Origin: Tortispora ganteri
Taxonomy: Eukaryota
DNA length: 64,000 nucleotides
Assembly: GCA_003707115.1 (NCBI GenBank)
Contig: PPNB01000010.1
Span: forward strand, 186,001 to 250,000
Reading direction: 5' to 3'
Position numbers and translations under genes: made by a program. Positions 1 through 64,000 of this stretch are shown one piece after another. A model generated the notes under the pieces. It was not told the origin of the DNA. It saw only the letters and a program-made list of their open reading frames with translations, and did not search any database. Each line of letters opens with the position of its first letter. The stretch's first letter is position 1.

Positions 1-813
1 TGACCACCTATTGAGAACTTCAGTTGTAATTAGTGAAAGAGATGAGTCAATGACTTTTGAATCTATTAATGCGTCATCTATAGAGTTATAATTCCGTTTT
101 GAAGAAAGAGGCTGTATTTCAGAATCAATGTTGCGTAAAAAAGAGTGCCTGATTTCGGCAATGTGACATGCTAGAGAGAGGAGCTTTTGCTTTGATTCAG
201 CTATATCGTCTTTCGATATCGAGTCCCCTATCGGCACCATATTTGATATAGTCAAAGCCTTCTGTATGTGGATTCGAGCATCTAATATTTTTTCGAAAGA
301 AGACATTTGTGATTTCACGGCCCTGCCTTTCTCTGCGGCAGCTTTCGCAGAGTCTGACATTTTGTTAGTAACCGATTTTCTTTGCGCTTCAAGAAGTTCT
401 TTAATTTGAGATCGTTCAGCGATGATATCTGCTTCGTTATGAGATGATTGTAATTGTGATTCTGACTCTGATTCAGAATTCGAGTTATTTGATTCAGATA
501 TCGATTGATCGATTTCGCTGTCTGTGTTTTCAACTTCACTTTCTGAACTTCTATCGCTGATTTCACCCCATCCGCTCGTAATTTTTGTCTCATATGAATC
601 GAATAGCTCTGCTCTTGAAGATTTATGGCCTGAATATTTCGGATCATCGATTTCGGTATCGCGCAACTTGCTTATGCCTACAGGCTCATAAGGGTCAACT
701 TCACCGTCTGATAGTGAATCAGAATCAAATCCATCAAATCCCATATCTTCGTTCTCAATATCCACATCTTTGGCAGTATTCGATTTCTCAATAAACTGTT
801 TTATAGAAACCAT
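1..813 (-). CDS. BFR2: Bfr2/AATF ribosome biogenesis protein, 5' part (runs off the window start)
   Basis: My translation from the ATG at 813 gives MVSIKQFIEK...YEPVGISKLR...DPKYSGHKSSRAEL, an acidic tract, KGRAVKSQMSSFEKILDARIHIQKAL, and EVLNRWS in the same frame at position 1. These match AATF/Bfr2 N-terminal motifs. Absent from the ORF track because there is no stop in the window. Confidence 0.85.
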   Translation of the reverse strand, partial: MVSIKQFIEKSNTAKDVDIENEDMGFDGFDSDSLSDGEVDPYEPVGISKLRDTEIDDPKYSGHKSSRAELFDSYETKITSGWGEISDRSSESEVENTDSEIDQSISESNNSNSESESESQLQSSHNEADIIAERSQIKELLEAQRKSVTNKMSDSAKAAAEKGRAVKSQMSSFEKILDARIHIQKALTISNMVPIGDSISKDDIAESKQKLLSLACHIAEIRHSFLRNIDSEIQPLSSKRNYNSIDDALIDSKVIDSSLSLITTEVLNRWS

Positions 814-1156
814 TGGGTGCTTCGTTTCTGCGTAAAAATTATACGTCTAGTTTTTTTCTTTTTTTTTTTTTGGTTTTCTCGTACTCGTTCTCTGATTTAA
901 ACTTTCTGCCTAACACAAAAATAAGAGCGTATAAGAGGTAGAGAGTGCCCATTATCACATGCATTTCACAGTTAGGAAGCACACTGTTTCCCCCTCTTCT
1001 TGGGTGACTCCCACCTCGCTTTTTTCTCCACTTAAACCTTAAAAAACCCTCTGCTCTAATACAAGTCTAGACCTCTGAACTGTGTAACCTGCAATTGAAT
1101 TGACTCTTTTTCCGTTTCTCCTCATACCCTTTTTCGTTCGCTATTTTATTTGAACA

Positions 1157-2578
1157 ATGCCTAAATCCAGAGATAGCAGCAGCAAAAACACACATGACTT
1201 TGTTTTGCGCGTCTCTTTAGATTCGGACGATCGTCTAGGCTTAATAAGTATCTGGAGAATGCTCCACCATGCTCCGAGCGCTCTTCATGACCGTTCTCGC
1301 CTGCAAAACTTATCATGGAGGACCTGGTCTCTCTCTCCAGACCATATTCCTAGTTTATCCGAAATTGAGACTTCTGCATGGATTCCTCCAAGGCGAAGGT
1401 CTAGGAAAAGGGTGTCAATCGATGCCGCTTCAGCCAACCAGAAATTCCACAACTCTCAGCAGCATGGTCCCTATACACCTACCTCTTCAAAATTAAAATC
1501 ACCAGCTTTCAGCAATTTAAAAACAACTAATTCTAACTCTTCCAACTCAACTACCTCAGTCATTCGTGGGTTCTCTTCTTCTTCTGTGTCTATTCATGCT
1601 AGAGCTCCAGATCAAACCCTCAATTCTTCCTCTGCCATAAAACAGCCCGATCCGCCGCAAATCAACAGCAGCAGCCAGCAACAACTGCCCCATAACGACG
1701 CTTCTCAAGTATCTTCAGACTTAAAATCAAAATTTTCTCGCACTTCCAAACAGTATCCCGGACGAAACGATCCTTCTCACAAAATGTTCTTCATAGATTC
1801 TAGCCCGTCGGAATCTAGTCAGATAGGTTCAATGTCCCCAGGTACTATTCGTCCAACACATACTCCGGCGCCTTCAAAATCATTGCATATTGTTTCAACA
1901 GGAATTCGCTCCTCTTCCAGAGCCAGTCCTCCCACAAATGCTACTGATGATTCCGACTGGGACTCAGTCGATGACGACTCCGACACTGCACTGCAGTTCA
2001 CACGCAACGACAGCTATATCAAGGTACCGTCTGACTCTTCGCAAAAGCTGGCCTTGAAGCGCTCCCTACTATCAACCTTGTTTCATCCATCTCATCCAGG
2101 TCTGTCTGACTTGGACACCAATTCGTCGGCGCTTCTGCGACAACAGGACCCTGCTTCCCGCAAAACATACCCTTCTGCTGAGGCTCCAGCACTCTCCGCT
2201 ATCCAATCCCGCGCTGCATCAGTTAGCACGAGACCAGACGATGAGGATTCAGATGATGATGGTCGCTTGCAGTTTGCTTCACGCCTCTCTGCCCCCTTGC
2301 GCGCCAGCTCTACTAGACTAACTGACCATAACATAGACCAAGAACTTTCTGAATCACTTCGGAAAAATCTGGTTTGGGAACATGATCGTGCTCTTCCTTC
2401 TGCTAAATCTACACTTAATCTCAAAAGAGCACATACTGTTACCAACGTTGCGGAGATGTCGAAGAAATCAGCTTCAGCGGATCAAAGACGAACGTCAGAG
2501 GACAAACTGCATGATCAGGGATATACATGGTACAATGAAAATTCAGACAGTGATGGATATCATGCACGTGGATGGTGA
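1157..2578 (+). CDS. MKS1: Mks1-like regulator (DUF1752 N-terminus, DUF3295-type C-terminus)
   Basis: RLQNLSWRTW motif, Ser-rich middle, SDWDSV, ELSESLRKNLVWE and terminal YHARGW. Confidence 0.65.
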   Translation: MPKSRDSSSKNTHDFVLRVSLDSDDRLGLISIWRMLHHAPSALHDRSRLQNLSWRTWSLSPDHIPSLSEIETSAWIPPRRRSRKRVSIDAASANQKFHNSQQHGPYTPTSSKLKSPAFSNLKTTNSNSSNSTTSVIRGFSSSSVSIHARAPDQTLNSSSAIKQPDPPQINSSSQQQLPHNDASQVSSDLKSKFSRTSKQYPGRNDPSHKMFFIDSSPSESSQIGSMSPGTIRPTHTPAPSKSLHIVSTGIRSSSRASPPTNATDDSDWDSVDDDSDTALQFTRNDSYIKVPSDSSQKLALKRSLLSTLFHPSHPGLSDLDTNSSALLRQQDPASRKTYPSAEAPALSAIQSRAASVSTRPDDEDSDDDGRLQFASRLSAPLRASSTRLTDHNIDQELSESLRKNLVWEHDRALPSAKSTLNLKRAHTVTNVAEMSKKSASADQRRTSEDKLHDQGYTWYNENSDSDGYHARGW

Positions 2579-2659
2579 ATATTTTTTATGTATAGCTTAC
2601 GATTTAACGAATTATTTTACATCTTTTGACTCTGTTTTCATCTCGTAAATTAGCAATCA

Positions 2660-5284
2660 TTACAACGAATCTAATATATCTTGTAATGCTGTTTGTATGT
2701 CTGTCGCACTGATATTTAGCTTCACTTTGCCCATTAACAGGCCCGGGGTCAAGGATTTTGTCAATATTCCAGATCTGACTAGCAATGAAATAGCAGCAGT
2801 AAGTATAGGAAGTTGCCTACCTGATTCGAAAAATTCCGTAAAAATGTGTTCTTCAGCCAGTCTGTTTGTGCTCATCTGACAAATATTCTTGCATTCATCA
2901 ATGACTTCTTCAATAGTACTTTCCTTGTTGTTTCGCCGTCGTACCAAGTTACAAGTAGCTGCTAGGGCTAAATGACAAGATAGAGGCAGCGATCTTAAGA
3001 ACGAACGAGTATTAATTTCACTGCTTTCCGCCATTGCTGCCCTCACATCTGAAATTTCGGCAACTGATTCCTTATCCTTATGCTTAGACTGTTTCATTTC
3101 AATGGCTTTCTCACAAATATGAAGTACGCGCCTCGCATCTCCACGTACCGCTGCGACACGTCGACACGCAAATTCAATCGCTTCCTTACTTATGAGTGAG
3201 TTATCTTCGACTCGTTTAGTCACAATATCAATAAGCTCTTCCGTGGAGTATCCAGGAAATAGAATTCTTGTGAGCCCAAGTCGTGACGAAGTTTTATTCG
3301 ATAGATGACGTTCTGGAATATCCATAGTATTGGCTATCGCAATGACTATCAAGTTTGAGTTTGGCATAGTAGGCCAATTAAATAGATTGTACACGCACTC
3401 AACGTTTTTCTCCAGTAATTGGTCAAGTTCGTCAACCAGAAGAACTGTTGGAATCCTGTTGCCATCTTCTTCTCTGTTGTGAAACATCTTAGTTAAGCGC
3501 TCTAAGGCTTGCTTCTTGCTTGTAGGTTCGAGAGTCATACCTTCCCATATCATTTCGTATATGACGTCCTGTGTTGTGTTTCTCATTCCGTTAATTTCTA
3601 TGTACCTGAACTCATTGATGCTACCCTGTTTCATCCAATTGAAAATCGTACTCACTGCGTGTCGAACAGTTATAGTTTTGCCTGTTCCTGGAGTTCCGCT
3701 TATGTACATGCATGAGCCAGTCTTATTGCGTATAGCAGCTGATAGTTCTGATACAATCAGGGAAAATTGTTCATCTCGGCCAGGAAGAATTCGAGGAATA
3801 TACGACAGGTGAAGTCTTCCTGTAATTTCATCCGCTTGGCTTTTCGGTTCAGATGAAGGATTCTCTGATTTATCATAAGGAAGAGGGATCAGTTCTTCGC
3901 TGTTCCTGGCAGTTGTCGTGTATCCAGCTATTTTGATTCCGGAAAACATTTTCTTTATATCATTTCTGTTAGGCAGTGACGTTAATTTTGTTGGCTTGGG
4001 CTTTCGATTCCGTCTCTTCGAGGGTGATTCATCCATAATAGGGCTATTCGCTTGATCTGACGGGATGACATCTGTCTCGCTGGCTTCCTGTTGTATTTTG
4101 AGAGTATTAGAGGAGACCTTTCCGTTGGTAACTTTCTTTGATGGAGTTTCGTCGCGTTTGGGTTTGTGATATGAAGCCTTTGTAGTGTCATTAGTGGCTT
4201 GTGCAGCATCATCGGCAGCGTGGGCATTAGAATCCAATTGACTTGATACACGCTTGATGCGAGAAGACATCCTTCTTCCACTGTCGAAGATATCTTCTTT
4301 TATTGGTGCGTGCTCATTTACCGCAGTTTGCTTGCTCAGTATCCGAGAAGACCTTCTTGGTGTTGGTTCTAATTTGAGTGTTGAGTCGGATTCTTTATCG
4401 ACCGGTTTAGGTGCTTTCTTAACCCGAGGCGATCTTCTCGGTGCAGCGTGTGTCTCTATATTAGGCTTTGAACTTAGTTCTGTGTCAGATTCTAACTTAT
4501 ATGTTTTGCGTCTGACACGAGTCGATCTTCTGGGCGTCGAAGTCGGTGTATTATCTGATAAGTCTTCCGATACAGAAGATTTCCTCTTTGCAGGAGTAGT
4601 TGGTTCTGGCTCTAAATCTGAACTGCTTTTTGAGCGATCTTCAAAAATACTTGTCTTTCCATTTATGCGGGGTGACACTTTTCGAAGAGTTTTAGTTTCT
4701 TGAACTGGTTTTTGTGTATGATCTAGAAACTCGTCATCTAGCTGTGGTGGTGAAGGAGTGTGTTCTGGAGAAGCAGGTACCATAACGGGTGTGTCCAGGT
4801 CTAGGGAAATTGCGGTTTCTGTGTCAAAGGAATCGGTTTGCGAGCGAGTGACTGAATCTATATAGAGGGGCCAGGTAATAAAATCTGTGTTCTGGTACCT
4901 ATAGAAGGTGTCCCATTTATGGTCGGGTGAGAAAGTAGGATGTGATGCCTCGGGGTTAACGAGACCGACTAGCTGGAATTGACCGTTGTAAGGTGCAGGA
5001 GATAAGTCAATTGTACTCAATATAGATTCCAACGATGTGGTGAACGTTAGCGGAGTCAAGAGCAGAGCATTAGAAGGGAAAGGTGAAGAGGAAACAAGAG
5101 CGTCGACCGAGGAAGGTTCTATCAGCTGAAGGACATCGATGAAGGAATCGTTTAAACGAATTACCAGTCCGTATGCGTTATTGCAGCATTTTATAGGAGT
5201 TCCTTTAGTAATTAGTAGGCCATCTATACGAGTAGCGGTGTATGGGTGTGTTTCGTGGATTCTCCAACTCAATCCTGAGATCAT
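2660..5284 (-). CDS. ORC1: Origin recognition complex subunit 1 (AAA+ ATPase)
   Basis: CMYISGTPGTGKT Walker A, VLLVDELD Walker B, YNLFNWP, IANTMDIPER, SSRLG, GDARR, and a long basic disordered N-terminal linker. Confidence 0.92.
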   Translation of the reverse strand: MISGLSWRIHETHPYTATRIDGLLITKGTPIKCCNNAYGLVIRLNDSFIDVLQLIEPSSVDALVSSSPFPSNALLLTPLTFTTSLESILSTIDLSPAPYNGQFQLVGLVNPEASHPTFSPDHKWDTFYRYQNTDFITWPLYIDSVTRSQTDSFDTETAISLDLDTPVMVPASPEHTPSPPQLDDEFLDHTQKPVQETKTLRKVSPRINGKTSIFEDRSKSSSDLEPEPTTPAKRKSSVSEDLSDNTPTSTPRRSTRVRRKTYKLESDTELSSKPNIETHAAPRRSPRVKKAPKPVDKESDSTLKLEPTPRRSSRILSKQTAVNEHAPIKEDIFDSGRRMSSRIKRVSSQLDSNAHAADDAAQATNDTTKASYHKPKRDETPSKKVTNGKVSSNTLKIQQEASETDVIPSDQANSPIMDESPSKRRNRKPKPTKLTSLPNRNDIKKMFSGIKIAGYTTTARNSEELIPLPYDKSENPSSEPKSQADEITGRLHLSYIPRILPGRDEQFSLIVSELSAAIRNKTGSCMYISGTPGTGKTITVRHAVSTIFNWMKQGSINEFRYIEINGMRNTTQDVIYEMIWEGMTLEPTSKKQALERLTKMFHNREEDGNRIPTVLLVDELDQLLEKNVECVYNLFNWPTMPNSNLIVIAIANTMDIPERHLSNKTSSRLGLTRILFPGYSTEELIDIVTKRVEDNSLISKEAIEFACRRVAAVRGDARRVLHICEKAIEMKQSKHKDKESVAEISDVRAAMAESSEINTRSFLRSLPLSCHLALAATCNLVRRRNNKESTIEEVIDECKNICQMSTNRLAEEHIFTEFFESGRQLPILTAAISLLVRSGILTKSLTPGLLMGKVKLNISATDIQTALQDILDSL

Positions 5285-5427
5285 GTAATTGTATAAAACA
5301 AGAGGGTAAAGTGGGAAATTGGAGAAAGGGGAAGCTACTAAAAAGAGTTAGAAAGAAAAGTGGATCCAAAAGTAAAGATACATATAGGAACAAATAAAAA
5401 TTAAGATTCGTAATATTCATACATAGA

Positions 5428-5865
5428 TTATTTTGATCGGGATTCTTGTAGTTTCTTCACTAATATTAAATCAAGAGTCTGAATCTGTGAAGATTTCTCA
5501 TGCAACAGTTTCTCTAATTGTTTGAGGTTATCATCCAACGTATCAATTCTGTGCTGGTAGAACTTTACTGCCTCGTCCAATGTCTTTTCAGTGTAATATC
5601 CAGTGCCAATATCAACAAGTACCTTGTCTGATCTAATTTGCTTTCCGGGAACGTACAGAGAAGCCGTCAGGGGAACAAGTATGGGTTTACCGTCATTCTC
5701 CTGCTTGACAGTCGCTTGCGCAGTAGCAATACAGTTACGGAACTTCCGTTGCGCTACCAGCAACTGCTCTAACGAGTTTCTCAGCGACTCAAACTCATTT
5801 TGAATAGATGACTTGATAGTTGCTAGCTCCTGAATTGGTAACTGCTCCAAGCTGACCTCTGACAT
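5428..5865 (-). CDS. GIM5: Prefoldin alpha subunit 5
   Basis: ILVPLTASLYVPG...VLVDIGTGYY motif between two coiled coils. Confidence 0.93.
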   Translation of the reverse strand: MSEVSLEQLPIQELATIKSSIQNEFESLRNSLEQLLVAQRKFRNCIATAQATVKQENDGKPILVPLTASLYVPGKQIRSDKVLVDIGTGYYTEKTLDEAVKFYQHRIDTLDDNLKQLEKLLHEKSSQIQTLDLILVKKLQESRSK

Positions 5866-5932
5866 CGTTAAATAATAGTGAATACTGTATGTATGTTGCG
5901 CGTCAGTTCACACAATTCAATCGCATTGCCAG

Positions 5933-5940
5933 CCGGGTAA
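5933..5940. promoter_or_regulatory. Reb1-type site CCGGGTAA in the 139-bp GIM5/PRP46 divergent promoter
   Basis: Exact match to the Reb1 consensus. The same octamer occurs at 28733 and (reverse) at 36763, both in promoters. Confidence 0.5.
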
Positions 5941-6004
5941 CCCATACGTCTTCATCTGTTTTCATTTTTCTTTTAGTGTCACACCCACGTTTAAACCACC
6001 GTTT

Positions 6005-7177
6005 ATGGATGATCTAGTCCGCCTAAGAAATGATGTATTTGGTAATTTGCAATGGTCTGAAGCGGTCAATGTAGATCATACACAGAGACAAAATATACGG
6101 TCTGCGCTGCTATTTCCGCGCAAGTCGACAGCCGAACATGCTGCAAATGCTGAAGCGCAAACTTCATTAATCAAGCGAGTTCCCACCGCAAATCTGTATC
6201 AATCCCCTCAAATTGAGTCCGGCGCGCTGACATTGCCGACTATAAGGCCTAAAATGCAGGATCATTTGCAATGGAAGCTCCACAGAGTCATAACGGGCCA
6301 CAACGGCTGGGTGCGCAGTGTGTGCGTCGACCCTGCCAACCAGTGGTTCGCAACTGGCTCGGCAGACAGAACTATAAAGCTTTGGAATCTAGCAACCGGA
6401 GATCTCCTGTTAACCCTTACGGGCCACATAATGGCACCACGAGCACTAGCTGTTTCCGAGAGACATCCCTATTTGTTCAGCGCAGGTGAGGACAAATCGG
6501 TCAAGTGCTGGGACCTTGAAACTAACAAAGTTGTCCGACAATACCATGGCCATCTATCGGCCGTATATGCTCTAGATATACATCCATCCTTAGACGTATT
6601 TGCCACCGCCGGCAGAGACTCCACGGTTCGCGTCTGGGACATGCGCACCAGGGAGGCCATCCACATTCTCGAAGGTCACAAGTCTACTGTTCACGCTCTG
6701 AAATGCCAAGCAGCTGACCCCCAAATCATCTCAGGATCTGCAGATGCCACCATTAGGTTATGGGATTTGGCTGCAGGAAAGACGAGTGCGGTGCTTACTC
6801 ACCACAAGAAATCCGTGCGTGCCCTAGCTCTACACCCGCGGGAGTTCACGTTCGCGTCCGCTAGCGCCGATAACATCAAACAATGGAAACTGCCTGAAGG
6901 CTCCTTCATGCTCAACTTTGAGAACCAGGAGGCTATTTATAATACACTGGCATTGAACTACGATAATGTCTGTTTTGCAGGAGCTGACAATGGACGAATG
7001 GTATTCTACGATTGGTCATCAGGCTTAGTGATTCAATCTTCCGAAACCACTAATGTTCCTGGATCTCTGGATTCTGAAAAGGGCATTTTGGCCAGCACAT
7101 TTGACAGGACTGGACTCAGATTAATAACCTGCGAATCAGATAAAAGTATAAAAATCTGGAAGGAAATTGAACAATAA
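6005..7177 (+). CDS. PRP46: Pre-mRNA splicing factor Prp46/PLRG1 (WD40)
   Basis: [60 protein letters not shown]. Confidence 0.95.
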
Positions 7178-7513
7178 TTTAATTCCAAAAAAATAAAAAA
7201 GTTCTCAATTTAATTGCAGCCGCGTTGATCAGCATTAGAGAACAGTTTTTGGGACTTTCCGATTGGAACGATCTCAAATGAAATGCAAGATAAACTCTCT
7301 AACACATCTCCTATCACACGCACTAACATATACTTGTTTAAGTCTTCCTCGGGATATTCGGATCAACATATTTAAGGCATAAATTTAAAAGTGATTTGCA
7401 ATATCTGCCTTGCTTATCCTTTTAAACTGTATACCTACGGTGCTATTTTTCTAATTTTTTCGGACTTCGCTTTGTCTTCACAAAATTAACCTGATACGCC
7501 TCTGGACATCGCT

Positions 7514-8350
7514 ATGCTATCATTTCCCTACGCCGATATTCCGCATTCTGGCTTCTGGGGCCGCGGAACTGCTACAATAGATTGGTGCGAAGAAAACTAT
7601 ATTGTGTCGCACTATATTGCCGAATTCACCAATACTCTAACAAACTCGGGTTTCGTCGCACTTGCCGTTTACGCTACTTACAACGCTTTTGCTGCCAAAC
7701 TAGAATGGCGTTTTATTTTCACCGCTATTGGTTTCGGACTGGTAGGAATCGGTTCTTGGATGTTTCACATGACACTTTGGTATGAATTTCAGCTGCTCGA
7801 TGAGCTACCAATGATATACGCCACCTGCATCCCGACATGGACTGTCCTCTCATACCGCAAGTCGCGATCCAGCTCTTTGTTTATTGCATTTGTCACTTGC
7901 ATAGGTGCAGGACTCCTAACTGCCATATACCTGAGGTATAAAGACCCGACTATTCATCAGATCGCATATGCGCTCCTGAATTGCATCGTCCTGATACGTT
8001 CCATGTATTTGATAGAGTCAGAAGTGAAGGACCCTACAGAACGCAAGAAAATGTGGTCTACCGCCGTTATTGGTATAGTCACATTCCTGAGCGGTTACGC
8101 TTTGTGGCTTCTGGATGTCCATTTCTGTAATCTTGCAAAGTCATACCGCCACGCTATTGGTCTTCCTCTGGGTTTGTTTCTCGAGGGCCATGCATGGTGG
8201 CATATCTTAACGGGGCTTGGCGTGTATTTTTACCTTGTGTTTCTCGAACACTTAAGAGTGCATTTACTTGGTATTGGCGACCAATATGAGCTTGTTAGGA
8301 TCTGGGGATATCTTCCGAGACTCGATCGCGTTCATAAGAAGACCGAATAG
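7514..8350 (+). CDS. Alkaline ceramidase (Ypc1/Ydc1 family)
   Basis: TATIDWCEENY, AEFTNTLTN, GSWMFHMTL, QLLDELPMIY, HAWWHILTG; multiple hydrophobic segments. Confidence 0.93.
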   Translation: MLSFPYADIPHSGFWGRGTATIDWCEENYIVSHYIAEFTNTLTNSGFVALAVYATYNAFAAKLEWRFIFTAIGFGLVGIGSWMFHMTLWYEFQLLDELPMIYATCIPTWTVLSYRKSRSSSLFIAFVTCIGAGLLTAIYLRYKDPTIHQIAYALLNCIVLIRSMYLIESEVKDPTERKKMWSTAVIGIVTFLSGYALWLLDVHFCNLAKSYRHAIGLPLGLFLEGHAWWHILTGLGVYFYLVFLEHLRVHLLGIGDQYELVRIWGYLPRLDRVHKKTE

Positions 8351-8612
8351 AACGTGTATATGCTAATCCCGCATGCTATTTTTAACTTTCTTCTGTGAGC
8401 CCAGGCTGTTACCCAGCATTGGCACTTCTCAATACGAAATTGCCAACTAGCATATAGAGAAGAAAAAAAAACCGAAAAGGAAAAGGAAAATATAGAGTTC
8501 TTTATTTTGAGTGATCTCTTGTATGTGAGTAGTTCGCTGGCGCATCTCGTTAACATATTTTAGACCTGTCGTGAACTTAGTTTTCAGACAACACCATCCA
8601 CTCCCACACTAA

Positions 8613-11270
8613 ATGTCAGCCAATGAGGATACAGATACGGCTGATTCTGTAATCGCTACGGAAGATAAAGTGGTTCCTAATAGGAATAATGAAATTACTG
8701 ATCCTAAAACTCAGTCAGAGCCTTTAGTTACGCAGCTCGAAACGCAGGAACCACACGTGCAGACTCCTGAGTCTGAATCGAAAAGTGTTCATTCCAGACC
8801 AAATCCAAGCAATACGCCCTTTTCTGACGCCAAGTCGTTACAATGGAATGGGTTTCTAAAAATAGTCGCGAACGTTGAACAAACATTGGACAAAGTGCTT
8901 CAGCCTGAAGATACCAGCAGTAGGAAACCAGAAGCGCATTCCCCTAGGAAATCCGAACAGCGTGGTCCAAGACTTTCTATGCAGGAACGATTAGGTAAAG
9001 TGATGCGCACAGCTACAACGTCAACCAACATTCCTTCCCGTACGAACACTCCGGTGGGCGCCACTTCTGATAGGAAAAGCATTGACAATACTCGCGATGC
9101 CAGTGCAGATCAAAACCTATTAGACTTGCAGAGCAAAGAACATCCTGCTACAAACGTGGTAAAAGATCCAACAACATTTAAAGTGCCAGATATTACAGAG
9201 AATGGCGAGCCAGAAAGCGAAATAGAGCCGGTTAGTGAAGTAAACGAAATACCCGAAAAACAACACGAATTGCACGCGCCAGAAGAAATCACACTAGAGA
9301 CTCAAGAGTCTATAACAGAGGCAGAGGTGCCACAGGTAGCTGAAAGTGGTACTGAGAAAGAAGAGCAAGAGCAAATCAATCTACAAAGGAAGACTGTTGC
9401 CAGTGAAAACGAACAGCTAGAAATGAAACCTGAGCTGACGCCGACTCCGACGCCCACACCACCAATCATGAAGAAGGAAGAAAGGGACGACGATGCAGAA
9501 TCCTTGCAGCAGAAAGTACTCTACCTGTCTAACATGCTAACTTCAGAAATACAGAAACTTAAATCAGAAGCCTCTACTATGACTGAACGAAAACTTCTTG
9601 AGAAAGATGAGCGTATTGCTCTTCTAATGTCTGAAGGAATCGAGCTCTCGAAGAAGGAACTGAAGTTGATGAATACGATAAAATCCCTGAAATCCAAGGA
9701 GCAGGAGAATAAATTGCTAGTTTCTGCACTGAGATCACGCTCAGAAAAAGCTGAGTCTGTGGCAAGAGAGGCAACTGAAAAGCTATCTAAATTGGCTGCT
9801 AACGAGAAAACACTTGATGAGACTAATGCTATCAGGAGAGAGAATATGATCCTCAAAAATCATAATGCCAGTTTATCCGAAGAACTAAAACTCGTGAAGG
9901 CCGATAATGAATCGTGTGTTAGAACAATAAATTCTCACAGCAAGACCATAGATGCTCAGCGAACAGAAATCAATACCTTAAGTACGCGATGCAAGAACTT
10001 GGAAAATTCTCTTGCAACTGAAACTGACGCAATGAAGAAGAGATCAAAGGAACTGGAGAATGAAATGAAAAGTAAAGCTCTTGAAGCAGACCAGAAGATT
10101 GCTGAAATCACCAAAGAGTATATAGAACTGGAACAAAAATACGAGGATATTCGGTCTAAATATGAAGAATATGCATTAAAATTTGGCGATAGCACATCAG
10201 CGCCAGCTGATTCTGGGCATTTGAAGAAGCAGCTCGAATCTCTTAAAGCTCAATACGAGTCTTCAATAGATTCTTCTAATGCCATTGAAGCATCCTTATC
10301 TATGCAAATATCGGAACTTGAAAGCTCGTTGCACCAATCTCGAGCTCAAACAGAAGAACTGCGTAGCCGAAATAAATCTCTAGCTGCGTCATCTCGGGAA
10401 TTACAAGAGCAGATACGCGAACTCGAGAGTAAATTGTCGGCATTAACGGGAAGCCATTATACTTCGGAGCAAGAGATTATTGCTTTGAAGGAGAATATAA
10501 GGGCTTTGCAAGAAGAACAAACCTCAACCAGAAAACTACACGAGAAAGATATGGAACGGCTAAAGGATCTTTACCAAAACAAGTTAGATTCACTGGAGGA
10601 GACTATAAAACAACTCAAAAAGGAAAAGAGAGCGTTAGAAGATACTATAGAGTCTTTACAGAGATCTCCTCGAATAAGCGTGTCTAGCCCCAGAGAGTTA
10701 AAACGATCAGTCTCGTCTAGCAATTGGGGTCCACTGGCAGAAGAAACATATTTCAGTTCGAATGCCCGTTTAACACCAGGGTTAAGAACTCCTGGGGAAA
10801 TAAGTAATCCTAACAAAGATCAAGATTTGATTATGTCTCCTACTATTGAAAATGAAAGTTTCATCGGTGGAGCAGATGATTTCAAGGAATATGATTCTCC
10901 TTTAGGAACAGCGGGTAATGCCAGCCACTTGCAACTCATCGAACGGATGGCTAATCGAGTGAGAGCAGTCGAAACTCAACTATTATCGTATAAGGATAGA
11001 TTGTCGAGATATTCGAAAGAGAGGGATTCTTTAAGATCAGAGCGACTAGAGCTCTCGAGGAAGATTCGTACCTTAGAAGAGAAGTACGAAGCATTGCAGG
11101 ACGAGCGAGATGACATTGAAAAACATGCGGCTGAAGCCAAACAGCGTGAACAAGATGCTTTAGTTTTGCTTGGTGAGAAAACTGAACGTGTGCAAGAATT
11201 GGAGCAGGATATGGAAGACCTCAAAGCACTTTACAAAGAGACAGTGACTCAGCTCTTAGGTTCTAGTTAG
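8613..11270 (+). CDS. SGM1: Golgin Sgm1/TMF1 coiled-coil protein
   Basis: EKDERIALLMSEGIELSKKELK and C-terminal LVLLGEKTERVQELEQDMEDLKALY TMF motifs. Confidence 0.88.
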   Translation: MSANEDTDTADSVIATEDKVVPNRNNEITDPKTQSEPLVTQLETQEPHVQTPESESKSVHSRPNPSNTPFSDAKSLQWNGFLKIVANVEQTLDKVLQPEDTSSRKPEAHSPRKSEQRGPRLSMQERLGKVMRTATTSTNIPSRTNTPVGATSDRKSIDNTRDASADQNLLDLQSKEHPATNVVKDPTTFKVPDITENGEPESEIEPVSEVNEIPEKQHELHAPEEITLETQESITEAEVPQVAESGTEKEEQEQINLQRKTVASENEQLEMKPELTPTPTPTPPIMKKEERDDDAESLQQKVLYLSNMLTSEIQKLKSEASTMTERKLLEKDERIALLMSEGIELSKKELKLMNTIKSLKSKEQENKLLVSALRSRSEKAESVAREATEKLSKLAANEKTLDETNAIRRENMILKNHNASLSEELKLVKADNESCVRTINSHSKTIDAQRTEINTLSTRCKNLENSLATETDAMKKRSKELENEMKSKALEADQKIAEITKEYIELEQKYEDIRSKYEEYALKFGDSTSAPADSGHLKKQLESLKAQYESSIDSSNAIEASLSMQISELESSLHQSRAQTEELRSRNKSLAASSRELQEQIRELESKLSALTGSHYTSEQEIIALKENIRALQEEQTSTRKLHEKDMERLKDLYQNKLDSLEETIKQLKKEKRALEDTIESLQRSPRISVSSPRELKRSVSSSNWGPLAEETYFSSNARLTPGLRTPGEISNPNKDQDLIMSPTIENESFIGGADDFKEYDSPLGTAGNASHLQLIERMANRVRAVETQLLSYKDRLSRYSKERDSLRSERLELSRKIRTLEEKYEALQDERDDIEKHAAEAKQREQDALVLLGEKTERVQELEQDMEDLKALYKETVTQLLGSS

Positions 11271-11330
11271 CATCATACAGTATAGTCAAAGCGTTGCAGC
11301 CAATGCGTTCGCGAGATATTCTTCAGCAGT

Positions 11331-14300
11331 TTACACATCTATAAATACTCCACCATTCTGCTCGACGGGGAATGTCTCATCCACCGGTGTGACAGAGAGC
11401 GTTTTATTGAAGCGAGTGTCATGTATAGTAGCCATAGGGATCCGTAAATGGCCTGATCGCAGTGGTATGAAATATACATCTTCTGTTATTCGAGAATACG
11501 GTAACACAGTCAATTCTTTTTTGAAAGTTCCTTGAAATGCGATATCTTCGTTGGGTTTGCACAGGAATGTAAAGTTGAGTAAGAACGAAGTAGGGTTCTC
11601 GATGTAGTATCGGCATTTATACATTTCGCCTTCCTTATGCTCTAGCGAAAATAGAACTCTAGGTTCAAAGAGGGGCAGTTGAAGAGACAAAGACTGAGTA
11701 TCAAATACATGGATATTCGTTGTTCCTTTACGTCTCCATTTGATAATACTGAACACTTGCATAGATCCAGTACGCTTAGTGACATCCTTTAGAGAAGAGA
11801 CACTAATGATAAATCTGTTAGTAATCAAAGGTCCCGGTTTCACGCTTTGAGGAAGGTCAGAGAGTATATACTCTTTAACTACAGCTTCAACGTTGACTAG
11901 GTCATCCAACATAAGTTCATGTGCTATAATTTCCAAGTCATCGCTATTAAGCGCAGCTATAGAAATACCAAGGTTCCATAGACGACAGGAAACTGGTGGA
12001 TAATCTGATAGTTTCCCACTAAATACAGAGCCCCATTCCGGATTAGGACTCGGAGAAAATTTGAATGATAACCTAAAAGGGTTGAGTACAGATAATCTAT
12101 ATCGCTTTGTCAACTCCAGTGTTCTGTTATCTCCATCATCTATCAGATGGTATTCCAGGTGAAGTGAAATTTCAGATTCACATACATTATCGGGAGCTTG
12201 CATCTTGAGCTCTACGATCTCTTTCTCGTCAGGAGAAATCTGAAAAGGCACATTGTCCTTCAGCGTTCGTGAATTTTTGTTAGCATTCAAATCATTATCA
12301 TCAGTGTCCTTCACAGTATACTGTACGGTGATTGTGCCACGGATAGCACACCTCTCTCTGTTGATTAGACTGAATGACTTGGAAAAGGTTTCCTTGACTA
12401 GGACAACTTCATCTAGATCATTATTAATGTCAATTTGAGGGATTTTAGGTATGCATAAACTCGTATTGCGGATCCCTGAAAGAATTATTTTCGAGTTATC
12501 TGTAAGCCAATATGATGGATCAACTTCTTTGCGAGGAATAACTACAGGTGAATGGTCGATCTTACAAGACTCAATTTTAAGCTCCGCAGCTATGTCTTGA
12601 ACAGAAATAGGCCCTAGGGTGTCTGCTAGAAAACGACCTTCAAGTACTATAGAGTCTTCTTTGAATGTCATGTTCGCTTGGCATTGCTGAGACTCGAGTA
12701 TTGTGAGGTAAGACGACGAACAATTGGAATGTTCGATATCCCAAGGCTGAGAAGATCCTGATATATTAAAGCTGAGAATATTAATGCAAGAGAACGGAAG
12801 AGACAAGCGGTCGTTCCTAACTATTCTCAATTGAAAGTAACAAGGATCTCCAACCTGAACTTCGGGTTCTTTGAAGATAATTTCATATGACAATATGGCT
12901 TTAAAATCGCGAGGATACACCACTGATGACACACCAGGGGATAGAATAGTCTGCGGCTTGTAAGAACCCAAGAGAGATCTTAATATAGTGAGCAAAAAAA
13001 CCCACTTACGATCTTCTATTTTTCCTGCAGCTAGTAAGGCTTTGTCGGTTATATCAATGAGAAGGTCTGAAGAGAGTGTGTCTAGAGCCAAAGGGACTAT
13101 TGATAGGAGACCTTTGAGAGACTCCCTATATTTTCCCTGTGACTCTAAAGCTAGTGACAGTTCATATGTAATATATAGATGCGTATGAGATTGTCTTTCT
13201 GGAAAATATTTATCAGCCTGTTGCAAAATAGAAATAATCTGAGCGGTAAGGTCATTCTTATCATTAGAGCGCTCCAAGAGTACGTAGGCGTCTAGAAGTT
13301 GGAACCCTGCATTAGGCAGGACATCAAATGGAGTAGGATCAGGAATAGGACCTATCGCAAATGGGTGGTCCGGTGACGATATTTCTGAGGGAGCAAGAAG
13401 AAGTAGCTTGGCGACAATTTCACACATTTTGGCAATGACAAGGGGGTATGCGGGAATAGACAATTTTTCATCTTGAGTGAAATGCTTGTATATTTCTCCT
13501 AAACTAGATACATGAACATGTAACTTTCGCGCAGCTTGCGCAATGTGGTTGAGGTAAAGATGACATCGAAGGATTCGAAATGCTATCACATCCAGAAAGA
13601 AGCGGTAATGAGACCAGCGCGGATGAGTAGGAGAAATATCACGCATCATTTCGAGAAGAGATTCGTACGCGTTTTCGTAAGCTTTTGCAGCTATATCAAT
13701 TTCGAAACGGCATTCTGAAAGATATCCAATTTTGAAGTCGTAACGTGAGGACCAGCCCAGAGTAGGTAAGGCTGTGGAATCTTCAATTGTGGGGGTTCGA
13801 GAGATGCGAGACTTTTTGCGACGTATACGTTTTATAGTGTTAGAATAAAATTCCATGGAGGAGCGATAGAGAGTGGCTAATACCTTTGAAGACCAGTCGA
13901 GTAGAGGAACGGTTAAAGGGTCGGCTTCGTACAGTGCTGTTGGAAAGAGTAACAAATTTGATTTTGAATCCAAACCAGCAAGTTTTTGGATCTTTGATAC
14001 TGTGTCCGAGGATATTGTGGGGTCAGTGAGGATGAGATAGAGCTTCACCTTATAGTCGTCAAGCATTAGCTTCAGCGTCTTGATTTGGTCAATGAGGGAT
14101 GTAGGATCTGGATCAGCAGAATGAATGCACTGAACAAAAATAGAAGGGACAATACAAGAGTATTTAAGACACCAGGACAAGCTCATGTAGCCTGCGGGGA
14201 ATATATCGGAGGCAGGATTAGAAGGAGAGAGAACAGATTGAGGGAGGGATTCTGATGAGCTGTCTGGTTTAGATCGAATCAGTGGGAAGCGCCACTTAGT

Positions 14301-14570
14301 ATTAGTGTATGTCACATTATATAGTTTACGTGATTCCGAGGCATTAGATTTGTGCAATGAGGAATTCCATATGGAAGTTGTAGTGTCTGAGGTCGCAGAG
14401 TCAAATAATGCTCGGAGTTTAGTTTGTATTTCGTCAGGGACATTACCAAAGTCACAAGGGACCTCAATAGATTCGGTTAAACTGGTAACATTAGAATCTA
14501 AAGACTTGACACCAGAGACCAGGATTAATGGGTAAATATGGGCTAGGAATGGTCCATTAAGTTCATCCAT
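11331..14570 (-). CDS. TRAPP complex subunit TRAPPC11 (foie gras/Gryzun-like)
   Basis: SVLSPSNPASDIFPAGYMSLSWCLKY...VPSIFV, FYSNTIKRIRRKK, GWSSRYDFKIGYLSE, and a C-terminal Ig-like region (IENPTSFLLNF...PLRSG). Confidence 0.8.
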   Translation of the reverse strand: MDELNGPFLAHIYPLILVSGVKSLDSNVTSLTESIEVPCDFGNVPDEIQTKLRALFDSATSDTTTSIWNSSLHKSNASESRKLYNVTYTNTKWRFPLIRSKPDSSSESLPQSVLSPSNPASDIFPAGYMSLSWCLKYSCIVPSIFVQCIHSADPDPTSLIDQIKTLKLMLDDYKVKLYLILTDPTISSDTVSKIQKLAGLDSKSNLLLFPTALYEADPLTVPLLDWSSKVLATLYRSSMEFYSNTIKRIRRKKSRISRTPTIEDSTALPTLGWSSRYDFKIGYLSECRFEIDIAAKAYENAYESLLEMMRDISPTHPRWSHYRFFLDVIAFRILRCHLYLNHIAQAARKLHVHVSSLGEIYKHFTQDEKLSIPAYPLVIAKMCEIVAKLLLLAPSEISSPDHPFAIGPIPDPTPFDVLPNAGFQLLDAYVLLERSNDKNDLTAQIISILQQADKYFPERQSHTHLYITYELSLALESQGKYRESLKGLLSIVPLALDTLSSDLLIDITDKALLAAGKIEDRKWVFLLTILRSLLGSYKPQTILSPGVSSVVYPRDFKAILSYEIIFKEPEVQVGDPCYFQLRIVRNDRLSLPFSCINILSFNISGSSQPWDIEHSNCSSSYLTILESQQCQANMTFKEDSIVLEGRFLADTLGPISVQDIAAELKIESCKIDHSPVVIPRKEVDPSYWLTDNSKIILSGIRNTSLCIPKIPQIDINNDLDEVVLVKETFSKSFSLINRERCAIRGTITVQYTVKDTDDNDLNANKNSRTLKDNVPFQISPDEKEIVELKMQAPDNVCESEISLHLEYHLIDDGDNRTLELTKRYRLSVLNPFRLSFKFSPSPNPEWGSVFSGKLSDYPPVSCRLWNLGISIAALNSDDLEIIAHELMLDDLVNVEAVVKEYILSDLPQSVKPGPLITNRFIISVSSLKDVTKRTGSMQVFSIIKWRRKGTTNIHVFDTQSLSLQLPLFEPRVLFSLEHKEGEMYKCRYYIENPTSFLLNFTFLCKPNEDIAFQGTFKKELTVLPYSRITEDVYFIPLRSGHLRIPMATIHDTRFNKTLSVTPVDETFPVEQNGGVFIDV

Positions 14571-14745
14571 TATGTTTGACTGGGATTGGAAATGGAGTGT
14601 AGTAGACTCCTATCAATTCACACCCACACCCATACCTAACTTTCTGGTTAACCTACTACAACCCTACAATATCAACAATAATTATCACCATACTGGTATC
14701 AAACACTAGCCCGTTGTACAATAATAATTTGAAAAGACCCTGCAA

Positions 14746-17370
14746 ATGTCTTTTGTTGCAATGTCGCGGCTGTCTGCGAGACGTGGATGGATGTTTGTCA
14801 CTGCGCCCCCTACGGTCACGCCAGCGCGAACAATGTACTTGCTCAGATCGCGTCCTCTTACCGGTCCAGGGTCGCGACCCTTCTCTTTTGGAGCGTTTGG
14901 CAGAGTTGCTGGCAAAGCGATCAAGGTACCTGCAACAGTCGGCACAGCTACTGTCGCTGCCGTCGCGTATGTCCAATATCAGGTTACTGAAGCCGCTACT
15001 TATACGGAAGAGAAGATCAAGCAGGCATGGTCCTGGGCAGAGTCTGTGTACGGATCTGCTAAAGACACCGCGTCAAATGCAGCAAAATCTTTGTCGCAGC
15101 TAATGAGCGAGAGTTCAGACTCGGAACAGGAGCAAAAAACCAGTCAACGCGCTGATAGTGGTGGTGACGGCGACAATAATGAAGGTGGGAATGGGGGCAA
15201 TAACGGCAAGGAAGCTGTGATTGTCGCTGCTGCTGCCGCTGCTGTATCTGAAGCTACCGAAGACAAGTCCGACAATGAAGAACTTCAAAGTAAGCGCAAA
15301 GAAGCGGACGATCAGCAAATAATGATCCTCACGCGAAAGATGATCGAAATTCGCTCTATTCTGTCACAAATTGACCAGGCAGATACCCTCCGTCTTCCCG
15401 CCATAGTAGTTGTTGGATCTCAAAGCTCTGGAAAGAGCTCCGTACTAGAGGCAATTGTAGGCCACGAGTTCCTTCCAAAAGGCTCTAACATGGTGACTCG
15501 CAGGCCAATAGAGCTTACTCTTATTAATACCCCTTCAGCCGCTGCTTCCTACGGCGTCTTCCCTGCTCTTAAGTCAGGCAAGATTACAGATTTTTACCAG
15601 ATACAAAAAACACTATCTGATCTGAACCTCTCTGTCTCAGAGCTTGAGTGTGTTTCTGACGATCCTATCCGACTGGAAATATACTCTCCCACTGTTCCTG
15701 ACCTCACCCTTATAGATCTGCCAGGATATATTCAACTGGCAGCTGCTGATCAACCTGAATCTCTTAAAAGCAAGATATCTGCACTTTGTGACAAATATAT
15801 TCAAGAACCTAACATTATACTTGCTATTTCGCCAGCCGACGTTGATCTAGCAAACTCGACTGCTCTGCGAGCTAGTCGGCGAGTCGATCCTCGAGGTGAG
15901 CGAACTATTGGAGTAGTCACAAAAATGGATCTTGTAGATCCACAGACTGGAGTAGACATTCTTTTGAATGACAGATATCCTTTAAGACTGGGGTATGTGG
16001 GTCTAGTATGCAAACCACCTGCATCCGGTCTGTTTAGGCGACACGGTGATCTTATTAGTCTTACGGAAAAGCAAGAGCATGAGTTTTTTGGGAGACATCC
16101 ACTTTATTCGGAGGCAAACTGCAAAACTGGACTTTATTATCTTAGAAATCAGCTTATGAGGACTTTGGAAGATACAATGGCCCGCAGCCTTGCGCCCACC
16201 GCAACCGCTATAAGAGGTGAGCTCGAAGAAGCATCTTACCAATTCAAGGTGGAATATAACGACAGAATTCTTACACCAGAAACTTATCTTGCGGAATCTT
16301 TAGACAAGTTTAAGATAGGATTCCAGAAATTTAGCTCTGCTTTTGGACGTCAGGATATACGTGATATGCTGAAAAGTGCCCTGGACCAGAAGGTACTCGA
16401 TATACTAGCAGAAAAGTATTGGTCTATAAATTCCAAAGCCTCTGTATCTAACGGATCAAATACAGCTAATGCAGTGTTGCTTGATTCTCTTCCCAGTGCT
16501 TCTCAAGATGACCCTTTCTGGAATAGAAGATTTGATCTTAGTTCTTCTTCTCTGACTAAACTCGGAATTGGCAGATTAGCTACAATGCTCACAATCAGCT
16601 CTTTAATGGCAGCAGTGGAGTACCAAATTGATCACAGCACATTTGCAAAACATCCATTTGCTCGCTCGACTATAACTGATTCTGCTGCAAGAATTCTTAA
16701 CGATCGATACTTTTCTGCTGCTGATCAGGTGGAGAACTGTATTAAGCCGTTCAAATACGAGATTGATTTGGATGAAAGAGAATGGCAGGCATCTCGGGAC
16801 CGTGCATATGGTTTAGTGAAAACAGAGATGTCACAATGTTATCAGGCCTACCAAAGTCTGCGAAAACAAGTTGGGGCTAAAACTCTTGATAATGTCATGG
16901 ATTATATATTGAAAACCAATAACTCTACTGAAAAATTTGATGAAGTTGGCAGTTTTGGGTTCAGTCAAGCTTTGCTATCCAAAGGCCGTGAAGGCATTTT
17001 CCTTAAAGATCGACTGGCAGTTTTACAAATGCGGCTGCAAGCGGTTAAATCCAAGCAGTGTCGATCTAAGAAGAACAAAATGTACTGTCCTGAGATATTT
17101 TTGGATGCAGTAGCGGATAAACTTGTTCACACAGCTGTATTATTTCTGAATGTTGAACTTCTTTCTGATTTTTATTACAATTTTCCTCGAGAACTAGATC
17201 AGCGCCTAGGACGCAAATTGAGTATTGAGCAAGTGGAAGCATTTGCACGCGAAGATCCGCGTATACAAGCTCATCTTGATTTGCAGAATCGAAAGCATTT
17301 ACTTGAACTTGCTCTAGAGAAGATGGAGAGCGTGCTAGCGCTTCAACGACAAAGAAGAAACGATATCTGA
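14746..17370 (+). CDS. MGM1: Mitochondrial dynamin-like GTPase Mgm1
   Basis: Arg-rich presequence, GSQSSGKSSVLE, VTRRPIEL, DLPG, TKMD, ADQVENCIKPFKYE, CPEIFL. Confidence 0.96.
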   Translation: MSFVAMSRLSARRGWMFVTAPPTVTPARTMYLLRSRPLTGPGSRPFSFGAFGRVAGKAIKVPATVGTATVAAVAYVQYQVTEAATYTEEKIKQAWSWAESVYGSAKDTASNAAKSLSQLMSESSDSEQEQKTSQRADSGGDGDNNEGGNGGNNGKEAVIVAAAAAAVSEATEDKSDNEELQSKRKEADDQQIMILTRKMIEIRSILSQIDQADTLRLPAIVVVGSQSSGKSSVLEAIVGHEFLPKGSNMVTRRPIELTLINTPSAAASYGVFPALKSGKITDFYQIQKTLSDLNLSVSELECVSDDPIRLEIYSPTVPDLTLIDLPGYIQLAAADQPESLKSKISALCDKYIQEPNIILAISPADVDLANSTALRASRRVDPRGERTIGVVTKMDLVDPQTGVDILLNDRYPLRLGYVGLVCKPPASGLFRRHGDLISLTEKQEHEFFGRHPLYSEANCKTGLYYLRNQLMRTLEDTMARSLAPTATAIRGELEEASYQFKVEYNDRILTPETYLAESLDKFKIGFQKFSSAFGRQDIRDMLKSALDQKVLDILAEKYWSINSKASVSNGSNTANAVLLDSLPSASQDDPFWNRRFDLSSSSLTKLGIGRLATMLTISSLMAAVEYQIDHSTFAKHPFARSTITDSAARILNDRYFSAADQVENCIKPFKYEIDLDEREWQASRDRAYGLVKTEMSQCYQAYQSLRKQVGAKTLDNVMDYILKTNNSTEKFDEVGSFGFSQALLSKGREGIFLKDRLAVLQMRLQAVKSKQCRSKKNKMYCPEIFLDAVADKLVHTAVLFLNVELLSDFYYNFPRELDQRLGRKLSIEQVEAFAREDPRIQAHLDLQNRKHLLELALEKMESVLALQRQRRNDI

Positions 17371-17400
17371 AGGAACGGGATACATAAGTATTTACGAATA

Positions 17401-18771
17401 TTATAACATAACTACACCAACTCCCGATCTGCTATTTTTGTCGAGTTCATGGTCGTCTGTGATACCACCGTGAATCTTTGGCGTGCGATAGTTAAACACA
17501 TAGTAGTTGAGGAATCCGTCACCGGGCCCGAACTTTAGTTCTTCGAGGAACAAGGAATTGTCATGGAGCGACATTGCATTAAACACATCAAAACCTTGTC
17601 GCTTGGATTCAATAAGTGCAGCAGTGAAAAGACCCATTAATCTCGTTTGTAGTTCGTTTCGGTCAATTTCAGAATTATTGATAGCAGCGGTGGAAAAAGA
17701 GTAGAAAGAATAGGAGGCATTAACTTCATGGTCTGGGGCATCTTTCACAAGTACACTTGATGGTAGTTTGTAGAAGGAGACAAACTCAGTTATATTGCCG
17801 TCATTCTCGATAACATACGACCATACAATGCGATCTTCGCAGTCAGTAGCATCTGGGACAAAGAAATGGACAATTTCTTCTCTGGAGAACTGAATAGAAA
17901 GGTCAAAACATGCAAGGTAGCTGTTGAGATATTGATGGACTTGGTCTACATCTTGCGAAGCAAACGGTCTGAAGCCTTCAACTGCGATTGATGTAGGCAG
18001 CGAGAATGCGGCTTCCATCTTAGCCGCAGTTGACCCTGGGGGCAAAGAAGAGAAACCAACAGAGTGGAGTTTAGTCCAATTGAGAGGACGATGGTAGTAA
18101 CGACATGTAGATACCGGGGTAGGTATTATCGTACCTGAGGTGTGGAGTGCCTGCCAAATATCCTGCAGGTTGACTCTCCTAGTGATCTCTTTGATTAGCA
18201 GAGGAGCCAATCGTTTTGACCGAAGTTTCTTGTGGATGCAAAGGAAGTTAATTTCAACAGACTCAATAATTTTACCACGTACACTTAATGTGGTAGGAGT
18301 AGCTGCAATAAATGCGACAAGTCTGTTTGACTCGGAAGCTCTTACACCTAGCAGCCACTCTGGTTTCCAGCCTGGCGGGTGCAGGGCCCATCTCAAGAAA
18401 GCGTGAGAGTAGGCGAACCTCAAAGTAGAGTCGACATCTTCAACGTAATTTTGGTTAAGTAAATCATGTAATTCATTCAATTCTGGGCCGTCGAGATCAA
18501 GCTCACACCATTTAAAGTCCTTGTGGAGATCGTACGGCGTCTTTCGTACATCTTCTAGTAACTTATGTTCAATAGGGCCAGATTCCTTCACTTTCAACAC
18601 TTCATCATATTCAGGAACGGGTTGAGTGTTCCAGAACTTGTGTTGGCTTTTGTCTTTTGGCACTGTTGGTTTATTCATAGCTGCCAGCGCCTTGATCAGC
18701 TCCTCAATCGCGTTCTTCTCCATCTGAATGGGGTTTGTGTTGAAAGTAGTAGTAAAGGAAGGTTTGCTCAT
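17401..18771 (-). CDS. NMT1: Glycylpeptide N-myristoyltransferase
   Basis: HKFWNTQPV, EINFLCIHKKLRSKRLAP, KFGPGDGFLNYY, C-terminal GVVML. Confidence 0.96.
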   Translation of the reverse strand: MSKPSFTTTFNTNPIQMEKNAIEELIKALAAMNKPTVPKDKSQHKFWNTQPVPEYDEVLKVKESGPIEHKLLEDVRKTPYDLHKDFKWCELDLDGPELNELHDLLNQNYVEDVDSTLRFAYSHAFLRWALHPPGWKPEWLLGVRASESNRLVAFIAATPTTLSVRGKIIESVEINFLCIHKKLRSKRLAPLLIKEITRRVNLQDIWQALHTSGTIIPTPVSTCRYYHRPLNWTKLHSVGFSSLPPGSTAAKMEAAFSLPTSIAVEGFRPFASQDVDQVHQYLNSYLACFDLSIQFSREEIVHFFVPDATDCEDRIVWSYVIENDGNITEFVSFYKLPSSVLVKDAPDHEVNASYSFYSFSTAAINNSEIDRNELQTRLMGLFTAALIESKRQGFDVFNAMSLHDNSLFLEELKFGPGDGFLNYYVFNYRTPKIHGGITDDHELDKNSRSGVGVVML

Positions 18772-18896
18772 GTGGGAGGGGCACGATCAATATGCTAACC
18801 GCGCTACTAATTCAATAAGAAAAAACAAAAGATCGTATTATTAATAGTGATAGTAATAGTAATAGTATATAAAAACCCCAAAAATACATATAAATG

Positions 18897-21800
18897 TTAA
18901 ACGGCCTGCGTTTGGTACAAAAACCGCGATTTCGCAGGGATCTTCTGCGCCATCGCTTCACCAATACGTAGTCCGCCTTTCGACTGCGTCTGTGCCAGAA
19001 GGTACGCCGCATTATATGCACGCTTTTGTCCTGAGGCATTCGTACGCGCTGCTATAATTGGCTTGAATTTCCCTTTAGGCACGAACGTATCGTCTCGTTT
19101 TGTCGGACCTAGTTCGTAGTTTTCTCCACTTTGCAGTAGGTCCCGCATTGACAGCGCTATTCCTGGAGGAATCGCGTCAGGATGCGACGGTGTTACACAT
19201 GGCATATTCACTTCTTTTCGCAAAACATGGTCAATATCTATCGCAGAGAAGAATGCACATGACTCAGGAATATCGTTGATCCCCAGCTGGTAACAGAACA
19301 ACGCTCGCGTCCAGATGTTCGACACCTGCAGCGCCATCGCAACTCGAAATCGGTCCTCGTCCTTACACAGGTATCGGATCTCGTCGTGCACAGTCAAACA
19401 AAGCCTTGCATCAATACCGTAAAGGTCACACAGATAGTCCATCGACATAATTAACAAGTGCAAGTAATCTACTCCGCTCGACTGGATCGCCCAGTTCACT
19501 CGAGAAGTAAGGTACGATGTCTTTGATGGCAAATTTTCGCGCCGCAGTGCTTCGGTAATTCCAGCACCTAATACTGGCGTTCTCGGCGACTCACCTAGCG
19601 AAATTGTCTCCAGCTCGTTAAAAAGAACACTCTCAGACCCATACCCCCAGAACGAGTCTTTGTCTGGTCTGAATATAGTAGACGTCAGCTTCCTACCTTT
19701 TGTGTTCTGGTACAAAGCCGCAGCTAGCCTCTTCGCTTCAACCTGCGATAGTTCATTGTTAAACTGCATTAAAAGCTGAGCGGCAAACTGCTGTCCTGCT
19801 CCATATATTCTACCATAATTAAACACCTTGGCATGGTCACGAGATATCTTCAGAATCGACGCTGTTTTCGAGTGTAAATCGGTACCGTCGGATTTAACAC
19901 CTTCTAGCGTCATCCAGCCTACTGCAGATGCCCCATGAAATCCAAACCTGGAGTCCCCAACAAGACTGGCTATCCATAACTCCTCAGAATCAACATCCGC
20001 ACCGACAAACGAGTATCCTGGAGGCGCAGTTACCATCGCTTTCAGTTCTGACCCAAGCCGTGTCTTCTTTGCATTGCTAGCTGTTAACCACGTAGACTCT
20101 ACTGCTCGTCTAGTAATAGTCCCCATAGGTATCAGCAGTGGAATGATAAATCCTAGTCCCTCATCGGGCATTTCAGACAGTCCCAGATTGTCCATATTTT
20201 GCTCGCCGGCCCACACAACAAACTGACTTCTTATGCGCTCCCTCGCTGAAATCCAATACGAGCATTGCGAACTAGCCTCTAAAGTCTTCTTAGCTAAAGG
20301 AAACTCAGAACTTAGGATACCGTTCTCAAATGCAGATATATAACCTTTTGCCAAAGGATTTGTACAGCGCGCTGTAGGTCCTCTACTATGAGGAATGCGG
20401 AAGTACGCATGCTTCTTGTCATCAAATAACCGCTTGTCGGCAGAAGACAGTTCCTCGTATACAGTGTTGTTAGGAAACGCACAATATACTTGATTTCTTC
20501 TCAGAAGATCAGCTTTATCTTTGAGCGGAACTCTGAAAGTGAACCCAAAAATATCGGACCAGACAATAGGATAGTGGTTCCATGCCAGCCTTAAGAGTAT
20601 TATGGCAGTACGCGACCGCGCCGTGATCTTAAGATCAGCCCCTATACGCGGGATTAAATCTCGATACCATTTCGGATATCCGGGGAGCTTGCGAGAGTAC
20701 ACAGGAACTTCGTTGCCCTCTTTGTCAACCTTTGTACGCGTATGAGTTGTCCAGTCCAGCTGGCTCAACCAAACATCAGATTGCACTCGTTGAGGGTCGT
20801 CGCGCAACTTTACAGCCTCCTCTGCCAGTGCTTTCAGTTGCTCCACAATTCCAACAGAAAGCTTCTGATACAGATTTTCTGCGGCTTCAAGATAATTATT
20901 CCAGGATTTGTTAACAGGGAGTATTTGAGACGAAAGGTGTCGCTGAACGGCAAAGGTTACAGGGTGAGGACAAGTTTGGAAGAATTTTGGCAAAACCTTG
21001 CCAAAAACCATATGTGTGGCACGCACGTCTGATGCGCAGTAAGTCATTAAGTTTTGAAAATTGTCAACAATTTCAGTTCTGTCGGTAGTGCTGAACTGGT
21101 CTCTAAGAGACTTATCCATGTCGATATCGCAGTGAAGTTTAGCAGTGTCGTGAAGTGAGTTCAGAGATGATACTGCCATCCACTGTTCCATATTGTCACA
21201 TTCATCATTTGAAAGAAGAAGTGATTTCAGATTGCGGCTCTTTATATTGGTCACGGTCTGTTCGCGTTCGGCAACGGCTTTCATATAGCCAGACCATTTT
21301 GGCCGCTGGCTAGAACACATGCCAGAGCTGGCCACATGCAGGGACATTGTGTCAAGAAACATGCGTTTAGAAGCATTTATGTTATATTCTTCTAGTACTT
21401 TTGATCTGTCAAAGCCGACATTGTGACCTATTGCAATTTGTGGGTACGCGCCAGGGCCTAGTGGCATAAGAGTATAAATCTGTCGATCATCAACGAGCCA
21501 AGGCGAGACCCAGCCATACCATGCTGTTTTGCTGACAGCCGTAGCCATAACCGGGTAGGGACATATTTTGTACAATACTTCTGTGTCGAAAACGATGGCG
21601 TCTTCGTCAGGGTATGGGACAGGTTCAGATTTGCCATCCGGGGTATACTTATGCCAGCCTGGTTCGAAAAGCCATTCAGTAGGGACAGGCGGCAATTCTG
21701 CGCGGGAAAAGTCCAAGGCAATAGAATGATAGGGTTCACTCGCATTTTTGCCGATATTCTGAAAGTGCTCTGCTATGTTTCTGCCCTGGAGCCTGGGGAG

Positions 21801-22106
21801 ATCAAACTCGATAGGCGTTACAGGTTTGGGAAGGGTCTTAAGAAGGCCATGAGATCTGAGATGCGCGTCTGCTATTTTCTCAATTTGTGGATCAATAATG
21901 TTAGGCGGTGCTCCCGGAAACAGCTGCTGGTGCATATAAGGTGATATGTGCTGAATGCCCACGCTGTTAATCCTTAAGTTGGGGGGATAGTGATCCGCGT
22001 AATTCGCTGGAGCAGTAGCGGTGGCAGTAGCTACACTGTACATACATTTGCCACGCTTACCCAGATACAGCAGCGTATTTGAGCTGCAAAGCGTGGTACG
22101 CTTCAT
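18897..22106 (-). CDS. MIP1: Mitochondrial DNA polymerase gamma
   Basis: Exo motifs VFDTE, GHNVGFDR, YCASDV; Pol motifs VGADVDSEELW, AKVFNYGRIYGAG, VHDEIRY. Confidence 0.96.
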   Translation of the reverse strand: MKRTTLCSSNTLLYLGKRGKCMYSVATATATAPANYADHYPPNLRINSVGIQHISPYMHQQLFPGAPPNIIDPQIEKIADAHLRSHGLLKTLPKPVTPIEFDLPRLQGRNIAEHFQNIGKNASEPYHSIALDFSRAELPPVPTEWLFEPGWHKYTPDGKSEPVPYPDEDAIVFDTEVLYKICPYPVMATAVSKTAWYGWVSPWLVDDRQIYTLMPLGPGAYPQIAIGHNVGFDRSKVLEEYNINASKRMFLDTMSLHVASSGMCSSQRPKWSGYMKAVAEREQTVTNIKSRNLKSLLLSNDECDNMEQWMAVSSLNSLHDTAKLHCDIDMDKSLRDQFSTTDRTEIVDNFQNLMTYCASDVRATHMVFGKVLPKFFQTCPHPVTFAVQRHLSSQILPVNKSWNNYLEAAENLYQKLSVGIVEQLKALAEEAVKLRDDPQRVQSDVWLSQLDWTTHTRTKVDKEGNEVPVYSRKLPGYPKWYRDLIPRIGADLKITARSRTAIILLRLAWNHYPIVWSDIFGFTFRVPLKDKADLLRRNQVYCAFPNNTVYEELSSADKRLFDDKKHAYFRIPHSRGPTARCTNPLAKGYISAFENGILSSEFPLAKKTLEASSQCSYWISARERIRSQFVVWAGEQNMDNLGLSEMPDEGLGFIIPLLIPMGTITRRAVESTWLTASNAKKTRLGSELKAMVTAPPGYSFVGADVDSEELWIASLVGDSRFGFHGASAVGWMTLEGVKSDGTDLHSKTASILKISRDHAKVFNYGRIYGAGQQFAAQLLMQFNNELSQVEAKRLAAALYQNTKGRKLTSTIFRPDKDSFWGYGSESVLFNELETISLGESPRTPVLGAGITEALRRENLPSKTSYLTSRVNWAIQSSGVDYLHLLIMSMDYLCDLYGIDARLCLTVHDEIRYLCKDEDRFRVAMALQVSNIWTRALFCYQLGINDIPESCAFFSAIDIDHVLRKEVNMPCVTPSHPDAIPPGIALSMRDLLQSGENYELGPTKRDDTFVPKGKFKPIIAARTNASGQKRAYNAAYLLAQTQSKGGLRIGEAMAQKIPAKSRFLYQTQAV

Positions 22107-22296
22107 GGCTAGCTAACGACAGTCAAAGCAAGTAGAGAGACGCGTTCTGTTTTCGCACGTTAGTGATAAAGTGGTGGAACGAGATGAGGGATCAGGGTTT
22201 CATTTTTTTCTCAGTTGTGCGGCTCAACAAGCATTGACTTATAACGGTGGAAGCTTCTTTCTACCAGCACCGTGAATACGTTTAAGGACGCAAACA

Positions 22297-25233
22297 ATGT
22301 CCTCGCGGCTGGCACAGCTGCAATCTGATCCGACATGCATAAGGAACATATGTATACTTGCCCATGTAGATCACGGCAAAACATCTTTGTCCGATAGTCT
22401 AGTGGCTACAAATGGCATTATATCGCAGAAGCTCGCAGGAAAAGTCCGGTACCTCGACTCACGTGAGGACGAGCAAGCAAGAGGCATTACTATGGAGTCC
22501 AGTGCTATTGCGCTGCACTTCCAGATCAAACGCAAGTCTTCAGAGGATGATCCAGGCACGTTGAGCGAGTACATAATAAATCTGGTCGACTCTCCTGGCC
22601 ATGTAGACTTCTCCAGCGAAGTGTCCACCGCTTCACGCCTATGTGATGGTGCTCTAATCCTTGTAGACGTCATAGAGGGCGTTTGCTCTCAAACAATTGC
22701 TGTCCTTAGAGAGGCTTACTACGAAAAAATACAACCGATCCTAGTCCTTAACAAACTTGACCGCCTAATCACCGAACTTCAAATGACACCGCAAGAGGCT
22801 TACGTGCACCTCACTAAAGTCCTTGAACAAGTAAATGCTGTTATTGGTTCATTCTTTACAAGCGACAGAATGAAGCTTGATGAACTCTCTTTGGATGAAG
22901 CAGCCGCCACTGCTGACGACGCAGACCTCTATTTCTCCCCAGAGAAAGGTAATGTCATATTCGCATGCGCCACAGACGGCTGGGCTTTCACGATCGCCCA
23001 TTTCGCTATCATATACGAAAAACGCATGGGAATGAAACGTGAAACGCTTATGAAAGTACTATGGGGCGACTATTATATGGACCCAAAAACTAAGAGGGTC
23101 CTGCCGGGATCAAAATTGCCTGCAAAAAAGAAACTCTCCCCTCTTTTTGTTTCGTTCATTCTCGACAACATATGGGCAGTATACAAGGCTACATATATCA
23201 ACAGAAACGATGATACTATACATAAAATCATCTCTACTCTGAATTTAAGAGTCCTCCCTAGAGAATTGAGGACCTCAGACAATAAGGCCTTGTTAAACGT
23301 TATGATGAGCAGATGGCTACCTTTAGCTAGCTGCGTATTGCTCTCAGTGGCCGATAAAATTGAATCACCAGCACAAGCGCAGAACAGACGTCTCTCTTAT
23401 TTTCTAGAATCTGTTACTGAGGCATCTAAGATACCGTTGGATACAAGAACTGCTATCGAGAAATGCGATAGAACTGGACCTGTCGTCAGCTATATTTCAA
23501 AAGTCCTTACAATTCCCGAATCTGCGTTTGACAATCTAAAACCAGCAGGGGGTTCACGTGAAAATCAAACATCGGACTACACGAAGGACAGAGAATTGGC
23601 CGACAAGGCGCGTCGCGAAGCAGAAGGTATACCGGACACCCAAACAGATCAGGACTCTTCTGATGATCGCCCTGATCGCGTACTTGGCCTGACGCGTACG
23701 TATTCAGGAACGCTCACTGTTGGCCAAACTGTTAATATTCTAGGTCCTAAGTACAGCATTGATAACCCTTCGCAGCACTGTGATACTACGACCATCACAG
23801 GACTATATATCCTTATGGGTCGTGACCTAGTCCCTATACAGGAATGCCCTGCCGGAAATATTGTAGCAGTCGAAGGTATAGGAGAAAAAGTTTTAAAGAC
23901 AGCTACTATGACGTCCGTAAAGGATTTCCCTAGTTTGTCGAGCCAGGCATCGAACTCGCCGCCTATTGTCAGGGTCGCCATTGAACCTCTGAATCCTAGT
24001 GATATGGCAAAATTTGAAAAAGGGCTTGAACTTTTGAACATTTCAGACCCTTGTGTTCAAGTAAGTATTCAACATACAGGAGAACATATTCTTGCAACCG
24101 CTGGTGAACTTCACTTGGAAAGATGCTTGAATGACTTGCGCGAGCGATTTGCTAAAGTAGATGTATCAGTATCAGCACCTATGGTACCTTATCGTGAGAC
24201 TATTATTAGCTCCAATGATATGGCGCCGCCAAATAATGGTGTTCGTGGCGAAACACGAGTCCAAATTGGCAAGTATAGGATCAAATTGCGCACGCAGCCC
24301 TTACAGAGAGAACTTACAGAGTATCTTATAAAGAGGGGAAGCATGTTAGGAAGACTTTATACTGGTAAAGAGAACGATGAGGAAGAAGAAAGCGAAATTG
24401 TTGTTGGAAACGAGCACATGAACATGAACTTGGAATCATTTAAACTGGAAATGGAGAAAATCTCACAGAGTTTGCGGAATCCTATAAATATCAATACTGT
24501 TTTGGCTGTTGGGCCTCGTCATAGAGGAGCTAATTTATTAATCGGCGCATGCGAAACAGGAATCGAGAATATTTTTGGCGGAAAAGACGAAAATACAAAA
24601 ATTCCAGCATATATCAGCGACTCTATTATCAACGGATTTCAGTTAGCGACATCTCAAGGTCCATTGTGTGCAGAGCCGTTGCAGGGCGTACTATGTACAG
24701 TGATAGATATCAGCGAAGATGGAGAAGAGGAGTTAACCGGTAGTTCAGACCGACGAGGAATTACTATCATTAGCAATTCGATCAAAGCTGGATTTATGGA
24801 TTGGTCGCCGCGAATCATGTTAGCGACATATTCATGTGAGATTCAAACCAGCGCTGAAATGCTTGGACGTGTATACCAGGTACTCACACGGCGCAAGGGA
24901 AAAGTGATTTCTGAAGAAATGAAGGACGGGACTTCGGTGTTCTTAGTAAAAGCCGATATACCAGTTGTGGAAGCATTTGGATTTGCAGATGAAATACGCA
25001 AACGGACATCAGGCGCTGCCCAACCTCAGCTGGTTTTTCGAGGATTTGAAATCTATGATCAAGATCCGTTCTGGGTGCCTACTACTGAGGAGGAACTGGA
25101 AGATTACGGAGAAATCATGGACAAGGAAAATGTTGCTAAGAAGTACATCGACAATGTCAGAAGAAGAAAAGGTTTGCGAGTTCAAGAGTTAGTTGTTGCT
25201 AATTCGGAAAAGCAGCGCACACTACGGCATTAG
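22297..25233 (+). CDS. RIA1: EF-2-like ribosome maturation GTPase Ria1/Efl1
   Basis: IRNICILAHVDHGKTSLSD, RGITMESS, DSPGHVDF, DPFWVPTTEEELED, terminal EKQRTL. Confidence 0.95.
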   Translation: MSSRLAQLQSDPTCIRNICILAHVDHGKTSLSDSLVATNGIISQKLAGKVRYLDSREDEQARGITMESSAIALHFQIKRKSSEDDPGTLSEYIINLVDSPGHVDFSSEVSTASRLCDGALILVDVIEGVCSQTIAVLREAYYEKIQPILVLNKLDRLITELQMTPQEAYVHLTKVLEQVNAVIGSFFTSDRMKLDELSLDEAAATADDADLYFSPEKGNVIFACATDGWAFTIAHFAIIYEKRMGMKRETLMKVLWGDYYMDPKTKRVLPGSKLPAKKKLSPLFVSFILDNIWAVYKATYINRNDDTIHKIISTLNLRVLPRELRTSDNKALLNVMMSRWLPLASCVLLSVADKIESPAQAQNRRLSYFLESVTEASKIPLDTRTAIEKCDRTGPVVSYISKVLTIPESAFDNLKPAGGSRENQTSDYTKDRELADKARREAEGIPDTQTDQDSSDDRPDRVLGLTRTYSGTLTVGQTVNILGPKYSIDNPSQHCDTTTITGLYILMGRDLVPIQECPAGNIVAVEGIGEKVLKTATMTSVKDFPSLSSQASNSPPIVRVAIEPLNPSDMAKFEKGLELLNISDPCVQVSIQHTGEHILATAGELHLERCLNDLRERFAKVDVSVSAPMVPYRETIISSNDMAPPNNGVRGETRVQIGKYRIKLRTQPLQRELTEYLIKRGSMLGRLYTGKENDEEEESEIVVGNEHMNMNLESFKLEMEKISQSLRNPININTVLAVGPRHRGANLLIGACETGIENIFGGKDENTKIPAYISDSIINGFQLATSQGPLCAEPLQGVLCTVIDISEDGEEELTGSSDRRGITIISNSIKAGFMDWSPRIMLATYSCEIQTSAEMLGRVYQVLTRRKGKVISEEMKDGTSVFLVKADIPVVEAFGFADEIRKRTSGAAQPQLVFRGFEIYDQDPFWVPTTEEELEDYGEIMDKENVAKKYIDNVRRRKGLRVQELVVANSEKQRTLRH

Positions 25234-25259
25234 TAGTATAATGAAGAAAGATCATGTCA

Positions 25260-26273
25260 TTAAGAAGTCTCAGTAGACCCGTTATCAGATTGCGTATTTA
25301 CAGGCGAGGATTCAGCGCGAGAGAATACAGAGGAGTTCTCAGAAAAAGGAGCACCTGAATTCATAGCTTCCGTAATCTCTTCGAGCCCGGGAGCAGAGTT
25401 GGGGTCATTCGGCGAAAGGGCACCGACCAAGTCTCTGACGACTGAGCGGTATTCGTTAGGCACAGACGACGTAAACAATTGCTCACTGTCTCTTTGCGCA
25501 GTGAGGTCCTTCAGCGAGAATGAGGTAGGAACAACAAATTTTGAGACATGTTCATGCCCTTGCTCGTCGGCAAACACTGATTGCACAGTCTTTTCCAGTT
25601 GCTCAGCAGTCGTGATATAGGATTCGGAGGCATGATATAGACTAAGGATATACTGCGCGCGTTCTTCAGCTGCTTGCGTCTTGGCCTTTAACCTATTTTG
25701 GCGTTTGAGTTCAACAAGCGCTTTGCGTTCCTCAGGTGTGCGTTCGACGATAGCAGGGTCTGTCAGAAACTTTTCAATAGTAGGTAGAGTAAGCTCACCA
25801 GGAGTTAGCTCTGCAGCGCCTGCTTTGCGTAGGTTGAACTCGGCACGCCGTGTTTCAACTTCTTGCTTATACGCTTTTTGTTTTGCTCTTAGTTTCTCTA
25901 ATCGCAAAGCAGAAGCCTTATCGTAGGAAGTTATGTACTTTTTGAGCGTTTCTCGTCGGAATGCGCTCATCTTTTCACGATACTGCGCTTGTGCAGACTT
26001 CGGTTCGCCGCTGCGAGGTTTCGGATCGGTGATAGTCTTTGCCAGAAAGTCTGCAGCAGTCGGCAGAACCCTTTTGGCAATATATCTATTCGAGCCCTTC
26101 GGTGTAGGTATACCTTTGGCATACCCGGACTTCAAGGGCTTGCCCTGTTCAAAGGCCTGTAGTTCGGCCTTCTTCAGTTCTTCGACCGTAGGCGGTAGCT
26201 TAGATCCAGCGATCCTTATTCTAGGATTCCTGACTTTTGGCAACACTCCACTTGCGCGTACTTTGAGTGTCAT
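25260..26273 (-). CDS. PET123: Mitochondrial small ribosomal subunit protein mS26
   Basis: SGVLP, GYAKGIPTPKGSNR, LTLPT, RTPEE, LSLYHASESYITTAEQL resemble Pet123 blocks as I recall them. Confidence 0.75.
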   Translation of the reverse strand: MTLKVRASGVLPKVRNPRIRIAGSKLPPTVEELKKAELQAFEQGKPLKSGYAKGIPTPKGSNRYIAKRVLPTAADFLAKTITDPKPRSGEPKSAQAQYREKMSAFRRETLKKYITSYDKASALRLEKLRAKQKAYKQEVETRRAEFNLRKAGAAELTPGELTLPTIEKFLTDPAIVERTPEERKALVELKRQNRLKAKTQAAEERAQYILSLYHASESYITTAEQLEKTVQSVFADEQGHEHVSKFVVPTSFSLKDLTAQRDSEQLFTSSVPNEYRSVVRDLVGALSPNDPNSAPGLEEITEAMNSGAPFSENSSVFSRAESSPVNTQSDNGSTETS

Positions 26274-26828
26274 TTTGGGGTTTGTTTCGAAGTGGTTTTG
26301 GTGCAGTCTTTCTAAGTTAAACGTTTTGCAATCCCGGTTTTTTTCTCATTCTGTGTATGCAGGGTCAAGGGTTTATATGAGGATCTGTTAAGGTGTGTGT
26401 ATGACTGCCTCTACAATAAACGTAGCAGTGACCATTATCGATGGCGGTCTCTATTGAAAATACCTGATTAAACGCGTTCAGACGGTATATGACCAAACAA
26501 AAAAGAAAGGCATATCATCTAAGCTGCTTAGAGAAGCAGATTGTGTAGTCTGAAGGACGCTGTTATTAGGATAGGAAAAAAAACCGTTTGATATAGGAAA
26601 CCTTAAGGGGGTTGTACTTTTTGAATACTACGTTGACGAAATTACCAAGTATGGCAAGTTAGCGGGGATAGAGTTTACAAAGTTAGTGTTAAGGCAATAA
26701 AAAGGTGCTAAAATTGCCATTGAACCTAAGGAAGGAGACAAGACATCAGGAAAAAAAAAAAAATATAAATAAAGTCTTTTTCTTCTATTTCTCGATCACT
26801 TAATAATTTGCCTTCGAAACAATTGATT

Positions 26829-28535
26829 ATGCTAAAAGGGATTAGACAACTAACAGCATTGCCTGCAAAAAGGTATCTCTCTACTGCCAATCTTGCCAAT
26901 TTTAAGATCCCCGTTGTAGAGAATGAGCCAAACCTCAACTACGCGCCTGGATCTCCAGACAACAAAAAACTAGTTGCTGCAGTACAAGATCTCGCTGAAC
27001 AGTTTCCTCTCCAAGTGCCTCTCGTAATTGGAGGCTCTAAGACTACTACCGCCAACAAGATTTCTCAGCGCAACCCAGCCAACCACAAGGTGATCGTCGG
27101 CTCCTCTGCTTCTGCTGATGCCTCTCATGTCGCACAGGCCATCGACGCTAGTCTGAAGGCCAAAAACGAATGGGCTAACATGCCCTTCCACGAACGCGCC
27201 GCTATATTCTTAAAGGCTGCCGATCTCATTGCTAATAAGTACCGCTTCAAAATCATGGCCGCCACCATCCTTGGCCAGGGTAAGAACGCTTTCCAAGCTG
27301 AAATCGACGCTGCCGCTGAGCTCGTAGATTTCCTTAAGTTCAATGTCGCTTACGCAGAAGAGCTTTACAGCCAACAACCCGCAAAATCCTCCCCCGGTAT
27401 ATGGAACCGCGCAGAGTACCGCCCTCTCGAAGGCTTCGTCTACGCCGTCACTCCTTTCAACTTCACCGCCATCGCCGGAAACCTGACTGTCGCGCCTGCA
27501 TTGATGGGCAATGTCGTCGTATGGAAACCTTCTCAATTTGCTATCATTAGTAATTACGTATTCATGGAAATTCTCGAAGAAGCCGGCCTCCCTGCCGGCG
27601 TTATCAACTTCGTCCCCGGCGACGCTGTCACTGTCACCAAAGAAGTCTTGAACCACCCAGAGTTTGCCTCTCTCCACTACACTGGCTCCACTGCGGTGTT
27701 CAAGTCTCTCTACAAGCAGATCGCAGCCAACCTTGATATTTACAAGTCGTATCCCCGCATTGTTGGCGAAACCGGCGGAAAAAATTTCCATCTCATTCAC
27801 AACTCTGCTGACATCGCTTCCGCCGCACGCAACACTATCCGTGGAGCTTTCGAGTTCCAGGGCCAGAAATGCTCTGCTGCTTCCCGCGTCTATGTTCCCA
27901 AATCTATTGCTGATGACTTCATTTCTATTCTGAAAACCGAAGCTGATCTCCTACCTTCCACTTCCACTCTCTCTGCTGGGATCGCTCCTTCTGCACAAGA
28001 GAGCGTTGATAACTTCACCGGCCCTGTCATTCACGAAGCTTCTTTCGAAAAGCTCGACGCTGTCATAAAGAAAGCCAAGAAGACGGCTGGAGTTGAAGTC
28101 ATCGCTGGAGGCCACACCGATAATTCCGTTGGCTACTACATCCAACCTACCATCCTCAAGGTATCTGACCCCAAAAGCGAGATCCTCACCAACGAATTCT
28201 TTGGTCCTATTCTTGGCCTCTATGTATATGATGATGCTGACTACGAGGCCACTATTCGCTTGATCGACGAAGGTTCTTATGGACTTACCGGCGCCGTGTT
28301 CGCCCAGGATCGACAAGCTGTTCAGATCGCTTTTGAAGGACTGAGAAACACGGCCGGTAACTTTTACATTAATGACAAATGTACTGGTGCCGTTGTTGGC
28401 CAGCAATGGTTTGGTGGTGCCAGACTCTCTGGTACTAATGACAAGGCTGGATCGGGTCAGATACTGAACCGATTTGTGTCTATTCGCAACATCAAGGAGA
28501 ATTTCCGTGCTTGCGATCGGGTACAGTATTATTGA
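26829..28535 (+). CDS. PUT2: Delta-1-pyrroline-5-carboxylate dehydrogenase
   Basis: EYRPLEGFVYAVTPFNFTAI, GETGGKNFH, AFEFQGQKCSA, GTNDKAG. First ATG at 26829 (the ORF track starts at an upstream TTG). Confidence 0.95.
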   Translation: MLKGIRQLTALPAKRYLSTANLANFKIPVVENEPNLNYAPGSPDNKKLVAAVQDLAEQFPLQVPLVIGGSKTTTANKISQRNPANHKVIVGSSASADASHVAQAIDASLKAKNEWANMPFHERAAIFLKAADLIANKYRFKIMAATILGQGKNAFQAEIDAAAELVDFLKFNVAYAEELYSQQPAKSSPGIWNRAEYRPLEGFVYAVTPFNFTAIAGNLTVAPALMGNVVVWKPSQFAIISNYVFMEILEEAGLPAGVINFVPGDAVTVTKEVLNHPEFASLHYTGSTAVFKSLYKQIAANLDIYKSYPRIVGETGGKNFHLIHNSADIASAARNTIRGAFEFQGQKCSAASRVYVPKSIADDFISILKTEADLLPSTSTLSAGIAPSAQESVDNFTGPVIHEASFEKLDAVIKKAKKTAGVEVIAGGHTDNSVGYYIQPTILKVSDPKSEILTNEFFGPILGLYVYDDADYEATIRLIDEGSYGLTGAVFAQDRQAVQIAFEGLRNTAGNFYINDKCTGAVVGQQWFGGARLSGTNDKAGSGQILNRFVSIRNIKENFRACDRVQYY

Positions 28536-28732
28536 TTGTTACTATCCAATATCTAAAGCTTTAGGTACATTCGCAATGTGCTAGATCTTACTGCTCTTCA
28601 ACCTTCTTAAAATCTCAGCTATAGAATTTCTTAATTATAATAAGACTATAATACCTAATCTACCATATTTTTCTTATTAATTTACCGCAGTAGTAAGACA
28701 ACCGTTAAATAATAAGTGTAGCTCGACCAATG

Positions 28733-28740
28733 CCGGGTAA
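28733..28740. promoter_or_regulatory. Reb1-type site CCGGGTAA upstream of the prolidase gene
   Basis: Exact consensus about 60 bp upstream of the ATG. Confidence 0.45.
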
Positions 28741-28797
28741 CACATCATTTTAATGTAGCAGTTAATAAATCCTGTCGGCCAAAGTGCAACCTAGATC

Positions 28798-30162
28798 ATG
28801 ACTATACCTCCTAAGTACCCCGCAAAGCAGCATGCTCTCAAGGTGAAAGCTTTGCTTGGATTGTCTGAGGGACTACTGTACATAGAAAGTGAGAAAACAG
28901 TATATTTTCCAAATTGCGATCAAACGAGACCTTTCAGACAAAACCGAAGCTTCTATTACCTGACTGGCTGTGATCTTCCAGACTGCTACGTCACGTTCGA
29001 TCTCGGTAAAGAAAAGCTCGTATTGTATTTACCTCCTATCGATGAAGACGATGTAATGTGGAGCGGTATGCCACTATTACCGGAAGAAGCCATGAAGAAG
29101 TACGACATTGATAGTTGTGTATACGAGTCAGACCTGGAATCTGTTCTCTCATCTGCTGCCACTATACACGTGATGGAACAAAACAAGCGACCTTTGCCTA
29201 AAACTGTCAATGCGAAGTTTTTGCTTGACGCAATAGATGAAGCAAGAGCTACAAAGGATGAATACGAAATTGCAGAGTTGCGCAAAGCTGCTGAGATCTC
29301 AGACCATGCTCATCTCCAAGTAATGATGAACCGCAAAATCGAGACCAACGAGTGCCATGTTCACGCAGAATTCGTATACCATTGCATGAGATCAGGATCA
29401 AAACATCAAGCCTATGATCCTATTTGCTGTGCAGGAACTTCTGCATCAACTCTTCATTACGTCAGGAACGATCAACCAATGCTTGGAAATGATCAGTTGC
29501 TGTTCTTGATAGACGCAGGTGCAGAATGGAACAACTATGGTTCAGATGTCACCAGATGTTTCCCAATCGGAGGAGAATGGACTAAAGAGTCTCTAGAGGT
29601 ATATACACTAGTGCAGAAAATGCAAGCTGAGACAATGAAGCTTGTACGTCCCGGCGTACACTGGGAAGATCTACATTTGCTCTCGCATAAGATCTTAGTA
29701 CAGCGATTTTTAGAGCTTGGAATTTTCAAAGACCCTGAGGGTAAACCTGTATCTGATGCTCTTGTGCAAGAAGTGCTTGATTCTCGGGTATCGGTGGCTT
29801 TTTACCCACACGGCCTAGGCCATATGTTAGGCATGAACACGCACGATACGGCCGGTAGGGCTAATTATGAGGATCCTGATATTATGTTCAGGTATCTCCG
29901 TATTAGACGGACTCTAGAGGAAGGGTTCTATGTTACAGTAGAACCCGGTTGCTATTTTAACAAGTTCCTAATTGAAGATGCTCTCAAGAAACCAGAACAA
30001 GCTAAGTATATCGATCAAGTTGTTCTAGAGAGATACTGGAAAGTTGGAGGAGTGAGAATTGAGGACGACGTGCTTGTTACTGCTGATGGATATGAAAACT
30101 TCACGAAGATTACAAGTGATCCTGAAGAAATCTCTAAAATTGTTAAAGCAAGTCTAGCCTAG
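28798..30162 (+). CDS. Xaa-Pro dipeptidase/aminopeptidase P (M24B, YFR006W-like)
   Basis: KYPAKQHA, FRQNRSFYYLTG, LIDAGAEW...SDVTR, PHGLGHMLG..THD, TVEPG, GGVRIEDD. Confidence 0.92.
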   Translation: MTIPPKYPAKQHALKVKALLGLSEGLLYIESEKTVYFPNCDQTRPFRQNRSFYYLTGCDLPDCYVTFDLGKEKLVLYLPPIDEDDVMWSGMPLLPEEAMKKYDIDSCVYESDLESVLSSAATIHVMEQNKRPLPKTVNAKFLLDAIDEARATKDEYEIAELRKAAEISDHAHLQVMMNRKIETNECHVHAEFVYHCMRSGSKHQAYDPICCAGTSASTLHYVRNDQPMLGNDQLLFLIDAGAEWNNYGSDVTRCFPIGGEWTKESLEVYTLVQKMQAETMKLVRPGVHWEDLHLLSHKILVQRFLELGIFKDPEGKPVSDALVQEVLDSRVSVAFYPHGLGHMLGMNTHDTAGRANYEDPDIMFRYLRIRRTLEEGFYVTVEPGCYFNKFLIEDALKKPEQAKYIDQVVLERYWKVGGVRIEDDVLVTADGYENFTKITSDPEEISKIVKASLA

Positions 30163-30200
30163 CTTATTTTTAATTTTCAATGCACATTGTTATTTTTCAG

Positions 30201-32369
30201 TTACACATCTAACCCGATGTTCGCACGCCTTGCTGGAGTGATGAGTTGTTTTGGTACAAGTCGATTATTTCCGCCCTCTACTGCTAATAATGCATCGTCA
30301 ATAGAGGCAAAAAAGGCAGGCCCATCTTCGTCATTATAAGTGACCAAATCAGTTATGCCAGACGCGTTCCATTGCTCTCTAATTTGAGCAACTGTAGGCA
30401 TACGTGAAAAGAACACGTATACATCTCTTTTCCTGTAGGATTCAACTATCTGATACATCGTTAAAACCGCGCTTGCGTCACATTCGGTCATTCCCTTCAA
30501 ATCTATAATGATATTACGATTCATCGAATCTGATCTCGTTGGAGGGTGAGAAGGGTGTACTCGCATAGAACCGTAAAGTTCAAGTCGATGCAAACGTCCC
30601 TTTAACTGACCTGCATTGGCAAATGTGAGCGGTTCTGGTATTTTTACTATCAGGCATCCTTCAATTTCGTGAACATCGTCGTCGTCTGCAAGAGAATCTG
30701 CATTTTCGTAATAAGATGACCCACCGCGACGAGCCAGAATCTGAATACGGGGCTGTGTAGAGTGTTTAAGCACTCTTAGAAGCGAATAAGAGACTCCTAA
30801 AGTGACGCCAACATTCAAAGACCAGAATACTGTAGCTAAGAATGTAAGGAAGAGTAGAGCGAGATCTTGATACCCGCCAATTTTGTAATAGAACCAAATG
30901 TCATGAGGTGCTTCTTCAAGTAGGGACAGTGCTACTACAGAAATAGTTGCCGAAAGAACACATTGTGGGATATGGTTAAAAAGTGGAACAAGGAACGCAA
31001 TAGAAATTATGGAAACCGCAGATAGCACCAATCCTGAGACCTGCGTGCATGCACCACTTAAGGCATTGATCTTAGACCTGCCGTATCCGCCAAAACTCGG
31101 CAAAGCTCCAAACAGAGAACAACCAAAATTGGCTACACCAAGAGCAACAAGCTCACGGTTAGTAGATACACTTTGATCGTACTTAGAACCCATTCCCTTT
31201 GCGGCAACTGTTGTTTCACAAAAGCCCAAGATTGTAATTAGTAGAGCAGTCGTAAAAACTTTTTTGACAATTTCATAAGTGGCAATGCGAAAAGGGATGT
31301 AAAGTGAAGGCATCCTAGACACGAACAAACCAAGTGTATGCACACCCTTTTCAGCCCAGTCAAGCTTCGCAGACAGCGTGGTAAACAAGACAACAACCAA
31401 AAATATGTCTGGCACGTACACAACCCACCTATGACGGTCTTGAAATTTGAATTTGAAGGCACGAATTACCTTAATTATGGTAAATGCAGATACGGATATG
31501 ATCAAAGTGAGTCTGTGAGTTTCCGATAAATGGTTGCAGACAAAGAGGAACTTTTTTATCGGTGAGTAGTGTCCAGCGTCAAAATCAGCAGCGACGTTTG
31601 CCAACCCAAGTTCTTCAAGCAACTGATCTACTAATATAGTGATACCTACACCAGATATAAATCCACAAAGCAAAGACTGCGAAAACACAGAGTCGAGATA
31701 GCCAAGGCGGAATATGCCAGAGATGAGTAGGAGAGAGCCACATATAGCGGATATAACAGAGACGATCAGAGGCAGAGGAACGTCAGAAAGAAACTGGTCT
31801 AGTGCACTTGCATCTGACTTTTTGTGATCTGAGAAGCTTTTTACCACTTCACCGACGAGAAGTGAGAGTGCCGGCTCGGGGCCTACAACAAGTTGAGGTA
31901 CAGTTCCAAGAAAGAAGTAGATCAAAGGCGCCACTGCAAAGCCATAGAGGCCACAGTTCGGTCCTACTTTAGCTAAACTGGTGGCATACGAGAGTGACAA
32001 AGGTATTTGAAATGAAGCTATAGTTATACCGGCAATGAGGTCGCCAGAGAACTGCTGCACAGTGTAGAGAGGCAGCCAGGCGAGGAAAGGTATGTAGTAG
32101 CTCCAGTACGCATGCGAGGATTTAGGACGGACTATCTGATTAGCTAGCGACTGATGAGATGGTCTTCGCGTATACCTGGGGACAGACGAAGAGCGGGAAA
32201 AAGATCTGGAAGGCGAGAAGTTCCGTCGAGTGGCAGGATCATAGAGCTGCGTAGATGAGTTAATAGGGGATCTCAAACCACTGTTTAGGGATGTGGACCC
32301 GTAGTCCAGTAGCGATGAAGAACCCAAATTTGATACTTCATTGTCTCTTAAATGACCTGTAGAAGTCAT
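30201..32369 (-). CDS. SulP/SLC26 anion transporter with STAS domain (YPR003C-like)
   Basis: GDLIAGITIASFQIP, VVGPE, NRELVALG, FGGYGRSKIN, KIPEPLTFAN, STAS motif IIIDLKGM. Confidence 0.9.
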   Translation of the reverse strand: MTSTGHLRDNEVSNLGSSSLLDYGSTSLNSGLRSPINSSTQLYDPATRRNFSPSRSFSRSSSVPRYTRRPSHQSLANQIVRPKSSHAYWSYYIPFLAWLPLYTVQQFSGDLIAGITIASFQIPLSLSYATSLAKVGPNCGLYGFAVAPLIYFFLGTVPQLVVGPEPALSLLVGEVVKSFSDHKKSDASALDQFLSDVPLPLIVSVISAICGSLLLISGIFRLGYLDSVFSQSLLCGFISGVGITILVDQLLEELGLANVAADFDAGHYSPIKKFLFVCNHLSETHRLTLIISVSAFTIIKVIRAFKFKFQDRHRWVVYVPDIFLVVVLFTTLSAKLDWAEKGVHTLGLFVSRMPSLYIPFRIATYEIVKKVFTTALLITILGFCETTVAAKGMGSKYDQSVSTNRELVALGVANFGCSLFGALPSFGGYGRSKINALSGACTQVSGLVLSAVSIISIAFLVPLFNHIPQCVLSATISVVALSLLEEAPHDIWFYYKIGGYQDLALLFLTFLATVFWSLNVGVTLGVSYSLLRVLKHSTQPRIQILARRGGSSYYENADSLADDDDVHEIEGCLIVKIPEPLTFANAGQLKGRLHRLELYGSMRVHPSHPPTRSDSMNRNIIIDLKGMTECDASAVLTMYQIVESYRKRDVYVFFSRMPTVAQIREQWNASGITDLVTYNDEDGPAFFASIDDALLAVEGGNNRLVPKQLITPARRANIGLDV

Positions 32370-32596
32370 TGCAGAGAGAATTCCTAACAGCGTAAAGAGG
32401 AAGGCAGAGAGAAGGGCGAAAGAAGGGTCTGTTGTTATTACGAAACTGATTCAGTGCCCGTGTTCTTTGCATAGGGTGGATCTAAACCTTATTTATTACC
32501 TATCATAGTTACGGAAACAACACTGAACATCCATCAATATCTTGTCAGTTTTTGTGCCTTTACTATCGACTGTCGTCTTTATTTCCTGACTACAAC

Positions 32597-33127
32597 ATGA
32601 CTGCAGAATCAGGACTACCAACTAACTGGGAAGTGAGGTTTTCACGATCAAGAAAACTGCCTTATTATTTCAACTCAGAGACGCAAGAGAGTCAATGGGT
32701 ACCGCCAGCGAACACAGACGGCGAAAAACTGAAGCAGTACATGGCCGAGAAGTACCCGCCAGAAACTAGCACGGTAGCTTCAGGCAGGTCAGAGAAGGTA
32801 CGTGCATCGCACTTACTAGTGAAACACAATCAGTCGCGGAGACCCTCAAGTTGGAAACAGGCAGAAATAGTACGGACTAAGGAAGAAGCTCGAGAACTCT
32901 TACAGGAATATAGAGATAGAATAGTCGCCGGCGAAATTTCCTTTGCTGAACTTGCATCTACCGAAAGCGACTGCTCGTCTGCTCGAAAAGGCGGTGACCT
33001 CGGTTTCTTTGGCCACGGTGAGATGCAGAAATCCTTCGAAGACGCTACATTCGCCTTGCAAGTCGGTGAACTCAGTCCTATCATTGAGAGCGACTCCGGG
33101 CTGCACATTATTCTTCGAACAGCCTAG
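32597..33127 (+). CDS. ESS1: Parvulin peptidyl-prolyl isomerase Ess1/Pin1
   Basis: WW domain ([11 protein letters not shown]...YYFN...SQW) and [10 protein letters not shown]...SRRPSSW, SDCSS, GGDLG. ATG at 32597. Confidence 0.95.
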
Positions 33128-33232
33128 CATAAATTTGCCTGCATCACAAATTTCTACAATTAGATTTTATATAATAACAGTAAATAATAGTCAGTATTCT
33201 TTTTCGAAGTTGTATTAACTCTAGATCTATGT

Positions 33233-44136: not shown

Positions 44137-47019
44137 ATGTTCGCTCAGAGTGGAAATGTTATGGGTCCCGAGCCTCTGCCAGAGGTCGATATTGGCCAAA
44201 TGTTTATGGTGGGGTTCGATGGCCCCGAAATTGACGACAATGTGCGCGTACTCATTGAACAATACAAAATCGGCAATATTCTTCTCAGCGCGAAGAACTT
44301 GATCGACGCAAAGCAGGCCTCCAGCTTGATTGCGAAACTGCAAGAAATAGCTTTTCATGCCGGTCACAGACAACCGCTTACTATCGCCATAGACCAGGAG
44401 AATGGCATGCTTAACAATTTGTACGACTCTGAGTATATTACGCAGTTCCCTGGCGCTATGGCAATTGCAGCTACTGCAAGCACGGACTATGCTTACAGTG
44501 TCGCCAAAGCCACTGCCCAAGAAATGAAGGCATGTGGTATCAACTGGATTCTCGGCCCAGTGCTTGACGTTTTCACAACTTCAAGTAACAGACTTCTTGG
44601 AATAAGAACTATGGGTGACGATCCCAATGAGGTTGCCGATCTCGGAATAGCCCAAATAAGAGGCTTCCAAGAAGGTGGAGTAATGGCATGCGGCAAACAT
44701 TTTCCCGGCTACGGAAACGCTATAATCGATAACTTGCTCAGTCTTCCTGTTGTGAACGACACTGTAGAGCAGCTGGAGATGGCTCCTTTAGTACCGTTTC
44801 AGAAGGCTGGATTGGCCGGGCTGGACTCCGTTATAGTCGGTGGCTGTGCAGTTCCTAAAGTCGCCTACAACGACATGCATGCTTGCTTAAGCCCTAGAGT
44901 CATAAAAGGTATGCTCCGTGAGAGACTGGGATTTCAAGGGGTTGTACTGTCTGAATGCTTGGAAATGGGTGCTCTTCATGAGAAAACCGGTATCCGACAA
45001 GGCGCCGTAATGGCTGCTAGTGCTGGCTGTGATATTATTTTAGTATGCTCGAGTAATACTTTGCAGAGAGACGCATTCACTGGTATGTGTGATGCATTTG
45101 CAAGTGGAATCTTGCATGCTGACGTTTTTGCGTCCATTTCCCGCATTTCACACATGAAAGACAAGTATCTTAACTGGCAGGATGCTATGCACCCTGCAGG
45201 AATAGCGCTTTTAAAGCGTCTTCGACAGGAACATTCACTTTTATCTCGCGAAGTATATGAAAAGAGCACTACACTGGTACGCAATCACACAAAATTAATT
45301 CCTCTTAACAATTCAATCCCGCCGGATGCCAGCATACTGTTGCTTACGCCGCTTGTTATTCCTCTAATATCTTCAGTGAGAAACGCCGACTCTTCAAAAG
45401 GTCTGTTCATTGGCGAAGATGTTTTTTTGAAACTAGGACAAGAGTTTGCTAAATTTCACCCGGGAAAAATATTTCACACGACATACACAGCTAATGGTAT
45501 ATCTAATGTACACGAGAAGCTACTGAAGAAATCACAGATTGTTGTGATAGTTACCACTGATGTCACGAGGAACATGTACCAGATAGGCTTCACGAAGCAT
45601 ATATCACACATATGTTCTTACGAACGAAAACCTGTCATTATAGTTGCTGCATCCAGTCCCTACGATTACAGTCTTGATAGAGGCATTGGAACGTACTTGT
45701 GTTCCTACGAGTTCACTCCAGAAGCTCTGGAATGTCTTGCGCGCGCAATATTTGGAAAGTTGTTGCCTACTGGACGAATTCCAGGCACCGAGAACAGACC
45801 AAGCAAAGTTGTACCTGGCCCCACAAATAGATGGCTGGTAGACACGTACGATGCTAAGATTCATTTAAACAGTCTGCTTGAACTTTGGACGCGTTGTTTT
45901 CCTGAGTCAGAAGTCACTGCAGACTTTTTTGAGATATTGTCAGATCCAAGTCAGAAGCATTTTATTGTGCAAAACTACAGCACAAACGAATTGTACGGTT
46001 TTGCCGGAACTTGGGTATCTAACAAGGGCCGACTAGGGAGTCTTTTAATGATATTAGTTGATCCGGCTAGACGGAATATGTCTATTGGAACCTCGCTGCA
46101 TTTGAGTGCAATGCGGTATCTTATAACTGATCAGCATGTGAAACGAGTCAAGCTTGGATCGTCGATCCCGCTATTTTTTGGTGGATTGCCGTCCTTTGAA
46201 GACCTATCTATTATCAGAGACGCGAATCATCTTCCGGATCCATCAAAGGACAGTGTATCGGGTAGTTTTCTTCAATTTGCGCAGCAAGAACGAGAGAGCG
46301 TATTAGCGAAGTGGTTTTCTGACTTAGGATGGGATACAACTACGTCAGTTGTTGCCGCTGGCACGAATTCAGCACACGGCGCAGAAGTAGATGGGTCACC
46401 GACCACACTTGGAGACTCTGATACTGCCGGTTCCCAAGGTACTATTAGGAACGAACGGTCTATGATGATACTGAAGAACCTCGAAGAATGGTCACCGATG
46501 AGACATGTTGTGCAGGAACTGAAAATGGTTGGTGTGATGTTCGATATATGTCTCTCCGAAATGGATGATCAGATTTCTGGGCTCATTGCGCAGCAGCCGC
46601 CATTGATGCAAGACCAGTTGAATATGCTGTATGACGCTGCAAGAGAGAGATTAGATTCAAGGGTTATTGTTGCTGTGGAGAAAGATTCTAAGGAGATTGT
46701 AGGAAGCATAGTACTGTTTACAAAGCACAGTTCAGTTGCGAAGTTTCACCCGTGGATCAACGAGTTTAGGTCAAGGTTTGTTGCAGGTCTGTCTTCGCCT
46801 ATTGTAAACGGTTCATACCAGAACCTTGCGGGTATATTTACTCTTGGGCTTGTATACTCGGCTTTGCGACATTTAAAAATGCAGAACTTCACTTCGTGTA
46901 TTCTCGGAAGGGTTGATTCTACGTTAGAGAACACATTCATAGGGGCTGGGTTTACGACATGGAGGAGGTTTACAGAGATCGAGATGAGTGCTGCGCGGTG
47001 GATGACTCCTGACATGTGA
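44137..47019 (+). CDS. NGS1: GH3 beta-N-acetylglucosaminidase-like plus GNAT fusion; GlcNAc sensor Ngs1/Nag3
   Basis: GQMFMVGFDG, IAIDQENG, KHFPG, LRERLGFQGVV, a GH3 C-terminal domain, then GNAT motif A (ILVDPARRNMSIGTSL) and a second degenerate GNAT-like region. Confidence 0.85.
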   Translation: MFAQSGNVMGPEPLPEVDIGQMFMVGFDGPEIDDNVRVLIEQYKIGNILLSAKNLIDAKQASSLIAKLQEIAFHAGHRQPLTIAIDQENGMLNNLYDSEYITQFPGAMAIAATASTDYAYSVAKATAQEMKACGINWILGPVLDVFTTSSNRLLGIRTMGDDPNEVADLGIAQIRGFQEGGVMACGKHFPGYGNAIIDNLLSLPVVNDTVEQLEMAPLVPFQKAGLAGLDSVIVGGCAVPKVAYNDMHACLSPRVIKGMLRERLGFQGVVLSECLEMGALHEKTGIRQGAVMAASAGCDIILVCSSNTLQRDAFTGMCDAFASGILHADVFASISRISHMKDKYLNWQDAMHPAGIALLKRLRQEHSLLSREVYEKSTTLVRNHTKLIPLNNSIPPDASILLLTPLVIPLISSVRNADSSKGLFIGEDVFLKLGQEFAKFHPGKIFHTTYTANGISNVHEKLLKKSQIVVIVTTDVTRNMYQIGFTKHISHICSYERKPVIIVAASSPYDYSLDRGIGTYLCSYEFTPEALECLARAIFGKLLPTGRIPGTENRPSKVVPGPTNRWLVDTYDAKIHLNSLLELWTRCFPESEVTADFFEILSDPSQKHFIVQNYSTNELYGFAGTWVSNKGRLGSLLMILVDPARRNMSIGTSLHLSAMRYLITDQHVKRVKLGSSIPLFFGGLPSFEDLSIIRDANHLPDPSKDSVSGSFLQFAQQERESVLAKWFSDLGWDTTTSVVAAGTNSAHGAEVDGSPTTLGDSDTAGSQGTIRNERSMMILKNLEEWSPMRHVVQELKMVGVMFDICLSEMDDQISGLIAQQPPLMQDQLNMLYDAARERLDSRVIVAVEKDSKEIVGSIVLFTKHSSVAKFHPWINEFRSRFVAGLSSPIVNGSYQNLAGIFTLGLVYSALRHLKMQNFTSCILGRVDSTLENTFIGAGFTTWRRFTEIEMSAARWMTPDM

Positions 47020-47191
47020 ACCTCCGTTAATTTATATTATTTTTTGTGAAACATTATTATGACGATATCGCTATCACACCTCTCACAATTAAGGTTTGAT
47101 GTCTTTATATCGAGTTTTCTTTGTGATATCTGTCATTAGGACAAGAAGAAACTACTGGAAACAATTATATTCGGGTGAAATAGTGCGCATA

Positions 47192-47208
47192 AGCACAAAT
47201 TTTGTGCT
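47192..47208. promoter_or_regulatory. Palindrome AGCACAAA-T-TTTGTGCT carrying two Ndt80-type CACAAAW sites
   Basis: Perfect 8-bp inverted repeat. Two more TTTGTG at 47043-47048 and 47120-47125 in the same intergenic region. Confidence 0.5.
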
Positions 47209-47637
47209 GTTAAATTGCCGAAATAGGTTGTATAATCTCAAAAACCTGTGTTCGAATACTGGCTGGACTATGTGCCAAAAAAAGAAAAATGGCTGAGAAT
47301 TGAGTTACACATTAAGGTTTCTAACACTTCATAGGTTAATATAGTAAAGACATTATCGCGGTCAAATCTACAGCGGTGATTAACAGCTGTAATAAAATAG
47401 TAAACATACAGACACTGCAAAAACAAACAAAAGAATTACTCCACTACACGACTGGTTTTCACTGAAGACCTGGCGTAAAATAATACATAAGCAAAGTTAG
47501 CGTATAATTAAGGTTTGAGCCGCAGTGTACATCCTCTTTCCCCTCCCTTTCACACACTCACGTACAAAATCATACCCTCCAAGTACCATATATATTGCTT
47601 CTACAGTATTAGAAACGCTCGCTGGCTCGTCTTTAAG

Positions 47638-49092
47638 ATGAAATCCGAGTATCCGGACTCTTCGGACTCAGAAATGAATGCGGAATATAAACTGCGCAGA
47701 TGGTACGAACGGTCACTTAAGATCGGCAAATGGAAGCTCCTCCCATTTAATCACAGTTTTGTCCAACTTATAATTGTCGCTTTCGTCTGCTTCTTATGTC
47801 CAGGCATGTTCAACGCTCTTTCAGGTCTTGGTGGTGCTGGGCAGCTTGATCCGAAGACAATAAATAACGCTTACACCGCGTTATACTGCACTTTCGCCAC
47901 TGTCGGTTTTTTCTCCGGCACCGTCTGTAACATCATCGGTGTACGTGCTTGTTTGTTTCTCGGATCTATTGGCTACGCCGTATATTCGGCATCTTTGTTG
48001 TGCTATAGTCATACTAGCAACAGCGGCTTTGCTATTTTTGCTGGCGCTCTTCTCGGAATCTGTGCGGCTCTGTTGTGGACAGGCCAAGGTGTAGTGATGA
48101 TGTCCTATCCCACAGAAGGATACAAAGGACGATACATAGGCACCTTCTGGGCTATCTTCAACTTTGGTGCCGTAATAGGGGCACTTATACCACTTGCTCA
48201 GAATATTAATCTTGCCACAAAAGGATCCATTAAAGATAGTACATATGCCACTTTCCTTGGCGTCATATGTATCGGAACAGTTATATCCTTGACCTTGCTG
48301 CCGCCTTCTAAAGTCGTACATGATGATGGATCGCCCGTTCAAATAAAAGAAACACTCGGATATAAAAATGAAATACTCATGCTTTACAAAGTGCTCAAAT
48401 CAGACACATATATTCTCTGGCTCTTTCCCATGTTTTTCGCCTCAAACTGGTTCTATGCGTATCAATTCAACGACTTCAATTTGGCACTTTTCAACGTCAG
48501 AACTAGGTCCCTCAACAATGTCTTGTATTGGACATTCCAAATAGTAGGTGCTGTCATTTTTGGTTTCCTATTGGACTTAAAACAGTTCAAAAGACGGTCG
48601 AGAGCTATCGCTGCATGGGTTGTCATCTTCGTCGCAACAAATATCATATGGGGGTGCACTTACTTATCTCAGACAGGGTATGATAGAGTCACCGCAGAGC
48701 AAATAGATATGAACTGGACGCATGAGGATTATCCCAAATATTGCGTTTTGTACATATTTTTCGGTATTTACGATGCTATTTTCCAGTCCTATTGCTACTG
48801 GCTCATGGGCGCTCTCACAAATGACCCGCATAAACTTGCATTGTTCGCAGGATTCCTTAAAGGAATCCAATCAAGTGGCTCAGCAATAGCCTGGAGACTC
48901 GATGCTCTCCACATCCCATATATGAATATACTTGCTTCGACGTGGGCTTTGCTAGGAGCCTCACTATTATTTTGCATTCCAATCACCTTCAGGAGAATTA
49001 CGAACACCACTACAGAGTTGCTCAATGAAGATGCTGATCGTCTTTTCGTCAGTCTTACTGACGATAAAAACACCAACAAAAATGAGCATTAA
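47638..49092 (+). CDS. NGT1: UNC-93-like MFS transporter; GlcNAc transporter Ngt1-type
   Basis: FVCFLCPGMFNALSGLGGAG, LWTGQG..MMSYP, FPMFFASNWFYAYQFN, RTRSLN, YWLMGAL; sits between NGS1 and an Ndt80 factor. First ATG at 47638. Substrate is inferred from context. Confidence 0.75.
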   Translation: MKSEYPDSSDSEMNAEYKLRRWYERSLKIGKWKLLPFNHSFVQLIIVAFVCFLCPGMFNALSGLGGAGQLDPKTINNAYTALYCTFATVGFFSGTVCNIIGVRACLFLGSIGYAVYSASLLCYSHTSNSGFAIFAGALLGICAALLWTGQGVVMMSYPTEGYKGRYIGTFWAIFNFGAVIGALIPLAQNINLATKGSIKDSTYATFLGVICIGTVISLTLLPPSKVVHDDGSPVQIKETLGYKNEILMLYKVLKSDTYILWLFPMFFASNWFYAYQFNDFNLALFNVRTRSLNNVLYWTFQIVGAVIFGFLLDLKQFKRRSRAIAAWVVIFVATNIIWGCTYLSQTGYDRVTAEQIDMNWTHEDYPKYCVLYIFFGIYDAIFQSYCYWLMGALTNDPHKLALFAGFLKGIQSSGSAIAWRLDALHIPYMNILASTWALLGASLLFCIPITFRRITNTTTELLNEDADRLFVSLTDDKNTNKNEH

Positions 49093-49554
49093 ACCTTCTC
49101 CTAATATATACTTGCGTTTCTTATCGCGCTCTGATTTCTTAGCCGATACAAACTCTATTTGACGTTTTTATGACATTTTTTAAGCTTCCGGTGCCTTAGC
49201 TGGCTGTCGATGCTTTTACAGTAATTATACTTTAATTAACCGTTATTCATGGTTACATTATTTTGAATAGCTGCTTATTTTTTAACTATTAATTAATGTA
49301 GTCCCTCTTTCAATCACTGCGTGCCCTCATGCACGTGTTTCTTTTTTAGCTTGCTATTGTAATTATATCGCGTGAACCATCAATACCCTAACCTCAGCTG
49401 TCTAATTTACCTAGCAACGTGCATTCCCCGCCTACTAGAGTATCATTTCCCTCCCTGCCTCCAATTGCAAGAAAAGCAAACTAGTCGATTGCGTGCTATT
49501 TTGCGCCACTTCCACTAACTGCATCCTATTCTTATCCTCTTAATTACCAAGAAA

Positions 49555-51390
49555 ATGGATTCTACAGCTTCTGCCGATGATGATTTTTCGGCATTCCTTC
49601 TGCCAATGCTTGCAAACGGTGATAAGAACTCCTTACAGCATGAGCAGGATCTTCGCGACGACGACATTCATCTCTCACCGGGAATGCCTCTTTCCTGGGC
49701 AAACTACCGACGGCCTACAACTGGACCGGCAATGATATCTGAATTACCGTCTATGTTGCTTACAGATACGACAGGCCCGTCCATGCATGTCACTGTGGAC
49801 TCTGCGCCTGCCGATGACACATCTACTTATCTATCAGCATCCTTATTTGGACGAAGAGATTCCTATTTCCATTACGGCGACCTCATTCCTCCTGAAGCCA
49901 CTTCTGGTACCCCGTTTTCGATGCGGTACACGCTAGATTCTCAGGAACCTATTGACGCCCACACGTCGATCTATCCAGACGCCAGGCATATTTCTAGTAC
50001 TTTTTTCCAGAGAGACTCTAGCGGCCAGGACCTCGGCCCTGATCCTCTGGATTCCGATAATAATGAAAGTCCCGTCAATGTATACTCAGGTGGCCATATA
50101 GGTCCTAAAAGCATATCTCCACATAGAACAAACAACGTTACGTTTCTCAATCATCACAGCTCATCTGTTACGCCAACCTCTGCTCAGATTGATTCCGATA
50201 ATCACATATTTTTAAGGCATGCTCCAAGCAGTAATGACAGTTCTGATACAAAATCACATCCTCCTTATGACGATCACTCAGCCAGCCATCTTTTCTTGCA
50301 TCTCTTACCTGCCCAGTATCACGCTTCCGTATTCGACTCTCATAAGCACAAAGTAATTGTTGACGTTGAAATGAGCATGCTTGGAAAATTTCTTTTAGTG
50401 CCAGAAGCTTGCATTGAAATACCCAAAGATCAGATACACCCCGATAATCCAGATGTACCTATCGTCTTTCATAGACGGAACGGCATTCAGATCACTGGAA
50501 CTTTATCCAATCTAAATAAAATCGCTACCTTGAAAACAACTAAGATGAAAACAGAGCTTCCTGTGAAAAGATTATTTCTGGAAGTAGCAGGCTGCTCTAC
50601 TAATACCAACGAAAGCCCGCAACTCACGACATCTAACCCTCACTCCTCTACGACACGAAAACTTTCCGATAACGCTAACGAAGATGATGAAGTACCAAAA
50701 GGCAGCTATGGCCCTCATCCTTCTCCTATTCCATTGTCAACAGATTCTGACCTTACTACATTCGCCTGGAAACGTATATTGTTTCGGTCGGCGACTGCCA
50801 ATAATGGCAAGAAACGTATGATGCAAGAGTACTACTTTCTAAAAGTTCTACTAAATGCTGAATTACAAGATGGTCGCATTGAGACTATATTGTCTGCCAA
50901 ATCAAGGCCTCTGATCATTCGCGGCCGCAACCCACGATCTTATATTGTGAAAGTTGCACTGCCAATTAATCTTCCCCGCGGTAGAGAACCAAGACATTTG
51001 ACCAGCGATGCTTCTAACGATCTCAAAGATCCTCTAAGTATACACAGTAACTCAATCGAGAAACCTACTTTCGCATCTAATGATGATCATGTAGGAAAAC
51101 ACTCTAATGACGAATTGAGTGTTGACTCAGATCAAAAGAAAAGAAGGGTTGACGATTCTTCTCTCGCGTCAGGCTCACCACGCCCATTGATTCAAGGAAA
51201 CTACGAGTATATTCCTATCAGTGTTAATTACTATATGCCGCCAGTCGAAGTAGTTTACCGTCCACATGCAGCTCACCATCCGCAATTGCGAAGGGTATCG
51301 ATGCAATATGGTGTGCCTTACGTTGGAGCCCCGACTAATATTAAAAAGTCAGCCTTGGGACGTGCTGGAGCGGTGAGTGTGAGATATTAG
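49555..51390 (+). CDS. Ndt80-family transcription factor of the RON1/REP1 type
   Basis: Ndt80 domain motifs HRRNGIQITG, WKRILFRSATANNGKKR..QEYYFLKV, SRPLIIRGRNP; C-terminal YEYIP...YYMPPVEVVYRPHAAHH. Confidence 0.85.
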   Translation: MDSTASADDDFSAFLLPMLANGDKNSLQHEQDLRDDDIHLSPGMPLSWANYRRPTTGPAMISELPSMLLTDTTGPSMHVTVDSAPADDTSTYLSASLFGRRDSYFHYGDLIPPEATSGTPFSMRYTLDSQEPIDAHTSIYPDARHISSTFFQRDSSGQDLGPDPLDSDNNESPVNVYSGGHIGPKSISPHRTNNVTFLNHHSSSVTPTSAQIDSDNHIFLRHAPSSNDSSDTKSHPPYDDHSASHLFLHLLPAQYHASVFDSHKHKVIVDVEMSMLGKFLLVPEACIEIPKDQIHPDNPDVPIVFHRRNGIQITGTLSNLNKIATLKTTKMKTELPVKRLFLEVAGCSTNTNESPQLTTSNPHSSTTRKLSDNANEDDEVPKGSYGPHPSPIPLSTDSDLTTFAWKRILFRSATANNGKKRMMQEYYFLKVLLNAELQDGRIETILSAKSRPLIIRGRNPRSYIVKVALPINLPRGREPRHLTSDASNDLKDPLSIHSNSIEKPTFASNDDHVGKHSNDELSVDSDQKKRRVDDSSLASGSPRPLIQGNYEYIPISVNYYMPPVEVVYRPHAAHHPQLRRVSMQYGVPYVGAPTNIKKSALGRAGAVSVRY

Positions 51391-51434
51391 GTAATTTTAG
51401 CAATGCCGCCATAATACTATCAGATTTACATTAT

Positions 51435-53216
51435 TCAAAAGGCACTAGCAATACCTTTAGCAAGTTCGGCAACACCAACTGCACCTGGATCAGGGATTCC
51501 TCCTTCCTCGTTGAAGTTTGAGAGTTCCTCCTGAGACACATAAGAAGCACGGCCAAATTTAGCTTCCAGTTCCTTTGTGCTGTTAGCTCCCTGTTCTGCG
51601 GCGCTAGCAGCAGCCTTGATACCGTCACCATTAGCCAATGCATCAACAAATGGTACAAGCGCATCTATCAAGGTACGATGACCAGGACGTGCTTTGGTGT
51701 ACTTGAACAAAGCATCTAAAGCTGCCTTTGATGCTTTTCCTATTTCTTTTGAAGATACGTCTCCTTTAATTTTGGCAACTTCACCGGCTAGAGCTGAAAG
51801 GAAAATGGCATACAGGCCACCCGAGGTTCCACCCATAGACTCTTCAACGATGTGTGTAAGCGAATAAATTGTGCTAAATAGGTTAGAGGTGTCAATAGAC
51901 TTGTCTTTAAGGGCTTTAGAGACAGCTAATGCACCATCCTTAAGAGTCTCGCCACAGTCACCGTCACCTGCAATAGTGTCGTAGCGAGTAATCTTTGGTT
52001 CAGCGGAGATCAGGTTGTCGACAATACCGTTTAGAGCCTTCTCAACAACTTTTGATTCCACAGGAACGTTGACAGCACTTGAAGAGTCATCAGTTTTCTC
52101 TTGAACAAGAGACTCCTTGATCACATCGAACTTGTTAGTTTTCCAAGATTCAGAAGAAACGAAGTTGTTCCATCCGGTGAATCCACAGCGGGCGTCGAGC
52201 AGTTCAAGGACAGAACTGTTTCCAGCGGCTGAAGCATTTGTTGCGTTCAATAAGGTGATACTGAAACCTTCACCGTTGAGCGCAGTAATGAAAGGACCGG
52301 CATAGACACGTACTGGGGTAATTGAATACTTAGACTTCAACAGCTGGACGGTTGCTTCGACTATTCCGCTGAATTCAAGTGCTGACAGACCGCCTAGATT
52401 GTTCACAAGTAGTACTATATCATCAGATGAATCAAACTTCACAAAAGCACGGTCCTCATCGCTGGTATCCAATATATATGGCAGCAGTTGAGAGACTAGA
52501 TCAGGCACAGTGGGGATGGGGCTGAGACGTCTGATGCCGGGCTCGTTGTGGATACCCATGCCTATTTCCATCTGGTCGGCCTTCAAGAGTTCGGTATCGG
52601 TATGGGACCGGCCAGGAATAGTGCAGTGATCCAGAGATGCGCCAATCGTGGCGGTATTGTCTATGACGGCTTGAGCAAGGGTAGCGACAGCGTCGAGATC
52701 GGCGCCGGTAGCGGCAATGGCACCAGCACATTTGTGCACAAGTACAGTTCCAGCAAGGCCGCGTCTGCCGACGAGACCTCCCTGTTTGCGACCTACAGCA
52801 GTATCATCTGTGACTATCACCATTCGAATGTCTTGGCCTTGCGCCTTAGCGCGCTCGGCAGCCAGACCGAAGTGAATGATGTCACCAGTATAGTTCTTGA
52901 CGATAATCAGTGTTCCTTTAGGCGAAGCAATGGCTTTGAGGCCAGCAGTGACCTGATTACTGGAGGGTGAGGCGAATAGAGCACCAGCCACAGCAGCATC
53001 TAAGCCAGCATGACCAACGAATCCACCGTGAATGGGTTCGTGACCACTTCCGCCTCCTGAAAGGAGAGTAACTTTGGGATTGGAAGGATCGGGTCGTCGG
53101 AAGAGAACGCGATCTGCTTCGAGCAAAGAGACGTCAGGATTTTGGCGGAGGACAGACTTCAGAGCAGCGCCAATAAGATCTTGACCGGTGGTATCGAAAT
53201 GTTTTCCAGAAGACAT
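51435..53216 (-). CDS. Dihydroxyacetone kinase (DAK1/DAK2 family)
   Basis: SGGGSGHEP, KNYTGD, VGRRGLAG, GMGIHNEPG, GDGDCG, MGGTSG, GRASY, DPGA. ATG (MSSGKHF) at 53216. Confidence 0.94.
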   Translation of the reverse strand: MSSGKHFDTTGQDLIGAALKSVLRQNPDVSLLEADRVLFRRPDPSNPKVTLLSGGGSGHEPIHGGFVGHAGLDAAVAGALFASPSSNQVTAGLKAIASPKGTLIIVKNYTGDIIHFGLAAERAKAQGQDIRMVIVTDDTAVGRKQGGLVGRRGLAGTVLVHKCAGAIAATGADLDAVATLAQAVIDNTATIGASLDHCTIPGRSHTDTELLKADQMEIGMGIHNEPGIRRLSPIPTVPDLVSQLLPYILDTSDEDRAFVKFDSSDDIVLLVNNLGGLSALEFSGIVEATVQLLKSKYSITPVRVYAGPFITALNGEGFSITLLNATNASAAGNSSVLELLDARCGFTGWNNFVSSESWKTNKFDVIKESLVQEKTDDSSSAVNVPVESKVVEKALNGIVDNLISAEPKITRYDTIAGDGDCGETLKDGALAVSKALKDKSIDTSNLFSTIYSLTHIVEESMGGTSGGLYAIFLSALAGEVAKIKGDVSSKEIGKASKAALDALFKYTKARPGHRTLIDALVPFVDALANGDGIKAAASAAEQGANSTKELEAKFGRASYVSQEELSNFNEEGGIPDPGAVGVAELAKGIASAF

Positions 53217-53519
53217 TTTGCGAAGTAAATGGAAAAGGAACCAACCCACCTGAACGTGGGTAATTTATATAAAAAACCAAACGCCCACGCCTGCCAACCT
53301 TATTACAATTAACTTTCTCGATGACCGTCAAAGAATGCCCGGAAATGTGCGGTTAGCAGGAAATTATTATTGGAATAGCGTATCATAAAACGCAGAAAAT
53401 TGAATGACATGTGTTAGTGTGCAATATACAAGGTGCGCCATGAGATAGACAGGTCAAAAAAGGACTAATAGGTATGGATAACTAATATTGCATCCCCACG
53501 CTTTTGCGGGTGGGATAAC

Positions 53520-53546
53520 AGACCTACTAGACCTACTAAACCTACG
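53520..53546. repeat. Three imperfect 9-bp direct repeats (AGACCTACT AGACCTACT AAACCTACG) in the DAK/Rum1-like divergent promoter
   Basis: Read directly from the sequence. Confidence 0.55.
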
Positions 53547-53702
53547 TTTGTGAAAGCTTAATTTGCTCCCAACCTGCCATCTTTACATGCACATACTCAA
53601 AGAAAACCACACCCCCTTGCTTTAGAGGATTTATCGACAATCCATCGACATCAATTTGTGCCATTGCGAACTTGAATAGAGTCAAATTCGCTGTTAAAAA
53701 GA

Positions 53703-54284
53703 ATGGCATCTACTCCGCCTCCATTTGCAGGCGCAGAGTACATGGCGACGCCGCCGTCGCCTAAACATGGGCCCACAGAAGAAGAGGATTTCGTAATTAG
53801 ACAAAAGCGGCATTTATGCAATACTAAAACGCCCGTCAAGACTCCACGAAAAAATACCACGCAAGTACTACCTACACCAGAAACACAACCAGCATATAAC
53901 ACAAGGTCGGCTAGCAGGCGTAAAAGTAAAGGTCGAGTGCTGTTCCCCAGCGATGCTGTAAAAGCTCGTAACCTCTTTTCTACACAACCTGCATCAGATC
54001 AGCAACCGCAAACGCACTCTCAGTTCGCACACGAGAAACCACAAAACAAATCGCACACAGAAGGCATAATGTATATGTTTCGGGGGAAGCGGGTATTTCG
54101 CCGATTCAAACCTGACGATGCAGAACGAGACTTGAAACCGAGACGTCTATTTGATACCAAGAAATCTACAGATTTTACGTCCCTGAAAGATATATCGCAA
54201 ACTGCATCCACAACTTCCACAGGAATGTCAACGCTTAGCGATCAGGAAGAAGCAGAAACCGATATAGAAACCGAGTCTCCGTAA
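53703..54284 (+). CDS. Rum1-like CDK inhibitor
   Basis: Multiple TP/SP CDK sites (STPP, TPPSP, KTPVKTPRK, PTPE) and EGIMYMFRGKRVFRRF...LKPRRLF, which resembles the S. pombe Rum1 inhibitory region as I recall it (GLYYVFRGKRI...FKPKLLF). Confidence 0.7.
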   Translation: MASTPPPFAGAEYMATPPSPKHGPTEEEDFVIRQKRHLCNTKTPVKTPRKNTTQVLPTPETQPAYNTRSASRRKSKGRVLFPSDAVKARNLFSTQPASDQQPQTHSQFAHEKPQNKSHTEGIMYMFRGKRVFRRFKPDDAERDLKPRRLFDTKKSTDFTSLKDISQTASTTSTGMSTLSDQEEAETDIETESP

Positions 54285-54340
54285 TGTTTTTTTTTTTCCT
54301 TATGTATATTATGACATTATTCATTAAACACCTAATCTTT

Positions 54341-55411
54341 TTAGGCTTTGGGCAACGCATCCATATCAACCTTATTAGACGCCTTCCATGCAGGATCAAT
54401 CAGAGAATCTTTAGCCTCAGCAAGAAATCTATAAGCAGTTTTGATCGTACCGTCAGAAACTCCGGATATATCGGCAATAGCAGAAGCTGAAACGGCGTTA
54501 CCAAACAATGCAGACGCCATGTAGATAGCAGCCGCCGCAATAGAAATAGGACTACGACCAGCAAGCGTTCCCTCTTCCTTTACCCGGTCCACAATGTATT
54601 CTGCAGCATTGGTGATCGTCGAGTTCAATCCCAGATGAGAGCAGTATCGTCCAATTAGATTGCCTGCATTTGTGGTCTGCACCACACCAGATCTGTTCGC
54701 TTCCGAACCGGCCATCGTATTGGCAAGTCGACCACCATCTTTCTTCAGAATAGTCTCAATGATATGCACAACCTTGTAGATTTTCTTTTTAGGGACATTT
54801 GTTAGGTACCAAATTTCCTTAAATGTGCGTTCAACTCCAGACAATCGACAGGCGAGAAATATGGCAGCAGCCATAATACTCTCCTGGGATTTGCCTTTCA
54901 GCTGGCGATCATCTGCGACTATCTTATAGATCTCCTTTGCAGCATCTTGAACCACCTTGGGAAGCTGGTACGCCTCAGACATAGAAGAGATTTTTGTAAA
55001 AGCAGAAACTAAAGCCATATCCTTCTTATCGTTCACGCTCTTGCTCTGAATACGTCCTAGGTCTCGGCCTAGGGATGAGCCAGGCTGGCCAAGAGAGATC
55101 GTAGTATCAAGTTGCGATCCGTTCAATAGCGGATTAGCAGCATCGCCAACACGTGACGGGTCGTCACCACCCTGATCATCGTTGGCAAATGTACGCCACT
55201 CTGATCTAGTGTCGACAATCTTGTCGCCCAGAACTAATCCGCAGTTGCCACAGATGAGATCACCGTCCGAAAACCTCTCGATAATGTCGGGCGGATAAAT
55301 TTTACATTCTGGACATGTCAGGACTACGTTTAAATTGACTCTAAACGGTTCAGGATTATCTACAGCACCAGCCCCACTTACTCCTCTCGCAGCAAGCGAT
55401 TCTTTCGACAT
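54341..55411 (-). CDS. SUA7: Transcription initiation factor TFIIB
   Basis: Zn ribbon CPEC...CGNCG, SEWRTF B-reader, PSRVG, two cyclin folds, GRSPISIAAAAIY. Confidence 0.96.
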   Translation of the reverse strand: MSKESLAARGVSGAGAVDNPEPFRVNLNVVLTCPECKIYPPDIIERFSDGDLICGNCGLVLGDKIVDTRSEWRTFANDDQGGDDPSRVGDAANPLLNGSQLDTTISLGQPGSSLGRDLGRIQSKSVNDKKDMALVSAFTKISSMSEAYQLPKVVQDAAKEIYKIVADDRQLKGKSQESIMAAAIFLACRLSGVERTFKEIWYLTNVPKKKIYKVVHIIETILKKDGGRLANTMAGSEANRSGVVQTTNAGNLIGRYCSHLGLNSTITNAAEYIVDRVKEEGTLAGRSPISIAAAAIYMASALFGNAVSASAIADISGVSDGTIKTAYRFLAEAKDSLIDPAWKASNKVDMDALPKA

Positions 55412-55496
55412 CCCAGGCCTTCTAAAAGGTTCGGTTGGAAGAAGTGTTGTGGGTGGTTAGCGAGCCCTGGCGCTGGATTAATTAACCAAAAATCTA

Positions 55497-55505
55497 GTCA
55501 CGTGA
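55497..55505. promoter_or_regulatory. Cbf1/bHLH site GTCACGTGA in the SUA7/ATP14 divergent promoter
   Basis: Exact RTCACGTG consensus; repeated at 58226. Confidence 0.5.
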
Positions 55506-55630
55506 TAATATGTTGCCATGGCATCAACCAACCCGGTCTCCGACCCAGGCCGAAAAACACCTTCGACTTCGCATTCTTCCTATTGCAACATATTTGTACT
55601 TAGAAAACACCGCATTTTAAACCTTGCAGA

Positions 55631-55954
55631 ATGCTTCGATTGACTCGTTCATCATTGAAACTCACACAATTTCAGGTCAGAGCACTGAGCTCGTCTTCAG
55701 TTAGACGTGCCGACCTCGTGCAAGACTTGTACTTGAAGACCATAAAGTCTTACAAGGCCCCTGCTCGTAGCGCAAACGATCACGTTGGCAACGTTGTGGA
55801 ATGGAAAACACCCGCCGCTCCTCAACCTCCTTCAGATGAGCTCAACATTGCTACAGATTTGGCCGCGTATGAGTCGGAACCTGTTGAGGTTGAAGGCGCT
55901 GTTGCGGGCGAGGAGGCAGACATCTCCGATTGGTTCGTTGTTGATGAAGCCTAG
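55631..55954 (+). CDS. ATP14: Mitochondrial ATP synthase subunit h
   Basis: Presequence followed by DLVQDLYLK.IKSYK, and an acidic C-terminus ending DWFVVDEA. Confidence 0.88.
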   Translation: MLRLTRSSLKLTQFQVRALSSSSVRRADLVQDLYLKTIKSYKAPARSANDHVGNVVEWKTPAAPQPPSDELNIATDLAAYESEPVEVEGAVAGEEADISDWFVVDEA

Positions 55955-56085
55955 AGAAAATCCGTTAAAAGGAATAACAACTACGATTTTTTTTAAACAT
56001 TTCTTCTAAAGAACAGTAATTTAGTCCCAAATAGACACATATGTAAAAATATTGCAATATAATATAAGAAACAGAAACGTGTCAA

Positions 56086-58149
56086 TTACTTTAATTCAGG
56101 TTTATTTTGATTCTGTAGCTCGAGTCTTTCAGCACGTTTCCTGCGCCTTTCTACCTCTGTGGCTTGGTCGTATACCAAGAACTCATGAAGCGCCTTTCCG
56201 GCAGGAACCATTGGTAAAACAGGTACTTTTTGATCAACAACTACTTCCATGAGCACAGGGCCGTCGTTATAGTCCAGAAATTCGTTTAAAGACGGCTCAA
56301 GCTCCTCCAATTTTGTAACGCGCATGCCCTTCATTCCCATGGCCTTGGCTAGAGTAATAAAGTCAGGGTTGCGGTGATGCGTATGGGCAAACCGGTCCTC
56401 GTAAAACAAGCTCTGCCATTGTGTTACCATGCCTTGCTCTTCGTTATTCAGAATCATTATCTTCACATTAATGCCAAATTGCACAGCGGTAGACATTTCC
56501 ATAAGTGTCATGTTAAAACTAGCATCGCCATCAATGTCCACGACAATAGAATCTGGTTTGCCGACCTTCGCGCCTATAGCCGCCGGAAGGCCAAATCCCA
56601 TAGTACCTAATCCACCAGAGGTTACCATGCTTCGCGGCGTTGTCCATTGGTAGTGCTGTGCGGCCCACATTTGATGTTGGCCAACACCAGTGGTGATAAT
56701 AGTCTCTTGAGGTCGTTGGTGAGCAAGTCTAGACAACTCAGCGATAGCTGTCTGCGGTTTTATGAACCCACCAGGAGTCTCCTTCTCGTAGGAGAAAGGA
56801 AAACGCTCCTTCCATGCGTTGATGCGCTCAAACCACTCTGGGCGCTCTGACACGGGACGAATAAAGGGCATCATGATAGCCAAGCTTTCAGCGACATCGC
56901 CTTCAACGGCTTCAGTGGCCTGAACAACTTTGTTGATGTTTTTTGGTGAGATTTCGAAATGGATAATACCGCCGCACCCTCGGAGAGCAGCAGCACGAGC
57001 TTCAGGGGCAAACTTAGCGATGTTTCCGGTAACACGGTCGTCAAAACGAGCACCTAAGGCGATGATGAGATCAGCGTCTTGCATGGCAAGATTAGCATAA
57101 GCGCTGCCATGCATTCCTAGCATATGTAGAGATTTAGGATCGGTTTCATCAAATGCACCCAAACCTTGTAAAGTAGTAGTGACAGGGATACAGGCCTTAT
57201 CTGCGAGCTCGCGTAAAAGTCTGGGTCCCTCCGGCGTAGCAAGGACACCATGGCCAGCGTATATTACAGGTTTTTGCGCAATATTAATTAGTTTGGCGGC
57301 ACGCTGAGCAGCTTGTTCCTGGTACTCATAAAGGGTAGCTGAAGTGAGTTTTGCTAGCTTTTTGCTAGGGAGGGTGTTGGCAGTAGGGATAGCTTGACGC
57401 AAGATACCACCAGTTACGTCTTTTGGTAGGTCGACTAAGACTGGACCCGGACGTCCAGAGGTTGCTATTTCAAAGGCCTCATTAATACGTCGAGGGAGCT
57501 CAGCGACGGATTTGACCATGACGTTCCATTTAGTGCATGAACGTGATATACCAATGACGTCGGCTTCCTGAAAGGCGTCAGTACCAATAGCAGTGGTAGG
57601 GACCTGTCCGCAAAAGACAACAAGGGGTACGCCATCAGAAAGGGCGTCTTGCATGGCGGTTATCACGTTTGTCGCGCCTGGTCCAGAAGTGACAAGTACA
57701 ACACCAGGTTTGCCGGTGACGCGGGCATAGCCTTCTGCCATATGACCTGCACCTTGCTCGTGACGAGGGAGCACAAACCGGAACTCTTTTGAATTGTAGA
57801 TGGCATCAAACACAGGGAGGATAGCACCACCAGGATATCCAAAGATGCATTCAACATCGTGTCTTGTCATCATTTCATGAAATATTTCACCGCCGCTTTT
57901 TCCAACAAAGGTATCATCAAGATCAGGAAAGTCCTGAACAATATCTTTTGAATCATGTCGGCCAGCGGCCGCTGTTTCCTGTGCCTTTGCAACCTCGGCC
58001 TCGGGCGTCGATGATTCAGTATTGAATGAGGGTGCCGGCTGCGGCCGGGCGGCCTGGACGACAGAAATATACCTTATATTGGACAATCTTGCAGATACTG
58101 TATTTGAACAAGCCGCACATGCGGCACGGCGCATATAACTTCGCCACAT
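56086..58149 (-). CDS. ILV2: Acetolactate synthase catalytic subunit
   Basis: FGYPGGAILPVFD, RHEQGAGHMAEGYAR, LGMHGS, RFDDRVTG, GQHQMW, GDASF...NNEEQGMVTQWQ. Likely ATG (MWRSY) at 58149. Confidence 0.96.
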   Translation of the reverse strand: MWRSYMRRAACAACSNTVSARLSNIRYISVVQAARPQPAPSFNTESSTPEAEVAKAQETAAAGRHDSKDIVQDFPDLDDTFVGKSGGEIFHEMMTRHDVECIFGYPGGAILPVFDAIYNSKEFRFVLPRHEQGAGHMAEGYARVTGKPGVVLVTSGPGATNVITAMQDALSDGVPLVVFCGQVPTTAIGTDAFQEADVIGISRSCTKWNVMVKSVAELPRRINEAFEIATSGRPGPVLVDLPKDVTGGILRQAIPTANTLPSKKLAKLTSATLYEYQEQAAQRAAKLINIAQKPVIYAGHGVLATPEGPRLLRELADKACIPVTTTLQGLGAFDETDPKSLHMLGMHGSAYANLAMQDADLIIALGARFDDRVTGNIAKFAPEARAAALRGCGGIIHFEISPKNINKVVQATEAVEGDVAESLAIMMPFIRPVSERPEWFERINAWKERFPFSYEKETPGGFIKPQTAIAELSRLAHQRPQETIITTGVGQHQMWAAQHYQWTTPRSMVTSGGLGTMGFGLPAAIGAKVGKPDSIVVDIDGDASFNMTLMEMSTAVQFGINVKIMILNNEEQGMVTQWQSLFYEDRFAHTHHRNPDFITLAKAMGMKGMRVTKLEELEPSLNEFLDYNDGPVLMEVVVDQKVPVLPMVPAGKALHEFLVYDQATEVERRRKRAERLELQNQNKPELK

Positions 58150-58214
58150 TTTGTGTAATAGATGGTGATTGGTACAAATCAAAATTTTCATCAAAATGAA
58201 AGGGTGTAGGTCCG

Positions 58215-58234
58215 TGAGTCATTAAGTCACGTGA
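58215..58234. promoter_or_regulatory. Gcn4/AP-1 site TGAGTCAT adjacent to Cbf1 site GTCACGTGA upstream of ILV2
   Basis: Both are exact consensus matches, 3 bp apart and about 65-85 bp upstream of the ILV2 ATG. Confidence 0.6.
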
Positions 58235-58712
58235 TACATTAGACTCTAATTAAATAATTCTTTGTTTAGTTTTGACTTCCTCGTGCGGGGCGGTAGTGTC
58301 TGTCCAGCTGTGCAAGGATTATGTCAAATTATCACGGCTAGCGATGTCCGAAGGTCACTGCTGGCCAGATTTCGATTGCAACGATTATAGACCACAGAGT
58401 GCATTGAGATGTCGGCTGGACGGATCGAGAATAGAGTTTCATTCACCACGATACGGCATTCGAAGGGCAGCACGTCTGTGTATATTCATACCGTCTATAA
58501 TATTAATTTTATAATTGCTGAAAGATAATATAAAGGTAGATACATTTATATTTCTCAAAATGCTTGCCCGCGTTATTATTACAAAAATATCTATAAAATG
58601 CCGATCACAAGCCTTTCAGTTCTTGATGCAACTTATTCTCGATCGCATAGCAACCATTTCCCATCTTACTTCTAGCACTCGTTCCCCATCCTACTCTGCA
58701 TTCCCAAGCAAT

Positions 58713-61277
58713 ATGACTACGGCTTCAGAAGAAAACAACCAGCTCCTCGAGGAAGCGCTGCAAAATGTGAAGAAACATGCAGCGCTCATGAGATCTACTG
58801 TAAACGTGCGAGGAAAACTTATGGATACCGTAAAACAAGCGTCGCTCATGCTAGCGGAACTTCGCACTTCTTCATTAGGTCCGCGGCAATACTACGAACT
58901 GTATACTGCAGTTTTCGACCAATTGGGCCAACTAACTTCTGCTCTACGCGATGGGCATCCAGGAAATCACCTTGCTGATGTGTACGAACTTGTGCAGTAT
59001 GCAGGAAATATAGTGCCTCGCCTCTATCTCATGGTCACTGTCGGAACGGCTTTCATGTCCGTTTCAGACGCTCCCGTCAAAGAAATCATGATGGATATGT
59101 TGGAAATGTGTAGGGGCGTGCAACACCCGATACGCGGACTGTTTTTGCGCTACTACCTTTCGCAGACTACTAGAAACTATCTACCCATAGGCACCGATTC
59201 TGGACCGGCAGGTAACCTTAACGACTCGGTAACCTTCGTCCTCACTAACTTCGTCGAAATGAATAAACTCTGGGTTCGTCTGCAGCACCAGGGTCCTTCT
59301 AAAGAACGCGAAAAGAGACTTGCAGAACGTCAAGAACTTCAAATACTCGTCGGCTCTAACCTTGTCCGTCTCAGCCAGCTAGACGGAATAGACCAGGACA
59401 TGTACAGAGAGACCATCTTGCCTGCTATTCTTGAACAAATCGTCCATTGCCGCGATGTTCTTGCGCAGCAGTATCTATTTGAAGTTATTACTCAGGTCTT
59501 CCCTGATGAGTTCCATCTCCATACCCTCGACATGCTTCTCGACGCCATCAAGAAACTCCGTCCGGAACTGAAGGTGCAACCTATTATCACTGGACTTATT
59601 GACCGCTTGACGAACTTTGCTATTCGTGAGACTGATGCTTTGTCTTCTGAAGAAAGGAGCATTCTCAAATCTCGTGAACAACAACATCTACAAGATTCCT
59701 TGGCGTCATTACGTTTGTCTACTGAAGATACCGAATCTGACGAGGAAACGAGTCAAACTGCAGCCGATTTTGAACATACAGATATGCAATCTGAACCTTC
59801 AAAGGTATATGGAATTCCTTCAGATATAAACTTATTTCAAATATTCTGGTCACATATCCAGGAATTGCTTGAAACGAAATCTGACATTCCTAAGAAAGAT
59901 ATTGCTGAACTTCTCACTAGCCTATTGAACTTATCGTTAGTATGCTATCCTGCACACGCTCAAAATGTTGACAAGGTATTGGAATATGCTACTAAATGCT
60001 TTGAAGCAGCTTCTGAAACTCCCGACCCCACCCCCTTAGAAACTTCTGAAAGTGTTCAAAAACTACTCATGTCTCCTGTTAACCATTACAGCTCTATTTT
60101 AACAGCTTTGGCACTGCCTCATTTTGTTTCTTTGCTTAACGTGCAACCATACGGTACACGCAAGGCAGTATCATTGGCGGTTTTGAAGAGTGTGATCCAG
60201 AATAGATTAAAGCTTTCCACAGTGCAAAGCGCTGAAGCGGTTTTCGATGTTATCATGGTATTTATTAGAGACTCGCACCCTGATTCTGTTTCAAATGGTA
60301 CTTCGAGAGTCGCTGAACAGGAGCAGGTTGTCCTGGAACAGGGGTTGATAGCACGTATGTTGCACCTTCTTACTGCGGAGAACATTGAAACAGAATTTGC
60401 ACTTCTTCAAACTGCAAGTAAACGGCTCACAAAAGCGTCACCTGACAGACAGATCTTTACTATACCTTCACTAGTATTTCAATCTTTGAAGGTGGCTCGA
60501 CGGTTTAAAGCCTCTGAAGCTGATGACACCGAGAAGAAGCAAAGAATCTCGGATGTATTTAAGTTTATATTCAGACACATTTTGGATATTCATAGAATGA
60601 TGGGTGCTACGAGCTCCACGGTTGCCGATTTATGTTTCATGCTGTTTGCAAGCGCAGCCGAAGTCGCTGATCAATTAGAACTCGAAGATGTTTCTTATGA
60701 ATTTTTTGCGCAAGCGTTTACAGTATATGAAGAATCAATATCTGACTCAAGGTCACAGTTTCAAGCTGTGTGCCAAGTTGCAGGTGTACTTCAGCGCACT
60801 AGGAATCTCTCGACAGAAAGCTACGACACTCTTATTACGAAATGTGCACTATACGGATCTAAACTACTAAAAAAGTCTGATCAGTGCCGTGCAGTTTACC
60901 TTGCCAGCCATCTATGGTGGGGAACGGAGTTACCGAGTGATGCCCCAGGCAGCGAAGGATCGCTGTATCGGGATGGTAAGCGTGTTTTGGAATGCCTTCA
61001 ACGAGCGTTGAGAGTTGCAGATGCATGCATGGATCAATCGCTAAGTGTACAGCTGTTTGTTGAGATTTTGAATCAATATGTGTATTATTTTGAGAGGGGC
61101 AACTCTGCTGTTACTGTGAAGTACCTCAATGGGCTGATTGAGTTGATTCAAAATAACCTTGACAATGATACTGAGATGGTCATTCCGGATGGGCCGCGTA
61201 AGCACTTTCAGCGAACATTGGATTATATTTCACGGCTCAAGGAGACGGACGAGAGGTTTGCGCAGGCATCATGGTGA
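58713..61277 (+). CDS. VPS35: Retromer subunit Vps35
   Basis: ELRTSSLGPRQYYELY, QYAGNIVPRLYL, GVQHPIRGLFLRYYL, KRVLECLQRAL. Likely ATG (MTTASEE) at 58713. Confidence 0.96.
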   Translation: MTTASEENNQLLEEALQNVKKHAALMRSTVNVRGKLMDTVKQASLMLAELRTSSLGPRQYYELYTAVFDQLGQLTSALRDGHPGNHLADVYELVQYAGNIVPRLYLMVTVGTAFMSVSDAPVKEIMMDMLEMCRGVQHPIRGLFLRYYLSQTTRNYLPIGTDSGPAGNLNDSVTFVLTNFVEMNKLWVRLQHQGPSKEREKRLAERQELQILVGSNLVRLSQLDGIDQDMYRETILPAILEQIVHCRDVLAQQYLFEVITQVFPDEFHLHTLDMLLDAIKKLRPELKVQPIITGLIDRLTNFAIRETDALSSEERSILKSREQQHLQDSLASLRLSTEDTESDEETSQTAADFEHTDMQSEPSKVYGIPSDINLFQIFWSHIQELLETKSDIPKKDIAELLTSLLNLSLVCYPAHAQNVDKVLEYATKCFEAASETPDPTPLETSESVQKLLMSPVNHYSSILTALALPHFVSLLNVQPYGTRKAVSLAVLKSVIQNRLKLSTVQSAEAVFDVIMVFIRDSHPDSVSNGTSRVAEQEQVVLEQGLIARMLHLLTAENIETEFALLQTASKRLTKASPDRQIFTIPSLVFQSLKVARRFKASEADDTEKKQRISDVFKFIFRHILDIHRMMGATSSTVADLCFMLFASAAEVADQLELEDVSYEFFAQAFTVYEESISDSRSQFQAVCQVAGVLQRTRNLSTESYDTLITKCALYGSKLLKKSDQCRAVYLASHLWWGTELPSDAPGSEGSLYRDGKRVLECLQRALRVADACMDQSLSVQLFVEILNQYVYYFERGNSAVTVKYLNGLIELIQNNLDNDTEMVIPDGPRKHFQRTLDYISRLKETDERFAQASW

Positions 61278-62180
61278 TATATTGTGCAAAAAAGTGTGGG
61301 CATGGCGAAGGGAAAGCATATGAGCGGTTATACCTGCGACGACGAAGAGATGGAATATTTGGTGGGAACCACCAAAGACGTTGAATTTTCCCGGAGCAAT
61401 GGATTCTGGGAGGCGCAGTGCATATATTACTGCACCTATAGAATGCATGAACATTTCTAGGATGAGATTATGTGTATCGAGACGCTTACTGATTTCATGA
61501 ACGCCGTAGAGGTACAAGCTCATGAAGGTAGGTATTGTGGAGGACGAACCGAGCAAAATATAGAGACGGGCGCGAACTGCACGGTAAACAGGTGATCTGA
61601 AATCCGGAGAAAAAATGAAGTATACGGATCCCACGGCAACAAAAACCAATACAAGCCACAAAATATAATATACAATGGGTCTATCATAGTAGGCGTAGTA
61701 GTATGCAGGCATGGCAGAACCGATACCATAGAGGATGATGCCCATATGGTCATAGCATTGAAATTTGTGCCAGGCTTTTTCGGAATGACTATTAAAGCAG
61801 TGGAAAGTACCACTGAACCACAGGCACAGGCCCGAGCAAACCATGAAGGTGCTCAATGACAGTTTCTCCTCGAATGTGGCCTGGTGATAGTAACCCGGAA
61901 AGAGCCTATCCATGGAGAACAGCCAGCACGAAAACATAATGATCGCAGGAATTTGGTGAGTGTGAATGTTCATGAGCTCATTATGTCTGTATACTATGCT
62001 TTTCAGGCACTCCTTGTAGCTGTAGCAGACTCGACGATAGTCACCTGTAATGTATTTGTTATCTTTACGCCATGGTTCGAGGTTGTCCCAGGAAACAAGT
62101 TGCGACGTTGAATGTTGTTCTACGTTTAGCGATTCAAGCGGGCTATCTTTGGCCGTTTGCATTCTCGTACGAACTGCCAT
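61269..62180 (-). CDS. PAQR/IZH-family membrane protein (adiponectin receptor-like)
   Basis: WRKDNKYITGDYR, HNELMNIHTH, SGTFHCFNSHS, DHMGI, PESIAPGKFNVFGGSHQIFH. Confidence 0.92.
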   Translation of the reverse strand: MAVRTRMQTAKDSPLESLNVEQHSTSQLVSWDNLEPWRKDNKYITGDYRRVCYSYKECLKSIVYRHNELMNIHTHQIPAIIMFSCWLFSMDRLFPGYYHQATFEEKLSLSTFMVCSGLCLWFSGTFHCFNSHSEKAWHKFQCYDHMGIILYGIGSAMPAYYYAYYDRPIVYYILWLVLVFVAVGSVYFIFSPDFRSPVYRAVRARLYILLGSSSTIPTFMSLYLYGVHEISKRLDTHNLILEMFMHSIGAVIYALRLPESIAPGKFNVFGGSHQIFHLFVVAGITAHMLSLRHAHTFLHNISP

Positions 62181-64000
62181 ATTGAGTGCACAAAGAAAAA
62201 CAAGATATGCGATGTAAATGGGCGGGTAGGAGACAAACTAACTGTTTTAGTGTAACAGTGGTCTAAGTGATTCCGATAAGGTTAAAGGTGCGAGAGCTAT
62301 TACTGAGCGAAGGCTGATTACAAAATTGTCGAACGCAGTGTTAGCAGGAAACAATGATGATATAGCGACAATTTATATTTGGCAAAAATTGAACAAAATA
62401 ATAGGTAATGATTACATGCTATGATTGATCTGAGTTCTTACTGATGAGGTTGGGGACGTAGATAGTTCTAATACAATGACTTGGGCTGTGAACTGCTCTA
62501 AACTCCTATAAACTAATGCAAAACCCGATTAGACTTGTAGAGAAAAATAGTCAATAGCATTGTAACTGTCTATGTAAAACAAGAACAATGTTTATAGGGT
62601 GGTGGGAGTGCAGAGTCATTATAGTATTATACTCAATGAGCCAACTATATGAGCTGTGTAACGTTATTGTTGTACATTAGGAAGTTCAGCTCAAACGTTC
62701 ATATTATCATTACGGTGCCAGTCTATGTAGTCAAACTAGAAATTCAACTATTAAAATAGTGAATATTAAAATAATATATGTCAATAAGGCTTGAAACAAG
62801 ACTATTCAGCTAAATCGATATTGATCTAAACGCGCCTGTTATGCACGCATTCTGAGACACTTTACTTGTGTCATTAACATTAAGGTTTTTTATACAATTA
62901 CAGGCGGTGAACTAAAATAAGAAAAGCACGGAAAATGACAGCCAATAACGCACATTTTAAAAGTCTAGATCATTTACCTGCACATTTAAGATAAAGTAAT
63001 AACCCCAAAAAGTCACTGTCAGCTAAAGGCGGCTGATATGTTTTAGATGGTTATGTTAAGACTTATACAGAGTCGTAGAGTATACTAAAAGTGCGAAATA
63101 CGAAACAATACCTATTTATACGAATCTCCGTTGTTTATAATAGTCTCTTAGCGCTTCAAATATTATTAAATCTATCATAAATGAGGCTGTGAAAATTGAA
63201 AAGCAAACAATTAGTGATTTTAGGAGTTTGAAAATGACATTCCAGCGTGAACTTAATAATAGTTAAGATTTTCGTCACTTAAGAGCATCTCATATTAGTT
63301 TGAAGAGACAATAGATCTTGAATTAGACTAACTGTTAAGAAAATGCGTGCACATTTTGCGCAGTTTATCTCAATTAAATAGTGATGTTAGTCTCGACCAT
63401 CGGTGAAACAGATCATAATTAGGTAAAATAGCCGCTAAAATCTTTGTTGCGAATCGTTGGAATTAGGCCAAGAACTGATGCATTAATTAGGAAAAAATCG
63501 GAGAATGAATTTATTGCCAGACATAATGCTTCGGCTATACAATAGCTGTGTTCATATAAACCTATTTAACTCGATCAAAATGTTGATCACCACACACGAA
63601 CTGTCTGTTCCATTTGCTTTTACCTTAGAGACTTACTTGTGCATAATATTGAACCAGCTCGTCTACTTCAGCAGTTTCATAGCTATAATCTAAACTTTCA
63701 AACTAACTAATCAACCTTGCCTAAATGTGCAATTCGTTTACTCAATGAAAGTGTAATGTGAAGTACATTTGGGACCGGATCGTGATGTACGTTACTTCAT
63801 TATTTTTTGATGTCCCGTGGCTCACGAGGATCAGCTGTCAGCCAATGAATGAATCGCTAACTGAGGTGCGCTTTTGCATTCTATTTCTTTTTTTTATAGC
63901 TTTCCTCTAATGTGTAGATTTATTTTTTTTTGTATTTATTAAGCCACAGAACATATAAATTAATTAAATATTATTAATTGCAGTATTGCACCTTTACGAG

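Follow-up and report, generated by a model that had tools for sequence, protein, structure and literature searches.

Organization of the locus

The 64,000-nucleotide stretch of Tortispora ganteri DNA analysed here (the window) contains three co-oriented neighbouring genes, none with internal stops: an NGS1/nag3 orthologue (44137-47019, + strand; 960 aa), an NGT1-like UNC-93/MFS transporter gene (47638-49092, + strand; 484 aa) and a gene for an Ndt80-family transcription factor of the REP1/RON1/XprG clade (49555-51390, + strand; 611 aa). An initial annotation had named these as GH3+GNAT, UNC-93/MFS and Ndt80-type genes, and Pfam searches upheld all three identities. It had further placed the trio amid unrelated genes, with no GlcNAc kinase, deacetylase or deaminase in the window; consistent with this, none of the 27 other window ORFs scanned has a link to GlcNAc or is a hexokinase, deacetylase or deaminase, 25 of them carrying Pfam families (POM33, Dak1/Dak2, TFIIB, EF-3 and Vps35 among them) and two none. 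Fungal HMMs detected no DAC1/DAM1 remnants in six frames of the window (best E 5 and 4.9), so that no pseudogene of either enzyme was found in the 935-bp spacer 5′ of NGS1 or in the rest of the window. No tRNA was found in the window and no Rfam match across positions 36000-52000.

The spacers around the trio are wide, as had been noted from the letters. That 5′ of NGS1 measures 935 bp against 139-555 bp for the other nine divergent spacers of the window, and the tandem spacers within the trio measure 618 and 462 bp against 125-336 bp for five of the six other tandem spacers, the sixth (2,100 bp) being longer. Contigs of a public sequencing run, possibly not independent of the window's source, span NGS1-NGT1 (40000-48011) and NGT1-REP1 (48013-53195) and rule out the trio as an assembly artefact. 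Three given genes would be consecutive by chance with a probability of ~3e-7 in a genome of ~4,700 genes. The adjacency, on which the proposed cassette had been made to depend, is kept in the relative T. caseinolytica, where the counterparts have consecutive accessions in the same order (ODV88849/88848/88847).

The spacer upstream of NGT1 (47020-47637, + strand) contains three copies of a 10-mer element (at 47088, 47311 and 47507), and one copy lies 5′ of an unlinked kinase gene described below. The element occurs 131 times genome-wide against 31 for a control, and 29 of the 30 loci fetched first lie between unrelated genes, the remaining one being at a contig end. It is thus a genome-wide promoter element that is not specific to the GlcNAc module, and was rejected as a module-specific Rep1 site.

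Ngs1 retains the GlcNAc-binding residues of a catalytically dead GH3 barrel

Pfam assigns Ngs1 an N-terminal Glyco_hydro_3 domain (E 1.5e-61, residues 17-336) and a C-terminal Acetyltransf_1 domain (E 2.8e-08, residues 578-673), so that the protein comprises a GH3 pseudo-hexosaminidase, an alpha/beta middle domain and a GNAT region. Its best PDB match, by sequence and fold alike, is the R. miehei GH3-GNAT protein 4zm6. Within the GH3 barrel (44185-45144, + strand) D86, R157, K187 and H188 are kept and are invariant in all 21 aligned sequences, and the catalytic Asp-His dyad and nucleophile Asp are lost; an alignment with RmNag and Paenibacillus NagZ shows a catalytic loop and nucleophile unlike those of active RmNag. 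Each of the four retained residues is numbered 12 higher than its C. albicans counterpart (D74, R145, K175 and H176), an equivalence based on motif and constant offset with the C. albicans sequence itself outside the alignment. Taken together, the alignments indicate that the barrel is catalytically dead with its GlcNAc-binding residues retained.

The GNAT domain as delimited by Pfam (45868-46155, + strand) contains the motif A residues V641 and G651, which are invariant in the alignment and have the same 10-residue spacing as C. albicans V686 and G696. With these residues present, Ngs1 may acetylate histones upon activation by GlcNAc, as its counterparts do in other fungi. In a tree Ngs1 clusters with yeast homologues at 100% bootstrap support, by which horizontal transfer of NGS1 was rejected. 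It is identical to the T. caseinolytica protein at 871 of 892 aligned residues (97.6%), and both differences between strains are silent.

Two in-frame GT..AG stretches bear on the gene model. The first, of 75 nt (46191-46265, + strand), is probably an intron; neither the T. caseinolytica gene model nor any of the 19 other homologues in the alignment has it, and pLDDT is low at residues 689-718. The second, of 105 nt (46344-46448, + strand), is also missing from the T. caseinolytica model and is possibly an intron or a variable linker, the two being ambiguous because other yeasts carry insertions there.

The transporter resembles those of fungal GlcNAc clusters

The transporter matches UNC-93 (E 2.7e-14) and MFS_1 (E 3.1e-13) and is the sole match of its family in the genome. 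It is nearest to UNC-93/MFS transporters encoded in GlcNAc clusters, with 45-49% best-segment identity to all five transporters inside such fungal clusters, and its best matches adjoin NGS1/RON1 homologues by locus tag in Sarea, Chaenotheca, Dothideomycetes NU459, Bogoriella, Arthrobotrys and Orbilia. A tree of 58 sequences (52 of 120 hits, the five cluster copies and the window gene, lacking a true outgroup and C. albicans Ngt1) follows the species tree and places the transporter among yeast homologues, with weak support at the relevant nodes (0.40 and 0.77). By analogy with other fungi this transporter may import GlcNAc. At 83.5% identity to its T. caseinolytica counterpart it has changed more rapidly than Ngs1. 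S. pombe, which lacks the pathway, nevertheless has a UNC-93 protein with 48% identity to it.

Rep1 and its predicted contact with Ngs1

Rep1 contains an NDT80_PhoG domain (E 1.4e-18) and a beta-sandwich at residues 245-463 that matches the DNA-binding domains of MYRF and Ndt80, identifying it as Ndt80-type. No other Ndt80-family gene was found in the genome. Comparison with RON1 genes from clusters gave E values of 1e-12 to 1e-20 as well as a common C-terminal motif, whereas S. cerevisiae Ndt80 gave no match up to E 10 and a profile match of just E 0.003. Judged by similarity scores and motif, Rep1 is nearer to RON1/XprG than to meiotic Ndt80. A word-based search with its DNA-binding domain matched only the T. 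caseinolytica protein, and a HMMER search returned RON1/VIB-1-like proteins, none of the nine looked up being a named meiotic Ndt80. Rep1 is 89.2% identical to its T. caseinolytica counterpart; across NGT1 and REP1 four of five strain differences, a very small sample, change an amino acid.

The C-terminal motif of Rep1 (residues 550-575; 51202-51279, + strand) is a candidate Ngs1-binding element and is matched at 19 of the 24 fungal loci with a RON1 hit. Complex prediction for Rep1 and Ngs1 scored 0.68 (best control 0.01), passing a mark reached by 51 of 78 solved pairs and two of 108 mismatched pairs, although the Rep1 partner is a low-confidence 51-residue peptide of a class outside this calibration and seven of 44 blind neighbours also pass. 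Contact agreement between runs was at least 34% and partner pLDDT at least 41. The predicted docking surface on Ngs1 (45415-45522, + strand) spans residues 427-462 with an edge strand at 445-451, and is contacted by Rep1 residues 547-556; six of the 21 interface residues of Ngs1 are invariant, an enrichment that is not significant (P 0.13-0.18). The conserved motif is thereby predicted to dock on Ngs1. Two-hybrid tests in Yarrowia likewise map Ngs1 binding to the Rep1 C-terminus (PMC12570498), whereas for C. albicans the N-terminal AD region has been reported as the part of Rep1 that recruits Ngs1 (PMC5063960, PMC9925049), and the predicted interface offers a residue-level test of this disagreement.

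Catabolic enzymes are not found, and a divergent candidate kinase persists

The initial annotation's option that the catabolic enzymes are lost stood in part. It is borne out genome-wide for DAC1 and NAG1, neither of which was found, but not for the GlcNAc kinase, a divergent candidate for which persists on another contig. Searches covered this genome, as a single draft assembly in 1,044 contigs, and passed through a loose first filter. For NAG1, TIGR00502 gave no hits in the genome contigs of this assembly, and PF01182 and a fungal NAG1 query recovered only a 6-phosphogluconolactonase (29% identity). For DAC1, neither TIGR00221 nor a fungal DAC1 query gave a hit in the assembly, and PF01979 retrieved a guanine deaminase, an allantoinase and a further protein that does not match nagA. 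The two fungal queries themselves score E 1.9e-120 and 1.6e-66 on the two TIGR profiles; the first filter of the TIGR00502 search missed a weak lactonase match (E 6.6e-7). A GH20 hexosaminidase (HEX1) was likewise not found in the draft assembly. The locus therefore has neither the DAC1 and DAM1/NAG1 genes nor the clustered kinase of a fungal GlcNAc catabolic cluster.

Trait data for Tortispora record GAL1/7/10 in seven of seven cases, growth on galactose in six of seven and growth on glucosamine in none of seven. Non-growth on glucosamine is weak evidence because Yarrowia, which has NAG1, also fails on it. The trait table has a glucosamine column and no GlcNAc column, and no record of how Tortispora grows on GlcNAc turned up in the sources searched, which took in 12 of the 19 supplements of PMC11449361.

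The kinase-like gene lies on contig C557, the trio on C446. In BLASTP it matches HXK3 best (162 bits, as opposed to 91 and 67), and in a tree lacking an HxkD-type paralogue this third hexokinase falls on the HXK3 side, where it has a long branch (2.44) and is separated from the canonical pair at 100%. Among 48 diagnostic columns 16 are HXK3-like, 10 canonical and 22 neither. An HXK3 HMM scored it below the two ordinary hexokinases and was dropped as a classifier, since it did not separate the three. The catalytic Asp is kept, with His for the Asn beside it and a 4-residue deletion, and database annotation names the protein just hexokinase. We regard it, by sequence, as a divergent HXK1/HXK3-like candidate GlcNAc kinase.

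A signalling module that may have outlived catabolism

We consider it fairly probable that the locus is a working import-sense-transcribe module that serves signalling and UDP-GlcNAc salvage and not growth. The gene identities, the intact key residues, the conserved adjacency, the enzymes not found and the kinase-like gene are the observations from which this reading starts. The trio would be the regulatory remnant of an ancestral ascomycete GlcNAc cluster, still functional after loss of DAC1 and NAG1; a split ancestral cluster and a signalling-only module had been offered as alternatives, and both descriptions apply. With transport, ligand binding, histone acetylation and targets carried over from other fungi, Ngt1 would import GlcNAc for binding by Ngs1 in its dead GH3 barrel; Rep1, through its C-terminal motif, would hold Ngs1 at promoters, where Ngs1 would acetylate histones and alter transcription. 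Without a deacetylase or deaminase there would be no route to fructose-6-phosphate, and hence two outputs: salvage, in which the unlinked kinase would make GlcNAc-6-P for UDP-GlcNAc and chitin, and a cue acting on other Rep1 targets (GAL, cell-wall or morphology genes).

On glucose, GlcNAc is toxic to Yarrowia strains mutated in either dac1 or nag1 alone, and therefore uptake combined with an active kinase should be costly, which counts against such a module. So do the divergence of transporter and kinase, the S. pombe UNC-93 likeness and the use of one draft assembly, as well as the non-significant interface enrichment and the N-terminal recruitment of Ngs1 in C. albicans. A composite version, for which we see a minority chance, makes Tortispora a natural dac1 nag1 hex1 yeast with a selected cue-only module, a weakened kinase and a docking strand general to Rep1/Ron1/XprG. 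In rotting cactus the cue would come from insect chitin or bacterial wall, the weaker kinase would spare the cell GlcNAc-6-P poisoning, and Ngs1 would offer its middle domain as docking site for the C-terminal motif of Rep1/Ron1/XprG.

Among the alternatives, uncoupling of the module from GlcNAc is unlikely, though it fares best. Rep1 would then serve galactose or starvation, Ngs1 would be a co-activator with another ligand or none, and the transporter would be drifting. In C. albicans, Rep1 contributes to galactose induction independently of Ngs1, XprG controls starvation proteases, Rep1 is the sole family member found here, the transporter is 83.5% identical between species against 97.6% for Ngs1, and GH20 was not found in the draft assembly. 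However, the GlcNAc-binding residues of Ngs1 are intact, as is the transporter ORF, still between both regulators in two species; and ngs1 deletion leaves galactose growth of C. albicans unaffected, so galactose does not explain Ngs1. A starvation role would entail XprG-like control of proteases and phosphatases.

Somewhat less likely again is an ordinary split cluster in a yeast that catabolises GlcNAc, with DAC1 and NAG1 in an assembly gap or missed by the search. Such splits are common, Ngs1 is reported to track with catabolic genes, and in 1,044 contigs no match does not show absence; yet two genes, or three with HEX1, would have to be missed by searches that picked up weaker paralogues, and contig totals of two same-organism runs (9.53 and 9.55 million letters) are near the 9.63 Mb assembly. 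A relic in early decay, its regulators uneroded after recent enzyme loss, would fit the diverging kinase and transporter and the amino acid changes among the few strain differences in NGT1 and REP1, but is improbable given that Ngs1 differs at only 21 of 892 positions between species, that both its strain differences are silent and that no DAC1/DAM1 remnant was found beside the locus. Very improbable is a metabolic role for the GH3-GNAT protein, as an RmNag-like glucosamine N-acetyltransferase or in a non-canonical catabolic route: the nearest solved structure is indeed RmNag, whose GNAT region acetylates glucosamine, but the protein nests among Ngs1/NAG3 orthologues with a common loss of catalytic residues, and no alternative deaminase was found in the draft assembly.

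What is new is the genome-level combination of sensor, transporter, factor and candidate kinase where DAC1 and NAG1 were not found; the parts and the mechanism are known. GlcNAc signalling has been hard to separate from catabolism in fungi because the sugar poisons catabolic mutants and every reported case of the sensor has come together with the enzymes. This yeast may provide a natural example of a cell that signals with the sugar but does not feed on it. If so, a catabolism-free Ngs1-Rep1 regulon would be directly readable by RNA-seq, and a wild yeast would test how cells avoid GlcNAc-6-P toxicity.

Comparison with known GlcNAc systems

The ascomycete cluster, as in T. reesei, comprises nag3/ngs1, ron1, hxk3, dac1, dam1 and, in some cases, ngt1 (PMC4950302). 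The Tortispora trio belongs to the same three gene families but differs in three respects: searches of the locus and of the genome yielded no DAC1 or DAM1/NAG1, the kinase gene is on a different contig, and NGT1 lies between NGS1 and RON1. Among 56 fungal loci NGT1, RON1 and NGS1 occur together at five, all of which also have DAC1, and one locus carries all six cluster genes; NGS1 and RON1 occur without an enzyme in the fetched DNA at four of 15 loci of at least 20 kb. In A. nidulans the orthologue of RON1 is XprG and that of HXK3 is HxkC, and xprG adjoins nag3 in a split cluster (Kappel et al.); unlike Tortispora it retains the enzymes, and protease control in Tortispora is a possibility only.

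The Ngt1-Ngs1-Rep1 pathway of C. albicans follows the same transporter-sensor-factor logic (PMC5063960, PMC9925049), with Rep1-Ngs1 inducing GAL genes on GlcNAc, but C. albicans retains HXK1-NAG1-DAC1 and HEX1. There, REP1 and NGS1 are linked at a site apart from the catabolic cluster (Kappel et al.), so a signalling half set apart from the enzymes is less unusual than first supposed. The same authors found NGS1/nag3 absent from yeasts without both enzymes, a co-occurrence rule to which Tortispora would be an exception. S. cerevisiae Ngk1 and C. glabrata CgNgk1 are GlcNAc kinases kept without GlcNAc catabolism (PMC9550789, PMC12947576), as proposed for Tortispora; In Saccharomycetaceae, however, five of the six cluster genes, the regulator among them, have been lost, whereas Tortispora keeps four. 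Yarrowia has the full pathway, with a NAG2-NGS1-NAG5 cluster and REP1, NGT1 and NAG1 elsewhere, and its GlcNAc-controlled filamentation needs Ngt1, Nag5, Rep1 and Ngs1 and not Dac1 or Nag1 (PMC12570498). The gene set required by this catabolism-independent branch is the set that Tortispora has retained.

A conserved sensor, transporter and regulator locus

We confirmed three uninterrupted, co-oriented ORFs on the forward strand where the initial annotation had placed them, NGS1 (44137-47019), NGT1 (47638-49092) and REP1/RON1 (49555-51390), and Pfam returned the families it had claimed (GH3 with GNAT, UNC-93/MFS and NDT80_PhoG). The trio is real and its identification correct, the parts being already known. 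Both gene junctions are spanned by contigs of a public sequencing run (X1). No GlcNAc enzyme was present among the 27 other window ORFs scanned, and the spacers are wide as described (935, 618 and 462 bp), the largest of their classes except for one 2.1-kb gap. This gap (36413-38512), upstream of the EF-3 gene, contains no ORF of at least 100 amino acids and neither a tRNA nor an Rfam match was found within it. The flanking POM33 (42413-43201) and dihydroxyacetone kinase (51435-53216) genes adjoin NGS1 in none of 56 fungal NGS1 loci compared, and the neighbourhood is thus lineage-specific. Elsewhere, VPS35 and an HlyIII-family ORF converge with a 9-base overlap (61269-61277), two alternative contigs at 53357-53469 in both sequencing runs of the organism are consistent with heterozygosity, and the near identity of assembly contigs C25 and C36 suggests haplotigs.

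The closest homologue of all three proteins is from T. caseinolytica, with identities over aligned residues of 97.6 % (Ngs1), 83.5 % (transporter) and 89.2 % (Rep1). The adjacency is shared with this relative, in which ODV88849, ODV88848 and ODV88847 are consecutive on one contig, indicating the same gene arrangement. The NGS1 ORF contains two in-frame GT..AG stretches absent from the T. caseinolytica gene model, the first of which lacks a counterpart in all 19 other homologues and is probably an intron.

Identity of the three genes

The first gene is NGS1. Residues D86, R157, K187 and H188 are invariant in 21/21 aligned sequences and are shifted uniformly by +12 relative to the residues that C. 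albicans Ngs1 requires for GlcNAc binding (PMC5063960). The departures from the active R. miehei enzyme in the nucleophile and the catalytic loop are those described for Ngs1 (PMC12176254), while V641 and G651 are kept in GNAT motif A and the predicted structure best matches 4zm6. The protein clusters with Dipodascales homologues at 100 % bootstrap, separately from filamentous fungi, and inheritance is therefore vertical. Nadsonia fulvescens, another narrow-diet yeast, has an NGS1 homologue (P0018) on a long branch and is a candidate second case of a sensor without enzymes.

The third gene, with the domain fold of an Ndt80/MYRF sandwich, is REP1/RON1. Meiotic NDT80 was rejected since the gene matches the RON1 genes of GlcNAc clusters and S. 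cerevisiae Ndt80 gave no match in a single-sequence search; an NDT80_PhoG query of the genome found no canonical meiotic NDT80, only the Rep1-type gene. Its C-terminal motif is common to RON1 in 19 of the 24 fungal loci with a RON1 hit. Among 149 representatives 31 carry the strict and 44 the loose pattern, many of the remainder being short, and conservation is 23/23 among sequences picked partly for having the motif.

The second gene is probably NGT1. It is the sole match of its kind in the genome and resembles the transporter at five of the 56 fungal loci (45-49 % identity); several of its best matches have locus tags a few genes from a homologue of NGS1 or RON1. Its tree mirrors the species tree but was built with no outgroup and is poorly supported at key nodes, and identity also reaches 48 % with a protein of S. 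pombe; strict orthology appears likely. In Arthrobotrys conoides and Orbilia javanica (P0388, P0198, P0405, P0167) RON1 and NGT1-like locus tags are adjacent or nearly so, and the A. conoides version of the Rep1/RON1 motif is close to that of the window, which suggests an ancient NGT1-RON1 linkage.

A 10-mer upstream of NGT1

Three copies of a 10-mer (47088, 47311, 47507) lie in the spacer upstream of NGT1, with another at 62879. There are 131 copies genome-wide versus 31 of a reversed control; of the first 30 loci, 29 fall between genes, and 19/28 have an ORF start no more than 400 bp away, in either orientation. It looks like a candidate site for a general promoter factor in the Tortispora lineage, and it may resemble Tbf1-type sites. 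Pairs 183 bp apart recur on the small contigs C643, C670, C680, C704 and C746, pointing to a repeated element.

Missing enzymes and an unlinked kinase

Of the three catabolic genes for which a genome check had been proposed, DAC1 and NAG1 were not found while an HXK3-like kinase was, unlinked to the trio. For NAG1, a fungal query protein and the profiles TIGR00502 and PF01182 recovered nothing but 6-phosphogluconolactonase; for DAC1, a fungal query and the profiles TIGR00221 and PF01979 recovered nothing but other amidohydrolases. The fungal queries themselves score strongly on TIGR00502 and TIGR00221. There was no GH20 match in the genome and no DAC1 or DAM1 remnant within the 64-kb window. 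These searches cover one draft assembly, and in one NAG1 search a loose first filter passed over a weak paralogue.

The kinase is a third hexokinase (locus L004, 1378-2910; about 349178-350710 of contig C557 in source assembly G000). Its best match is HXK3, its sugar-site motifs carry HXK3-type residues and the catalytic Asp is retained. It is fast-evolving, agreeing with HXK3 at only 16/48 diagnostic columns; a His precedes the catalytic Asp, four residues are deleted and an acidic stretch of 34 residues is inserted. We read it as a putative divergent HXK1/NAG5 orthologue.

A remnant of the ancestral cluster

Among the 56 fungal loci, many of them short, RON1 was present in 25, DAC1 in 23, DAM1 in 11, HXK3 in 10 and NGT1 in five, and locus L049 holds all six cluster genes. 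Kappel et al. described a six-gene GlcNAc cluster, a split form in A. nidulans and REP1 linked to NGS1 in C. albicans (PMC4950302). On both grounds the adjacency is a remnant of the ancestral cluster, and enzyme-free regulator linkage is not new.

A predicted Rep1-Ngs1 contact

A predicted complex of Ngs1 12-958 with Rep1 535-585 scored 0.68 versus 0.01 for the best control. The mark was reached by 51/78 solved and 2/108 mismatched microbial pairs, and by 39/65 solved eukaryotic pairs without a like complex and 2/126 unrelated ones, a calibration that does not cover peptide partners. At least 34 % of contacts were shared between runs, with partner pLDDT at least 41, and Rep1 547-556 lines Ngs1 441-451. 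Six of 21 Ngs1 interface residues are invariant, not significantly above background (P 0.13-0.18). Our hypothesis is that the Rep1 C-terminal motif would dock on Ngs1 as modelled; this agrees with a Yarrowia two-hybrid result but not with the C. albicans Rep1-Ngs1 result.

Proposed role and comparison with other yeasts

No publication on the locus in Tortispora was found in the literature searched, subscription journals and the genus description being outside its scope. The locus is of interest because both committed enzymes are apparently lost while the sensing module stays intact in sequence, and further for the testable docking motif of Rep1. Import of GlcNAc would lead to sensing and then transcription, and we lean towards a trio serving both signalling and salvage in this way. 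This reading is favoured by a Yarrowia gene set, kinase retention in other yeasts and GAL induction in C. albicans. Tortispora, for which PMC11449361 gives dates and a cactus habitat, has GAL1, GAL7 and GAL10 in 7/7 species, with growth on galactose in 6/7 and on glucosamine in 0/7 (supplement rows of PMC11067038); the latter is weak evidence, since Yarrowia also fails to grow on glucosamine (PMC4376941). In C. albicans on GlcNAc, GAL genes are induced by Rep1-Ngs1 (PMC9925049). S. cerevisiae retains a GlcNAc kinase without catabolism (PMC9550789), as does C. glabrata (PMC12947576). In Yarrowia GlcNAc is poisonous to dac1 and nag1 mutants, and its control of filamentation acts via Ngt1, Nag5, Rep1 and Ngs1 with Dac1 and Nag1 not needed (PMC12570498); this catabolism-independent set, as reported there, is the set present in T. 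ganteri.
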